A stretch of 62,646 bases of DNA, the filler included, from Choristocarpus tenellus KU-1152 (Eukaryota > Protista > Phaeophyceae): NCBI GenBank assembly GCA_964200185.2. It is 14 parts of 14 records of this genome, joined end to end, with 100 filler letters (N's around TTAATTAATTAA, not from the genome) between each part and the next. Parts side by side here need not be neighbours in the genome. Positions count along the whole stretch, not along the records: positions 41,961 to 47,107 come from CAXNAD020011719.1; positions 47,208 to 50,408 come from CAXNAD020021588.1; 12 more parts are not named here. The stretch is one strand, 5' to 3'. Every line of letters begins with the position of its first letter. The stretch's first letter is position 1. Both the position numbers and the translations under genes were made by a program. A model generated the notes under the pieces. The model was given only the letters and a program-made list of their open reading frames with translations, did not search any database and was not told where the DNA came from. Below are positions 1 to 62,646 of this stretch, piece by piece.

Positions 1-787
1 TTTCTTTTCCCTCCTGCGGATGCCGCCCAATCCCCCCAAAATCCGCGACAGAAAAATTGGCCCCCGAAGGGCCCCCGCCCCCCCCCCCCCCCCCAGATAC
101 TTTGACCCCTACCCTCTAAAATACTTTGACTCAAATCATGATGCTGAAGGTCCTCTCTCAGGACACATGCACATGGTGTGTATATCTTGAGGTTCATTAG
201 ACTGTTGCGAGAAGATCAGTGTTTCCATTTCATTTGGAGTGTTCCCTCCGATAGAATCAGCTGATCAGAAACCGCTAGTTCAGTCCTCATTGTCTTGTAC
301 TGATGATCAGTAGCAATCAGCTCATAAGCGGAGAAATTGAATTTCGAATTTGTACATAAGATGAAAAAGAGAAGAGGCATATTTCAAACTCTTAGGGATT
401 CAACATTGGTGCCGTGGAAGTCTTGTCCAACAGCTACAGATAGCTGTTTTTGACTGCTCGTATCCTGCTTTGTTGTAGTGTCCCATATACTCCACTGCCA
501 AGAGGGTTGCTCAGGTATGACAGGTCGAGGGTTGGAGTTAGGATGGAGGGGAGGAAGTAATGGGAATACACCTCATTGGCTCAGAGTGAAATGTGTGATA
601 TGTACTAATTGAACTGTTGTTCTTTGAACCATCTCACCTACAACCATAGGGCTAGGGTATTGCTCAGAAACACCCTGCTTATTTTGAGTGTAGGGCATTT
701 TCTCACTATAGGTTTTTCCAAAAAATGCAAAGTTTATGCACTTGATATATGCTGATTTTTTCTCCACGTGATACATGTTTTCCTCAG

Positions 788-2075
788 ACCTTTCTCAGCA
801 GTATAACAGAGGCACAGGCTGCTACAGAGCACATTTGGCAGCAGGTTTTTGAGACCCTTTCCCAGCAACAAAAAGGAAATGTCTTCTTACCAGGTGAGAC
901 ACACAGCTCTTTGGCGCTCTGTAGCATGTCAACGCAGCTCGGGACTGCAGTCCCCCCACTTGTTGCATGTGAAGATTACAGTCTCTGAGTTGCAACAACG
1001 CAAAGCACTAGAGAAAGAAACCTTTCTAAGCATGGCGGGAGGGCAAAGTGAGGAGATTCGCAAAAGGCCTTGGCCTAGTCAATCCCATGAGGGCTTGAAG
1101 AGGCCTCCTGAGAAGAAGGAGAGAGAGAGATAAGGAAGCAACAGAGAGGCCACATGGTTAACAATGGTTGAACATGGTCAAGGTTCAAGCTTTGCCCAAA
1201 TAGACACCAAAGCTTTTGAGAGGGAATACTCTGTAGCACTCTGTAGCAATCTGTAGCCCAACAATAAACCCAATTAGTCAAGTACTTAGAGAGAACTAAT
1301 ACTCCTCAGAATGCTCTGCATCCTTACGTTATCAATGTGGCAGATCCACCTACCAACACATCAGGGCGTTCAATACCAGGCAAGGAGGACGATATATTGA
1401 CAAGGAGCAGGAGGAGTAGAGGAGAAGGCCCTGCTGACATTCCACAGTGTATGAATCAGGTATTGGGGACAGGTCAGGTTGGGCCACCCCCTGTTGAAAC
1501 AGGGTCTCCAACACCACAAATGACAGAGTCGCAACTGAGAACTTGTGACATATATCCTGACACTGCCTCTGACCTTCTCCAAGGAGGATTGGGTATGGAT
1601 ATGGGAGATACTGATATAAATGTGGGGATCAGCATGATTGCATCTCAAGCAATCCTCAATAGGAGACTGGGCAACATTCGGGAGAGCCTGCAGTCTGTGA
1701 GTGGTAGAGATGTATGTCATCAGTACTAAGATATTACAGGGTGTTAGCTGTGCCCTCATGAGTGAAGAGTTGAGACTGATTTTTGTGATAATAGAATGCT
1801 TATCACATTCTGTTCCAGTGCCACCCTATTCTTTCTATTGCTATATGACATTCTTCAGACTAATAATGCCAGATCTTGGTTTAAAGTTTAAAGCCTTTCC
1901 ATTATCCATCGGGGGTCAAATCAAGGATTGATGGCTAGTGCAATCTTCACACAGCATTCCACTTCGGAGTATTGGAAGTGCATTGCATCCCAATGTACTA
2001 TTCTTCTTATCTTCCAGGTCTCTTCTCACCATGTTAATTTCCACCCCAGAACCCTGGAATTCAAAAGGCCAGGTT
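788..2075 (+). pseudogene. Decayed multi-exon gene of unknown function (weak Ulp1/C48-peptidase-like resemblance at the 3' end)
   Basis: Phase-compatible GT-AG exons: 788-893 (TFLSSITEAQAATEHIW), about 982-1160, about 1344-1711, about 1859-1994 (in-frame stop) and about 2018-2072. There is a stop or frameshift in a GA run near 1125. Confidence 0.35.
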
Positions 2076-3543
2076 TATATTTTATCCGAACCTTTTTTCG
2101 AAATGTCCGATAAAACTTGCATTTGTTCTTGATGAGGAACACAAAAAAATAGATTTTCAGTAGACAATAAAGTAGGTAGGAGTACGTAATAGGTCCTCAC
2201 ATTGGATCACTTAAATCTGACATAATTCCCATAGAATAATTAATACATATTTCGTAGTACCAACCAATTACGGTTTGTACCGTAGATCATAATTGTACGA
2301 ATTTTGTCTACAACCAGAACAATTTTTTTTAATATATTACCCTTTCTGTACGATCTTCAATTTGATTGTATTTCCGGTGTTATTTTAAACTCAATTACGA
2401 AAAATTAATGATGGAGTGGGGCGACAAAACTAACACGGGAACACTTTTGCAGGGATGATATTAATGCCACCTTTCATGTAGGTGAAGGAACTCAATATGA
2501 TCATTTGCGCGGGTTGAAAAACCTAGACAGAGTTGGAGAAGTGAGACAAGTCCTCTACGAATCAATGCATCAACCAAAAAACCATCAGCTTATTCTGTAA
2601 GAATGGAGGATAGTGATATATTGGGTTGAGGAATAGGCAAGACCCCCAAGGAGACATGGTGTAAAGGGCACGTGATTTACAACTTCTAGCTAAACTCTCT
2701 TAGTTCTTCATGGAGCGATGAGCAGTAGCGTAAAATCATCTATACATCTGGACGGGCATGTCACTTGAGCCTGTATGAATAGTTGACACAAGTCTGTGTA
2801 CATAGGAGTTGTACACCAACCAAGACTATTGTAGTGTTCACCTACATTCATACATATCCAAGATGTTGAATATGAAATGTCACCCCCTGTACACATATGT
2901 ATGTATATATGTCAAAACAAGCCATCAACCAGGTTCATCACATGAACAACTCCAGAGTGTGAATTATCTTCAATGCCCACTACCAGAATGTGGGGAGACT
3001 CCTTCACAAAAAAGGAGTTCTTAACGCCTTGTCAGGCATTTATGAGTACAATACGAAAGGATTGTTTGCACATTTGTTGTGTCTTCAATAAGTCAGTCGT
3101 GCATACTGGTAGAGTATGTATATACTCAGCATACATACAAGTATTTAATCAACATTTTAGTCTCAGATGTGGTGTTGATAGTTGGTGGTATAGTGTGAAA
3201 AGGTGGTGGAAAACGATTTGTGGCCCTCTCTTAACCGACACAAATGAAATGTTGTCCTATTTTTTCCTGCTACTAACCCTAACCCCAATTTTGTTACACA
3301 GAGGTGGGTAAAAAATGGTGGTGATCCAATTCGCGGATACTGGTGATGGTAGGAGCTGCTACATAAAAAAAAACTTCGATGTTGGAATCATTCTTGTACG
3401 TCTATGAGCTGCAACCATTGGTGAATCTTTCATTCCTAAGCAAGAATATATATGAGGTATTCCAATTTCAGAAACTTACCGTGCGTTCGACCGTACTTTT
3501 TTCCTCCTCCCCCATAACTTTAAATTACGTTTTTGTACCCACA

Positions 3544-3793
3544 GCTCAAGTACCGTGCCGAATCTTCAGGCAGGCTTGGTGACATTCATCACTACTCATC
3601 ACTGGCTGGTACAAGATCATACATCAAGAGGAGAAGTCACCCTCCGAAGACTCTGCAGGAGGCCCTTATGGTCGTGGACCCATCTCTCACGCCTCAGGAA
3701 GCAATGCACTTGGCCGAAAAAGAGGGTTTGGTGGAGTGTGGAGTCCAAGAACACAAAATTAACTCTCCTCCCTCCATGGACAAGACTTCTTGA
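3544..3793 (+). CDS. Probable terminal exon of an unidentified (possibly decayed) gene
   Basis: Pyrimidine-rich acceptor (ttttgtacccacag) followed by an open frame LKYRAESSGRLGDIHHY...MDKTS*. Upstream exon-like pieces at about 2450-2595 and 3168-3455 contain stops. Confidence 0.3.
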
Positions 3794-4684
3794 TGTTGTA
3801 TACTCTAGTCAGGTGTTAACCTCACAGCAAAAAAAAAGAATTGGCATTGTTGATTCGAGGTAATGCAGCATGGGTGGGGGCGGCACCTATCCTTTTCACT
3901 GTGTATTTAAGTGTTGAATGATTTTTACGAGTGGAATGGTGTGAACGTTCACCAACAAGCAACAAATTGTACACGCACTTGAGGGTCCCTGCAAAATGTG
4001 TCGCATTGACTGACCCAGGTGACCAGAAGAAATATGATGTCTCGTACGTTTGAAGGAACTGATGAGTAGTCCACTTAGTGATTGTGATTGACACACTTCA
4101 CCTGTCAGGCATTCGCGTTGCTGGTGTGTAATACGTTTCTTCTTTTGTGGTTTGTAGAGTAGAGTGAGCCAATGTAAACGATAAAGTTAACCTTAGCACT
4201 TGGATTGCAAATAGTTTAAGGAGTGTGAAATGGCCAAAACCTGGACACGTTTAGATCAGTTCAATAATATTGAAAACTGTTACAGGGGTGAGAAATGATA
4301 CATGGTAGGTAGAATGGGCAGGTCAGCTGTCCAGAGCACCATAAGACCGAAAATCGTCACTAAAAATGAAAGGACACAGGTAATCCTTGTTACATAGAAT
4401 GGCAATGTGACTGACCTGTCAGAATCGGGCGTGGGCATCAGATATCCATCAACGAAGAAAGAAAGAGCATTTACCACCGCATTCACCATGTCTCAGAGGA
4501 TTAATCAAACCAATGGTCATAGCACCTAGAGTTACAAACACTTGATTAAAACTTGCACTGGCAACTCTCAGGTACATGCACTCAGAAATACTCATTACAA
4601 TATGTGGCGCATACTTGGTGTGGCCTGTTGAATGCTCAATTAATTCAAGAATGTAATTGTAGTAATCCACTGCAGTTATCCATT

Positions 4685-5213
4685 GAGTCAAAGTAGACAA
4701 GAGGTACCCAGAACTTTATATTTCAAAAATGTTGACAATATGTACAAATTCGGCTTTTAAAAAAACCGTGTGTAGGATACTTTGTGTGAATTGTGTCGGA
4801 GATTCAAATAGTAGAGAAATAAACCCTCTCAATTTAAACTTAGAACTTCATCCTTTGATATAATAATATGAGTGAATTGTAAAATATCGAAGGACTCAAA
4901 GTATCTTAGAGGGTAAAGCCGCGTCGTTTGAAGCCAAAAATCCAATGTAACATGTTGCGATATTGATGTAATTTTGACCTAAGTGTCAATATCCTTGTTC
5001 TGAACACACCTTTTCATAACATACACATTTTACCTACTACAAAACATTTCGGAGTATTTTGGAGTAGGAAAACGTCATTAAAAAAATTGTGGGAAAACAA
5101 GTCCCAAATCGACAAACAGGGCAAAATTCGTACCCTCTAAGATACTTACACTCAAAAACAGAACAAAAAGGCAAATCGCGCTAAACCTGGGTACCTCTCG
5201 TTTACTTTGACTC
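4685..5213. mobile_element. Non-autonomous TIR element (GAGTCAAAGTA ends) with a nested ~260-bp MITE at 4893-5153
   Basis: Inverted ends gagtcaaagtagacaagaggtacccag / ctgggtacctctcgtttactttgactc. Inner element gactcaaagtatcttagagggta...taccctctaagatacttacactc. Confidence 0.75.
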
Positions 5214-5428
5214 ATAAATCACCCAAAAATCGATACATACATGAAAAAATTGACTCCAAATGGACAGCCTCCACCCCCCCCATATACTTTGAGCCTAATT
5301 TCAGAACCGACTCCCCGAAACTTCCTCTCAACATAAAAAGTATAGTAGTAATAGGGGGAGTATATTGAATGAAGTACGTTTCCTGTCCCTCGCTTCATCA
5401 TGTTTTGCCTCGGGAAAAAATACTACAA

Positions 5429-5603
5429 GACTCAAAGTATCTGGGGGGGGGGAGTGGCAGGTGTCCATTTGGGGCCATTATTTCATGTCGCGATTTTTGT
5501 GTGGTTTGGTTGCATACGTCGGATGGATAATGTAAGTGCACTTTTGCTGGTCATGACCCAAATGGATACCCTGGTGTAGACACCGCTCCCCCCCCCCCCC
5601 CCC
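5429..5603 (+). mobile_element. ~180-bp MITE family A copy (3' end truncated near the gap)
   Basis: ctcaaagtatctggggggg...gtccatttgggg...catgtcgcgattttt...ccctggtgtagac-polyC; matches the full copies elsewhere in the window. Partial ends also at about 80-132, 5215-5295, 5757-5796, 6017-6085, 6582-6675, 11836-11891, 25610-25691, 34620-34689, 38188-38208 and 53343-53367. Confidence 0.85.
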
Positions 5604-5656
5604 GCACCCAACGTCCAAGTATACTTCCTCCTGCTCAACCCCCTTACAGAAAGAAA

Positions 5657-5756
5657 NNNNNNNNNNNNNNNNNNNNNNNNNNNNNNNNNNNNNNNNNNNN
5701 TTAATTAATTAANNNNNNNNNNNNNNNNNNNNNNNNNNNNNNNNNNNNNNNNNNNN
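5657..5756. other. Artificial contig linker N44-TTAATTAATTAA-N44 (first of 13)
   Basis: Identical 100-nt spacer with stops in all six frames also at 11892-11991, 16333-16432, 19779-19878, 25510-25609, 28207-28306, 34520-34619, 38088-38187, 41861-41960, 47108-47207, 50409-50508, 53368-53467 and 58285-58384. Confidence 0.98.
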
Positions 5757-7275
5757 CAAATGGGCAGCCGTCACCCCCTCTCAGATACTTTGGGCCATAT
5801 ATATGTATTACGCATGAAAGGCAAGACTAGAAATCGGTAACCTACATAGATATGGCGTCGTGTCGATGAGATTTCAAATCAAATAATGATATTCATAAAA
5901 AAAGAAGCAGACATATATCCAAAATCAGTCACATTAGTAAATATGTAGGTGTCTCATGCATCAAAGTACAGAAACAATTCTGTAATGTATTATAATGATG
6001 CAATCAAATCACACAAAAAATCGCGTCATCGAAAAAATGGGCCAAGAATGGACAGCCGCCACCCTCCCCTGGATACTTTGAGCCAAAACTAGAGGTGGCA
6101 AGCTCAATGGAATTGGGTACGCCATCTCCAAGGAAGGGGCTACAAAATCAAACATCAACACGAATCAGTCAATGAAGAGCAAGAGTAATCAAGAAGTACC
6201 CAGTTTTTGGTCGTTTTCCATTATAAACCGGTTTTTCGATCTTTTTGCAATTCACTCATATTTGTATAGATGAAGCGTTAAGTCTGACTAGAGAGGGTTG
6301 ATTTCTTTGTTGTGTGAAACTTTTAACACGAGTCGGAAAATATCCCATACAACAATTGTAATAAAAACATAATTTTGGAGATATTGCCAGGATCCTTAAA
6401 ACGGCAGTATGTACCTCTCGTTTACTTTGACTCAAAGTAGGGTGGAGGAGGCGAAATTGAAGTTGAAGGATCGGTGTTTGGTTTTTATCCACACATTTTT
6501 TTTTACTTTTACGTAGAAGAAAAAGAAATTAGAGGAAAGTAGGAATGCTTGATGTCTTGGTTGACAAAACACAAATGTTTATGGATATTGTAAGTGCACA
6601 CTTTAAGTGTACTTTCCCTGTTCAGGATCTGAATGGACACCCTGGTGTACACCCCCCCCTCAGATAATTTGGCCCTTTTTTTTTCATTTTATTTACAGTT
6701 ATTACTGAACTGGAACTTATTAAGAAACAAGAAAAAAAGTCGAAAATATACCACGCCCACATCTTCTTGTTCCTTAGAAATATTTGAAAAAGGAAACTCC
6801 TTGCAAGCTCATTCGCTTGATCGATTCAAGTTCTACAGCCAGAAATATGAGGAAGAATTTGATCTTTGTTGGACAGGTCCTAGTCCTCTTCACTCCGTTG
6901 ACAATGGCGGTATACGGCGACAGATCAAGGTGTTATTCTTGCATGCCTTCTTGCATGTGGCAGTTGCACAGGTGTTCAAAGAAGATTGAGGGCATCTATT
7001 GCAATATTAACTAAGAGCACGTTCTGATACACTGCTCTAAGTGAACTACACATAATGCTATTTTGTTTACACTATGACGATGAGTCCTTAGCATTATGTC
7101 TGCACCATAGTGTGCGTTGTTCTATCATTGAATCATTTGGTTGATTTGAATACCACAAGTGGTCAACGCCTTACAGGCAGGAGAAATAGCGCAAAGTGCA
7201 ACAATTAAACCAAGAGGCCAATGTAACTAGTCTACATGTCGCATTTAACCGACAGGATACTCCCCATATCCTATT

Positions 7276-7480
7276 GTTGGCACCTCTTCATTTGGAAACC
7301 CTCAAAAGAACCAGACTGGAATTATAAACAGTATTTTTGTTGATTGTAGAGCCACTCTTCAGGTCAAAGAAAGTCTAATGTTGGCACCTCTTCATTTGGA
7401 AGCCCTCAAAAGAACCAGACTGGAGTTTTAAGCAGTCTTTTGGTGACGGTTGTGGAGCTGTCCTTCATGTGAAAAAACGT
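7276..7480. repeat. Tandem duplication, ~103-bp period, 2 copies
   Basis: tgttggcacctcttcatttggaa(a/g)ccctcaaaagaaccagactgga at 7276 and 7379. Confidence 0.8.
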
Positions 7481-9737
7481 CTGCAGACACGGTGGGTTGG
7501 CAACTATGTAATCCTACCTAGTGATATTTTATGGGTGCTTGCTATCAAGAATCATCTTCCTCAAAAGATGAGTCAGTGTCCAAGGCTGTGATCATCATGG
7601 AAAACAGACTGAGTATTACATTTCGATGGCATCAAGTCGCCAAGTGCAGAATCAGTGTGGCATCAAATGAAACGACTGCTACTCTATGTTGCTTGCCGAG
7701 TTTGTGGTAATGACCAAAGAAGTGTCCCATGTATTTTACATTTTTATGTGGAGGATGCCCATAGACAGGACTTCTCACCAGACAACACCTAACCAGTCCA
7801 GTCAGCCCATGGCCTTGTCCACTTACAATCTCAATGGCTCTGGTCCGGCCCTGTGAAGACATACTTCACCAGGTCAGCCTATGCCTCAATCCGGGTACAT
7901 ACACTCCCCAACAGTTCTGGATCAGTCCTGTGACATGAAATGTACATTGTAATCTTCACCTTTTAATCGGCTCTGTCAGGTTACTCCAAGTGTAGTGAAA
8001 GTCCAAATTAAAAAGCCTTACTACAGTAGAATGTACAGTCTAGTTGAAGTACATGAAAATATCAAACGTACTAGTATAGTCTAACCAGCAAATCATACAA
8101 TTTCCTATGTACTACAGCACTGTCGCCAAGAGTTGTGTATCTTCTTTGACTCCATATACTCTTTTTTTTTTATCATTTTTTCCTATCAGGTGCAGAAATA
8201 ACAACAAAGATGAAATATATACGTAAGTAACCGATTGATCCAGAAGGTATGGAAAGGGAGTTCCTCCTCCTCCTTCCTACTTCCACTGTAGTTTATAGGC
8301 TCTACTCTTTTGATAGAGAGCAGCACAAACCTCAAAGAATAGCTGTATTGTGTAGAGGATGGCAAGATATTTGATGGATACATCATTTTCCACATCTCAT
8401 ATGTCGCATAATCCCACAATGAAGCCACAACGGATTCTTCATCCACTGCAAGAGTCAAAAATGGATGGATCCCTTCCCACGCGCCACGAGTGATGGAACA
8501 CATTCAGTTAACTACGCCAAACATACAACAAACCTGAATCGATTGCTTTTGACTAGAGCTGCAAGAAATAACTAACCTCCTACCATATCCTTGGTTTTTA
8601 TATTTGTACATGCTAGTCTAGGGATTATCCTGAACCGTGGTCAGTGACAGTCAACTCTGCTTGCACTACTTCTCATAATACCTTGTGGAACTAACTGTCA
8701 CACTAACGACTACTTGCACTGCCTCCATCCATGCCCTTCTTCCCATGCATTCAGTTCAGCTATCCTACTGCTCATCACTCCACCTCCTTTCAATTTTGTG
8801 CTAGACCTCCCTTTGCGTCACTCTGCAATGCCATGTTGTTCTTGGTTCTTTGTGATATAACGACAGATAGGATAGTACAGGTGTACAATCTATACATGAA
8901 GTATTGGCCATTTGTAAAATGATCCCAATAATGCATTTATCACGATACATGGAGCAGGAGAGATCTCCATTTGTCGTTAAAATGTAAAGTGCTTTGTGAT
9001 GCATGTCCATCAAAACAAATTATGTTTCTGATGAATACCAGAGAGCAATACATCATAAAATCATGTTGTGCGCAAGTGATTTATTACCTATGGTAAGAAG
9101 GAAGAAGCAAAACAGTTACGCCATGGAAGCATTACGGATATAGTAAATAATGTGGGCAGTTCCATTATACATTGACTTGCACAAATTGCACTTAAGAGCA
9201 CTACCAGAAGTAGAGTGGTATTGATTCCTGGCAGTTACATCTCCCTGGCACACAGTTGTGGCAAGAATAAGTATAGCACTAAAACTAATTCTCATTGCTC
9301 CTGTGAAGGTAGATCAGGATCACATATGATGCCTCTGGCACTTCTCCCCTCTGCCTAATGTCAAACGTATTGCCTACGGTGACCCAAAGCGTCCATCACG
9401 GTATCGCTGCTCAACAATACCAACCATGAGCTGTATATGTCTATCAGCCAAAAAAATGACAACGTTTACTCAAGTTTCCCTGATTGAGTTGTGTCACATA
9501 CTATTTCCTACAACGTGCTCTAAATCGTGTCTGCGAACATTGTGGGACACCATGTCATCAACAGTGAGACAGAAATAATACATACTCCACTAAATGATTA
9601 CTATAGTGAAAGGTCTACAAGCAGTCTGGATTATTACTGCTTGCCAACTTATCACTCAGTATGATTAGCAGTGGAGATGAGGTCATACACAGCAGTCTGG
9701 CACCTCCTTGCACGAGCCAACACAAAAATTCTGAACA

Positions 9738-10156
9738 TTAGCCATGGGATATACAGCCTCCATTCATTGATCGTATTGATTCCAGCTTGACCTTCAGCTC
9801 CCGATCTCGATCCTCTAGATGGGCAACCGTTGATTCACGAGGCGTAAGGAATAGTAGGGAACCCTTCTTGAGGAAAACCTGAATCGATGACGGGCAAAAG
9901 TGTACCACAACTGGGTCGACGACTTAGCCATGGTAAACTGACAAAAGGGTGGATTGACTTCAAGGGAATAGAAAATATTTTTTGTGGAAGCATCTATCAC
10001 CTTTCTTCCTTTGGGTAGATGCTGTACCTCATACTTAGCCACCTCATTCTCCTGCAACTTAGAGCCGATAGCTATGCGTTTTGCCTGCAAACTTTCTCGC
10101 ATTTCTCTTTCCATCTTTGCGTCAGTAGCTCGTTCCGTCTCAAGTCTGGAAACCAT
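9738..10156 (-). CDS. ASDURF: Small beta-prefoldin-like protein, ASDURF-like (98 aa, 2 exons)
   Basis: complement(join(9738..9878,10001..10156)), with a 122-nt phase-0 GT-AG intron. Spliced product: MVSRLETERATDAKMEREMRESLQAKRIAIGSKLQENEVAKYEVQHLPKGRK|VFLKKGSLLFLTPRESTVAHLEDRDRELKVKLESIRSMNGGCISHG*. It has the helix-hairpin-helix prefoldin pattern and resembles, from memory, human ASDURF (SKIKEQ..ELSNLKKNRKVY...IFFLADR). Confidence 0.7.
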
Positions 10157-10359
10157 ATCTTCGAGAGTTGGCGGTTACGGAAGGCTTCTTTGACACACCC
10201 GAAGTGATGTCCCTAACGAATGAGGTGATTGTTTGAGAAGGTCATGAACAATAGTAGTGGTAAAGCAACAAGGGATAGGATTAAGGTCTTGGTGCCGACG
10301 CAATCGGTGTGGAAATCCTTATCAACTTCCACCCTCACACATCAACTCCCCTGACAATA
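10157..10359. promoter_or_regulatory. Probable bidirectional promoter (203 bp between divergent ATGs)
   Basis: The start codons of the ASDURF-like gene (-, 10156) and YAE1 (+, 10360) point away from each other, 203 bp apart, on one contig. Confidence 0.55.
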
Positions 10360-11262
10360 ATGGAAAACAAGCTAATCCAAGATTCTATCGCTTGGGTGGA
10401 GGATGCTTTCTTTGGTGATGATTTCGCCGACGAGGAAGCAATTGACAGTAGCAGTGGGGGAAAACAATGTCATGGTTACGACAGCATGACGATGGGGAAC
10501 AGGTGATACTGCAAAGTGATGAACTTCATCTCTTCAAATTTGTTACAATCTCTCTTTGTGCTGCTTTTGATTCCGATCAAACAAAAGCAAGGGAGCTATT
10601 CTACAAAATTCTTCTATCCTACATGCCTCTACATCGCTCTTTGAAAGCTTGTTAATACAACTTCGTCATTTCGACTAGATCGACGTTCCTCACAGCACAC
10701 TGAGTACACCTCCCTCCACCCTTCTTGTCCCATACATTGGCCATCGTACCCCAGAGAGCTGGCAAGATTGCGAAGCCGCCTTGTTAATGATGGATTCAGG
10801 GAGGGTCTGGACGCGGGTGTGGAGGAGGCATTGCAAGAAGGTTTTGAGCAAGGCTATGCACAGGGCATGACTGCTGGGTGGGAAACGGGATCGCTTTACG
10901 GGGCTGCGGCGGCGTTGGCAGCGGCCTCCGCCGGGGTGCAGCGCACAGGTTCTGTAGAAGGACTGGAGGAGAGTAAGGGATTGCCTTCACCTCTTGGACC
11001 AAACGTTCACGATACCAATGATGCGGTGATGTTAGGAAGAGCAACACAACACATTAGTGGGGCATCAGTAGATGTGTGTGAGAGTGCAGGGCGCACCCAC
11101 AGTAAAATAGGAGATCTTGAGACCCTGGTGAGAGAGCTGAGGATTGCCTGTCTTTCGGGCCCTGTTACCCCATCGACTGTTGTTAATATGAGAGCCAAGG
11201 CACTCCGAATACTTGGCGAGGCCCAAGGTGGAAGTACAGTTGTGGATTCCTTTTTGGCGTAA
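10360..11262 (+). CDS. YAE1: Yae1 (Yae1_N deca-GX3 protein; Lto1 partner, Fe-S delivery to Rli1/ABCE1)
   Basis: join(10360..10502,10755..11262), phase-2 GT-AG intron. Contains RELARLRSRLVNDGFREGLDAGVEEALQEGFEQGYAQGMTAGWETGSLYG, the Yae1_N motif. Confidence 0.88.
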
Positions 11263-12746
11263 TGAATGAATATTTCTTGTTTTTGGGACTCCCGTGATTA
11301 TTGTACTTCAAAGGAGGTCAAGGGTGTTCTTAGAGTGATGTATGGGGCATCTACTGTAAAGTCAACTGATTTGCTGTAGGACTTCGCCGATCAAGGAAGT
11401 ATCCATTTGCTGATACTTGAAAGTGTCTCCAAAACGACCACATACCATCTATCTCCCTTGTACCGTAATGATTCGCACCTTCATGCACATACACAAGTCA
11501 CACACAGACTTTGCAAGCAAGATTGAAAGGTGGTAGCATACGATTAGTCCTGATCATAGGTTTAGAGGTCCTTCATTTTCTACAAATGGTTCGTTCTCAC
11601 AAAACAAACTCGTTGTGAGTCTCGCCATGGTGCCTTTCAAGTCCCCCCTCACTTGTACATTCTTCGTTAAGACTGAATCTTAAGGAAATAGTATTAAATT
11701 GCGATCTGCTCAAGAATATTACCTTCTCCATGTTATCTCTTTTTTATGGACGTCCACTGTTGAATACACCACAGTGACTAATAGAATGAGTATTCTTCAT
11801 GCTGACATTCATTAGGGACAGAAGACATGATAACAGGCTCGAAGTATCTGGGAGGGGGTGGCGGCTGTCCATTTGGGATCAGTTTTTTCATNNNNNNNNN
11901 NNNNNNNNNNNNNNNNNNNNNNNNNNNNNNNNNNNTTAATTAATTAANNNNNNNNNNNNNNNNNNNNNNNNNNNNNNNNNNNNNNNNNNNNGGGTGGTAG
12001 TGGTGGTGATGGGGTTGAAGGTGTGTGTATGGGAGGAAGGGGTGGAGAGGAGGGTGGGGTGGGTTGGGGTGTGGGGGAAAGGGGTGGATTAGCCTGTGGG
12101 GTACAGTGGGTGGGGTGTGAGTTCTGGCCTGGAATATTGCGTAATGAGAAAATGTGGGCTTGGGCTGTGGTGGCATTATTCAAACAGGCTATAAGCTCGC
12201 TAGAGAGGGGGTGGGGTCTTTGGCGGGTGAGGGTAGTGTAGGTGTGGTTGAAGAGGGTGGGAATGAGCAAGTGTGTTCCGCATTGGGGTTTGTAAAAGGG
12301 TGGTTTGCATCTTCACAGAGGCCAACCGTGCAGGTGGGGTAGAGTGAGCAAACATAAGGGAAGGTGCCCCGATGGTCCAGGGAGAGCGGCGCTAGGTAGC
12401 TCATATCCTGATCAGATATTCATCAATGCCTCGTTCACGTATTACACTATATTTGTATTAATCGAGTCGTGTAATATAATGGCGCAATAATATACTAACA
12501 GTCACATGTTTCCCATTTTCTCCCTTGAATCATGTTTGCATGGCTTCAAGGCCAATCAGAACGGGGGGTGATGTGGAAAGCAGGTTTGCCTGTTGTTATA
12601 CCGTTATTGCTGTATGCCATATACTGTTACCCCGATTGAGGTTCCTTGTCAGGAATCCCAGATTCCAGTGGAGGATCTTCCGTGAGAATGAATCTTTGGA
12701 ATCTCTTCAAGCCAAGAGACCAGTTCCGAAGATACGGAACCTCAAC

Positions 12747-12840
12747 ACCTTCGCATTGGAAAGTTTTGGGCGGCTCGGCAAGCAAGCAGAACGTTTGTTT
12801 GGTGAGTTGGCTACACATGTGGTGGGGGGGAGATCTTCAA
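12747..12840 (+). mobile_element. Fragment of the C-terminal restriction-like endonuclease region of an RLE-type (CRE/NeSL-like) non-LTR retrotransposon
   Basis: TFALESFGRLGKQAERLFGELATHVVGG; homologous to 38309-38520. The matching element 3' end lies at about 13200-13243. Confidence 0.65.
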
Positions 12841-12857
12841 GAGACCAGTTCCACAGA

Positions 12858-13481
12858 TATGGGACTGCTCTTCATTCAGAGTTGTCAAACACCAAAGATT
12901 CACTTTGTGCTCATGTCTTGACATTTTCTGATGGTCCTCTCTCAGAAGATCCTCAGTCAGTCAATCTCCACAGTTTTGAGGAAGCAGCCTTGCACTTGTC
13001 CAACCTTAACCTCATCCTGTCGGTTACGGTTCGTCTTGGTCTGTCTGGTTCATCCTTCCTGGTGATTCTCTTCACCACCCTTTCCTGCGTGAAGCACGCC
13101 GCCACAGAATCACGCAGTTCATAGAAAAATATCATTCACACTTACAACAACAGTTACTTTTTAAGGAGTTGTTCTGATATTGAATTGGTTTTGTATTTTT
13201 TTTTCTCCTCACACATCTGCAAAATATTAGAGGGCGTTATAATCTAAATATGGGACTGCTCTTCATTCAGAGTTGTCAAACATGAAAGATACACTTTGTT
13301 CTCGCGTATTGACATTTCTGATAATCCTCTCTTACATGATCAGTAGTCAGTCAATCTCCACAGTTTTGAGGAAGCAGTCTTGCACTTGTACAACCTTAAT
13401 CTTGTCCTCTTGGTTACGGTTCTGGTCCATCTTACCTGGTGATTCTCTTCGCCACTGAGCTACCCACGTCGCTACAGAATC
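12858..13481 (+). repeat. Dispersed direct repeat of ~235-260 bp (12858-13116 and 13248-13481)
   Basis: Both copies begin atatgggactgctcttcattcagagttgtcaaaca and share agtcagtcaatctccacagttttgaggaagcag and cctggtgattctcttc. Confidence 0.9.
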
Positions 13482-16400
13482 ATATGATTAAAAATAATAA
13501 GTGATGTGGAAGTGTCAAGGCAAGGCTCCCTGCAAAGGGGGCAATCACTATCACTAGACTGAACTCTTCCACCAAGAGGGCGGGATCGAGTTTCACAGGT
13601 CTCAGCCCAGCATCTCAAAGTCAGTGGAGGAAATTCAGAACAGAACCAAAACCTTAGTGCACAACAGATGTCACAGAATGACTGAGCAACGTTACAGGAG
13701 GGAAATGGATCAGGTAGAATCGGAATGGATATTCATTCTGACAGTCCTCCTGACTGTTTGGTCAAATCCGGATCTTATGGGTGTGTCTGTTTTTGTGGAC
13801 TAGTCGATATGGGCAAGTTTCAACGACGTGGTTAGTGCGTGCATACGTATGTGGCCTCGCGCCGTATCCACAAAATGCGTGTGTGGGAGATCCCAAAAAG
13901 GAACCTGTCCCTGACATTAATTACTCACCCCCCCAGTGTGGATTCTATCCGACCCGAACACAAAAACGACTGGCCAGCACTTCATGTCGGACAGGTCCAT
14001 CTTTGGGAGGGAAAAAAAAATGAAAAGGTGGAGCACTAGTGGTGATCGGCCCTAGGTCGCATTCTAGTCCAAGAGAAATCTGTGTTCATGGATGGAAAGC
14101 ACAGCGAAAAAAATGACGTGGACCTGCCTGTCTCCTAAGTGCTCCCGGGGATCTCCGGGGATGAAGTTCAACATCACCACAGCTTTGGTACATCAATTCA
14201 TCTACTGGAGAATGTTGTGGAATAGTGTCAAGAGTGTATGGTTGGAAAGTTTAAATATTCTTTGGAGAATTTATGATTATGCTTATTTAAAGACTTCCGA
14301 AAATTAAGACATGAGTTAAGAATAAATTTTATAATTATATTCAGTGTCATGAAAATTATTTTTTCAAAACAATTTAGCTGGAGATATAACGAATCGGATT
14401 ATAGAAGCTTCACGTTCACTAGAAATAGTGATTGAAAAACTCATCTCTCTTACTGACACCTACCTGTAGTACAACAACTTCCCTCCAAGGTGCTTGGACA
14501 ACCAGAAAGTTGGACTTGAAATATTTGTTGTATGCACATTTGTTTTGTGAGGCAGGGTCCAATCAGTTGTGGGGGGTATTCAGAATCACCAGTTGTGTCA
14601 TGGTGGGGTGCTTCCAGCAAACCCAAAGCTCCCTCGGTTATAAAATCTTAGGAAACGTTTTGATGGGGTCTCAGATCTGACGGGTGATATCGCATCTTTG
14701 TGGATGTTCAACCAGAAGTGGTCTGAGGGTCCTCAAACGTTTCTGTGTTTGATATTGGCGAGAAAGTCACCAACGACAAAGAAATGTGCACGCAATGCAC
14801 TTGTGTGTGCACGTGGATGTGTATCTGGACAGAGATTAGCTCCCACAAGGGACCTTTCCGTCACATTTGTTCGTTGTTGTAACAAAATATTATATATGTT
14901 GAAATAATATTTTGAATAATATGCATGCTTCTCACAGATAGGACCAACCTGTGTTTGTGTCTCGAAGTATAAGCTATCTTTCCACCCCACGAGCCCCAAG
15001 TCGTCTGATAGATATGCTCGAAATATCACCCAGATTGAGCCATGGTATGGTCTTCAAGAATTTATTGGCGTTGCTTTCGCCATCATGATATATTTTGTGA
15101 TAATATCTTCCCTATCTGTGGAATCTGGTGGCAACTCACCAGGCCTGCAACCCACTAGTATAGATGCATTCATTGCACTTTCCGGTCCACAAGGAGGGAT
15201 GTCACAAGTATCAGAGGAGGCTTGGTTGCTTGTAGGTGGATGTCCAGTTGGCGGTAATTCAAGTTCTTCGACTGTTGCAGGAAACTCTTTCTTATATGAC
15301 AAGTCGCTTTATTAGTGGCTCTTAGATTAGGGAGGTCCAACGTGTTGTCTTCCCCATAGGCTAGGATCTAGCTGTTCTCCTCTGTGTGCCTGAGAGAACA
15401 AACTGTGACAAGCGTTTCCGCACCAGGGGGAAGGTGTATCTTTTTTACTGTATGCGCTGGTGTAGTGAACTCAGATATGATGACTGAAATTGAAATTTGA
15501 GGTGATATATTTTCATTCTGACGAACATGTCTTGGGAGGGAACAGATGGGAAGTGGTATAATTTTGTGAGTTGCTGGAATGCATTTATCACTGACTTTTT
15601 AAATGGCATTCCTCCTTATCCCAATCTAGCACTGCCCCAAATGCTGACATGATGCCGTTATCCAATAAAGTGTTATCTACTCCCAAGTTAGGTAGACAAC
15701 TGCTTGGACTGGCATTGATATGTCACCAAGTCGTAGTGTAAATCGATTAAAACCATGAATAGATAGAAGTTTACCAGCTCCTTTTAGATTCAGAGCACCT
15801 GCTGGAATCTCCTGAATGGGTGCGTTGCAAAGAGTTGTGTGGGCTTGAAATGTATCCGAATGAAATTACTGGAGTGTCAGTGGTAGTATCAACAGCAATA
15901 TTAATTAAAGGTTCATTATCTACATACCCAGGAATCCGTACGCGGCAAGATGAAACATTCAGCACGCGAGGGGAGTTAGAATAATGTTGGATGGTTGATG
16001 TGTGCCAGCGCCAGCCAAGTTCCAAAAGGATAAACAGGGCAAAACTCATACCCTCAAAGATACTTTCACTCAGTATGGAAAAGTGGAACAACACATTTGA
16101 GGCGGAAAAGAAACTTCACTCACGCCCAAAAGAGGTTGTGAGGAGTAAGAAGGAGCAGATGCAACAGTTGTTACATGTCCTGCCTGTGACATTTTTTGAC
16201 TTGCTGACCTTAAAGGATTAAAAGGTCGTGTCTTAGGTGCTAGCTTTGCAACATCCGTGTCTGCCCTAAACAACACGTCCCTAGATACGCTTTTTTCTTT
16301 TTTAACCCCACAGGTTCCGGGGAAACGGACCCNNNNNNNNNNNNNNNNNNNNNNNNNNNNNNNNNNNNNNNNNNNNTTAATTAATTAANNNNNNNNNNNN

Positions 16401-19098
16401 NNNNNNNNNNNNNNNNNNNNNNNNNNNNNNNNCCTATCCACTGATGCAACCCTCCCCCCCCCCCCCTTGCTCCAAGTCTCTTAATACACACCTCCAAATT
16501 GGCGCATCCTCAACACAATCCCCATTACATGTTCCTCTTCCAGCGCCCTTTCCATCTTTTGGCGTCTTGTTCTTGGGGTTCACCACTATGATGTTCCGGA
16601 GGGGTACAGTAACAGTGGCAACCGGCTGTACAACATTGTAGTATAGGGGAGGCGGGGCAGGGCAGGGGGGCAGGGTAAGGGGTCAAGAAAAAATAGACAC
16701 AATAAACTATACATTGGTGAGTTGTAGGGGAAAAGGGGGCTTTTGAAATAGGGTAGGATAGACTATGCTTACTCTACAATTCCACCAAATAATAAATCAG
16801 TGCTTGGCGGGGTGAAAGACTGAATGAATCGCGGTGATACCTTTTCATACTTCCTCTGGTTCACTAGAGTTAATAACTATGTCCTCAAAACCTTTTGCAC
16901 CTTGCATATTATATTATTTATGTTGTATGATGTTGTATCCGGGAAGTCGTAAGGTATTCTCATTAGGGTTGATGGAGATCATAAACACCCTACACTTAAG
17001 TTCTAATTGTCAGTCTTCAATCAAGTCTAAGCGATGTCTCAATGTCCAAGTGAGTGTTGTTCTTGATGACACCATTGGTCAATGTACAACAAAGGACCCT
17101 TCAACGGGGGGTATGAATCATGTACTTGAGTAGTTTGGCTACCTTGCTGCTGAGGAGTGTGTGACTGCAAGACACCAAAAACTTCTAACACTTGAGATTG
17201 TCCACACCAACACAACCAAAGTCGACACAATGGGAAAGGTGAAGGACATCACATGCCCCCCCCCCACCCAATAAATGATAGGTGCTGCTTGAGACTACAC
17301 TTTGGCAAGTACCAATGACTGCAAGACTTACTGGAGGGTGCAGGGTAGGACATAGTTCTTGGGGTAATCTGATTAGTTTTGCAAAAGCTCAGCGACAACA
17401 TCATACTTAAAGAATATATCTACAACAACATCTTGTCATTAGCCTTCATCGGCCCAGGGTGTGACTGTATCAGTCTGCCCATTTCATCAAGGTTTATTGT
17501 AGTGTGTCGGGGGTTTTCCAAAATATAAAAAAACTAACTTATGTAATAAAAAAAATGTGATTGATTTTCTACCATTTTTTTTTCTCGTAGCAAGTTTACG
17601 AACTAAAACTCTAACTATATTCCCTCAATAGCCAATCAATCACCCAGTGTTTCCAAACACACAGACATGGAAGGCAGTACAGACTTTAAAAGAACATTGT
17701 ATGGTCATTAAAAAAAGAAAAGAAAAAACTTATGTAGGATAAGAGGGTCATGTACTAGAATCGAACAAGAGGTTGAAACCTGACTCAGATAGATACTCGA
17801 AGATAGGGCACAGTGGAGGGAATAACAATTGATATTTGATGTGTTTCATATGTATGTGTTTGCACAGGCATACAGTTAAACAAGGGGTCCTGAACATACA
17901 ACTTCAAATAGGGAGTGACTAAAGTGAAGACTACTACCAAACGGCGAGCTACACAAGGCACACTATCATTCAACAGACGCTCCACCCAACCCAACCCAAC
18001 CCAAGACAAGCAACGAGTAAAAAGTTGAACCTTCTGAAATACTGACAATGATGTAACACCAAAACATCACCTACGCATCACACACTTCAAATGGTACTAG
18101 TACTAGTAGTGGTAGTCATTGAAATGCATTGTGGAAATAGGGTTAGGGAAGAGAGAGGACAAAAGAAGGTGAACGACATCAAGACAAGCAAACCGACCTT
18201 CTCATAAAAACTGTGTGAGTCAAAGCATGTGGCCCACCTACCTACTGGTTTTCACTTCTATGAATAGCAAAGCGATCCATCATCACAAAGGTACATAGTC
18301 AACACTTAACGAGGTATTCTCAGTGGTACGACAGGTTTGGCAAGGAACAGAAGACAGGGGAGAGGGGGGGGGGAGGGATTAATGTGCCACCTTTTGGATG
18401 CCAACAGCCCCCACTTTGTGCATAACCACTAGCTTCAGCATGTCTGTGGCTAGGTTGGCTCGGGTCTCCATGCTCATCAAGGTGTCATCATAGAGTGCTT
18501 CATTGTTCTGTGCCCCAAGAAAGATTAGGTGGTGAATGAGGTATTAGTATCAGTGCTACATATCTCCAAGGTGGAAAATGATCAACGCCATGTACAATGG
18601 AAATCCTGTACGGATCAGGTGCTGCATGACCACAGCAGGAATCCTCCGTTCAGAAGAAGGTATCCTTTGTAAATACTTCATTGTTTCCCTCCCTTCTTGC
18701 TTTGCTCAGAGTGCCACCGCTCCCGATAGGGGCTCATCCAAATGCACAGGCAGGGTTGCGATTTTAATCTCAGAAGGTGCAATGTAATCAAAAGGATGTA
18801 CAGGTACAGCTGAAGTATGCTCGTACTACTCATCACTATCACTACTACAACTATCATTACCAGCTGTAGCCAATCAGCAAACCCTTACGTTATGTGTCTC
18901 CTCTTCTTTGTGTTCATCATGATTATTTTATTTTTCTCTTTTTTTGTCAGCGCTTACTGATGTGCAGGCACGACCTATAACCATTAAAGGTCAAAATAAG
19001 AACTTAGTAGCATGCAAACACCCACAAACACATAGGTTTGTGTACACACAACACACACCGAGGTGAGGTGATGTCACACACGGAACGCCCGCACGATG

Positions 19099-19124
19099 CT
19101 AACCCTAACCCTAACCCTAACCCT
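19099..19124. repeat. Interstitial telomere-like (CCCTAA)n
   Basis: ctaaccctaaccctaaccctaaccct. Other short arrays at about 3272, 33479, 37423, 37478, 37604, 50869 and 57368. Confidence 0.85.
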
Positions 19125-19480
19125 CTCACAACCGTAACAACACTTTTTTTCTTATTGTTGTGTGTCATTTTGTGAACTTAAGTCTAACACTACTTCAACA
19201 ACAATAATAAAAAAAATGTAACTATAACAACTGCACACACTACATCACGGCATACCATGTACTAACAACACCCCTTACACTCATCCCTTCCTCTCTTCCT
19301 CGGCAAAAACTCCAACACCATCACCAGCTATCAAAAATGTAACCAACTCAAAACAAATATAGGGCTTCAATTTCAGGTCAAGTTTTCTTTTTTTTCATTT
19401 GTTAAAACTGGAACCTCACAAAAAAACACCAGGCTCCAATGTACACTACGCTCAAGTTTGAAATGCTGTTTAATCTCCCT

Positions 19481-19632
19481 TCTGAGAGCGCAGCTCTATA
19501 ACAAGATGGGTGATGATACCTTATTAGCAGATAGTATATCCCTAACCCTAACCTTCCTGAGAGCGCAGCTCTATAACAAGATGGGTGATGATACCTTAAT
19601 AGCAGATAGTATATCCCTAACCCTAACCTTCC
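19481..19632. repeat. Near-perfect ~76-bp tandem duplication ending in CCCTAACCCTAA
   Basis: ctgagagcgcagctctataacaagatgggtgatgatacctta(t/a)tagcagatagtatatccctaaccctaaccttc, two copies. Confidence 0.95.
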
Positions 19633-20473
19633 ACAATGGGTGCTCAAAACACCTTAAGACAGCCATAGCATCAATACAACACCCCTCAAAAATCCCCCCC
19701 CCCCCCCCCCCCCCCCCACCCCCCCCAAAAACACCAAAACCCAAACACGCAGCCGGGGGGGAAAGAGGAGGGTAAGGGNNNNNNNNNNNNNNNNNNNNNN
19801 NNNNNNNNNNNNNNNNNNNNNNTTAATTAATTAANNNNNNNNNNNNNNNNNNNNNNNNNNNNNNNNNNNNNNNNNNNNGTACGTTTATATTTGGTTAGGT
19901 ATGATACAGAATACGTACGTATATAAAATATAATAAGTCAACATTAATCCACACGTCAGTGATGATGGATGGTTGACAGGCAACTAATAATTCAGTGTGT
20001 GTTTTACTATGTAATTCAACAGCTAGCTTCCGGCGACGAGCTTCATGTGCGTCAAGCTTCTCAATAGATCATCCCGCCGTCCTGGTCGTTGTGTCCAGCA
20101 CGCGGCATCCATTTGGTTGTGTACCACCCGAAGTCGGGTCCAGATCATCCCTACGGGGTGAAGGGTTCCGAACTAAGGCAGTCGACCATTCCTGCCATGT
20201 AGATTACTTGTTCCATCTCAGACTACAGCACCATCTAACGCACCACAACCATAAGGAGAGGCTCGTGGACTTGTGAGATGGAGCGCGAGAGAGGAGAAAC
20301 GTTGGGGTGGTATCGTGGCAGTTGAAAGTCATCCACAAACAATGGCCGTTATGCTAACGAGCTGATCCCTGCACAAGATGACGGAGACATGCGATGCAAT
20401 ACAAGTCGGAGCTGAAGCTGTGTCTAAGCCTGCGCCAGATGGACTTGGAGCAGTCACCATACTTATCCCTGAA

Positions 20474-20657
20474 GGCTCGAAGTATCTGGGGGGTGGTGGC
20501 GGCTGTCCATTTTAGATCCATTTTTCCATGTCGCGATTGTTGGGTGATTTGGTTGCATGCGTCGGATGGATAAAGTAAGTGTACATTTCCTGATCAGGGC
20601 CCAAATGGACACTCTGTTGTACAACCCCCCTCCCCCCCCCCCGAGGTACTTTGCGTC
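20474..20657 (+). mobile_element. Full MITE family A copy with 4-bp TSD (TGAA)
   Basis: tgaa|ggctcgaagtatctgggg...ccccgaggtactttgcgtc|tgaa. Confidence 0.9.
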
Positions 20658-21699
20658 TGAAGGGGCATGTCCGTTGATTGGAGATGACATCATTCTTGCT
20701 TGCAGAGCGAGAGATGCAGTCGGGGTACCTGCCACCAAGAGGAGCAGGATAACAACAGGAGTAGTGGCTAAGCCTCCACCAGAGGTGAAAGGATCAGCTA
20801 CACCTGGGATGCTTGCCGCGATGGCACACCTCCACTACCCCAATCGTCAAAAAAAGGGCTAGAGTCGAGCCTCCAACTCCCAATAGGGAAGGAGCCAAGC
20901 AGGCAACCCCTGGAGGGGAATGCCTTACTAGTACCGAGGTGCTCTTACCTTCATGGCAGACTTCGATGTCCCTCTGCTCGCCCGTGAAAAGGCTCGAACT
21001 GAGCCTCCAACTCCTGAGGGAGAAGAAGCCAAGCAACCAACTCTGGTAAGGGAAGGCGTTGCTCTTTCCAAGGTGGTTCCCACAATGGCAGACTTGATAA
21101 CTCTGGCAGGGACGGCACCCTGACGAGACAGGTGGTCGGCGACGACTGCCAGCACAAGACTGGTGAGATTGGGGGAGTGGAGCTTCACAAGTCTGATCAA
21201 GGGAGGGGAGGCCGTGACATGTTGCCTGGGCCTAAATTTTCATTTACCCCCCCCTGTGCTCTCAATATTGCCTGGCCCATTGGAGGGCAAAGTAGGTGGA
21301 ATAAGAAGCACTTTCAAGGTGCCCATCATCCACCTGGCATGGAGTGCCACACGTTTAACCAGGGTAGGGGATGCCAAGGCATATTGCTAAGACTAGTCGA
21401 GCTTGAATACCCTCTCCTCTCATGTGCTGCCTGGCGCACTACTGGACTGGAAGGGGTCTACCAGAGGCATCTCCAGAGCTGCATGGTGGATGATTGGAAC
21501 TCAAGTGTATAATATGGTCAGGCCTCATGCAAACTTCACATGAGATCCAGGTGGCATGGTGACTCTTAAGGAGGCAGTGTATTGATTGGGGTTTGGGGTG
21601 ACCAGTACCAGCTTTGGGGTGCATTGGAGCATACCCAAATCATTGAGGCTGGAAGAACCTGTGCATGCTGGAGGAATATTCAATCTTGATGTTAAGTAA

Positions 21700-22560
21700 A
21701 GCATTGCAATTTGATCTTGGCGGATATTTTGTTTTTAGCATCTGTGCTTCGCGGCACTAATGGCTTATTTTGCTTGGGAGAAGTTCGTTGAATCTCTGTT
21801 TGACCAGATAGTATGTTGCGCAATGCAGATATTTCTCTTGTACAGACAAATTTATCTGCCCCCTTTCGTTTTGAATAATTGTGCTGAGGTATGCTGAATG
21901 TCATATGTGTCACGAAACGGGTAACATTGATATTTGCCTGGAGATGCGTATTTTGTATAATGTTCTGTACCACTGAATGTCGTTGCTTTTTTTGTTTACA
22001 GATTATAATTGAGTTGACAAGTATGGCTTTCATTATTATAGTTTGTGTTGAATTCTACACCTTTTAACACTGTTGATCGTTATTGGTTGCAGACAAAGTG
22101 ATTTCTGAATTTGCAAGCTCATTTCCCCAAGTGCAGCAAACGCATTTGCTGTGCAAGATAATTCTGGTTGACTTTAAATGCTAGAGATACCCAAGCTCGT
22201 AGAATAGTTTGGGAAGACTTGCTCGTAAGGGTTTTCATCCAGCAGCAACCTTGTAAAGGTGAGTCACACCTCCCAAGTGAAATCCGATCTTAATTTTAAC
22301 TGTCTAAGTTTTGGCCTGGTAAAATGATGTCCCATCATGCTATGTTGCGACAGGGGAGTATCTCATATGAGTTTATGGCTTTACCGTTGCTCTGCTAGGA
22401 ATGACGTCCATCCCATTGTGTGTTCATAGAGGGGATTGTGTCATGCAAGTGCTTTGAACACTTGTGTGTTTAGTAGGTTTTGCAATCGAGTAGTAGTTGA
22501 CTTCACCCCCACATATACATGGTTGTGATAGGTTGTACTGGTGTGCGCATCCAATGTTGG
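21700..22560 (-). mobile_element. Highly degenerate LINE-like reverse transcriptase remnant
   Basis: Weak RT and post-RT-like motifs (e.g. SAQLFKTKGGR*I) with many stops; low certainty. Confidence 0.3.
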
Positions 22561-23519
22561 TAAGTTCTAAGAGGTATTTAATGTGGAAAGACCTGCCCCA
22601 ACCTTGAAGAATTTGTTAGATTATTAATGTTAAGAACTACATCCAGAGTCCTGGTTGGGTGGCATGGTTTAACATCCTCCAGTTTGTTCTTGAGATTTCT
22701 CGTAGCAGAGAAGAGAGTGACAATGGATTCGCTTTCAGTCTATTTCAAGCAATTCGAATGGCATGCTGTCTGGATTTGTGAGTTTGTTACCATCGATTGC
22801 ACAGTGCACAGCTGAATGCCAGAGTTTTTCTGGGTTTGCAAAGATGGTATTTATGTCGCACCGACTTCTAGTTATGACTGCGGCTTGATTATGTCCCTCT
22901 GTGTAACACTCCGTGTTATGTGCCGAATATTTGCTCAGTATGGGCCCCTACAGTCGCTGTATATGCACCTGTACTATGTTCCATAAATGTGGTACCCACC
23001 CACAGTTTGTTCGACACCTATGGCATGTATAGTGTGGTGGACCAGGAGCAGTAGCCTGTATGTTGCACCTGGATCCCGCTGAGCAGGGCATGGTTACATC
23101 TGTACAATGCAGTCGTCTAAACTTGATATGATATACTGCATGTACTGCACTCTGCAGTAATGACAGACAAGAGACTGCTATGCTGTGTCCTGCTGGTCTC
23201 GAGCAGACTTGTTATTTTGCTCAACGTTAGACTTGACGTTTTTGGAAACCCCTCGGTCAAGTAGTGAAAAAAAATGAGAGTTCGCTCGATATAAGAGAGA
23301 ATTGGCAGGAAAACGACGAAACTTCTCTTATAGCCTGAAAAGTCGTGACAAGGGAATTTGCCCTCTCTTATATTGACCTCTTGTGTGTTTTCAGACCAAG
23401 AATCGTTGTTGGTTCTACTTGTATGATTAGGTAGTCATGATGGACTCTATTTCTTCGGCTTGGCATTCCCACTGATTGGTCGTTTGGAAGCCGTTTTATT
23501 TCATAGTGCGTTGTTCTTG

Positions 23520-23963
23520 CATTATTATCAACTGAAAGTCATTTAAAAGAATGAACTGTATGACCAGGGGCTAATTTTGACAGCACATGCCTCATCTGAC
23601 TAGGAAAATCATAGTTGCATCGTTAGTTTTTGCTGAACTACCTAATATGCAGTGCTATCATTTTGTTGGGTTTGAATTTCTTGATATCTGTTTGGAGAGT
23701 TTTTCACTGAGTTCAGTAGCTAGTTATGTCTAGTGATCGCTCACAGTTGTGGGAGCTAGGGAGGGTGTTTGAATAGACTCCTCTAACCGTATCAGAGATA
23801 GCTAGTAGTATACATGTCGAGTCAGTATGCAAGAGTTACTAATTGGTAAACCCATCTTTGCTCTTGTATATGAATGAGTGAATAGGAATTGTCTCTATTG
23901 ACCACGTTGGTTTACGGTTGTATGGTCGCCCCCTCTGCTGAAGATTATCACTTCTCTACAACA
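23520..23963 (+). mobile_element. Ty1/copia 3' remnant: degenerate RNase H, PPT and 3' LTR (23766-23963)
   Basis: ELYDQGLILTAHASSD*; agggaggg PPT followed by TGtttgaatagactc...ctctacaaCA. The same PPT/LTR start is seen at 57945 (-). Confidence 0.6.
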
Positions 23964-24249
23964 TATGATATTATCACTTTATCGCTCCTATCCATACATA
24001 AGTGAGGGGATAGTTTTAACAAGTCCCTGTCCATCAAGATCGGACTGCCATCCCCCAATGTGTGAGGGGTGCCCATTTCCCTACAGATTTTGTTCTAAAC
24101 TGTTTCACCATTGGTGTGAACTGGCTTACTCGTCCTCCTGACCTAGGACGTATATGCATGTTGAGTGTCAATATTTTTCCTTCCTGCACCGAGCCACCAG
24201 GTACCTTTTCAATAATACCTCTCTCTCCTCACAGGCCTTCTGGCGGCAA

Positions 24250-24590
24250 GGCTTATCTACACAAAAGGAATCTGGCATGCTGGGTCCTGTGGCAGGCAAG
24301 AGCCAGTGATCGATGTCTATGTAAAAATATAACCCAGCGTTCAATTTGTTGCCATATCACAATTGCCTAGAAGACGGTAAGGTGCAGTGCAGAGGGGAAC
24401 ACATTTATTCGACCGCAACCACAGACTTGGTGAACCCCAACTCAAATTTCTTCCACCTCATGTTTCAACCATTCTCGGAACCATTTGATGCGCTTTTGGG
24501 GAATCTTTTTAGGTCAGCTTCCTATGTTTTGGGGATGTTTTTTTGGGACATTCGATGGAGTTTGTGGTGACGTTTCACGATGTTCTTGGG
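24250..24590 (-). mobile_element. Tc1-like transposase remnant
   Basis: Frameshifted pieces PKKIPQKRIKWFREWLKHEVEEI*VGV and GNKLNAGLYFYIDIDHWLLP resemble the Tc1 R..W..W..V and G.MN...Y..IL...LLP motifs. Confidence 0.4.
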
Positions 24591-24914
24591 GATGATTTTA
24601 GCACTTCGTAAAAAAACATGAAAAAATACATCTCATTCTTCTCCCACCATGTTACAGAAACCATTGTGAAGTGCTACAGCAGCATCCTTTGATTTTTTTT
24701 TCAATCTTTTCATTACATGTTGAAGAGTCGCTACAATCCTCTGAAAATTTATCTCACAAAACGGTTGTTGGAGCTTGAGGTAATATTCTGTGGGGCATGT
24801 GTGCTAAGAATATTGATGTTAAAAGAGGGTTTTGTATGTGTTACCGTAAATTGTATGCTTTTGGCACAAAATATTAGGCTAGATTGAAAGTGCTGCGATG
24901 ATTGCATTGGATAT

Positions 24915-25308
24915 AATGCTTGGACCATCAACGTAAACTGTGTATACCCCCAAAAGCCTCTCAAGTGTTGACCCACTTCGTGGTGCTCCTTCTCCTCTGA
25001 TCTACTTGTTTGTAGCCCCTCTCATGATTACAACAAGGTCCTTGGAGATGGCTGTGTCAGAGGTAAACTCGTTAGCTGTCACATTTAGCACTGTAGTGAA
25101 GATGTTAAAGGCAATCGGAGCAAGAACACACCCCTGCTGAAGGCCCTATCCGACCTCTAACAAGTGTGTTCACTCACCATCATCCATGCAAATACATGCC
25201 CTCATACGATCGACGAATTGGCTGATGAAAGAAATCATCTTTGGAGGTATGCTAAATTTGACTAGCACAACCAACACGGAGATTACGGTCAACAGAGCCA
25301 CATGCTTT
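24915..25308 (-). mobile_element. RTE-like LINE reverse transcriptase fragment (decayed)
   Basis: KACGSVDR..KFSIPPKMISFISQFVDRMRACICMDDGE*...G*GLQQGCVLAPIAFNIF...VYVDG match the RT motifs KAYDSVDR, GLRQGCVLAP.LFN and YADD. Confidence 0.88.
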
Positions 25309-25321
25309 CTGAGATTAATCA

Positions 25322-25509
25322 GAGTGAAAGTACCTTAGAGGGTGCGAGTTTTGCCCTGTTTGTCCGTTTGTGACTTGTCTTCCCACGAGTTTCATATGAC
25401 ATTTTCCCTACTTCTAAAAATTTCGGAGTAGGTAAAATGCATTTGTTATAAGAACCAAAGTATCTTAGAGCGTAGAGCCGCGTCCATTTCGGGGTCAAAA
25501 ATCCAATGC
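25322..25509 (-). mobile_element. MITE family B fragments (gagtgaaagta end, then a second end)
   Basis: Matches 4893-5153 in reverse. Other B-type pieces at 16032-16071, 47208-47244 and 49534-49750. Confidence 0.8.
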
Positions 25510-27906
25510 NNNNNNNNNNNNNNNNNNNNNNNNNNNNNNNNNNNNNNNNNNNNTTAATTAATTAANNNNNNNNNNNNNNNNNNNNNNNNNNNNNNNNNNN
25601 NNNNNNNNNGTAAGTGCACTTCTCCTGGTCAGGGACGGAACAGACACCCTGGTGGAGACCCCCCCCCTCCCCCCCCCAGATTCTTTGAGCCTCAGACAAT
25701 GACTTGGTAACACTGTATCAACCTACTTAAAGCCTTTGGCAAGCCCCGGGGATGGTGTGTGTGTGGTGGTAAATTTCATATCAAAACTGTATGCTTCACC
25801 ATCAGGGTTGAGTGCGGTTATTCTCAATGCTTGAGGCAAGAACTGTTCCCAGGAACAATGTCGTAGTCAATTGATCAGTGTTGAGGACATCAACTTCCTT
25901 ACAAACTACGAGTCGTATTGCGACTCGAAGCAACCTTGGACGCAGAATTTGTGGATCTGGTCATAACAACTAAATGCCATGTCAAGCATTACTCCCATGT
26001 TTGTTTTGACCACAAGACTACAATACAAGAATAGTAGGAGCAATCAATAGTAGTAACGATAAGCTCCACACACTCCACCTCAGAGGTTTGTGAATGTTGC
26101 GGTGATGTTCGTTATGTGTAAGGAGTGTGTAATCGAAGTTTTAAGTCGATTTACAGAGCAGTTGTTGAGAACTACCTGTCTCAAGCGTTGAGTATAGGCA
26201 CGCCTGCCCTTCTGTTGTACCAAACCTTTTTCACAGAGAGGTTTCTGTGCAACATGAACCATCCTCTTGAAGGAAGCAAAAATTAGGCTCAACAAGATGT
26301 TAGCAAACAATTAGTCAAGCTTGAGGGTGATAAGAACAGTCATTCTCGAGGACTGTCCGAAAAGAAACAGGGGGGTTAACCCTAGGCAGGGTTGCATCCT
26401 TAGAGGATTGGGTTGGATACAAGAAAGCACACTCTACTGTTACAAATCAAGATGCCACAGACTTGCTCTAATTCTTGCGGTTTTTAGATATTTGGGAGGA
26501 ATCTCACATTTTAGACTCCTTCGCTCGAACGATTGGACATCCTTCCTGTTCTCAGATTTTTATAGCACTTGTATACACTTCAAAAGTGTCCACCTGACCT
26601 CCATGCAGTAGAAAACCTCCTCTTTCTTTTCTCCCTGTTCATCGGAGCCTCACAATAGTTGCAAACCTGGCCCCATGGGTAATGCCATATATGATCATAC
26701 TGTTGCTGCTCCTCTTGCTACCGTGGTGGTGGAGGATATGTTTTCCTTCATTCTGAGTGTAAAGGCCAATCTGTCCACATTGGGTGCTTCTGATGCTGCT
26801 CCTGCGGGACGTGCTTCGTCCTCATATGAATGGGTAAAGGCTTCTGGCGGAGAAATTTAATAAGGAATCAACGTCGGTGCTGCTGATGCCGATCGGACTG
26901 ACAGGCCGCCGTGCAGAAGAACTGTGGTAGGTTGTAAACAACTTCAACACTATTGTCCGCCGCCCCATATACCGCGTGCTGTCTGCGTGTAGACGCACAC
27001 AAGTGACCTCAAGGTTTCAACATTGTTGGGAGGGGCTTGACCTCTAAATCCAGGGAACAATCACCCACAATTGACGACCTTCGGTCATCCTACTCTACAC
27101 AGGGAGGACCTACGATAAAGATTTTGTGTAGACCGATCACCTTGAACTCCATCAGTCACTCTCTTCTACTTTGCAAAAACTTATAAAACGCTGTCGATCT
27201 GGGAAGAACTTGAGTCTTGAAGCCAAACGATACGTAAAGAGTACCCGCGATCCTTGTGCCAAACGAGGATCATGGACGCCAACGGCGGCGATACGAAGGG
27301 GTGAGTATTTACGTGCTGTTTTCTTCTCGTCTGTGTCTGGCTACACGCTGGCAAAGGGATTTCTTGTGCCGAGTTGGGTCGGCGTTGTTCATTTAAAATC
27401 CAAGAAATTCAAACTCTGCGAAGCGACCAACGAACATTCTCGCGTCCCAAAATGGAGAAAGTCAAAACAAAGATGGTAGATACCTTTGTACATGGGTGGA
27501 GATATCGTGTGCTTCGGATATGATCCCTTGCTATCGGCAAAAACTCCTCAACTACTTCACTTGAACGGGTTAGTGTAGCCTCTAGACTGGAGAGTTAACG
27601 CTTCCTCCTTGCATGTTCAATTCGCGTGTCATATATGTTGTGCAGCTATTCTACCCCCCTCCTCCCATACGGTAGAGCTGCTAAGGCAATTACGCTTCCA
27701 AAAATATTTAGTAGCAGTTTGTAGAAAGTTCAAACGGTGTTTGGGTGTTTGTGGTCGGGTAGGAGTAAGTTTGTTTTGGTATCTTCGGGTTATGACGCAT
27801 ACAAGTATATGCAATAGGCTAGAAAATTTCTTCCTAACATGGCCCTTGTATGCTGTCATGGTGAAGAATCAACCTTGACCCTTGCCCCTCTTTGGACTGA
27901 AACCGA

Positions 27907-28125
27907 TTGGTGGATATTCGAGGAAGGACCAAGAGGTCGGCGGGTGTGGTAGGCAAGGAAGAGGACGAGGATGAAGTCAAAGACCATGAACAAGTTGCTG
28001 GAGGCAGGGGGGGTGCAGCTGGGGATGGCGACGGTGCTAGTGGGGCGGAGGAAAGTAGTGACAATGATGAAGATGAAGATGAGGAGGAGGATGAAGAAGA
28101 GGAGGAGGATGAAGACGAGGGTGAG
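27907..28125 (+). CDS. Acidic low-complexity coding segment (possible exon)
   Basis: Open frame with poly-D/E (SSDNDEDEDEEEDEEEEEDEDE) followed by a gtgaga donor-like site. Confidence 0.3.
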
Positions 28126-29421
28126 AGTAGGTCTGGATCAGCTATAGTTAGACTCCTAAGCTCTTCACACAAAAGGCAGAGGTGTGGGGGTGGCATAGAG
28201 TATAGGNNNNNNNNNNNNNNNNNNNNNNNNNNNNNNNNNNNNNNNNNNNNTTAATTAATTAANNNNNNNNNNNNNNNNNNNNNNNNNNNNNNNNNNNNNN
28301 NNNNNNAACCTCCACCCTTTTTCCCTACTCACTGCCCACCCAGTCTCCTCATACCCCAAGTTGAATGTCTCCCATTCGTGACCCCTGCCACCTTACCTAC
28401 CAATTGCCCCACCCAGCCCCAGCCCCCACCCACTCTCATACTTAATCCCTCAGTGCCCACTTCCAAACCCACCTTTCCGTTTTCCCCCCCTCCTTTTGAC
28501 CCTTTACCCCCTGCTGCTGACTGTCTCCCGTTATTGTCCCCTAAAATTTTCTCCTCCAAACCTCCACCCTTTTTCCCTACTCACTGCCCACCCAGTCTCC
28601 CATCAATCGCCCCACGTAGCGTCTGCCCTCACCCATCCACCATCACATTTAATTCCATTAAAGTCCACTTCGAATACCGACTTTCCCTTCCTTCTCTCAG
28701 TCGATACACATAATCCAACACCTCCCAATCTCTTTGCCCATTACTCTCTACTACATCCCAAGCCCCCACCATCTCCCACTCTAACCCTTCCCCTCCACTT
28801 CCCATTCACTGCCCACCCAATCCTACTACTCACCCAACCCAGGACTCACTCACACCCTCCCTCAGTCCCCCAATTTCTTTCCCCAGTACCCTCTCCCTTT
28901 CGTCCCCTTCCTCTCCCTCAAATCTAACCCTCAGTGACCACTTCCCTTTCACCGGAGCCAGTACCCACCAGCCACCCCCACTATCAAACCCCCATCTGTT
29001 GTGACTGTCAAAAAGTCAAGAACACCCATTTCACTAACCCATCCTGCCCTGGATTCTGCCCCAGACCCCCTCTAAAATATGCACTATGCCCACCCCGCAG
29101 ACATCGATTGAGACAGTGCATCTGAAAGGGTTTTACCAATTTTATGGGGCTGGCATTAACATTTTTGAACTCCCTGCTACCTCAAGTTTGGATTCTCCAC
29201 GTAGCATCTCAAGTCTCTGCTTTGGATGAAAAGTTCTAATCAGTATAATGTTGCTAACCTTTACAAGGGCGTTTGACCCTCAGCATTTTGAACTGTCATC
29301 CATACTTGGAGTAGAAGCTGTGGTGCTCAGGTCAATTTGGGTTGGAATGCCAATTGAAGTGAAGCATGCCATTTTGGACACATGCATAGTGTGTATATGT
29401 GTGTTTGCGTGTGTGGGCACA

Positions 29422-29688
29422 GAGTCAAAGCATTTAAGAGGGAAGGGCCATGCCCGTTCGCAATCAAAAATCCAATGTTTCGATTTTGATACAATTTTGG
29501 ATATCGTGATTGTTAGAAAGTGTCAATATCCTCGCTTCGGAAACACATGTCATAGTCGTATACATTTTAGGTAATAAATGTTTTGAAACAGAAAACCGAA
29601 AAAGGGTACGAAAAGAAAAACCCTTGGGAAGCCAAGCCCCGTACAGAAAAACAGGGCAAACCTCCTACCCTCGTAAATGCTTTGGGTC
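29422..29688 (+). mobile_element. Diverged MITE family B copy
   Basis: aca|gagtcaaagcatttaagaggg...accctcgtaaatgctttgggtc|aca; internal similarity to 4893-5153. Confidence 0.75.
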
Positions 29689-32278
29689 ACACGTGTGAGA
29701 ATAGATCCCACAGAGAGTCTATCTGGACGGGCACACCTGAGCTACTCTTCCCTCTCAATAGAGGGTAAGTAAAAACTTACTTGAAGGCCACGACCACCAC
29801 AAGGTAACTTGACCTTTCTCTTCCACCTCAGCAACTTGAGGCCCTGAAAAAACTCCAGACAGCAAAGGGAGCTCTTTGCTGAGGTTGGAAGGACTGGGAT
29901 TATTGTACAACTCCTTGGGCATTGGCTCCAGAAGTTTATACTCTGGGTAATCAATAGGTAGGCCCAGGGATGACATGACACGCATGCTGTACATCTTCCC
30001 CTCTTCCATCCTCTACACCCAGCTATTCAACTTCCTTCCATATCTGGCACTAGGTCATGACAGGACAGTATGTGTTGAGAGGACCAACGCATAGGCAACC
30101 ACACAACTCCTGGAACCCGTGCAAACTCTATGTCTGAAATTCCGTTTCCTGACCGGACGAGCGTGACACTACCAAATCGGTGTATTGTCACTGGCAACAA
30201 AATATAGAAGAATATGGACATCAGCCATTTCCATAGTTGCCTCGGGCAGGGAGCAAAATACCAAATAATCGGATGTAAAATAACCTCAACAATATCCACA
30301 AAGGAATGAGAACCCCTTTGATCCTGGAAAATCTCGTCTCTTTCACGATTGACCAGGGTTCTCCATAGATATGCAGTAAATACCTCACTTCAACGCACCG
30401 TCCAACATGGCCACTGCATCATATCATGATAAAGGTCCCCTTGTCAAAACCTTTGTCGAGGTTCAGGTGACCTGTCACCTGCACCCATTAACACAGTCGC
30501 GCTAGCAGCATAGCTTCCACGGCGCCAATGGAACGGAATGCCAACCACTACAAGGAAAACTTTCATCCTCGTAGATAAAAGAGCATCACCTTCATGGTGG
30601 AAATCTTCAACACACAGGCAGGTCAAGTATTGGATGCGGTAACAACCAACATGGTAGGAGGAAGGGTGGCAGGAGGGTCCAGCAGGAAGGAGGCTGTAGG
30701 GCAAGCCTCCAGGTGGCAGGCCAGGCCGGGAATGAAAGTCTCCTGGGATTCTTCCCTCACTTCTAAGCAGCTTTTACAGTGTCCAATATAGCAGTACAGC
30801 CGTATGATGATTTGATGCTTGTCACAAAAATATATATATTTTATAGGAAGGCCTTTGTCGACAGATATATGGACTCTGTTGTGTTTACCATGTTCTTAAC
30901 ACGCAATCTGCAAAATGGCAGTGTGGCAAGTGTAGATAATACAATACAAACTATTAATAGTATTAAATGTAAAGCAATATATATAGTACACAAACACCAA
31001 CACAGAAAAAATATATTCCTCAAAATAAAATACCTCACACCAACCTATTGATAGCAATTGTAATACAATATATATATACTTTGGTGACTACTCCAGAGTA
31101 TACTTCAAAGTAGACAGAACCGCTAATAGACAGAACATCACCAGAAGAATGTACTGCATAGGGATAGGGATAAGGATAAGGATAGGGTTGCCTTTTCATA
31201 TTGGCTAGGAGCAAGAGTGTCATAGATATTCCTCATCAAAACCTACCTACTACAACAAGACAAAGAACAGCACACTTTGTGTCAATTCTCTTCACAGCTC
31301 GCTAGCTATTCACCACAGGTGGTCAACAGGAAAACAGCCGGTGGGTATATCAAAAACAATATTAATCTCATCACAGTGGGTCGGTAAGGGATATTGAAGG
31401 CACTCTTCCTAGTGTAATACAAGCACATCACTAAATCAACAATCTGCCCAGAGGATACTGTTACTACACTACATGTTTTTTGTCTGCTTTGTGTGATGCC
31501 ACAAGCGAGGAAAGGTGTGAGGGGAATTTGGGCAGGGAGTAAAAACAAGAGTAGTTTTCACAGAGAGGACTGGCGGTGTACATGTGGACAATAAGGAACT
31601 GGTGACTACTTTCTGCAAGGACTGAGCCCTGGCGGGTGGCAACCCCACATGCAGTCGAATTTTTTCATGGAGTCAAATCGGACTCCTTGGAGTCAACCTT
31701 CCAACAGACTACCTGCTGTCTTGGGGTGTTACTATGTGTTACCCCATTTCTCAGGATTTTGTTTGAAATACCTTGGGCATTATGCGTAGTCTCCCACATG
31801 TTCAAGCAATATATTCAGGAGTGGGGTCCCAGACGAAGAATTGTGGTGGTCTGACATTGCAGCAATATTGTTGTCATACCACCGTATCACACCTTCCTCT
31901 TCCTCATTTCTTGTCTTGAGGAATCGTATTTGAAGTGCAGGGAGATAGTCACATATGGGGTTGGCGAGTGATAAATGATGCCCCATCGAACAAATGGTTG
32001 GCATGTTTTGGAGTATACTCTAGTAAATTATGAGAGTATATGCAAACCACAAGATGGAGTAGAAGTAGTTAGAATTAAATAATCAAAAGTTATTTATGTG
32101 TGTACATCTTAGTGACACCCAATACTAATCAGTATCCGCATACATTCCACTCAGAATATTGAGAAAATATTTAAATACGGATAGCTTCAAGAGTATTCAA
32201 GATGCCCAATAAATCAGAAAATATGTATGCACTCCTACAGCTTTCTGGAATACAGGCAAATTTCGATCTAGTGCTCAC

Positions 32279-33320
32279 CTTTCTAATGTAATCCCAATTG
32301 GCCAGCCTACTGTATCGCTGCAGGCGTGATCTTCCATGTACCATGACAGCTGCAATCTCTCCCAGACCCCTAGCTTCACACCTTGAAGCCTCCCTTTGGA
32401 CAAGCCGTACAATCTATTCTCCAGACAAACACATACACATACAAGACAGACATGTATCCACAAATACATAAACATAAACAACATAATACGCACACATAGG
32501 CATCAGATTATACACATACATTTCATGCACCTGAAGGGAAAAGGTGTTTGCATTATCAAAATAATGAGGGGAAATCGGAGCGGAAATGTCTACACCATAC
32601 CTCTCCACAGCAAATTTGCTGATACCCAAAGCCCAGTAGTATGAAACTCCTTCCCAAACCATGTATCCAAAGAGAGTAACCAAGGTGTAAGAGTCTAAGT
32701 ACAAACCTTATCAAAATAACTAAGATAAACAACTCCCGGGGTATTCAACCAAACAATACTCTCCAAGCACTACAGCTGCACAAAATGGACCGTGCAGTGC
32801 AACCCATGCCTTATTCACATCCAAAACGTCCTTAGTCACCTTCCCATGAAGACAATCAAGGACATAATGAGGAATGCCAGCACCTGTCACAATTCCAAAA
32901 AAAACACTCCATAACTACTGCCATAGAACCCACAAACGAACACAGCTATCCTAAAAATGACAATTGTGATAGTACAAGTATTGAAAATCAAAGGTTTATG
33001 GAGAGCAAAAATATCAAATTGACTCAAAAACTCTTGATGTGCATCATTGGAACCAAAGCATGCTCAAAGGACAGGGCATCAAGAGAAATAAATACTATCC
33101 GAGTACATGGCTCTTGCAAGGGCAAGGAAAACCCAATCAATTCAAACTCCTCCAATTCAATATCCCTTTCCACTGATCCAGACTAATTACAGCGATTTGA
33201 TTTGCAACGCTAGAAAATACACATTGCACTTGCACGTACATGGTCTGCATTAGGCTTCTTCTCATCCCACCCCACCCGCATCTTGACAGTCACCGGACAG
33301 TTCAGCACAGAAGTCATACC
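32279..33320 (-). CDS. DUS3: tRNA-dihydrouridine(47) synthase DUS3, two internal exons
   Basis: Exon 33240-33320 encodes GMTSVLNCPVTVKMRVGWDEKKPNADH. Exon 32279-32413 encodes IVRLVQREASRCEARGLGEIAAVMVHGRSRLQRYSRLANWDYIRK. Both are phase 0 with AG/GT boundaries. HGRSRxQRYxxLAxWxYI is the DUS3 signature. Confidence 0.9.
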
Positions 33321-35676
33321 CTGTCCCCCCAAAAAAATGAAAGACCAGAAAAACAGGCAAGAGTGGGGTTTGACGAGGACTCAGCTATAGAGGAATGAAT
33401 ACAGCAGCCTTGACAACTATTGCATCAACAAATTACTTTTATATGCTACGTTAAGGAATATATATAATGGGAAAAAACGGGTTAGGGTTAGGGATAGGGC
33501 CAAAGAGTACCCTTGCGCATAGAGCATACTTGAGGCATTGCTAGAGAGTAAGGCATATAAAAGGCTACTCACACATAAAGACTGCATCAAGGAAGTTTAG
33601 CTCAGTTCGCCCTTCATGAAAATAAAAGTCACAATCATTCTCAGATCTAAACACCTGCATAGAGGCTCATTGATTGGCATATATTCAGAATCCATTTGCT
33701 TTACACAACATACTCAACCATAGCATGTTTGAGATATCAAGACACTTGTAAGATTTGTCATGTTGTGAATTGCAAGTGTTGAATCAACTTTCACTCAATT
33801 AATTGGAACAACTGAATAGCTGAACTGGAAAGGTTCAAATTTTAAGGGGGGGGGGGGGTTATAATGATGTAAGCAGAAGCTCGGCCACTGAGACAGAGGT
33901 TCCAGAACAAAGTTTCGTTTGAAATTGTCGAGGATATGCTTTTTATTCATGTCTTGAAGGAGATTCTGTACAAGAAACAAACTAAGGATGACAAGACAAT
34001 GTGTTCTGACAGATAGGAGATGTGTTTGGGTTTAAGACCTAGAATATTGAAGAGCTCAGGAACAGGGAGCATTGTTGGAAGTAATCTGTGACCGCTGTTT
34101 ACTATCTATAGCATACGAATGATTTGGTGACATGAACAAGCCTCCCCCCCCTTTGGATGGCATTTCTCACTCCAACTCTGTACCTACTAGAACATAACTG
34201 AGAAGGAACATATTTTAATATCTAAACTTGGGATTCCACCCATTCTTCAACATGCTAGCTAGCATGCTTTAAAGTGTGCTAATATCTCAACAAAGCTAGT
34301 AGTAGGGGGGTCAGACGGAGTCCCGATGGCATCTCCTGTCAGTAACGTGAACATGGATGATGAAGATGTTGGGGTGAAAGTACAGGGCTTCTGTGATGAG
34401 GAGAAGCCAGCGACAAGGGGAGTCACAACTTCAAGAAGGACTCCGGAGTGGACCTGCAACTCCTCACCCCAGTTCCTTCCAAATTTGTGGTGTATAAGGG
34501 TGACGATAATGGGGAGGGGNNNNNNNNNNNNNNNNNNNNNNNNNNNNNNNNNNNNNNNNNNNNTTAATTAATTAANNNNNNNNNNNNNNNNNNNNNNNNN
34601 NNNNNNNNNNNNNNNNNNNCCAAAAATCGCGACATGAAAAAATTGACCCCAAATGGACAGCCGCCACCCCCTCCCAGATACTTTGAGCCATTGAGCAGTT
34701 CTCTATCGGTGTTGGGCTAGGCATCACGGCCGTTAGGGCTACAGCGAGTGTTTTGCATCAAATGGTTAAATATAATTAATAATATTCACGCAGCAGGGAC
34801 AATTTGAAGTTTTTCAGGATAAATAACAATGTCCGAATTGCTGTGTATGGAAATTACGAGAATTGAAAAACAGCGACCTGGAGTTTATTAGTGCATACAT
34901 CAACCTGTCTGTGCCTCTGGAATATTCTAAGTGCATTTTTCTTCGTGATTTGTCATTTTGTCGCTTATGCTATTTCCATTACTTGAGCCTGCAGTGTATT
35001 TCCTCATCCTTCACGCCTACCAAACAGTACATTAAAAGTGGACCATTATCATCGATTTCTTACTCCCTTCTCTTTCGTCAGCCCTAGAGGGACACAGGCT
35101 TCTTCGTTGGTTGATCATACGTTCCTGGTCTAACCACAGTGCGTTTGTGTGGCTAAACGAACCACAGCAATTGCACTCTTCATGGTGCAACAATTTTCAA
35201 TGTCCATCGTAAATAAAGTCAATATCACAAAGCCTCCACATCTGCAGACCTGTGACAACCTTGAAGTAACAGGGACAACTATAGGTTGAAATCAGACTTG
35301 CTAATTTCGGATGAGGAAGGAGGAAAGTCCATCCATATTGAAAATCACCCAACCACACAAAAACCATACCTCAGATTAAGCTATACAGACACCAAAATGT
35401 ATCTATTTTCTACTACATGACCACTTGCTACATTATTGGGTGTGCCAGAGGTGGATCAATGTCAGTCGAATATAATAATAACGGTTTTGGATCAGTGGTT
35501 AGCCCACAGAGAAGGGCTATGGTACCAGTTGAGGCCTTCACAAACACTTGTGATATTGAACGGGCTTGCAGACATGGAAAAGGGTGCTACCGAAAAGCTG
35601 GGCTCCCATTTTTCCCAAGTGGGAAACCGCAACTTAACTGCCTTGACATGAAATTCTAACTTCTGGGTTTGGGTAA

Positions 35677-35857
35677 GGCTCAAAATATCTGTGGGGGGGT
35701 GGTGGCTGTCCATTTGGGGCCAATTTTTTGATGTCGCGATTTTTGTGTGATTTGGTTGCATATGTCGGATGGATAATGTAAGTGCACGTTTCCTGGATAT
35801 GACCCAAAATGGACACCCTGGTGTAGACTCCCCCCCCCCTCCCAGATACCTTGGGCC
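35677..35857 (+). mobile_element. Full MITE family A copy
   Basis: taa|ggctcaaaatatctg...cagataccttgggcc|taa. Confidence 0.9.
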
Positions 35858-35952
35858 TAAGATTGAGGTGCAATAGCAGTGGACCACTGCGCAGAGGGAA
35901 TGGTAGTAAACAACTCCAAGTACTGACACACTAACCCAGCAAACAGCCTTCT

Positions 35953-36142
35953 GGCTCAAAAAAAGTATCTGGGAGGGGGGGGGGGCGGCGGCTGTCCATT
36001 TGGGGTCAATTTTTTCATGTCACATTTTTTGGGTGATTTGGTTGCATACGTTTGATGGATTAATGTAAATGCACTTTTCCTGGTTTTGGCCCAAATGGAC
36101 TCCCTGGTGTAGAATCCCCTCCCCCCCCAGATACTTTGGGTC
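35953..36142 (+). mobile_element. Full MITE family A copy with 4-bp TSD (TTCT)
   Basis: ttct|ggctcaaa...aagtatctggg...cccagatactttgggtc|ttct. Confidence 0.9.
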
Positions 36143-37273
36143 TTCTATGAGGACCCTACCGTGGCCAAGAGCACTCACTGTACATGTCCATAATCAGTAC
36201 TATGGAAACTGAAGAGCACAGGAAGGGGAGGTGGCATCTGGCATACCAGGTATAATGCACAATGTGTTCATTCTATTGCTAGACTGCCACGGAAGTAGCC
36301 TCAAAACCCATTAGGTCACCTGAGAAGAAACATCGAACCTAGACAGACTCAAGGTAATGGAAGCTGCGGATCATTCAACCTCATCGGGAGGTGTCTCATT
36401 GGCGCTATCTCACCTAAAGTAAACAAGACAGACTTACCCTCCTTCTTGTGCCTACCTCCCTAAACCCGATTGTTGTGGTTTGTTCCATCAAGTGCAAACT
36501 AAAGCGGGCTACATTTAGTTGGTGCCTTATTCACTTGCTAACTCCAGCCTTTTGTGTGTGTATGCATATGCACTACCCGGTGATAATTAGCAACTCCATC
36601 AACCACAATGGACTAACACGCACTACTTGCACTCTGTGTTCTACAGTGCGGCTGTTCTTGACATGCCCACAATAACCACAGGACGTCGTTTTCTCATCCA
36701 GCAGACATGGCCACGCATAGATAGCCAGTTCTTGTCCCAACAACGTAAAATCCTGGCTTTTCCTAAATAAAGACAGTGCAAGCCCTTAACGAAAAGAAAA
36801 CAGATAGGAATATTATTATTATTATTATCTTGCCTTGCTTCAAAATGTTGACACATCACCAAGGAAGGTAGCAACGGAAAAACCAGTCTGGCAGAGCAAG
36901 TCGCTGCATACCGTCATTCAACTGGTCTCCTTTGTCGGCACAGTGCTTATGCCATTTGGCGATCATGTACATGTTCCCCTTACGCCACCATATTTCCGTT
37001 GCGTGAACAGTGGGTAAGTTCAGGCGGATTGTCCACTTGTCCCTTGCCAGGCACCTCTATTGATTCCCCTCAATCTAACACACATCCGTTGACACAGTTC
37101 TATCGTAGTGATCAACAAAAGAGAGCCATCTCAAAGAAGGTACTCAAGTCTCGACCAGCATCAATCACTCCTGGAGAGACACGGCAATGACCAGAGCGTA
37201 TACCAACTGATAGAGCCAGTCAGTTAAAAGCACTCTGAAGCATTACATATTAGTACACGAGGGGCAGAGTGCA

Positions 37274-37352
37274 TCAGCGATTGTTCCCCTTCTTGCCCTT
37301 CTTCTTACCCTTGCCTTCCTTTTTACCCTTGGCACCCTTGGCAGCTTTTCTC
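37274..37352 (-). CDS. Probable terminal exon with a Lys/Gly-rich C-terminal tail (gene unidentified)
   Basis: Acceptor tgtgcctcctcag followed by (g)RKAAKGAKGKKEGKGKKKGKKGNNR*. Confidence 0.45.
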
Positions 37353-38308
37353 CTGAGGAGGCACAAGCACAAGAACACAGGGGTTGGGGACAGGCAGGTG
37401 GGAATGTCGCAGTAGAGGCTGCCTAACCCTAACCCTACTGAAGCATTAAACCTCTCTGGGCTAAAGCAGTTAAGAGGGTTAGGGTTAGGGTTAGGGTAGA
37501 GCCGCATCCGTTCAGGATCATGAATCCAACGTTGGCTATTGTGTTAGTTAGCAAGAGTCAACATCCTTGCTCCGGACACGCCTTTCGTGGTCGTATGCAC
37601 TTCAGGGTTAGGGTTAGGGTTAGGGTTCACACAGAAGAACCGCAAAAAAAAAAGGGGCGTAAGAAATCCCGTGGGCAAGCTTAAGCCCCACACGGACAAA
37701 GAGGGTCAAAGCACATACTCTCTGAAATGAAATACTCTCGTACTCTCTGAAATGAAATGCTCTGGGTCATTACAACATCTCTGCAGTCTGCTATTCACTC
37801 TTGACCTTACCAATCTCAGCATGGCAGCAGCAGGTGCAGAGCTACACAAAACCTTGTGCATGGCATAATACAACCAACAACAACAAGGCCCTCAAGGGGC
37901 TGACTAAGCACAACTCCTTTCCCTGAACAAGTCCTGTTACATCAAAATCATCACCAAAAAAAATCCAATTGCCTAAGACTATCTGAAGGGGGGGGGGGGG
38001 GGGGGGGGGGCACAAACAAAGGTGCCCAAGGGCGCCCGGCGGAGGGGGAGAGGGGGGGGGGGGGGGGGAGGGGGGTAGAGCAGGGTGNNNNNNNNNNNNN
38101 NNNNNNNNNNNNNNNNNNNNNNNNNNNNNNNTTAATTAATTAANNNNNNNNNNNNNNNNNNNNNNNNNNNNNNNNNNNNNNNNNNNNCTCTCCCAGATAC
38201 TTTGGGTCATTATGCCCTTTGAAAATTTGTAGATGTGTCAGGGGAAAACCAACGTATCTGTAACTATTAGAGGACATGTAAATGTCAGAGGGCTTAATAA
38301 AAGTATAG

Positions 38309-38740
38309 GAAAGTTTTGGATGACTCGGCAAGCAAGCGGAACATTTCCTGGATGAGGTAGCTACACACGCGGTAGGGGGGAGAGGAACTGGAGGGTACAG
38401 TAGAAAAGGAGCCGTCAAATCCCACCTACGCCAGATAGTCTCAGTCACAACGCAAGTAGCTCTATCTACACGGGTCACGCGTTTTAAGCTGGAGTCAGCA
38501 GGGAGATATGCAAGGAGGGGTTTGTTAGATTCTTGGGATGTTTCCCAAACTCCTCATGGTGGGGTAGGAATAGGTTTGAGATACAAGGCTGTAGTAGGAC
38601 AAGATAGTAGATTAGATAAACATTTTTCCCGTTTATTTGTTAAAATTGTTAATTTTTTAGGGATTTTTGAGATATGAATAGTTTTCATTAGTTTTCCCCT
38701 CACACATCTATCTGTAATAATGTGAGAGGGCATAATAATA
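38309..38740 (+). mobile_element. 3' end of an RLE-type non-LTR retrotransposon (ORF C-terminus, 3' UTR, stem-loop, (TAA)n tail)
   Basis: ESFG*LGKQAEHFLDEVATHAVGG...KSHLRQIVSVTTQVALSTRVTRFKL, then ...ccctcacacatct...tgtgagagggcataataataa. Extra short 3' ends at 38209-38300. Confidence 0.75.
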
Positions 38741-39221
38741 AAAATATATACTCAAATATACCCAATTCAGAAGGAATATTCGTTTACGTTATGTGCGGAA
38801 TATTAGTACCGTTCCGGTTAAAGGCATAGATAGCATCGTACCGCTGAGCTGCTTGTCAATGCTCAAAGTTCAACTTTCAAACAACCTCAAAAATTCTCTT
38901 TGTTTTTGTCTAGTTGTGAAAATGATTCAAAGTCACCACTTCTGTCTCATCAAACTCACTGAAAAAGGTTCATACAGTAAATATAAATTATTTAATGTTT
39001 CTGATACTCCCTGTCCAACAGATATTGATGTGCTAGTTCAAGCACAACAGGACACAACTATGACAAACCTCATTTTTTCGGGACGATCTTGCCATCACTG
39101 AAATACTCAAAAGTGCCCGAAATCATGAGATTGACTCTTGGTCAAACCTGGACATTTCTTAGTTCATTACGGACTATACAATGGAGAATGCCTGTGTTTC
39201 CATTACGGATCTAATCCCTCC

Positions 39222-41814
39222 ATGGCTCTAGATGATTCAACAACCTTCGACACGATTATCATCGGCTCTAGGAACGGAGCGTGCGGTTTCCTAAGCCAGT
39301 ACCTTGCTGACCGTGATAGCAATGAGGAGTTAAGGATATTAGTACTCGAGGAAGGCAAAGATCTTCGAGGTCAGCGATATATCCCACCAGGACAATTGGA
39401 CCAAAAGCTTCTCTGAGGGAGGTATGTTTAAGCTGATGCGCGCGGTAAGGATGGTGTCCATTGGAATGGTTGTGGAATGGATTGTCACAATTTCCTTAAA
39501 ACGCAGTGTAATGACCATTCCTTAGCCCATCAATAATCTCATATTTCATCAATACAAGTAGACTTCATGCGACGGTTCTCTTGGTGGTATGCATCTCTTG
39601 ATCTCGAACAGGTGTCCAGGTCTGGCGATCCTACCATTGCAAGCAAGGCGGCTGCAATGGGTGGCGGGGGCTCCATCAACTACACCATGTTCCATGAATC
39701 TTCTGCATGGCTTAAGGTGCAAATTGTTTTCATGCTGAGTACCATTGTATACTTCCGACTCGATCTGTCCTCCAGGTTTAATGTACCCTTGTGCTTCGTT
39801 TCCACTTATGATAGGGTATCGCTTGCTCCGTTGACCAGGCTGATATTGATAACACTTTGAGTTAGTGGGAAGATACTGACGTTCGAACGGATATTGTATG
39901 CAGGTAGTTTCTGCCTTCTCGTCCATTCTACTTCACCAAAAGGCTTGCTAGCTTTCCAACTTGTGGGGGCCATCCATGTCATCGTACCTTTCTCCCTACT
40001 CTCACTTTTCAGGCACACCTTGGAAACAGCATCGGGTACTGGGAAGAGCTCAAGGAGGAAGTCACAGCACGATTCCAGAGAGAGGCTCCATCCGTAGAAT
40101 CCTTCTCGCCCATCACTCAGCTAATTGTCGATGCTACAATGGCCAGCGACTACAAAATCAACAATTTTAATACAGGTGGAGTGCCAAACATGCGCCCTGA
40201 GGGTCCTAACGAACAAAGTGGACTGCTGCACCTCTTCCCAACACAATTCAACCGATTTGGGCAGCGAACACATAGTGGGGTCTCCCTTGTGGACTGGACA
40301 GATGCCAGCATCGAGATTCGCACCCGATGCAGGGTAGACTCGCTGCTATGGGAGTCTGCCACAGAGCCAGCGCTGGGCAAGGTTGGAGATGAAGAGTCAG
40401 AGGGAAGGTGTGTAGGTGTAACGGTTCAGAATATTAGCACTGACAGTACAGCACCTGCTACAGACCTGGAAAACATCTATTTATCACCATTGGGTAGTGG
40501 ATTGAAAGGTAAGGTGATCCTCTGTGCTGGTGCAGGAGGTACCCCACAGCTGCTTTGGAAGTACAAGGAGCAACTTGGAAGTGGTCAGATTGGTCAATAC
40601 ATGAATGACCATGTGCTCCTGCCGTTTGGGCTGTACGCTCCAAAGAGGTATGTTCTTTGTTCTGTTATGATGCTTACAGAAATTGAATGTATATGATCAA
40701 ACCATGTGAAAATTGCATCAAATGTCTCAGCCTTTTCAATAAATTTGAACAAATAAATAATATTGCAATGTGACCATGTACCTATTTCACCAAGTTTCTG
40801 GAGACCAAAAAAGCGATTGAAATGCATGCTTCAAATGTAGTAGCTGAGATCGAGATGACTCCATACCATGCAATATAGAGACCAGGCAATTGCTAAACTT
40901 GTGGAGCTTGATCCATGGTTGCTAGGACAGCTTCAGAAATCAGGGGAATTGGGAGTGCTGCCTAGCAGGAAATTCTTTTTATCTGGTGACTTTGAGCTGT
41001 AAAGGAATTATGTTGTACCTCATATTGTTTTCCATTACCATACTGTTGCACTGACCGTGGTGACCATACAATCTCCGATGCTGATATTAGGTATCTTTAT
41101 CAATGTGAGGCCCATAATTAGTAGTTGCACATGTGAGTAGCAATGTTTTGGAGCACAAAGCACACATTCAAGCACTTAGATTTACGATTTCATTACTACT
41201 GTTGTGAACTGATAAGAATCATGAGTGTGCAGTACGAACTGAACCAGTCGTTGCAAGACACAACTAGTCAGTATCAACCACTGTGAATAGCATTATGGAA
41301 TACAGACTCAGCTCTAAGCTCTGAAGGAGTGTGTGCTTGAGCTTTGCACAGTTGATATTCTGACCCCTCCCCCAAACAGAAAATGCATGCTACAGGACGA
41401 CTACCTATGGTTCACTCTCCTTCAATTACCTGAGATATCTGTGTCTGTGTGTATGTCTGCCTTGCCAAAACCTCTTGGGATTGCACTATGGCTATGTGGA
41501 GTGGACTCGAGATCACTGGACGAGATGTGTACGTGCCAGTGTTTGCAACCAAGGTCTTCAAGGCCGAGGATATCATGTCATCAGATGATGCTGATGTTGA
41601 TACCAATGACAGTATTGTGTGCTATGACTTCTTCTCTGGCAAACTTGCCGATCTAGATTTCCTAATCTCCCACTTATTTCTCGCCTTTGCTCCGAAGGGT
41701 CTTAAATCTCTGCTCATCAGTGAGCCAACATTATTCCAGTTTACAACCAACTTCCTTCGACTTGTCATCAGCATTATAAACTTTGCACGGGAGTACATCC
41801 TCAAAGGGAAAAAG
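39222..41814 (+). pseudogene. GMC (glucose-methanol-choline) family FAD oxidoreductase, 4 exons, frameshifted and 3'-truncated by the gap
   Basis: Exons: 39222-39444 (FDTIIIGSRNGACG...ILVLEEG, frameshift near 39363, then FEVSDISHQDNWTKSFSEG), 39612-39716 (MGGGGSIN), 40013-40647 (VILCAGAGGTPQLL...IGQYMNDH) and 41502-41814. Splice phases are compatible. Confidence 0.82.
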
Positions 41815-41960
41815 GTGTGTTCAACTCTTAAAGTAAATCTCATTTTGCTGCCAAGATTATNNNNNNNNNNNNNNNNNNNNNNNNNNNNNNNNNNNNNNNN
41901 NNNNTTAATTAATTAANNNNNNNNNNNNNNNNNNNNNNNNNNNNNNNNNNNNNNNNNNNN

Positions 41961-42939
41961 CCAAGGGGCTGAATTATAGCACTAGCACCATAAACAGGTT
42001 GTTGGATAATATGGGGGCCATGCCGAATCGCCGCTGGATCAAACCCAAGCTTAAATCGTGGCAAAAGGTATGGAGAATGGACTTTATTTGCGATCAAGTG
42101 GACTGGAAACGTGGTGTGTACGCCTCTATGACAAACACGATCCATGTGGCTGATACCTGGTTTTACGTGATGGTTGATGGGGAAAGGGTTAGGCTATTTC
42201 TGCATGAGGATGATAGCGACCTTCCAGGGTCCCCTACTTTGCAGCACAAGAGCCATATCCCCTAAACCATGATCATTGCAGCCAACCCCCGCCCAGATTC
42301 GGCTCACAGCTTTGACGGAAGCTTGGTGTTTGGCATGTGTGTGCGCCAAAAACGGCAGACAGGACAAGCAAGAACCATAAAAAGGGGAATGTGTACGAGC
42401 AGGACTGTACTTTAGACCATTTGTGGTACAAGAAGTTGTACATGGAGGAGTTACTGCCTGCAATCAAGACCAAGATGCCTTGGATGTAGAGGAAGCACGT
42501 TGTCATTCAGGAAGACGGTGCCACCCCCCACACGGGCAAGGGCAACTCAGAAATCGTGTCAGGGGCAAGGAGGACTGAGGGGTGGTCGATTAGGCTTATA
42601 ACGCAGTCATCTAACTCCCCTGACCTCAATATCATTGGCCTGTGCTTCTTTAGGTCTATGAAATGCCGGGTGATGGAGGAGCGGTTTGGGTCCGTTGTGG
42701 AGATGGAGAAGGTCATTAAGAAACAGTATGAGGAGTATGATGAAACCACACTTGAGAAGGCTTGGCAGCTCCATTTTGTGGTGTACAATCAAGTACCTAG
42801 ACACAAAGGGGGGAATAACTTCAGTGTGGAGCACACAGGGATAAGGAAGAGGCAGTTGTCTGGTGAGCTTGAAAACACGTCAAAGGTAGACAGGGAGACT
42901 TTTTCTGTGACCATTGAAATTGTGGTGAATGGGAAGTAA
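41961..42939 (+). mobile_element. Mariner-like transposase pseudogene (plant/oomycete DD39D-related clade)
   Basis: IHVADTWFYV...QHKSHIP*TMIIAANPRP...IQEDGATPH...TQSSNSPDLNIIGLCFF...HKGGNNF; contains stops and frameshifts. Confidence 0.9.
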
Positions 42940-43318
42940 TAATAATAAAAAGAAATGAATCTAACCAGAACTTCGTCAAGGATTCAAAATCTTCTTTCAG
43001 AAAAGAATTTCATCAAAATCGTCAAAAGTTATGGACAACGCGGCACAGACTTACGGCATGGAGGTAGTAATAAATCTTTCCTTCTCACTTTACCCCACCC
43101 TGTCTCATACGCACATGATACACATATATGAGTGTGTGTCTCCATGATGATATGTGCGAATATACTACGTCTTTTCTTCCTTAAATATTTGAGTGTGTGC
43201 ATGGAGGGGAAAGTGCCATATTTGTGGATGAACCTTTCCAGTAACGTTGCCGCCCTCATGACGATGCAAGCTTTTATTGGAGTGTTGTAGCATAACTGGT
43301 ACTCAAATAGTGAATACA

Positions 43319-43470
43319 GGGTCGAAGTATCTGAGGGGGGGAGGGGGGGGTCTACACAATGGTATCCATTCGGACCCTGACCAGGAAAAATGTCATAAAA
43401 AAAACGTGGGAAGCAAAGCCCTGAACGGACAAAGAGGGCAAAACTCGTACCCTCCAAGATACTTTCACTT
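43319..43470. mobile_element. Hybrid MITE (family A end joined to a family B end)
   Basis: gggtcgaagtatctgagggg...tctacac...accaggaaaaatgtcat...gggcaaaactcgtaccctccaagatactttcact. Confidence 0.75.
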
Positions 43471-43527
43471 GTATCACATAACCTAACCTCAATTTTGAAC
43501 CCATCCCCGGGTCACCCATCAAAAACA

Positions 43528-43707
43528 GGCTCAAAGTATCTGGGGGGGGGTGGCGGCTCTCCATTTGGGGTCAATTTTTTCATGTCGCGATTTTTGGGAG
43601 ATTTGGTTCCATACATTGGATGGATAATGAAAGTGCACTTTTCCTGGTTTTGACCTAAATTGACACTCTGGTGTACACCCCCCCCCCCCCCCCAGATACT
43701 TTGGGTC
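43528..43707 (+). mobile_element. Full MITE family A copy
   Basis: aca|ggctcaaagtatctggggg...cccagatactttgggtc|aca. Confidence 0.9.
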
Positions 43708-43863
43708 ACACAATAAAAAATGAGTTGTTACATCGTGGAAGTCTCGGTAGGATCTCCATGTTACAGCACGCTCCAGAACCTTACCTCAACAGGATGTATA
43801 GCTCCAATCCACAAGCTTACAGAAAATGCTGATTCTCACGCGAGCCTATCAGGATACTTCAAC

Positions 43864-43949
43864 AGTCCAGAGGAGTCCAGAGGAGTTCAGAGGAGTCCAG
43901 AGGAGTCCAGAGGAGTCCAGAGGAGTCCAGAGGAGTCCAGAGGAGTCCA
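43864..43949. repeat. 10-bp minisatellite (AGTCCAGAGG), about 8.5 copies
   Basis: Directly visible, with one variant unit (agttcag). Confidence 0.97.
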
Positions 43950-45721
43950 TCGCACATCAGGTTAGTCGAACGTCAGCTCAACAGAACAGGGGTACTTTTC
44001 TCAGTCAATATCAGTATATGAATTTGGTATCGGAATTAAGAAAAGTGATGAGAGGGGATTGATTATCCAATGCTCTTCATTATTTCTTTCATCATCGTCA
44101 TTTACCTTTTATTTGTTTTGGCTAACTGAAGTTGGAATACATCTGAAAACTGTTGCAACATTCCCAAGATGCAGATAGTACTCTGCAACCTTTAGCAAAT
44201 CGTAGTTCCTCTTAAAAAGGTTCCCCACGCGTGTATACTGCTCGCGCTTGTTAGAATCGAGAAGAAATACTCGCGCTATTCGCCTGTAACATATTCCCCA
44301 GCATAAACTAGGAATACATATTTCTCGCTTACCACAGGCGATAATCATGGATCAGGATAATAAATATAATCCATCGTATTAGATCATGTTGCGGCGGCAT
44401 AATTGCCACTAGGTAACATAAGGGCTTCAGTTCCGACTCTGCCAGTTGTTTCCAACATAGGGACTCCAGTTCCAAATTAACTCATGGATTCCAACAACGA
44501 TCGACAAATCTCCTCATTTCCTTTGAGAAAGGATCCCCAAAAGTCTTTAGACACTGTCAAGATCAATATATATCTGACCATATCAGAGTATATACTTTTA
44601 TTTAAAATATATACAACTCCAACTAGTTCCAAAATATCTCAACAAATATCCTTGTTTTCCTTGGGAATTTTTTCCCCAGGGTCACAGAATACTATCATGA
44701 TCAGTTTGCACCCGGCCTAATCTGAGTATACACTTGCTCCTTCTGAAACACACCTTCAAAATTAAGAAAGTATATATCTCTGATATGACCTAAAATGAAT
44801 GGGTCCCCAGCTCCGATCTCTCTAATCACAAATATCATTAATTTATCAATGTTCACTTTGAAGTGTCCACAAGGTCACACATAGCAGTCTGCGTCGAATT
44901 GTGCCTGCCCTAATCCGAATACACACTTGTTTCTTCTGAACTGAATTTCAAAAGTTGTAAAGTACATAGTTCTGATTAGGGCTGCAAACCATGGGTCCTC
45001 CGTTCAATCTTCCCAGTTATAAATGCAAGTCCTATCAAGGATTAAACTTATATTATTCATGACCTACTCGACATCTGATTATTGCCTGTCCTATGCCCCC
45101 CAAGTACAAAGCATACTCAAGGCTGCTATTGTGCAAAACAGGCAATGAAAAAAATTTGAAATGAAATAAAGAAATAAGGAAATAAAGAAGAGTCAATGAG
45201 AGCAACAAATAATAATAATGAATAAATAAAAGGAAAAATAAAAACGGAGTAAAAAAAGAAAGGAAAGAAAAATGGGAGAAAAAAGGAAAACAATTACTAA
45301 AAATAAAAAGGGGTAATAATATAAAGGAAAGAAAATAATCGATGGATGATGAGCATAAAAAAAATGGAAACTGAATAAATAATAATTAAATAAATGTTTA
45401 GAACTTTTTATATACACATATGTATATAGTTTTCATTGGTTTCCCCCTGACATCTGCAAAATGTCAGAGGGCATAATAATAAAAAAAAAAGAAAAGAAAA
45501 GAAAAAAGAACAAGAATCGCGGTGAATAATGAGAGTAACAACTACGAAAAAAATGAAATAAAAATAAAGGGATGATGGGATCAGAACCTAAAATAAGTAA
45601 ACGTTAGAACAGAAGGGTGAGATAAAAGAAAATGTATATATATATAAAATAGAAAATTCAAGATCACAGAGAGCAGTTACAACATAGAAAAGAGGAAAAA
45701 AAAGTTAGACAGTGCCAAAAT

Positions 45722-45890
45722 AATACCTTAATCACACCTATTGAAAATATTGAAAAGCCCTTTGTTAAATCAAAACGATAATTGGTGACCCGAACAGATT
45801 TTATTCTGTGCTTAACGAGCATGGACTGAATATAATAGAAACAAAATCATTTCCAGAGTCTAATATACAGGAAATATCAAAATATCTAAC
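45722..45890 (+). pseudogene. lpxK: Decayed fragment of a bacterial tetraacyldisaccharide 4'-kinase (Rickettsiales-like)
   Basis: NTLITPIENIEK(frameshift)..IGDPNRFYSVLNEHGLNIIETKSFP matches the LpxK C-terminal motif (Rickettsia, from memory: NAQIVPSNNIDK...[28 protein letters not shown]). Confidence 0.6.
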
Positions 45891-45990
45891 ATGAACAAAA
45901 TTTGATAATATTTTTTCGACTGATCATCTCAAGTCTTTTGTAGCGGTCATTGTGTTTTTGCTAAGTCTGATACCAACACACTTGAAATTA

Positions 45991-46265
45991 ATGCTTGTAA
46001 AATTTATTATTAAACCATCTAATAAACTTTCTAGTATTTATATTATTATGCCCTCTGACATTTTGCAGATGTGTCAGGGGGGAACAGCTCAGCTCTTAAA
46101 ATTTTAGCTGAGAGCATGACATAAAACCTTTCTTAAGTTTCTCTCATATATTCCATGATGGAGTATGTGCCAATTCAATTTTATAGAAGGGGTTGGAGTT
46201 CTAATACTGGTAACCTATTTGCGGGATTAATCTTTAAGAACTCTTTACGTCTCAGCCAGTAATCA
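45991..46265 (-). pseudogene. Decayed alphaproteobacterial glutathione S-transferase (FzlA-like) fragment, split by a ~52-bp retroelement 3' end
   Basis: DYWLRRKEFLKINPANRLPVLE...IGTYSIMEYMRET*ERFYVM...LRAE|insertion 46036-46087|TRKFIRWFNNKFYK. Confidence 0.75.
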
Positions 46266-47640
46266 TTAATACTTTAGTGTGCGTGATTGATTTTTCCATT
46301 TTTATTCCGATGGTTAAATTTAAAGTAATATCTTGGATAAAGATTGTTGCCATACTTGCCATATATATCAGGAGTAAGTAGATGGGAACCTAAGGAAGAC
46401 AGTAGTACAATATTTGATAGTGGTGAAGTAACTGATTATTAGTGGTTTCCATACTTAAAATGTTTTACAGTGTTCTTATGTTTAGAATACTCTATTTCTT
46501 TAGGGCTAATAACGACACGTATATATATATAGTTTTTATTGGTGTCCCCCGACACATCTGCAAAATGTCAGAGGGCATAATAATAATATATGTTTTACAA
46601 AGTAATGCGAGAATAATTGTAAGATTATCTACAAGTTTTTTAGCTTCTCAAGAATATTCTTCTACGTCAAATAAAGAAGAAAAAAAAGGATAACTAATAT
46701 TTCAGTAAATTTATAGCGTTTAATTAAAGTTTGCTGTACATATATGTGGAAAGCATATATATATATAGTGTTTTTATGTTTAGGATACTTTGTTTCCTTA
46801 GGGCTAATAACGACATACGTATTTTTATTATTATGCCCTCTGCCATTTTGCAGATGTGTCAGAGGGGAAACCAATGAAAACTATATATATGTCGTTATTA
46901 GCCTTAAGGAAATAAAATATCCCAAACGTAAACATATGTATAGTTTTCATTGGTTTCCCCCCTGACACACCTGCAAAATGGCAGAGGGCATAATAAAATA
47001 ATAATACCGGTGCTCGCTCCACCTCAACTGCATGGTCAGCCTCTGCGAAGATGCCAACCATCCTTTCACATGCCCCCACTGCAGAACACACTTACCCATC
47101 CCCACACNNNNNNNNNNNNNNNNNNNNNNNNNNNNNNNNNNNNNNNNNNNNTTAATTAATTAANNNNNNNNNNNNNNNNNNNNNNNNNNNNNNNNNNNNN
47201 NNNNNNNACAGGGCAAAACTCGTACCCTCTAAGATACTTTCACTCGTTTCGTGTGTGTAATGTTTGCCTGTTTGATACTTTTGCTAGCACTAGCGCACAT
47301 ATTTCTTAGCGCTTTGCTTATTTTTTGTAGTAAGTACTAGTATTTTGTTATGCTCACTGATATTTTGCCAAGCATGATAAAAGGTTGATATAAGATAAAC
47401 ACAATATCAACAGAGTCTGTATCACCTATAACAATGGCCTTCTGATATACCAAGCATTGTTGCATTTGAAAAAATAAACCAACTCCGTCTACACCAGGTA
47501 CCTATGTAGTTATTATTATTGCATTTTTATCTAAAATATCCAACAAACACAAGATACGGTTATGACGACATAGAATCCTTCCCCATCATCCCTCTCTCCC
47601 CTCGGTTCCCTGCCTCCCTCCCTCTTGAAAGGGAAAATAT

Positions 47641-47874
47641 GGGTCAAAGTATCTGGGTGTCCATTCGGGTCCTGACCATGTGTTGAAAAAATGGTCTATG
47701 TCAGTGTTGTAGTCGTGGAGGGTTGGTCCTGTTTTTAGTATATGTGGAATATCCTGCCCTTGGGATATGTCCTTAGCGCTTGGGTTCTGTCAAACTTGAT
47801 CAAAACGAAATCACGACATGGAAAAATGGGCCCCAAATGGACAGCTGCCACCCCCCCCCTAGATACTTTGACTC
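47641..47874 (-). mobile_element. MITE family A derivative with replaced interior and 4-bp TSD (ATAT)
   Basis: atat|gggtcaaagtatctggg...ccctagatactttgactc|atat. Confidence 0.75.
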
Positions 47875-48029
47875 ATATCTGGAACGAGCAGCCCATTAAA
47901 TCATGACTTTCATCCTCTCATCATTCCGTGATGTTGTGGGTGATGGTTAGTAATCTGGTAATCATTGTCGAAGTAGTCCATAACCCTAACTATTTGAAGG
48001 ACTTGTTCTGGCATCTCATTCTCCAGAAA

Positions 48030-48420
48030 AGTTCATCTGGCCCATCCATCTCTCATGTATATGAATGTAATCCTGACTCTCATGGCATCTTGGCATTCAA
48101 CACCAATTTCTGCAGTCTAGCAATTTCCTCATCTGAATGGATTAGGAAATACTCCCTTATCTATTTCTACGCTTCAGAAGGTGAAGTGCATTGCGAACAA
48201 TGTACCTGAATAATCCATTAATGCTCCTCAGGAGGATGTCATGTGCCTTCTTGGCATTGAAGACTTCTTCTTCACTCACCCCTTCCTACTTGATGAAGTC
48301 GACGCTGTCCACCTGAAGAGGGTCCTCCCTATCGTCCAGCACTTGGTCGATGTTGACCTTTGTACCCAAGAAAGTATGTGTTGTGGCGAACCGGTCAAGC
48401 ACAATTGTCATCTGACAATT
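48030..48420 (-). mobile_element. Copia-like gag remnant
   Basis: EEEVFNAKKAHDILL...PSEA*K*IREYF...EIARLQKLVLNAKMP (UBN2-like pattern). A related piece at about 50105-50205 (+) reads IRVGDIDFI*KEAVDEEEITKA. Confidence 0.4.
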
Positions 48421-51400
48421 GGAGATTTGTTTGGAAACCCTCAGAGGCCATGAGTGCAGTCTACCTACCCAGCCACGCCAGACCTAGCTGCGCCTCCTCT
48501 AGCTAGAGCGCTGAAAAGCTTCGCATATGAAGGCTTGTCACTGAGAACTGCTGGTGGGTTACATGGTAAATATGGACTGATAATTAATTATCTGGTGCTG
48601 TTCATGTCCATCATACTACGTGACTCACTTACTGAGTTATCATACTGCTACGTACAATATTACTATATTATTGTACCAAACATTACATAAAAGTGCATGA
48701 GACTGTCACACTGTGTCACATGATCGTATTAGCACATACAACGTAAGCATAACACCAGTTCGTGACAAGTTACGCGCCAATTTATTTTCAGGTTAGTTCT
48801 ACCCTCGAATCAATTATGTAGGGACCTGGTGGTGTTGGATTATCTGTTAATATATCATATGGTAATTCTGATGATGTTCTTTTCTGATTATCCATGTGGA
48901 CGTTGCAAATCCCACATGGTAGCCTACACCTGTCTCATCCCAACTGCTTCAGTCAATGGAATTGAGACCGCAAGACCCTTGTAACAGTAATGCTATATAT
49001 TCACACCAAGTCAGGTATGTTCCTTTGGTAAAGTATATCACAGATCGACTTGACCACAGGTCTAGTTTGGGATACTACCGGCATTACCTGCATTACAGAT
49101 CATGTCGCATTGTGTTACTTGCGTAGAATGCACGATACCATCAACATGCTTATTGGGCTAGTACACTTCAAGTTTATGATCTCGGTGTCAAACACCAGCA
49201 TGGTAAGCTAAATGTTATACCTGAAACTATATCGTATTTTCAAGTTCGAGGAACAAGAGAAGTCCGCTTATCAAACCCTGGCACATGTCTGTTGTAATGT
49301 ACCCAGTTGTAACGGTTAATTTATTACACGTATTCAAAAGGAATATGACCTCGACCAAGCAATATCCGTCCAAAGTGATCATTAACTCTATTTTCTAGTA
49401 GTTCCACCACTACACTACAGTGGACCTGGAACAATTGGGTGTTGAGCAAGAGTTCGAGTTTTGGACCATATTTCAAGTATTTTCAGTCCCACAGTGTCAC
49501 CCCACAACCTGATAAGGAAACGACTAAGTTCATGAGTTAAAGTATCTTAGAGGGTGGTAAGAGTTTCGCCCTGTTTGTTCATTTGGGGCTTGGCTTCCCT
49601 CGGAGTTTTTATGACATTTTCCTACTCCAAAATATTTCGGAGTAGGTAAAATGTACACGTTATGAAAAGGTGTGTCTAGAACAAAGATATTGACACTCCC
49701 TAACAAACACTACAGCCAAAATTACATCCAAATCGCAACATTGGATTTTGTGTCGAATAACCTAGTGTTATTCTTAGGTTATCTGTGCTGATCCAAGTAA
49801 ACAACATAGCTAATGTGTACGTTGATCTTCAGTTTAGTACAATACAAGTTAGTAACGTACACAGTCGTATGTTATGGTGAGTTAGTGGGACATTAGTGGG
49901 ACAACAGCATCAAGTGGACAATACCCGAAACACAATTTTAATAATTTAGTGTATGCTTTACATTGTAATTCAACTGCTAGCTTTCGGCGACCAGCCTTAT
50001 GTGCGCCAAGTTTTTCAACACGCTTAAGCATTTAACACAAACTCTGGCCAGGGGAGGTGCAGCCGGACTGGTTTTTTTGAATTAGGTATTGCATCACTCA
50101 TGGCTTCTGATGGGTCTCACACAGGGTCAGAAGAAACTCATCAGAGTGGGTGATATTGATTTCATCTAGAAGGAAGCTGTGGATGAAGAAGAGATCACCA
50201 AAGCCAGCGTTCGAGAGCTACGACACAGCAAGCTGCTCGTTCGCGCTACTTCTCACTCCGACGAGAGGTAGGAGATCGTGGAGAGCCTGGAAGCGCTCTG
50301 ACCGCGAGGACCGTGAAAAAGGCTGGGCGAGGTGGCAGCCAGGATACGACTGGTCACCGTATTGGAGATCGCGGAGAGCCCGGGAGCGCTCTGACCGCGA
50401 GGACAGATNNNNNNNNNNNNNNNNNNNNNNNNNNNNNNNNNNNNNNNNNNNNTTAATTAATTAANNNNNNNNNNNNNNNNNNNNNNNNNNNNNNNNNNNN
50501 NNNNNNNNCGCACCATTTTCGGTCAAAACCATCCTCAATAGTACGCTCCATCCTCAATTTTTTAAATCCACTGTTCCTTGTTGGTGTCTTGTACAGAATG
50601 AACGCAAATGGAACGAGCATTGATCGGTCTGCACAGTTCCCACGGTTTTACATCTACCACCTCTACTGCTGTACATCTGGAGAGAGGTCTAACCAACCGC
50701 TGATGATATTGCCTCCTCAAGTCACCTGGTGGAATATTGACAAAATAAGCTGATGAAACGGTGTGAAAACGGTTTCGGATGCTTCTATTTTTATTTGTAA
50801 ATGTGATTTTGTCCCATAATGATCTCCCTCCTCTCTAGTCGCCGACAGGATACACCTTAATATCTCCCAACCCTAACCCTAACACCGATCCAGCAACCTA
50901 TGAATATTTCCACAGCACTAGTCCAACAAAAAAATGTTAATTGTCTATACCCCTTGTTAAACAATATAGAGTAAATAGGAATAATTGTGAATACTACTAC
51001 TAATAATGGCAATACTAATAGTAAAATAACAAGAACAAGAACAAGAACAAGAACAAGTAATTACGGAATAATTCAATGATAAAACTAAAATTGGTAACAC
51101 TAAAATAATGATCTAATACATGTTACTATGGAGTGCTTGATTTGGAAAGAAGTATTTTGTAAATATTTTTCGTTTACTGCACAATAACGCAGACCTTAAA
51201 AAAACGATACAAGAATGATATCTCATCATTATTGGGTCAAACGTAAACCAGCTTGTTCAGCATTTCACGCAATACTGGCCCTGCAAACAGTTTTACTACC
51301 TCCTCCTGCTATCCCTCCACACAAAAATAAACATCATCCATCAGATCCCCACCACAATATGTCACATTACTAACTGAATATATATTTTTTACTTAGACAG

Positions 51401-51769
51401 ATCATCGTATGTAGTGATCAATACTTCCTCCATTCGAAATCAACTGTAACACAACTTTGGCAAGCTCCAATCTCGCCTATGAAGGACCCACGTGATAAAC
51501 CCTCCAGGTGAGGCTTGGTTCTCATGTGGATTGGGAGGTGTGCAGGTCTTGAGATGGAGTGTGGAGGATCACCAGTGCAAAGTCAACTAATTCACATTGG
51601 ACAGAGTTTTAAACCTCGTGAAAATGTCAAAGTGAGTATTAATTGGGATCCTTAGGAGAAAGGCCTTGGGTCGTTTGAGCAGCTCGCTCATCCCGTCATC
51701 GCTAGGCAGCCCCAGTTCTCTAGCCCAGAAGTCTGTCCGGGTTCCAGATTCAAACACCCCGACATAGAA

Positions 51770-52935
51770 CAGTCTGGTGGCACAACGCCTGGAGGCGAGA
51801 TAGCACAAGACTCAAATGCCTCGGGGGACCACGGTGGCCATCACAGAGGAATTCAGAATTTCCTGAATCACCCTGTTCTGTCATCGGAAGGAGTATCACA
51901 GCCAGGTCACACAGGGTGAACGTATGGACCTTGTACGATATCATAAAGGGCAATGTGACTGCCGTACAGATATCCTTGATGTGTGGGATACGTCCCATCC
52001 GTACACTGCACATCCTTCCGCAAATGGGTGGGCAAAGCTAGGATCTCTCTTGCCTCGTTGTGGGATCTGTGCAAGCGCGAGAAGGTGAAGAAGGTCAACT
52101 GGTGGACTAAGCCAGTCCTCTCAGACCAGCAGGAAGTCGACAGGATAGATTTCGTCATCAGCCACATGCACAGCAGAGGAGGAATTGGGGTAGTAGTAGA
52201 CGATCTAAATGACTGGGTGGTAAGCATGAGAAGTGGTTTTACATCCTCAAATAAGGGCAATGTGTGTGCCTGCACCCCACAGCGCCCCACCAAGCCTCCA
52301 TGGGCACAAAGAAACGTTTACATTACGAAGGTGATGTTCCTTGCAGCTGTGGCCTGTCCTAGGAAGCTCTCCAACGGGGTGTGGTTCGATGGGGAAATCA
52401 GGATCTGGTCAATCATGGACACTAAGGTCGCTCAGCGCTCCACCAAACGCTGACCCAAGGGCACCAAGGTGATTTTGCCAGCCATGGTGGACGGGGAGAG
52501 GTATAACAAGCTCATGATCGGGGATGCTGTTTCGGCAATCAAGGCCCTCATCCCTCTAGGGCAGAAGGACACACCATCTTTGTGCAGCAAGACGGGGCAT
52601 GGCAACACGCCAATGGGGGGAACATGAAGGAAATGGAGGAGGCGGTGGGGGACAGCACTGTCACAGGGACCCAGTCAGCCAACTCACCCGACCTCAACAT
52701 CAACGACATGATATTCTTTCATTCCACCCAGCAACTGAAGAAGGCGTGGGGGAGACCAATATGGAGGAGCTGGTGGAGCCCACAATGGAGGAGTTTGATG
52801 TGTACCCATGGGAGACAGTAAAGCACGTCTGGCAGAGCCTCTTCCCAGTCTACAGTGAAGTGCTGGGGCGCACAAGTGACACCGTCTTTCAAAATTCCCC
52901 ATCTTAGCAAGGAAAAGGCTGAGAAGACGGGCAAG
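51770..52935 (+). mobile_element. Second mariner-like transposase pseudogene
   Basis: KPVLSDQQEVDRIDFV...YITKVMFLAAVACPR...WFDGEIRIW...QQDGAWQH...TQSANSPDLNINDMIFFHS; contains frameshifts. Confidence 0.9.
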
Positions 52936-53198
52936 ATCTCCCCCAAATGCCCTGATGGATGCGATGAAATACCGTGCTGTAATGGAGTTCTGGAGGGCAT
53001 TGGGGGTGGAATCATAGATAGGTGTCGACTGCCCCATTTTGCTTGAGATTTGGTGGGCAGCCTTTCAGTGTCTGCACAAGACACCCACAAATTATGCATA
53101 TATGTGAAGAAATCTTGCTCCTTCATCCAAGGTGCAAAATTTATGTTAGATTGAATTCTGAGTGCAGGAATTACAAATTGTAAAAATGTGAGAGACAT

Positions 53199-53339
53199 CT
53201 TCCACAGAAGGTATACCCTGAAGGTAAACCTATCTTGAAGATTCTGATATATTCATATGACATTTGTTCTTGCATGTTGAAGGTAACATCTGCTTGAAGT
53301 AAGATCGGGAGGTTTAAAGGGACCTTGCCAAACCCCCCT
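53199..53339 (+). repeat. ~140-bp repeat, inverted partner of 55222-55357 (candidate DIRS ITR)
   Basis: ttccacagaaggtataccctgaagg...tgcatgttgaaggtaacatctgcttgaagtaagat; the reverse complement is at 55222-55357. Confidence 0.85.
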
Positions 53340-53467
53340 CATGGGTCAAAGTATCTTGGGGGGGGGGNNNNNNNNNNNNNNNNNNNNNNNNNNNNNNNNN
53401 NNNNNNNNNNNTTAATTAATTAANNNNNNNNNNNNNNNNNNNNNNNNNNNNNNNNNNNNNNNNNNNN

Positions 53468-54872
53468 GTTCACACTCGATCCCCAACTCCCTTGCTGGTA
53501 CGATAGATCGTGAATAATCCTTACCTTGGTGGGTTCTTGAATTACACCAACTGGGGACACCTGCAATCCTGGGATCTTCCCCCAACTCCTTTTTGGGAAC
53601 ACCAAAGCTCTACCCTGGGTCACATCACTCACTACCTTTTCTAGTAGGGCCTTCTTCCTACTTCTTGCACTCGTGTGGTTTCCATACTCTAGTCTCTCCT
53701 CGACACTGCCTATTCCCCTTACGTGCACTGATACTCCCTTGTTCACTACCTGTTGGAGTTGCTCTATCTGTGGGAACCCAATCTTTTTCCCAAAATGGTC
53801 ATCAATCGTCTCCCAATTCAATCGTTTGGGACTCCATCTTTCCCCTAACCTATCCACTAGAGTCCCCAAGTCCCCTCCACACTCTCCTATTAATACTTCC
53901 CCTTTTCTTGCCAACTCCTCCCGTCCCTCCCCTAACATTGCCCCTTCCTTTTTTCTCTTCCAATCTTGCCATACTCTCAAACAATCTTCAAAGTCATCCG
54001 TCATTCCCCTTTCCCCCCCCCCCTCTATCTTTGAGTGTCCGGCGTATTGATCCTGGTGTTGGAATCCCCGACGTCTCTTGTCTATGTTGTGGTAGTCTTG
54101 ACGTCCATTGATCTCCTCCTGCCGGCCCCCCCTGGGTAGGGGTGGGCCCGCGTCTTCATGGTTCTTTCTTTTTAGCCTTGTCCTCGGTCTGGGCTTCCTT
54201 CTCTTTCTCTTCTCCCCCTTCTTCAAAATGGTCATATTTGCAGAAACCATTTCTTTTCAGGAAATCACACTTCTTTCCCGACTTCCATGCATAACACGGG
54301 TTGTAGGTCCTTCCCCCCCTCTCTAGGTACTCCTGCTCTATTTCGGTCTTCAGCCCTGGGAGATTTTGAAGCCCTTGTCTCCCCCCATGTCCCCGCCCTC
54401 TTCATGGATCGGGAGCGGGACTCAGTGCTATACAGGGCGGGTAGCATGTTCTTTGCTTGGCCAATGTCACTTCTACACATGTAAAATGCGGGCTCGGCGG
54501 GAGTGGTATCAGCGTGTCGTGGGGAGGTGGTGTGTTAAATTTATTCCCTATAATATCAGCCGCTGCCGCCAACTGCTTTTCCCAACACATGAGATCCTCC
54601 TCTACAGCTCTGAATATTAGCTCCACGATCTGTGGACTCTGTAATAGGGTTGGTTTATTGGCCCCGTAAAACATGCGAACTTTACGTTGAGCCTCTTCCA
54701 AATCATCGATTACCCGTTTTGTCTGTCTCTTCCCCCTATTCCACTTATCCCCATATTTACAATTGCTCCGAGGTTGCCTTGGTCTCCCCTCCTCGTCTTG
54801 TACCCATGGTTTTGTATCCCTTTTTTTTACTGAGTGGCTGTTGTCCCTTCTTTTATCTCCATTCATTTCCAT
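53468..54872 (-). mobile_element. DIRS/Ngaro (tyrosine-recombinase retrotransposon) 5' portion: gag-like region and RT N-terminus
   Basis: YGNHTSA...VVSDVTQGRALVF...LQVSPVGVIQEPTKVRIIHDLS...SSVN is typical of stramenopile DIRS/Ngaro RT; truncated by the gap. Confidence 0.8.
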
Positions 54873-55469
54873 TAACTATCTCGTCCCTTCCTTAACTATT
54901 CCTTCTCTTCCTACTTCTTTCTTATTCTTTTCCCCCACATTCTTGTCCTGTGCCCCCAACCAACCAGAATTCTTCCGCTCACAAAACTCAGATTACTTCA
55001 TGAACTTTCACTTCTGATTTTGTTTCCTATTATTTTCGCAGAACCCAATAGTATTGAACTACTGTGAAACAGGTGGAAACAAGCCTACAGGTTCTTCGAA
55101 ATGAAGGGGAGCGAGAAGACCCACAGACAGGAGGACAGATCAAAGAGAGACAAAGTCAAAGAGGGGGAGCAATACCTCAGAAGATCACTCAGGCAAGAGT
55201 GAACAAGTGGAAAAGTGAAGGAGGGGGGATTTGGAAGGGCACTCCAAACCACCCAATCTTACTTCAAGCAGATGTTACCTTCAACATGCAAAAACAATTG
55301 TCACATGAATATCATGATGTTCAAGATAGGTCACCTTCAGGGTATACCTTCTGTGGAATATGGATCTCACACTACAGTACTACTATGAAATACATTTAAT
55401 CTGTAAAATTGTTGTAGTTTGCTTGTCGAAGCTAGATAATCCCCAACCAGGTTTTCTTGAAAAGAAATC

Positions 55470-55545
55470 GGGTGTAGGAGGGGTTCGAACTTCGGAACCT
55501 CTAGATGGGAGGAACTAGCGTGAACGGACCATCACATCCTACTTC
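55470..55545 (-). mobile_element. Possible tRNA-derived SINE head or tRNA pseudogene
   Basis: Minus strand ggatgtgatggtccg...aggttccgaagttcgaacccctcctacacc carries a B-box-like GTTCGAACCC; the cloverleaf is not convincing. Confidence 0.25.
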
Positions 55546-55739
55546 ACCCCTCTTAGGGCAACAAGAAATTAATACATGGTCTTGGTTATCGATCTGTTTA
55601 CATCCCCAACAAGTCTAAGCTGTTGTGATGTGTGTTTATATTTTCCTGTGAGGGTAGGCTCCCTTATAGAATGAAGGAGGGGGGAAGCGAGGGGAGCTTG
55701 ATGCTGGAAGGGTTGGATAAAGCGTGAGTACGAGGTGTA

Positions 55740-56586
55740 ATGCGGCGAAATCTGCATCGTTCTTCTTCTCTAGGAAAAATCGAGGGAGCTGGAATGGTTG
55801 GAGAGAAAACAGGCCGTGGCCACAAGGTCCGGCTGGCGTATCTATCACCCGCCGTGAGTCTATTTGTTGCCGTGGAATTCTCTTGGGTATTCGAACTTAT
55901 TGGGGCAACTGAAACTAAGGTGGAACTAAGACCTGACTCAACCTAGAAACGTAGAGATGTTCTTCTCCTCCTTCAACATGCTTGTAGTTGACAAGAAACA
56001 CTGAATACACCTCCTCACGCCTCTCTGTAGATCACGATAGTTATGATGGTAATCATCATCCTCAACGTCTATCAAGGGCGGTTCGGCAGAGAGGATAAGG
56101 CGCTATTTGAAAATGTGGATGAACGATCCTACAGCCTCGTCAACGAACGAGGTGGTGAAGATGCCAAGGAGAATAGTGGAATAACACAGCTTGGAAAAGA
56201 ACGCAATGTTTCCAATGTACCAGGGTGCAATTACGTGGTCGAGGGGCTTCCGATGGTTCCCCCGTACCACCAGGTGTGCTGTACGGTGCCGACAACAAGG
56301 AGAACGAATTTGCACCTAGGACCTGGTAATGGGGCAGGCAAGGGCGGAAGAAGGCAAAAGATTGGGCAAGGAGAGGATAATGGTGAGGCTGCCATTGCGA
56401 GGGGTATGCTGGGTGAAAATGAAGACGGTCTAAACATTCCAGATGTTGCAGCGGCAGAGGGTAGTGGGGAGTCTCGGATGGTGAGGACCGTTCAGGGACA
56501 GGAAGGTGGAGGAGACGAGGCTGTGTCTTGTCTGCCCAGCTTCATCATTGCCGGGACGCAGAAGAGCGGCACAACTGCATTGACTG
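55740..56586 (+). CDS. Type II membrane sulfotransferase (heparan-sulfate N/3-O-sulfotransferase-like), 5' two exons
   Basis: join(55740..55853,56031..56586), GT-AG. It encodes a TM segment LAYLSPAITIVMMVIIILNVY, a stem region, then the 5'-PSB motif CLPSFIIAGTQKSGTTAL, followed by a gtgagc donor. Confidence 0.8.
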
Positions 56587-57742
56587 GTGAGCCGATATTG
56601 TGGCTAGGATTAGGGCTAGAGTCTGAGATTTGGAGTACCTACTCGTGGTGAGCACCTCCTCGCTCAGTGCTGTAAATCCTCTGGTTACTGTTTTCACTTT
56701 TTTTTTTATCGAGTAGTCTGTCGGGTAATATATCTAGACTTTTCTGCAGGTACTCTGGTGCACGATTGTGCTGTACCTTAATATAATGTACTTAGTATTT
56801 GTCGTACACGTGATTAAAATATTAATGTGTGTTATTTGGTGTGGTAGGTAACATGTCTAATACCTACCTACGTATGTAAGGCAAAGGAAAGCTCTTGTAG
56901 GTAAGACAAGGCAAAGTCTGACTTACAACACATTTAAACCCCTCCCAAGGTGTGGAAACCCAATTTTTTCTTCTTTTTTACATCCAATATGTTTTTTTGT
57001 TGCGGACGATTTAGAATCAGCTGATGATGCAAACAACTTCTCCTTGCACGTCTGGGTATATTTAAACTTCATTAAGAGCGGATCCCATTATGCTGTAAAT
57101 ATGTGAAATCCAATACACTGTAAATAGTTGTATGTAAGAAGGGTGACGTCACCAAATTCACATCTAAGTGCTGTAGGTATGTTGAAGGAGAGGGAGGGAC
57201 TTTGGCTGCAAGGGTTCAAATGTCAGGAGACAAGAAGATTACGTATGTGATGCTCTGTTGTACATGGAGGTTTGCACCTCTCTCCCACTGTGTATTTTAT
57301 GAACATTACAACAGTGTTGGTAGTATATTAAATGTGGCTTATATTATGGTAATATTTCATAGTTGCGGTAGGGTTAGGGTTGGTTTCAACTGAGAAAGGT
57401 CGATTGCATGAGAATGGTCCTCCATGAATTTGACGTGAAAAGGGCCTTCATGGTGTGTTGACTGGTGATTCAAAATGGAAGTGCCAAGTGTTCTTGGACA
57501 TAGATTTGTTGGTTATCTATTGTAGCGTACACACAATAAATGTTTTGCATTTAGGCACTACAGCGTATTCAGGCATCTAGATGACAATAGATGGCAAGCA
57601 CAGCAAGCAATATTGTGTGTGTGTCAATGCCGGATTGTTGTTTTGAATTTGAAATGCACACCTTTTTTGAAGAGGTAGTTGCTAAACTATCCCCAAAATC
57701 ATCAAAGAGGATAAAGGTGATAAACCCAGTGAGATTGCTTGG

Positions 57743-58283
57743 CGTCTGTAGAGTGGTTGATTAAAGTTGATGGGGTATGCAATACCCCATAAAATCGGAA
57801 ATATTTCCATTTATATGAGAAAAATTTACATTCAACTAATCACTAGTAGAAGGTTCTGATAACTCAACCACTAATTGATTGTTACGTTACTCCGTACATA
57901 TTTCATCGTGACTGTCCGATAGAGTTGGAAGAGTCTAATCGAACACCCTCCCTAGCTTGAACAACTCTTGAGAACTTGCAAGAAAACAATTATGGATCCA
58001 AGGAGACTCCTCAGGTCAATCCTCTATGACAAGAAAACTAGCTATTGAATTCACTGAAAATAAATAAATCCAAACAAACTCAAATTCAGCAACAAACAAA
58101 CCACTAAACATAGTCTAAATTTAGCAAAGCCCCCACATGCCTCCAAAAAGGCATTTCTGCTAAAGGCTTGGTCAAGATATCTGCATGTTGTTCATCTAAA
58201 GTAACATGGACCATCCTTATTTGTCCATTTGTTACCAAGTCCCTTAGGAAATGATGCTGTACATCAATGTGCTTTGTCCTACC
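57743..58283 (-). mobile_element. Ty1/copia 3' end: RNase H C-terminus (58104-58283), PPT and 3' LTR (about 57743-57945)
   Basis: GRTKHIDVQHHFLRDLVTNGQIRMVHVTLDEQHADILTKPL; agggaggg PPT followed by TGttcgattagactc. Confidence 0.92.
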
Positions 58284-58384
58284 ANNNNNNNNNNNNNNNN
58301 NNNNNNNNNNNNNNNNNNNNNNNNNNNNTTAATTAATTAANNNNNNNNNNNNNNNNNNNNNNNNNNNNNNNNNNNNNNNNNNNN

Positions 58385-60084
58385 GTTAGAGGGTCTGATA
58401 ATACCACGTTCCTGTAACTGCTTAACCTCGGCTTGAATCATCTGCGTTTCTTCAGGGGAAAAGCGCCTTTGTTTCGCTGCATAGGGTGTGCGGTTCTCGT
58501 CTAATAGTGGTATATGTAATACTCCTCTAGAGCATGGAGGAACTCGTTTGGGGTCTTCAGGGAATACCCCTAAATTTCTAAATTCTTCCAACAATTCCAC
58601 CAACTGTTTTTTCTGCCTTGGTGTCAGCAGTCCCATATTGGCATCGCTGAGGCTCACCGAGTTTTGTCGGACTCCCTTGGCTTCACCAGAAGGGGTGTCT
58701 TCTTCTTCTGCTACCGGGCAGTCACCAGTCTCGTCTGCTTCTGGGGAATGCCCCGTCTAATAACTAGTCTTAGCAAGCAGAACCTGTGCTTTTTGAGGGT
58801 CTTTGGGGAAATGGGCTAGTGACTGAAAGAGTGCAACCACCCTCTCTGTGTCCTTAGTATTCAGAGCAATCGCCTTTGCAACAGGCAGACCTGCCTGGGC
58901 ACTACTGGGCTTGCTGTACGTATTTACCAGCTTGCAATAAATAGGGGTTCCTGGGTTCCACCATTATACACCTCTGGCAACTCCGACGGCATTTCCTAAT
59001 TCCAGGTTATACTCTGCTAAGGGCTCAATCATCACCAACTGTCTGGACTGTGGTTGTGCCCCCTTGACAAATCCTTTGCAGACTTTGCTGATAAACCCTT
59101 CTACATGTTCGTCTTCTGACAGACGCAATTCCCATTGCAGAGTCCCATCATCTTCCCACGCTACCTCTCTACCGAAAGGGGTGCTACACCTGGATTCTCC
59201 AATGGTTGGGTCCGGGGACCCTTGTCTTGGGTAAGATCTATCATGGCAATACCTGCCTCTGGATCCATATCTTGAGTACCTGCTTCTGGGCCTATATCAA
59301 AAAACGTTGCATGTTCCTTTTCTGGTGGTGTATGCTCACCAGTTAGAGTACTAGTGCATCTTGGGAGTCTAGGGACTGTGTTAGGGGGGGGGTTCTCTAC
59401 ATTCAGCTGATCTGGGCTTATTGGGAGACAGTCTGTGGTACTTGGATGGTCGGGTTGTGGGGGTCATTGATGCTTGCCATTCTCCTAGGGCTGACAGGGG
59501 TGCATTGTTATCATGAGGTCGGGGTGTCACAGCTCGAACAAAAGGTATCCATGGTGAATTTGGAGCTGGTCGAAAGCCTTCCCCCTCTCGAAATGACAGT
59601 ACGCTCTTGTTCTGCCTACAGAATGCGGCTCCCAGAACCATCCCGTAAGGTAAGCCTTCCACTACTCTAAATGTCACATTGTGGACTCTATCCTCTGGGG
59701 GAAACAATATTGGCAGTATGCAGGATCCTAGTACCTGCATAGGTGGAATACTGCATCCTTTCGGGTTTGCCGCATGTAACGTTCCTTTACCAGTTTGGTT
59801 AAGGTGTGTGGTAAGCTGGTGGTACCTCCCCAAAGAGTAGTACTGCGCCAGAAAGCAGACGAGATGTAGTTCCCACCTCCTGCACCTGTGTCAAGGAGTA
59901 TCTGTACAGGCATTCTCGAGCGGACTTTGCGAGGGTGCCACAGCAGTGCAGATAGCCATACTTGACTAGTTCGTTGGGCAGTTGACATAGGGGATATGTT
60001 CGAGGCAAGTGTGGGGGTCATGCTTCCTATGGCTACAGTGACTAAGTTTAAGTTCCCTGGAGCTGAAGACTCCAGGGCACACCT
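58385..60084 (-). mobile_element. Ty3/gypsy pol: aspartic protease, spacer, RT N-terminus (frameshifts and stops)
   Basis: VQILLDTGAGGGNYIS...FRVVEGLPYGMVLGAAF; PYAAKQRRFSPEETQMIQAEVKQLQERGIIRPSN. Confidence 0.9.
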
Positions 60085-62190
60085 TCAGGGCAACTCGGGA
60101 ACTTCAGAATCGGTCGAGCTGCTTGTAAATGGTGGCGGAAACTCAAAGTCTTGCATCGCGCCGAGGTAGTGCAAAAGGGCATCTGTCAAGGCTACCATCG
60201 TATGTGACTCTTTCGCTGGGGTGGTACTTGGCTTATCTTGGGACAGATATGCAAAGTAACCCTTAGGTACTACGGAGTCGTCGTGAGTATACCTGCACCT
60301 GCGACCGATAGACTTGAAGCATTCGCGACCAAAGGCATGATGGAAACATACTCGATGTGCTTTGAGCCACTCGACCACCTCATCTTGGGAAGCAGATGGT
60401 GAAGGTAAATCCTTACCCGAATGGTGGCGACCTGCATCGCTCGCTCTGTCTGTGGTTATAGAGGACGTGGATCGGGGCACAGACTGGGTGGCGGGTGTTG
60501 CTGGGCGAACGGGCGTGGGCGCATTGCTCTTCGAAACGAACGTTGTACCATGTTTCCCAGGAGCAGAAGCAGGTTGGTTTGTCAACGCAGCACAGCCAAT
60601 GGGCGGAGGGTTTTGGGACAAAACAGGTTGGAGCATCGGTACGAGGGCTTCCAGCATACTGTAGACAACTTCTTGATGCGGTGATGGAGTCTGGCTTGGC
60701 ACCTCCTGTGGCAAGGATGTCCTGCTATGTTGAGGTAAATCCAGTTCCTGTCTGCCTACCGGGGTGTCAACTGGGGCAGACAAAGGGTCGGACATGCTTG
60801 CAAACATAGCACGAGCGTTAGCCATGCTACCTAATGTAGTGGGTGTCCTATCCTTAGACGACACAGGTTTTGGAGCATTTTGATTGGTTGGGAAAAATGC
60901 GTACTGGTCGCTACGATTGGACAATTCTTCGATAAGATCGTCAAAGATCCGCTCTGCTTTAATTCCCCGCTGTACCATTTCATCTCCTAAAGGATTATTC
61001 TGGGAAATTGCCAGTGGGCGAATTTGGTTCCGAATCTCCTTTCGAAATGAAAATGCCATTGACTGTACTCCAATCTGATCTAGAACATTGGGGAGAAGGA
61101 TAGGAAGAGCTCGTTCGCAAAGATCAATGAGTTGATCTTCAGCTATATACCTCCAAAAGAAAGTTGTCTCGCAAACATGAGGCATCCGCGAATCTACGGT
61201 GTATGCTCGATAATGTAAGACAAGCCTGTTGGCTGCAGCTTTCCACGATTCCCCTCTCTCGGTCCTTAAAGAACTCATTGCGTTCTTTACAGCATTCTTT
61301 GACTGAGTATACGAAAGGGTGCATTCTCTCACCAGGATACGGACCCACTCTGTCGCTGTCATGTCTTCCCGAGAAACCTGGAGGAGGTGTCCGGTGACGC
61401 TCGGGACTTCCACTGTAGATGAGTCACTTAGGAGATCACTGTGGGTCCTAAGAGAGTCAGACAGTAGTTGCTCAAGAAGCTCTATGCGGAAAGGGGTAAG
61501 GGCATCACTACGTGGACGTGATGTATCACGATGGTGGGTACGATCCTTGGGTAAGGCCCACGATCCTCCTTGAACCCTCCCTAAAGCCTTGGTAAGAGCG
61601 TCAGCGAAGAAAACGGGGTTGTTTGACATGGTTGGGGCGGAGTTATCTGCAGGTACTCCAAGAAAAACGGGGCCGTGAGCAGGGTCTCCGAGTTCCTATG
61701 AATGCGTTCCATGGTTTTAACACAGTCTTGGTGATAACGCATATCGAGGTTGCGCTCTTGCCTATCGGGTCGTGACTCACGTGACTCAGCTCGAATACGT
61801 AACTCACGATTCTCTCTTCGCAACTCTGCCTCAACCTCTCTGGACCGACGTACCGTACTCAGGCTATTCCTTCGAGATTGTCTGGGTGATACAGACCTGT
61901 GTGGAGAAGAATAATCACTGGTCTGACGGTGACGACGCGGTGAACGGGTACGACCTCTGCGTTCTTCTCTGGTCCGCCTTCCGTGTCGATGAGAGTATCT
62001 GTCCCGGGATCGTGACCTGGAACGGGATCTGCCATATCTCGACCTGGAGCCGGATCTGTGACGCGTGGAAGACCGGAAACGAACGCGCTCTCTGCGCCTG
62101 TCTCGACGTTCTGTAGCGTGAACACGACTGCGACCAGAACTGCCTTGAGTTACGGTACTGGACTTGAATCTCTCGGAATCATCAATTCTT
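60085..62190 (-). mobile_element. Ty3/gypsy gag-like ORF (RS-rich N-terminus, capsid-like core, C-terminal CCCH finger); one frameshift near 61665
   Basis: ORF 62190-61581 joins the 514-aa ORF 61629-60085 through a T-run. Motifs LRTERGESWKAAANRL (MHR-like) and CFHHAFGRECFKSIGRRCRYTH. It lies between the PBS and the protease. Confidence 0.75.
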
Positions 62191-62340
62191 TGGAGAGTCT
62201 GTGGGTCGGAGGCGACCTCAGCTTCTCGTGAATGCTGGGAGCTAGACATGTTTGTAAACCTGGGGGGTACGAGGGTAAGATTGCAACCAAAAGCGAACAA
62301 AAATGTATGAGTAAAGGAACACAGAACAATTGACTACCTA

Positions 62341-62639
62341 GGCGACATCTCGACCATGGTAGTTAAAGACTACGCATTTAATTACTATAGGCGATTGGTG
62401 TGGCTATCAGAGGCCACTCGTTCTATGGTTAGAGAAGGGCGACTCCCTCAGAGCCATCCCAGCTCTCAGATCAATTAGATGACCAGTCCAGGGAGGCCTG
62501 TAGACGACGAATGAAGACCTCAAACCCAGGTAGGACCAGAAACCAACCCAGGTGGAACTAGAAAACAATCCTATGTGTTAGGGTGAACAGGGAGTAATCT
62601 CTCCAGTTTGAAGAGAGGCGGTAGGACCTCCATGTTACA
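62341..62639 (-). mobile_element. 5' LTR (62357-62639, TG...CA) and putative PBS (tggtcgagatgtcgcc)
   Basis: Minus strand TGTAACATGGAGG...aactacCA immediately followed by TGG. A related LTR start occurs at about 43745-43764. Confidence 0.7.
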
Positions 62640-62646
62640 GGCGCCC

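Follow-up and report, generated by a model that had tools for sequence, protein, structure and literature searches.

The window (the whole stretch of DNA that was analysed, 62,646 nt) contains, in a eukaryotic contig, an AT-rich patch of ~650 bases that holds dead fragments of two bacterial genes, an FzlA-like gene of the GST family and lpxK, which lie on opposite strands and 110 nt apart. At 30–36%, the GC content of the patch is below that of the left flank (44%) and of the right flank (57%). The features of the locus are as follows, with repeat copies 1, 3, 4 and X delimited by repeat search and alignment of the copies.

45420..45490, + strand: host repeat copy 1, 5'-truncated and with an A-rich tail after it
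45781..45885 (solid core 45781-45858), + strand: LpxK-like remnant (tetraacyldisaccharide 4'-kinase, about residues 233-265 of ~320), matched by TIGR00682, PF02606, phmmer, ESM Atlas and tblastn
45886..45995, no strand assigned: AT-rich spacer of 110 nt between the LpxK and FzlA fragments
45996..46035, - strand: 3' part of the FzlA-like fragment, codons 92-104, 90% nucleotide identity to 945-984 of L085 and 490-529 of L087
46036..46087, - strand: 52-nt 5'-truncated repeat copy inside the FzlA-like fragment, 94-98% match to other copies, its flanks meeting at L085 945
46088..46264, - strand: 5' part of the FzlA-like GST-family fragment, codons 33-91 of a 223-codon gene, 84.1% nucleotide identity, ungapped, to L085 770-945
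46252..46362, - strand: ORF MASMATIFIQDITLNLTIGIKMEKSITHTKVLMITG, a piece described earlier as FolB-like, directly abutting the FzlA-like fragment
46466..46590, + strand: host repeat copy 3, ~125 nt, the longest form
46764..47003, + strand: host repeat copy X, interrupted by copy 4, with its 5' part at 46764-46822 and its 3' part at 46933-47003
46823..46932, - strand: host repeat copy 4, in the long form, lying within another copy

The two parts of the FzlA-like fragment together make up ~215 nt of the 672-nt gene, that is 72 codons (codons 33–104). In blastn they match metagenomic Rickettsiaceae contigs (L085/L086) with 84.1% identity (176 nt) and 90% identity (40 nt), and the fragment, when read through, shows 76% protein identity to P0131, one of its closest intact relatives, and 83–84% nucleotide identity to P0131/L085 over codons 33–104. 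The part of the alignment that had not been used for finding the relative scores 80, against 22.4 ± 3.6 in the shuffle null. The GST/FzlA-like piece recognized in the first-pass annotation is thus borne out far beyond chance. It is homologous to the thioredoxin-like N-domain and the start of the C-domain of FzlA, and its match to GST_N_2 has an E-value of 0.008. Against the FzlA model NF050814 (NCBIfam; GST-fold FtsZ-binding protein, Alphaproteobacteria), whose curated cut-off is 300 bits, the fragment alone gives 13.8 bits (E 0.037, positions 36–58). Since the closest intact relatives, which match this model end to end, also stay below the cut-off (230 bits for P0131 and 236 bits each for P0128 and L036), we use the label 'FzlA-like GST-family'. 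The DNA homology to fzlA ends sharply, with none beyond 46264 or 45996. Moreover, an intact frame of ~223–228 codons is absent: the 72 codons carry three in-frame stops, all in the 5' part (46088..46264), and a 52-nt insertion. By codon position, the mismatches between the window and L085 number 5/11/21, compared with 4/4/18 between two intact orthologues, and at the sites that are invariant in three bacteria the window has changed at 2/50, 7/60 and 10/35. The constraint on codon positions is relaxed, with an excess of second-position changes, and the fragment is a pseudogene piece.

The insertion sits between two codons that are adjacent in the bacterial gene and shifts the frame, its junction being ambiguous by 1–2 nt. 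The interruption had been placed between ...RAE and TRKFIRWFNNKFY and assigned to the 3' end of a host LINE; the halves do abut at L085 945, and the intervening 52 nt are a copy from a repeat family of which the contig has five further pieces. This family has a constant 3' end, an A/T-rich tail, variable 5' truncation and one nested insertion; within the contig it behaves like a short tail of a non-LTR retroelement, probably of a LINE. Because no target-site duplication longer than ~4 nt surrounds the 52-nt insert, classical retrotransposition is only a candidate origin for this copy. The Rfam microRNA matches at 46768–46976 were discarded, as all are far below the gathering scores and reflect the inverted repeat copies.

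A repeat copy inserted in a bacterial gene argues for residence in the host genome over contamination. A mis-joining in the assembly, by which reads of a live Rickettsiaceae associate were attached to host sequence, might be considered because close relatives of the fzlA fragment occur as free bacterial contigs in metagenomes. However, such a chimera is very improbable for a piece that covers less than a third of its gene, breaks off sharply on both sides without flanking bacterial genes, has lost its frame and its codon-position constraint, and is cleanly interrupted by a repeat that recurs in the surrounding sequence; the flanks themselves consist of A/G-rich low-complexity DNA and nested repeats and are unlike the bacterial contigs of these relatives. 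In addition, 61% and 42% of the words of the contig are present in two runs from two samples of the organism, both runs belonging to one study. The continuity of host flank, bacterial fragments and repeat is that given by the assembly. The surroundings, with their repeats and low-complexity DNA, look nuclear. The host identity and the nuclear location of the patch are suggested by composition, repeats and a lead from ESM Atlas, without confirmation by Pfam, to Tc1-like Oomycota fragments. For contamination filters the patch is both a warning and a control, since removing 'bacterial' matches would delete true host sequence here.

The second bacterial piece is much shorter, ~26–35 residues or ~80–105 nt. 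Where LpxK has its DHH motif the piece reads ESN, and downstream of it 45892-45894 is a stop. The similarity is found with TIGR00682 (E 8.6e-4, 18.5 bits, model positions 233–259) and with the Pfam LpxK family PF02606 (E 0.006, 16.2 bits, model positions 236–261), in both cases below the curated thresholds of 91.95 and 27 bits, respectively, while the best of 27 decoy pieces gives an E-value of 0.068. A phmmer search against 1.8 billion proteins has as its top match an LpxK fragment carrying PF02606 (P0001), with an E-value of 4e-5 that is overstated since the same stretch was counted in two copies. The top three clusters in ESM Atlas are LpxK, and the best tblastn matches in 7.3 Gb are to Sinorhizobium lpxK at the homologous position, the identity to this GC-rich LpxK being 46% over 26 amino acids (residues 237–262). 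The PDB search with the piece gave no match, and upstream of 45781 no LpxK similarity to the N-terminal P-loop kinase core was found beyond a non-significant colinear trace of 1.1 bits. Two further results were set aside because their search patterns came from P0001, namely a SAR11-dominated genome scan for LpxK, rejected as donor evidence, and a local LpxK HMM score of 27.6 bits. Five concordant tests, each weak and all below curated thresholds, thus support the reading of 45781-45858 (or up to 45885) as a short LpxK remnant, and the similarity is specific to LpxK rather than to composition, so that the earlier LpxK-like call holds for this short stretch. It could be argued that AT-rich junk merely resembles AT-rich bacterial proteins by chance, given that the family matches of the short pieces lie below the curated cut-offs and that the FolB likeness considered below is no better than that of decoys. 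Such a coincidence is refuted for fzlA by its match to a bacterial gene, with 84–90% of nucleotides identical along 216 nt, and with an LpxK match to a GC-rich genome at the homologous position and nothing from the decoys below the value given above, it is hardly conceivable for the patch.

The tree places the fzlA fragment in a clade with P0131, P0243, P0128 and P0244 (99% SH-aLRT), which is nested in a clade of 97 Rickettsiaceae rows, with the genus Rickettsia outside. These relatives are named Rickettsiaceae, Rickettsiales or Rickettsia endosymbionts, and their contigs show a Rickettsiales-type synteny (polA-fzlA-...-virB4, ftsK, group II introns and tra genes). The FtsK of the near-donor contig has 72–75% identity to those of Rickettsiaceae MAGs, and an identical CarD protein was found on a Tara Oceans scaffold. 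The donor clade is an uncultured non-Rickettsia lineage of the Rickettsiaceae, which is also seen in marine metagenomes and probably had an endosymbiotic life-style. Nearest to the fragment are the lineage of the ENA contigs ERZ25068762 ctg149613 and ERZ25070786 ctg115648 and the contigs with P0131 and P0128. The Rickettsiales-like origin stated earlier therefore stands, the best relatives being bacterial and significant rather than eukaryotic, though none of them points to 'Ca. Megaira' in particular: the only ones with names are 'Rickettsiaceae bacterium', Trichorickettsia and Tisiphia. The lpxK piece may have come from the same donor. To our knowledge, Wolbachia lacks lipid A genes such as lpxK.

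An adjacency of lpxK and fzlA in the donor was looked for and is seen neither in 32 Pelagibacterales lpxK loci nor in 49 fzlA loci nor along 63 kb of the near-donor contig ERZ25068762 ctg149613. Since lpxK is absent from the vicinity of fzlA in the ~75 kb of near-donor DNA, and nothing else there matches the contig, the patch appears to join unlinked fragments, and the patching of short pieces suggested from the sequence is reasonable. The spacer between them (45886..45995) has no match in any search made with it.

The ORF at 46252-46362 had been read as the N-terminus of FolB (dihydroneopterin aldolase, PF02152). The frame exists as described, on the minus strand; the FolB identity finds no support, as Pfam, NCBIfam, PDB and tblastn give no match even with an E-value limit of 10. 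A third bacterial fragment at this place, be it FolB or another gene, would fit with the direct contact to the fzlA fragment, with the shared composition and with an alignment to E. coli FolB that runs from start to start (score 35, shuffle p 0.003). Against the same protein, however, decoy pieces reach scores of 40 and 33, and as the ORF finds no counterpart in the ~75 kb of near-donor DNA either, we regard such a fragment as unlikely. Nor was the ORF accepted as the N-terminus of the same fzlA: the spacing and the ATG would fit, but the homology stops at 46264 while the core is 84% identical.

Considering the donor clade, the decay and the inserted repeat, we assume, with a probability of about 85%, that DNA from an obligately intracellular bacterium of the Rickettsiaceae entered the host genome as short unlinked pieces, which have since decayed. 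The nearest relatives lie inside an obligately intracellular bacterial clade, and pseudogenisation and the insertion of a host mobile element are signs of residence. The pieces would have been joined into an AT-rich stretch, most likely during the repair of a chromosome break, and the fzlA and lpxK pieces, neither of them able to encode a protein, have since drifted neutrally, acquiring stops, losing the DHH motif and accumulating an excess of changes at non-synonymous positions. Later the short retroelement-like repeat of the host, which has inserted repeatedly in the AT-rich neighbourhood, put its truncated copy into the fzlA fragment. The old endosymbiont-to-host transfer proposed at first is thus supported by the sharp breaks around 72 codons, the stops, the excess second-position changes and the clean repeat insertion. 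The pieces are very short and lie in a repeat-rich, rearranging region, so one may also ask whether they were copied secondarily, by segmental or TE-mediated duplication or as a pseudogene, from another place in the host genome that carries either a rickettsial insert of greater size or age or a domesticated bacterial gene; algae are known to contain larger inserts of rickettsial origin, for example that of 9 kb in Volvox carteri (PMC4324946). Nothing in the contig points to another copy and the composition is still bacterial-like, which makes such an origin decidedly unlikely. The patch, with its dead fragments and the repeat that splits one of them, is thus a genuine scar of DNA transfer from bacterium to host, though an ordinary one.

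It is known that Wolbachia nuclear integrants in arthropods and nematodes, as well as mosaic NUMT and NUPT, consist of non-functional DNA captured at chromosome breaks, often in the form of shuffled short fragments, with later neutral decay and host transposon insertions; the Wolbachia integrants differ from the patch in the donor family. A fern mitogenome likewise has several fragmented and degenerated coding pieces that stem from intracellular alphaproteobacteria and lack synteny with the donor, some of them closest to uncultured 'Rickettsiaceae bacterium', although they are often kilobases long and lie in an organelle genome, whereas the context here looks nuclear. The nuclear insert of Volvox carteri strain EVE (Kawafune et al. 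2015, PMC4324946), which is ~9 kb long and comprises four gene-like regions in synteny, is alike in that DNA derived from Rickettsiaceae is resident in the nuclear genome of an alga or microbe, as the trace of a past or present rickettsial endosymbiont; unlike that syntenic block, the patch consists of ~215 nt and ~100 nt of unlinked genes with a host repeat inside, and host and donor may belong to other lineages. In the genome project of Trichoplax adhaerens, Rickettsiales-like sequences in a eukaryote assembly also raised the question whether one sees symbiont reads or a transfer; according to the published account (PMC3641634), they were mostly reads of a live endosymbiont, while the fragment here is dead and split by a host repeat. 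Cases of this kind are already known from Volvox carteri, Trichoplax and the fern mitogenome; the patch adds one more case and reveals no new mechanism and no functional gene.

The locus is a clean and checkable example of bacterial DNA fixed in a eukaryotic genome, in which the fragment is dead, truncated and split by a repeat and its nearest living relatives can be named, as a specific uncultured Rickettsiaceae clade at 84–90% DNA identity. As molecular fossils of intracellular infections, such scars can bring to light pairs of host and symbiont that were missed by microscopy, and they calibrate the frequency with which DNA of symbionts arrives in the nucleus in hosts other than arthropods. 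A farther-reaching reading, possible but on the whole doubtful, is that the patch is a multi-fragment break-repair scar recording an undocumented association between the present host lineage (probably stramenopile-like and marine) and a clade of uncultured marine Rickettsiaceae that has been seen only in metagenome contigs, the Tara Oceans scaffold among them, and that many more fragments are scattered genome-wide. If this were true, one could pair host and symbiont, and date the infection, by means of the host genome. Elsewhere in the window, a Tc1/mariner reading of 42000-42940 was not adopted, Pfam finding no match there; the lead to Oomycota given by ESM Atlas concerns this stretch.

The piece of the window from 41961 to 47107 was examined by an ORF listing, a composition profile and a repeat map. 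Its G+C content is 30–36% in the patch at about 45720-46465, 44% in the left flank and 57% in the last 100 bases. All the peptide strings quoted in the first-pass annotation were found, in the frames it gave, while single stop-free pieces of the patch gave only sub-threshold family matches in Pfam and NCBIfam. Of the words of the piece, 61% and 42% were found in two sequencing runs from different samples (3 runs of one study). The DNA at 45203-45245 is A-rich and of low complexity, and the later searches covered the sequence on either side of it.

The 30-aa piece at 46184-46273 (-) matched GST_N_2 (E 0.008) and positions 36-58 of 228 in the FzlA model NF050814 (E 0.037), and PDB searches with the patch pieces gave nothing firm. 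By tblastn in plasmid records, this piece found a Sphingomonas GST, which matches the FzlA model end to end with 257 bits and whose residues 62-105 align without gaps to the downstream window pieces, not used in finding it, with a score of 80 (shuffle null 22.4 ± 3.6). The FzlA-like gene of Sphingomonas parapaucimobilis, 82-89% identical to chromosomal Sphingomonas homologues, lies on a record of 56 kb with plasmid status (L034, NZ_CP155759.1, 'plasmid unnamed9'). A scan of metagenome contigs, for which the 30-aa piece and the Sphingomonas FzlA were aligned, gave L036, a 14-kb contig of 38% G+C (58% identity over 59 aa) with the gene order glnQP-yebC-glmU-polA-fzlA-like-...-virB4. A word search found 215 relatives of its FzlA-like protein, the named ones being from 'Rickettsiaceae bacterium', 'Rickettsiales bacterium' and several 'Rickettsia endosymbiont of ...'. 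One relative, P0131, is 76% identical to the window read-through (X at stops) over 74 columns, and its contigs, L085 and L086, match the window at the DNA level: 46264-46089 aligns ungapped to L085 770-945 with 84.1% identity, and 46037-45998 to L085 945-984 with 90%. The homology ends abruptly at 46264/46265 and also near 45996, and the fragment covers codons 33-104 of 223 only. Over the full length of the FzlA model, P0131 and two further relatives (P0128 and P0210) score 230-251 bits, far above any other GST family yet below the NCBI equivalog cut-off of 300 bits, and the gene is therefore labelled FzlA-like. These alignments show the GST piece proposed in the first-pass annotation to be part of an FzlA-like gene from the Rickettsiaceae. 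The interruption of its frame by a repeat is likewise confirmed, since both blocks join at one base of L085 (945) and the residues flanking the repeat are neighbours in the Sphingomonas protein, which indicates that the 52 nt at 46036-46087 were inserted into a once-continuous sequence.

Copies of the interrupting repeat, from the repeat map and alignment
45420-45490, +, repeat copy
46036-46087, -, repeat copy inside the fzlA fragment, the shortest
46466-46590, +, repeat copy
46823-46932, -, repeat copy nested in the split copy
46764-46822 and 46933-47003, +, repeat copy split by the copy at 46823-46932

The copy inside the fzlA fragment shows 94-98% identity to the others. The family has an invariant 3' end (...CTGCAAAATGTCAGAGGGCATAATAAT, then an A/T-rich tail) and a variable 5' end, and so behaves like a short retroelement tail; the nested copy shows repeated insertion into the AT-rich neighbourhood. 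Around the 52-nt insert, target-site duplication was looked for and nothing beyond about 4 nt was seen, and the repeat is absent from all bacterial contigs compared. The LINE to which the first-pass annotation assigned the insert as a 3' end lies outside the examined piece. The nested copies at 46764-47003 form a near-perfect 70-nt hairpin, which results from the minus-strand copy lying within a plus-strand one and scores weakly as several microRNA precursors in Rfam, all below the gathering score.

The 72 codons of the fzlA fragment include three in-frame stops. Its mismatches to L085 at codon positions 1/2/3 number 5/11/21, against 4/4/18 in this stretch between the intact orthologues L085 and L087. 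Where three bacterial genes agree, the window is changed at 2/50, 7/60 and 10/35 sites, respectively, so that change specific to the window comes to roughly 8% for the first two codon positions. The second-position excess is what relaxed constraint would predict, and we consider the fragment non-functional.

In a 127-row tree built by maximum likelihood (quick search with SH-aLRT support only, hits <195 aa omitted, Sphingomonas outgroup limited to four sequences), the fragment falls into a five-row clade with P0131, P0243, P0128 and P0244 (support 99), which is nested in a 97-row clade (support 99) with 'Rickettsiaceae bacterium' MAG proteins. The named Rickettsia endosymbionts fall into a different clade of 16 rows, apart from it. 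Two ENA contigs, of 70 kb and 13 kb, encode cluster members of P0128 and P0131. The former shares the synteny of L036 and carries ftsK, carD, flhA, gyrB and several group II intron reverse transcriptases, and the latter carries polA, fzlA, a group II intron and tra/par. The 70-kb contig encodes an FtsK with 72-75% identity to 'Rickettsiaceae bacterium' MAG proteins (61% for Candidatus Trichorickettsia mobilis, 60% for Candidatus Tisiphia) and a CarD to which a protein of a Tara Oceans scaffold is identical. Taken together, the FtsK relatives, the synteny and the CarD identify an uncultured, non-Rickettsia member of the Rickettsiaceae as the donor, probably a marine one. To our knowledge, all described Rickettsiaceae are obligately intracellular, and hence the donor is called an endosymbiont or parasite. 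The Rickettsiales-like origin claimed previously therefore stands for the fzlA fragment, by its 99-support Rickettsiaceae clade, whereas 'Ca. Megaira', mentioned with that claim and a possible donor, was named by no search or tree result. The 70-kb contig (ERZ25068762 ctg149613; L092/L094-L097) also has at least three copies of a gene pair (164 aa and 433 aa, the latter RVT_1) besides flhA (FHIPEP), so that group II intron or retron-like elements abound in the near-donor lineage, which has kept flagellar export genes.

The 41-aa piece at 45769-45891 (+) matched positions 233-259 of 324 in TIGR00682 (E 8.6e-4) and PF02606 (E 0.006), against a best NCBIfam E of 0.068 for decoys (20 further pieces of the same AT-rich region and 7 non-target pieces). 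Run exhaustively on 1.84 billion representatives, phmmer gave two hits, the better being P0001, a metagenomic protein with LpxK as its sole Pfam family, whose E-value is inflated because the matched stretch occurs twice in it. In this 162-aa protein (L001, ENA ERZ27257579 k141_420049), a C-terminal AGIGNP...PDHH stretch is in tandem duplicate, inflating whole-sequence E-values for any query matching it. In the ESM Atlas feature search the three top clusters were LpxK (0.89, 202/256 features), and in tblastn against 7.3 Gb of plasmid-collection DNA the best E-values fell to lpxK of GC-rich Sinorhizobium, residues 237-262 (IADPEKFFKTVRETGAVIEETRSFPD against IGDPNRFYSVLNEHGLNIIETKSFPE); lpxK is present in 3.5-3.7 Mb records filed as Sinorhizobium plasmids. 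A SAR11 excess in the genome scan is a product of the search patterns and uninformative on the donor. Each of these tests is weak and they are not mutually independent, but they agree on one family and one position, and a proven bacterial fragment of like composition adjoins, so the short yet family-specific remnant likely derives from lpxK, as the first reading had it.

The FolB identity suggested for the ORF at 46252-46362 (-) found no such backing: it had no match in Pfam, NCBIfam, PDB or tblastn, and scored 35 against E. coli FolB, where decoy pieces scored 40 and 33. Reading it as the N-terminus of fzlA was rejected because the DNA homology ends at 46264/46265. Neither the 200-nt stretch with this ORF, nor the 110-nt spacer at 45886-45995, nor the rest of the 5.1-kb piece has a match in about 75 kb of near-donor DNA. 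The neighbours of fzlA in the bacterial contigs L036, L088 and L089 are polA and virB-region genes; lpxK occurs neither in 63 kb of the near-donor contig nor at any of the 49 fzlA loci, and the 10 kb around lpxK are free of GST genes at 32 lpxK loci. As this linkage and any further near-donor match are lacking, the two fragments came from separate genome places, or in separate events, and were then joined, which fits the 'fragment patching' proposed earlier; DNA repair may have joined them.

Comparable cases are about 9 kb of Rickettsiaceae DNA with four gene-like regions in the Volvox carteri nuclear genome (PMC4324946), fragmented Rickettsiales DNA in a fern mitogenome (PMC10027690) and rickettsial sequences reported from the Trichoplax project (PMC3641634). 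The patch is a small, well-resolved further example of the same kind; we regard the observation as real and the fragments as without function.

Elsewhere in the piece, the broken ORFs at 42000-42940 have no Pfam match; the ESM Atlas likens them to hypothetical proteins and to fragments of Tc1-like DDE transposases, most of them from Oomycota (0.94-0.96), which is no more than a lead towards a stramenopile-like host. At 43313-43703, about 390 nt are bracketed by two direct copies and one inverted copy of the motif (C/A)AAAGTATCTG followed by a long G run, the other arm having a C run; this is a possible foldback or MITE-like element. A tandem array at 43864-43950 consists of about nine copies of a 10-nt unit (AGTCCAGAGG).
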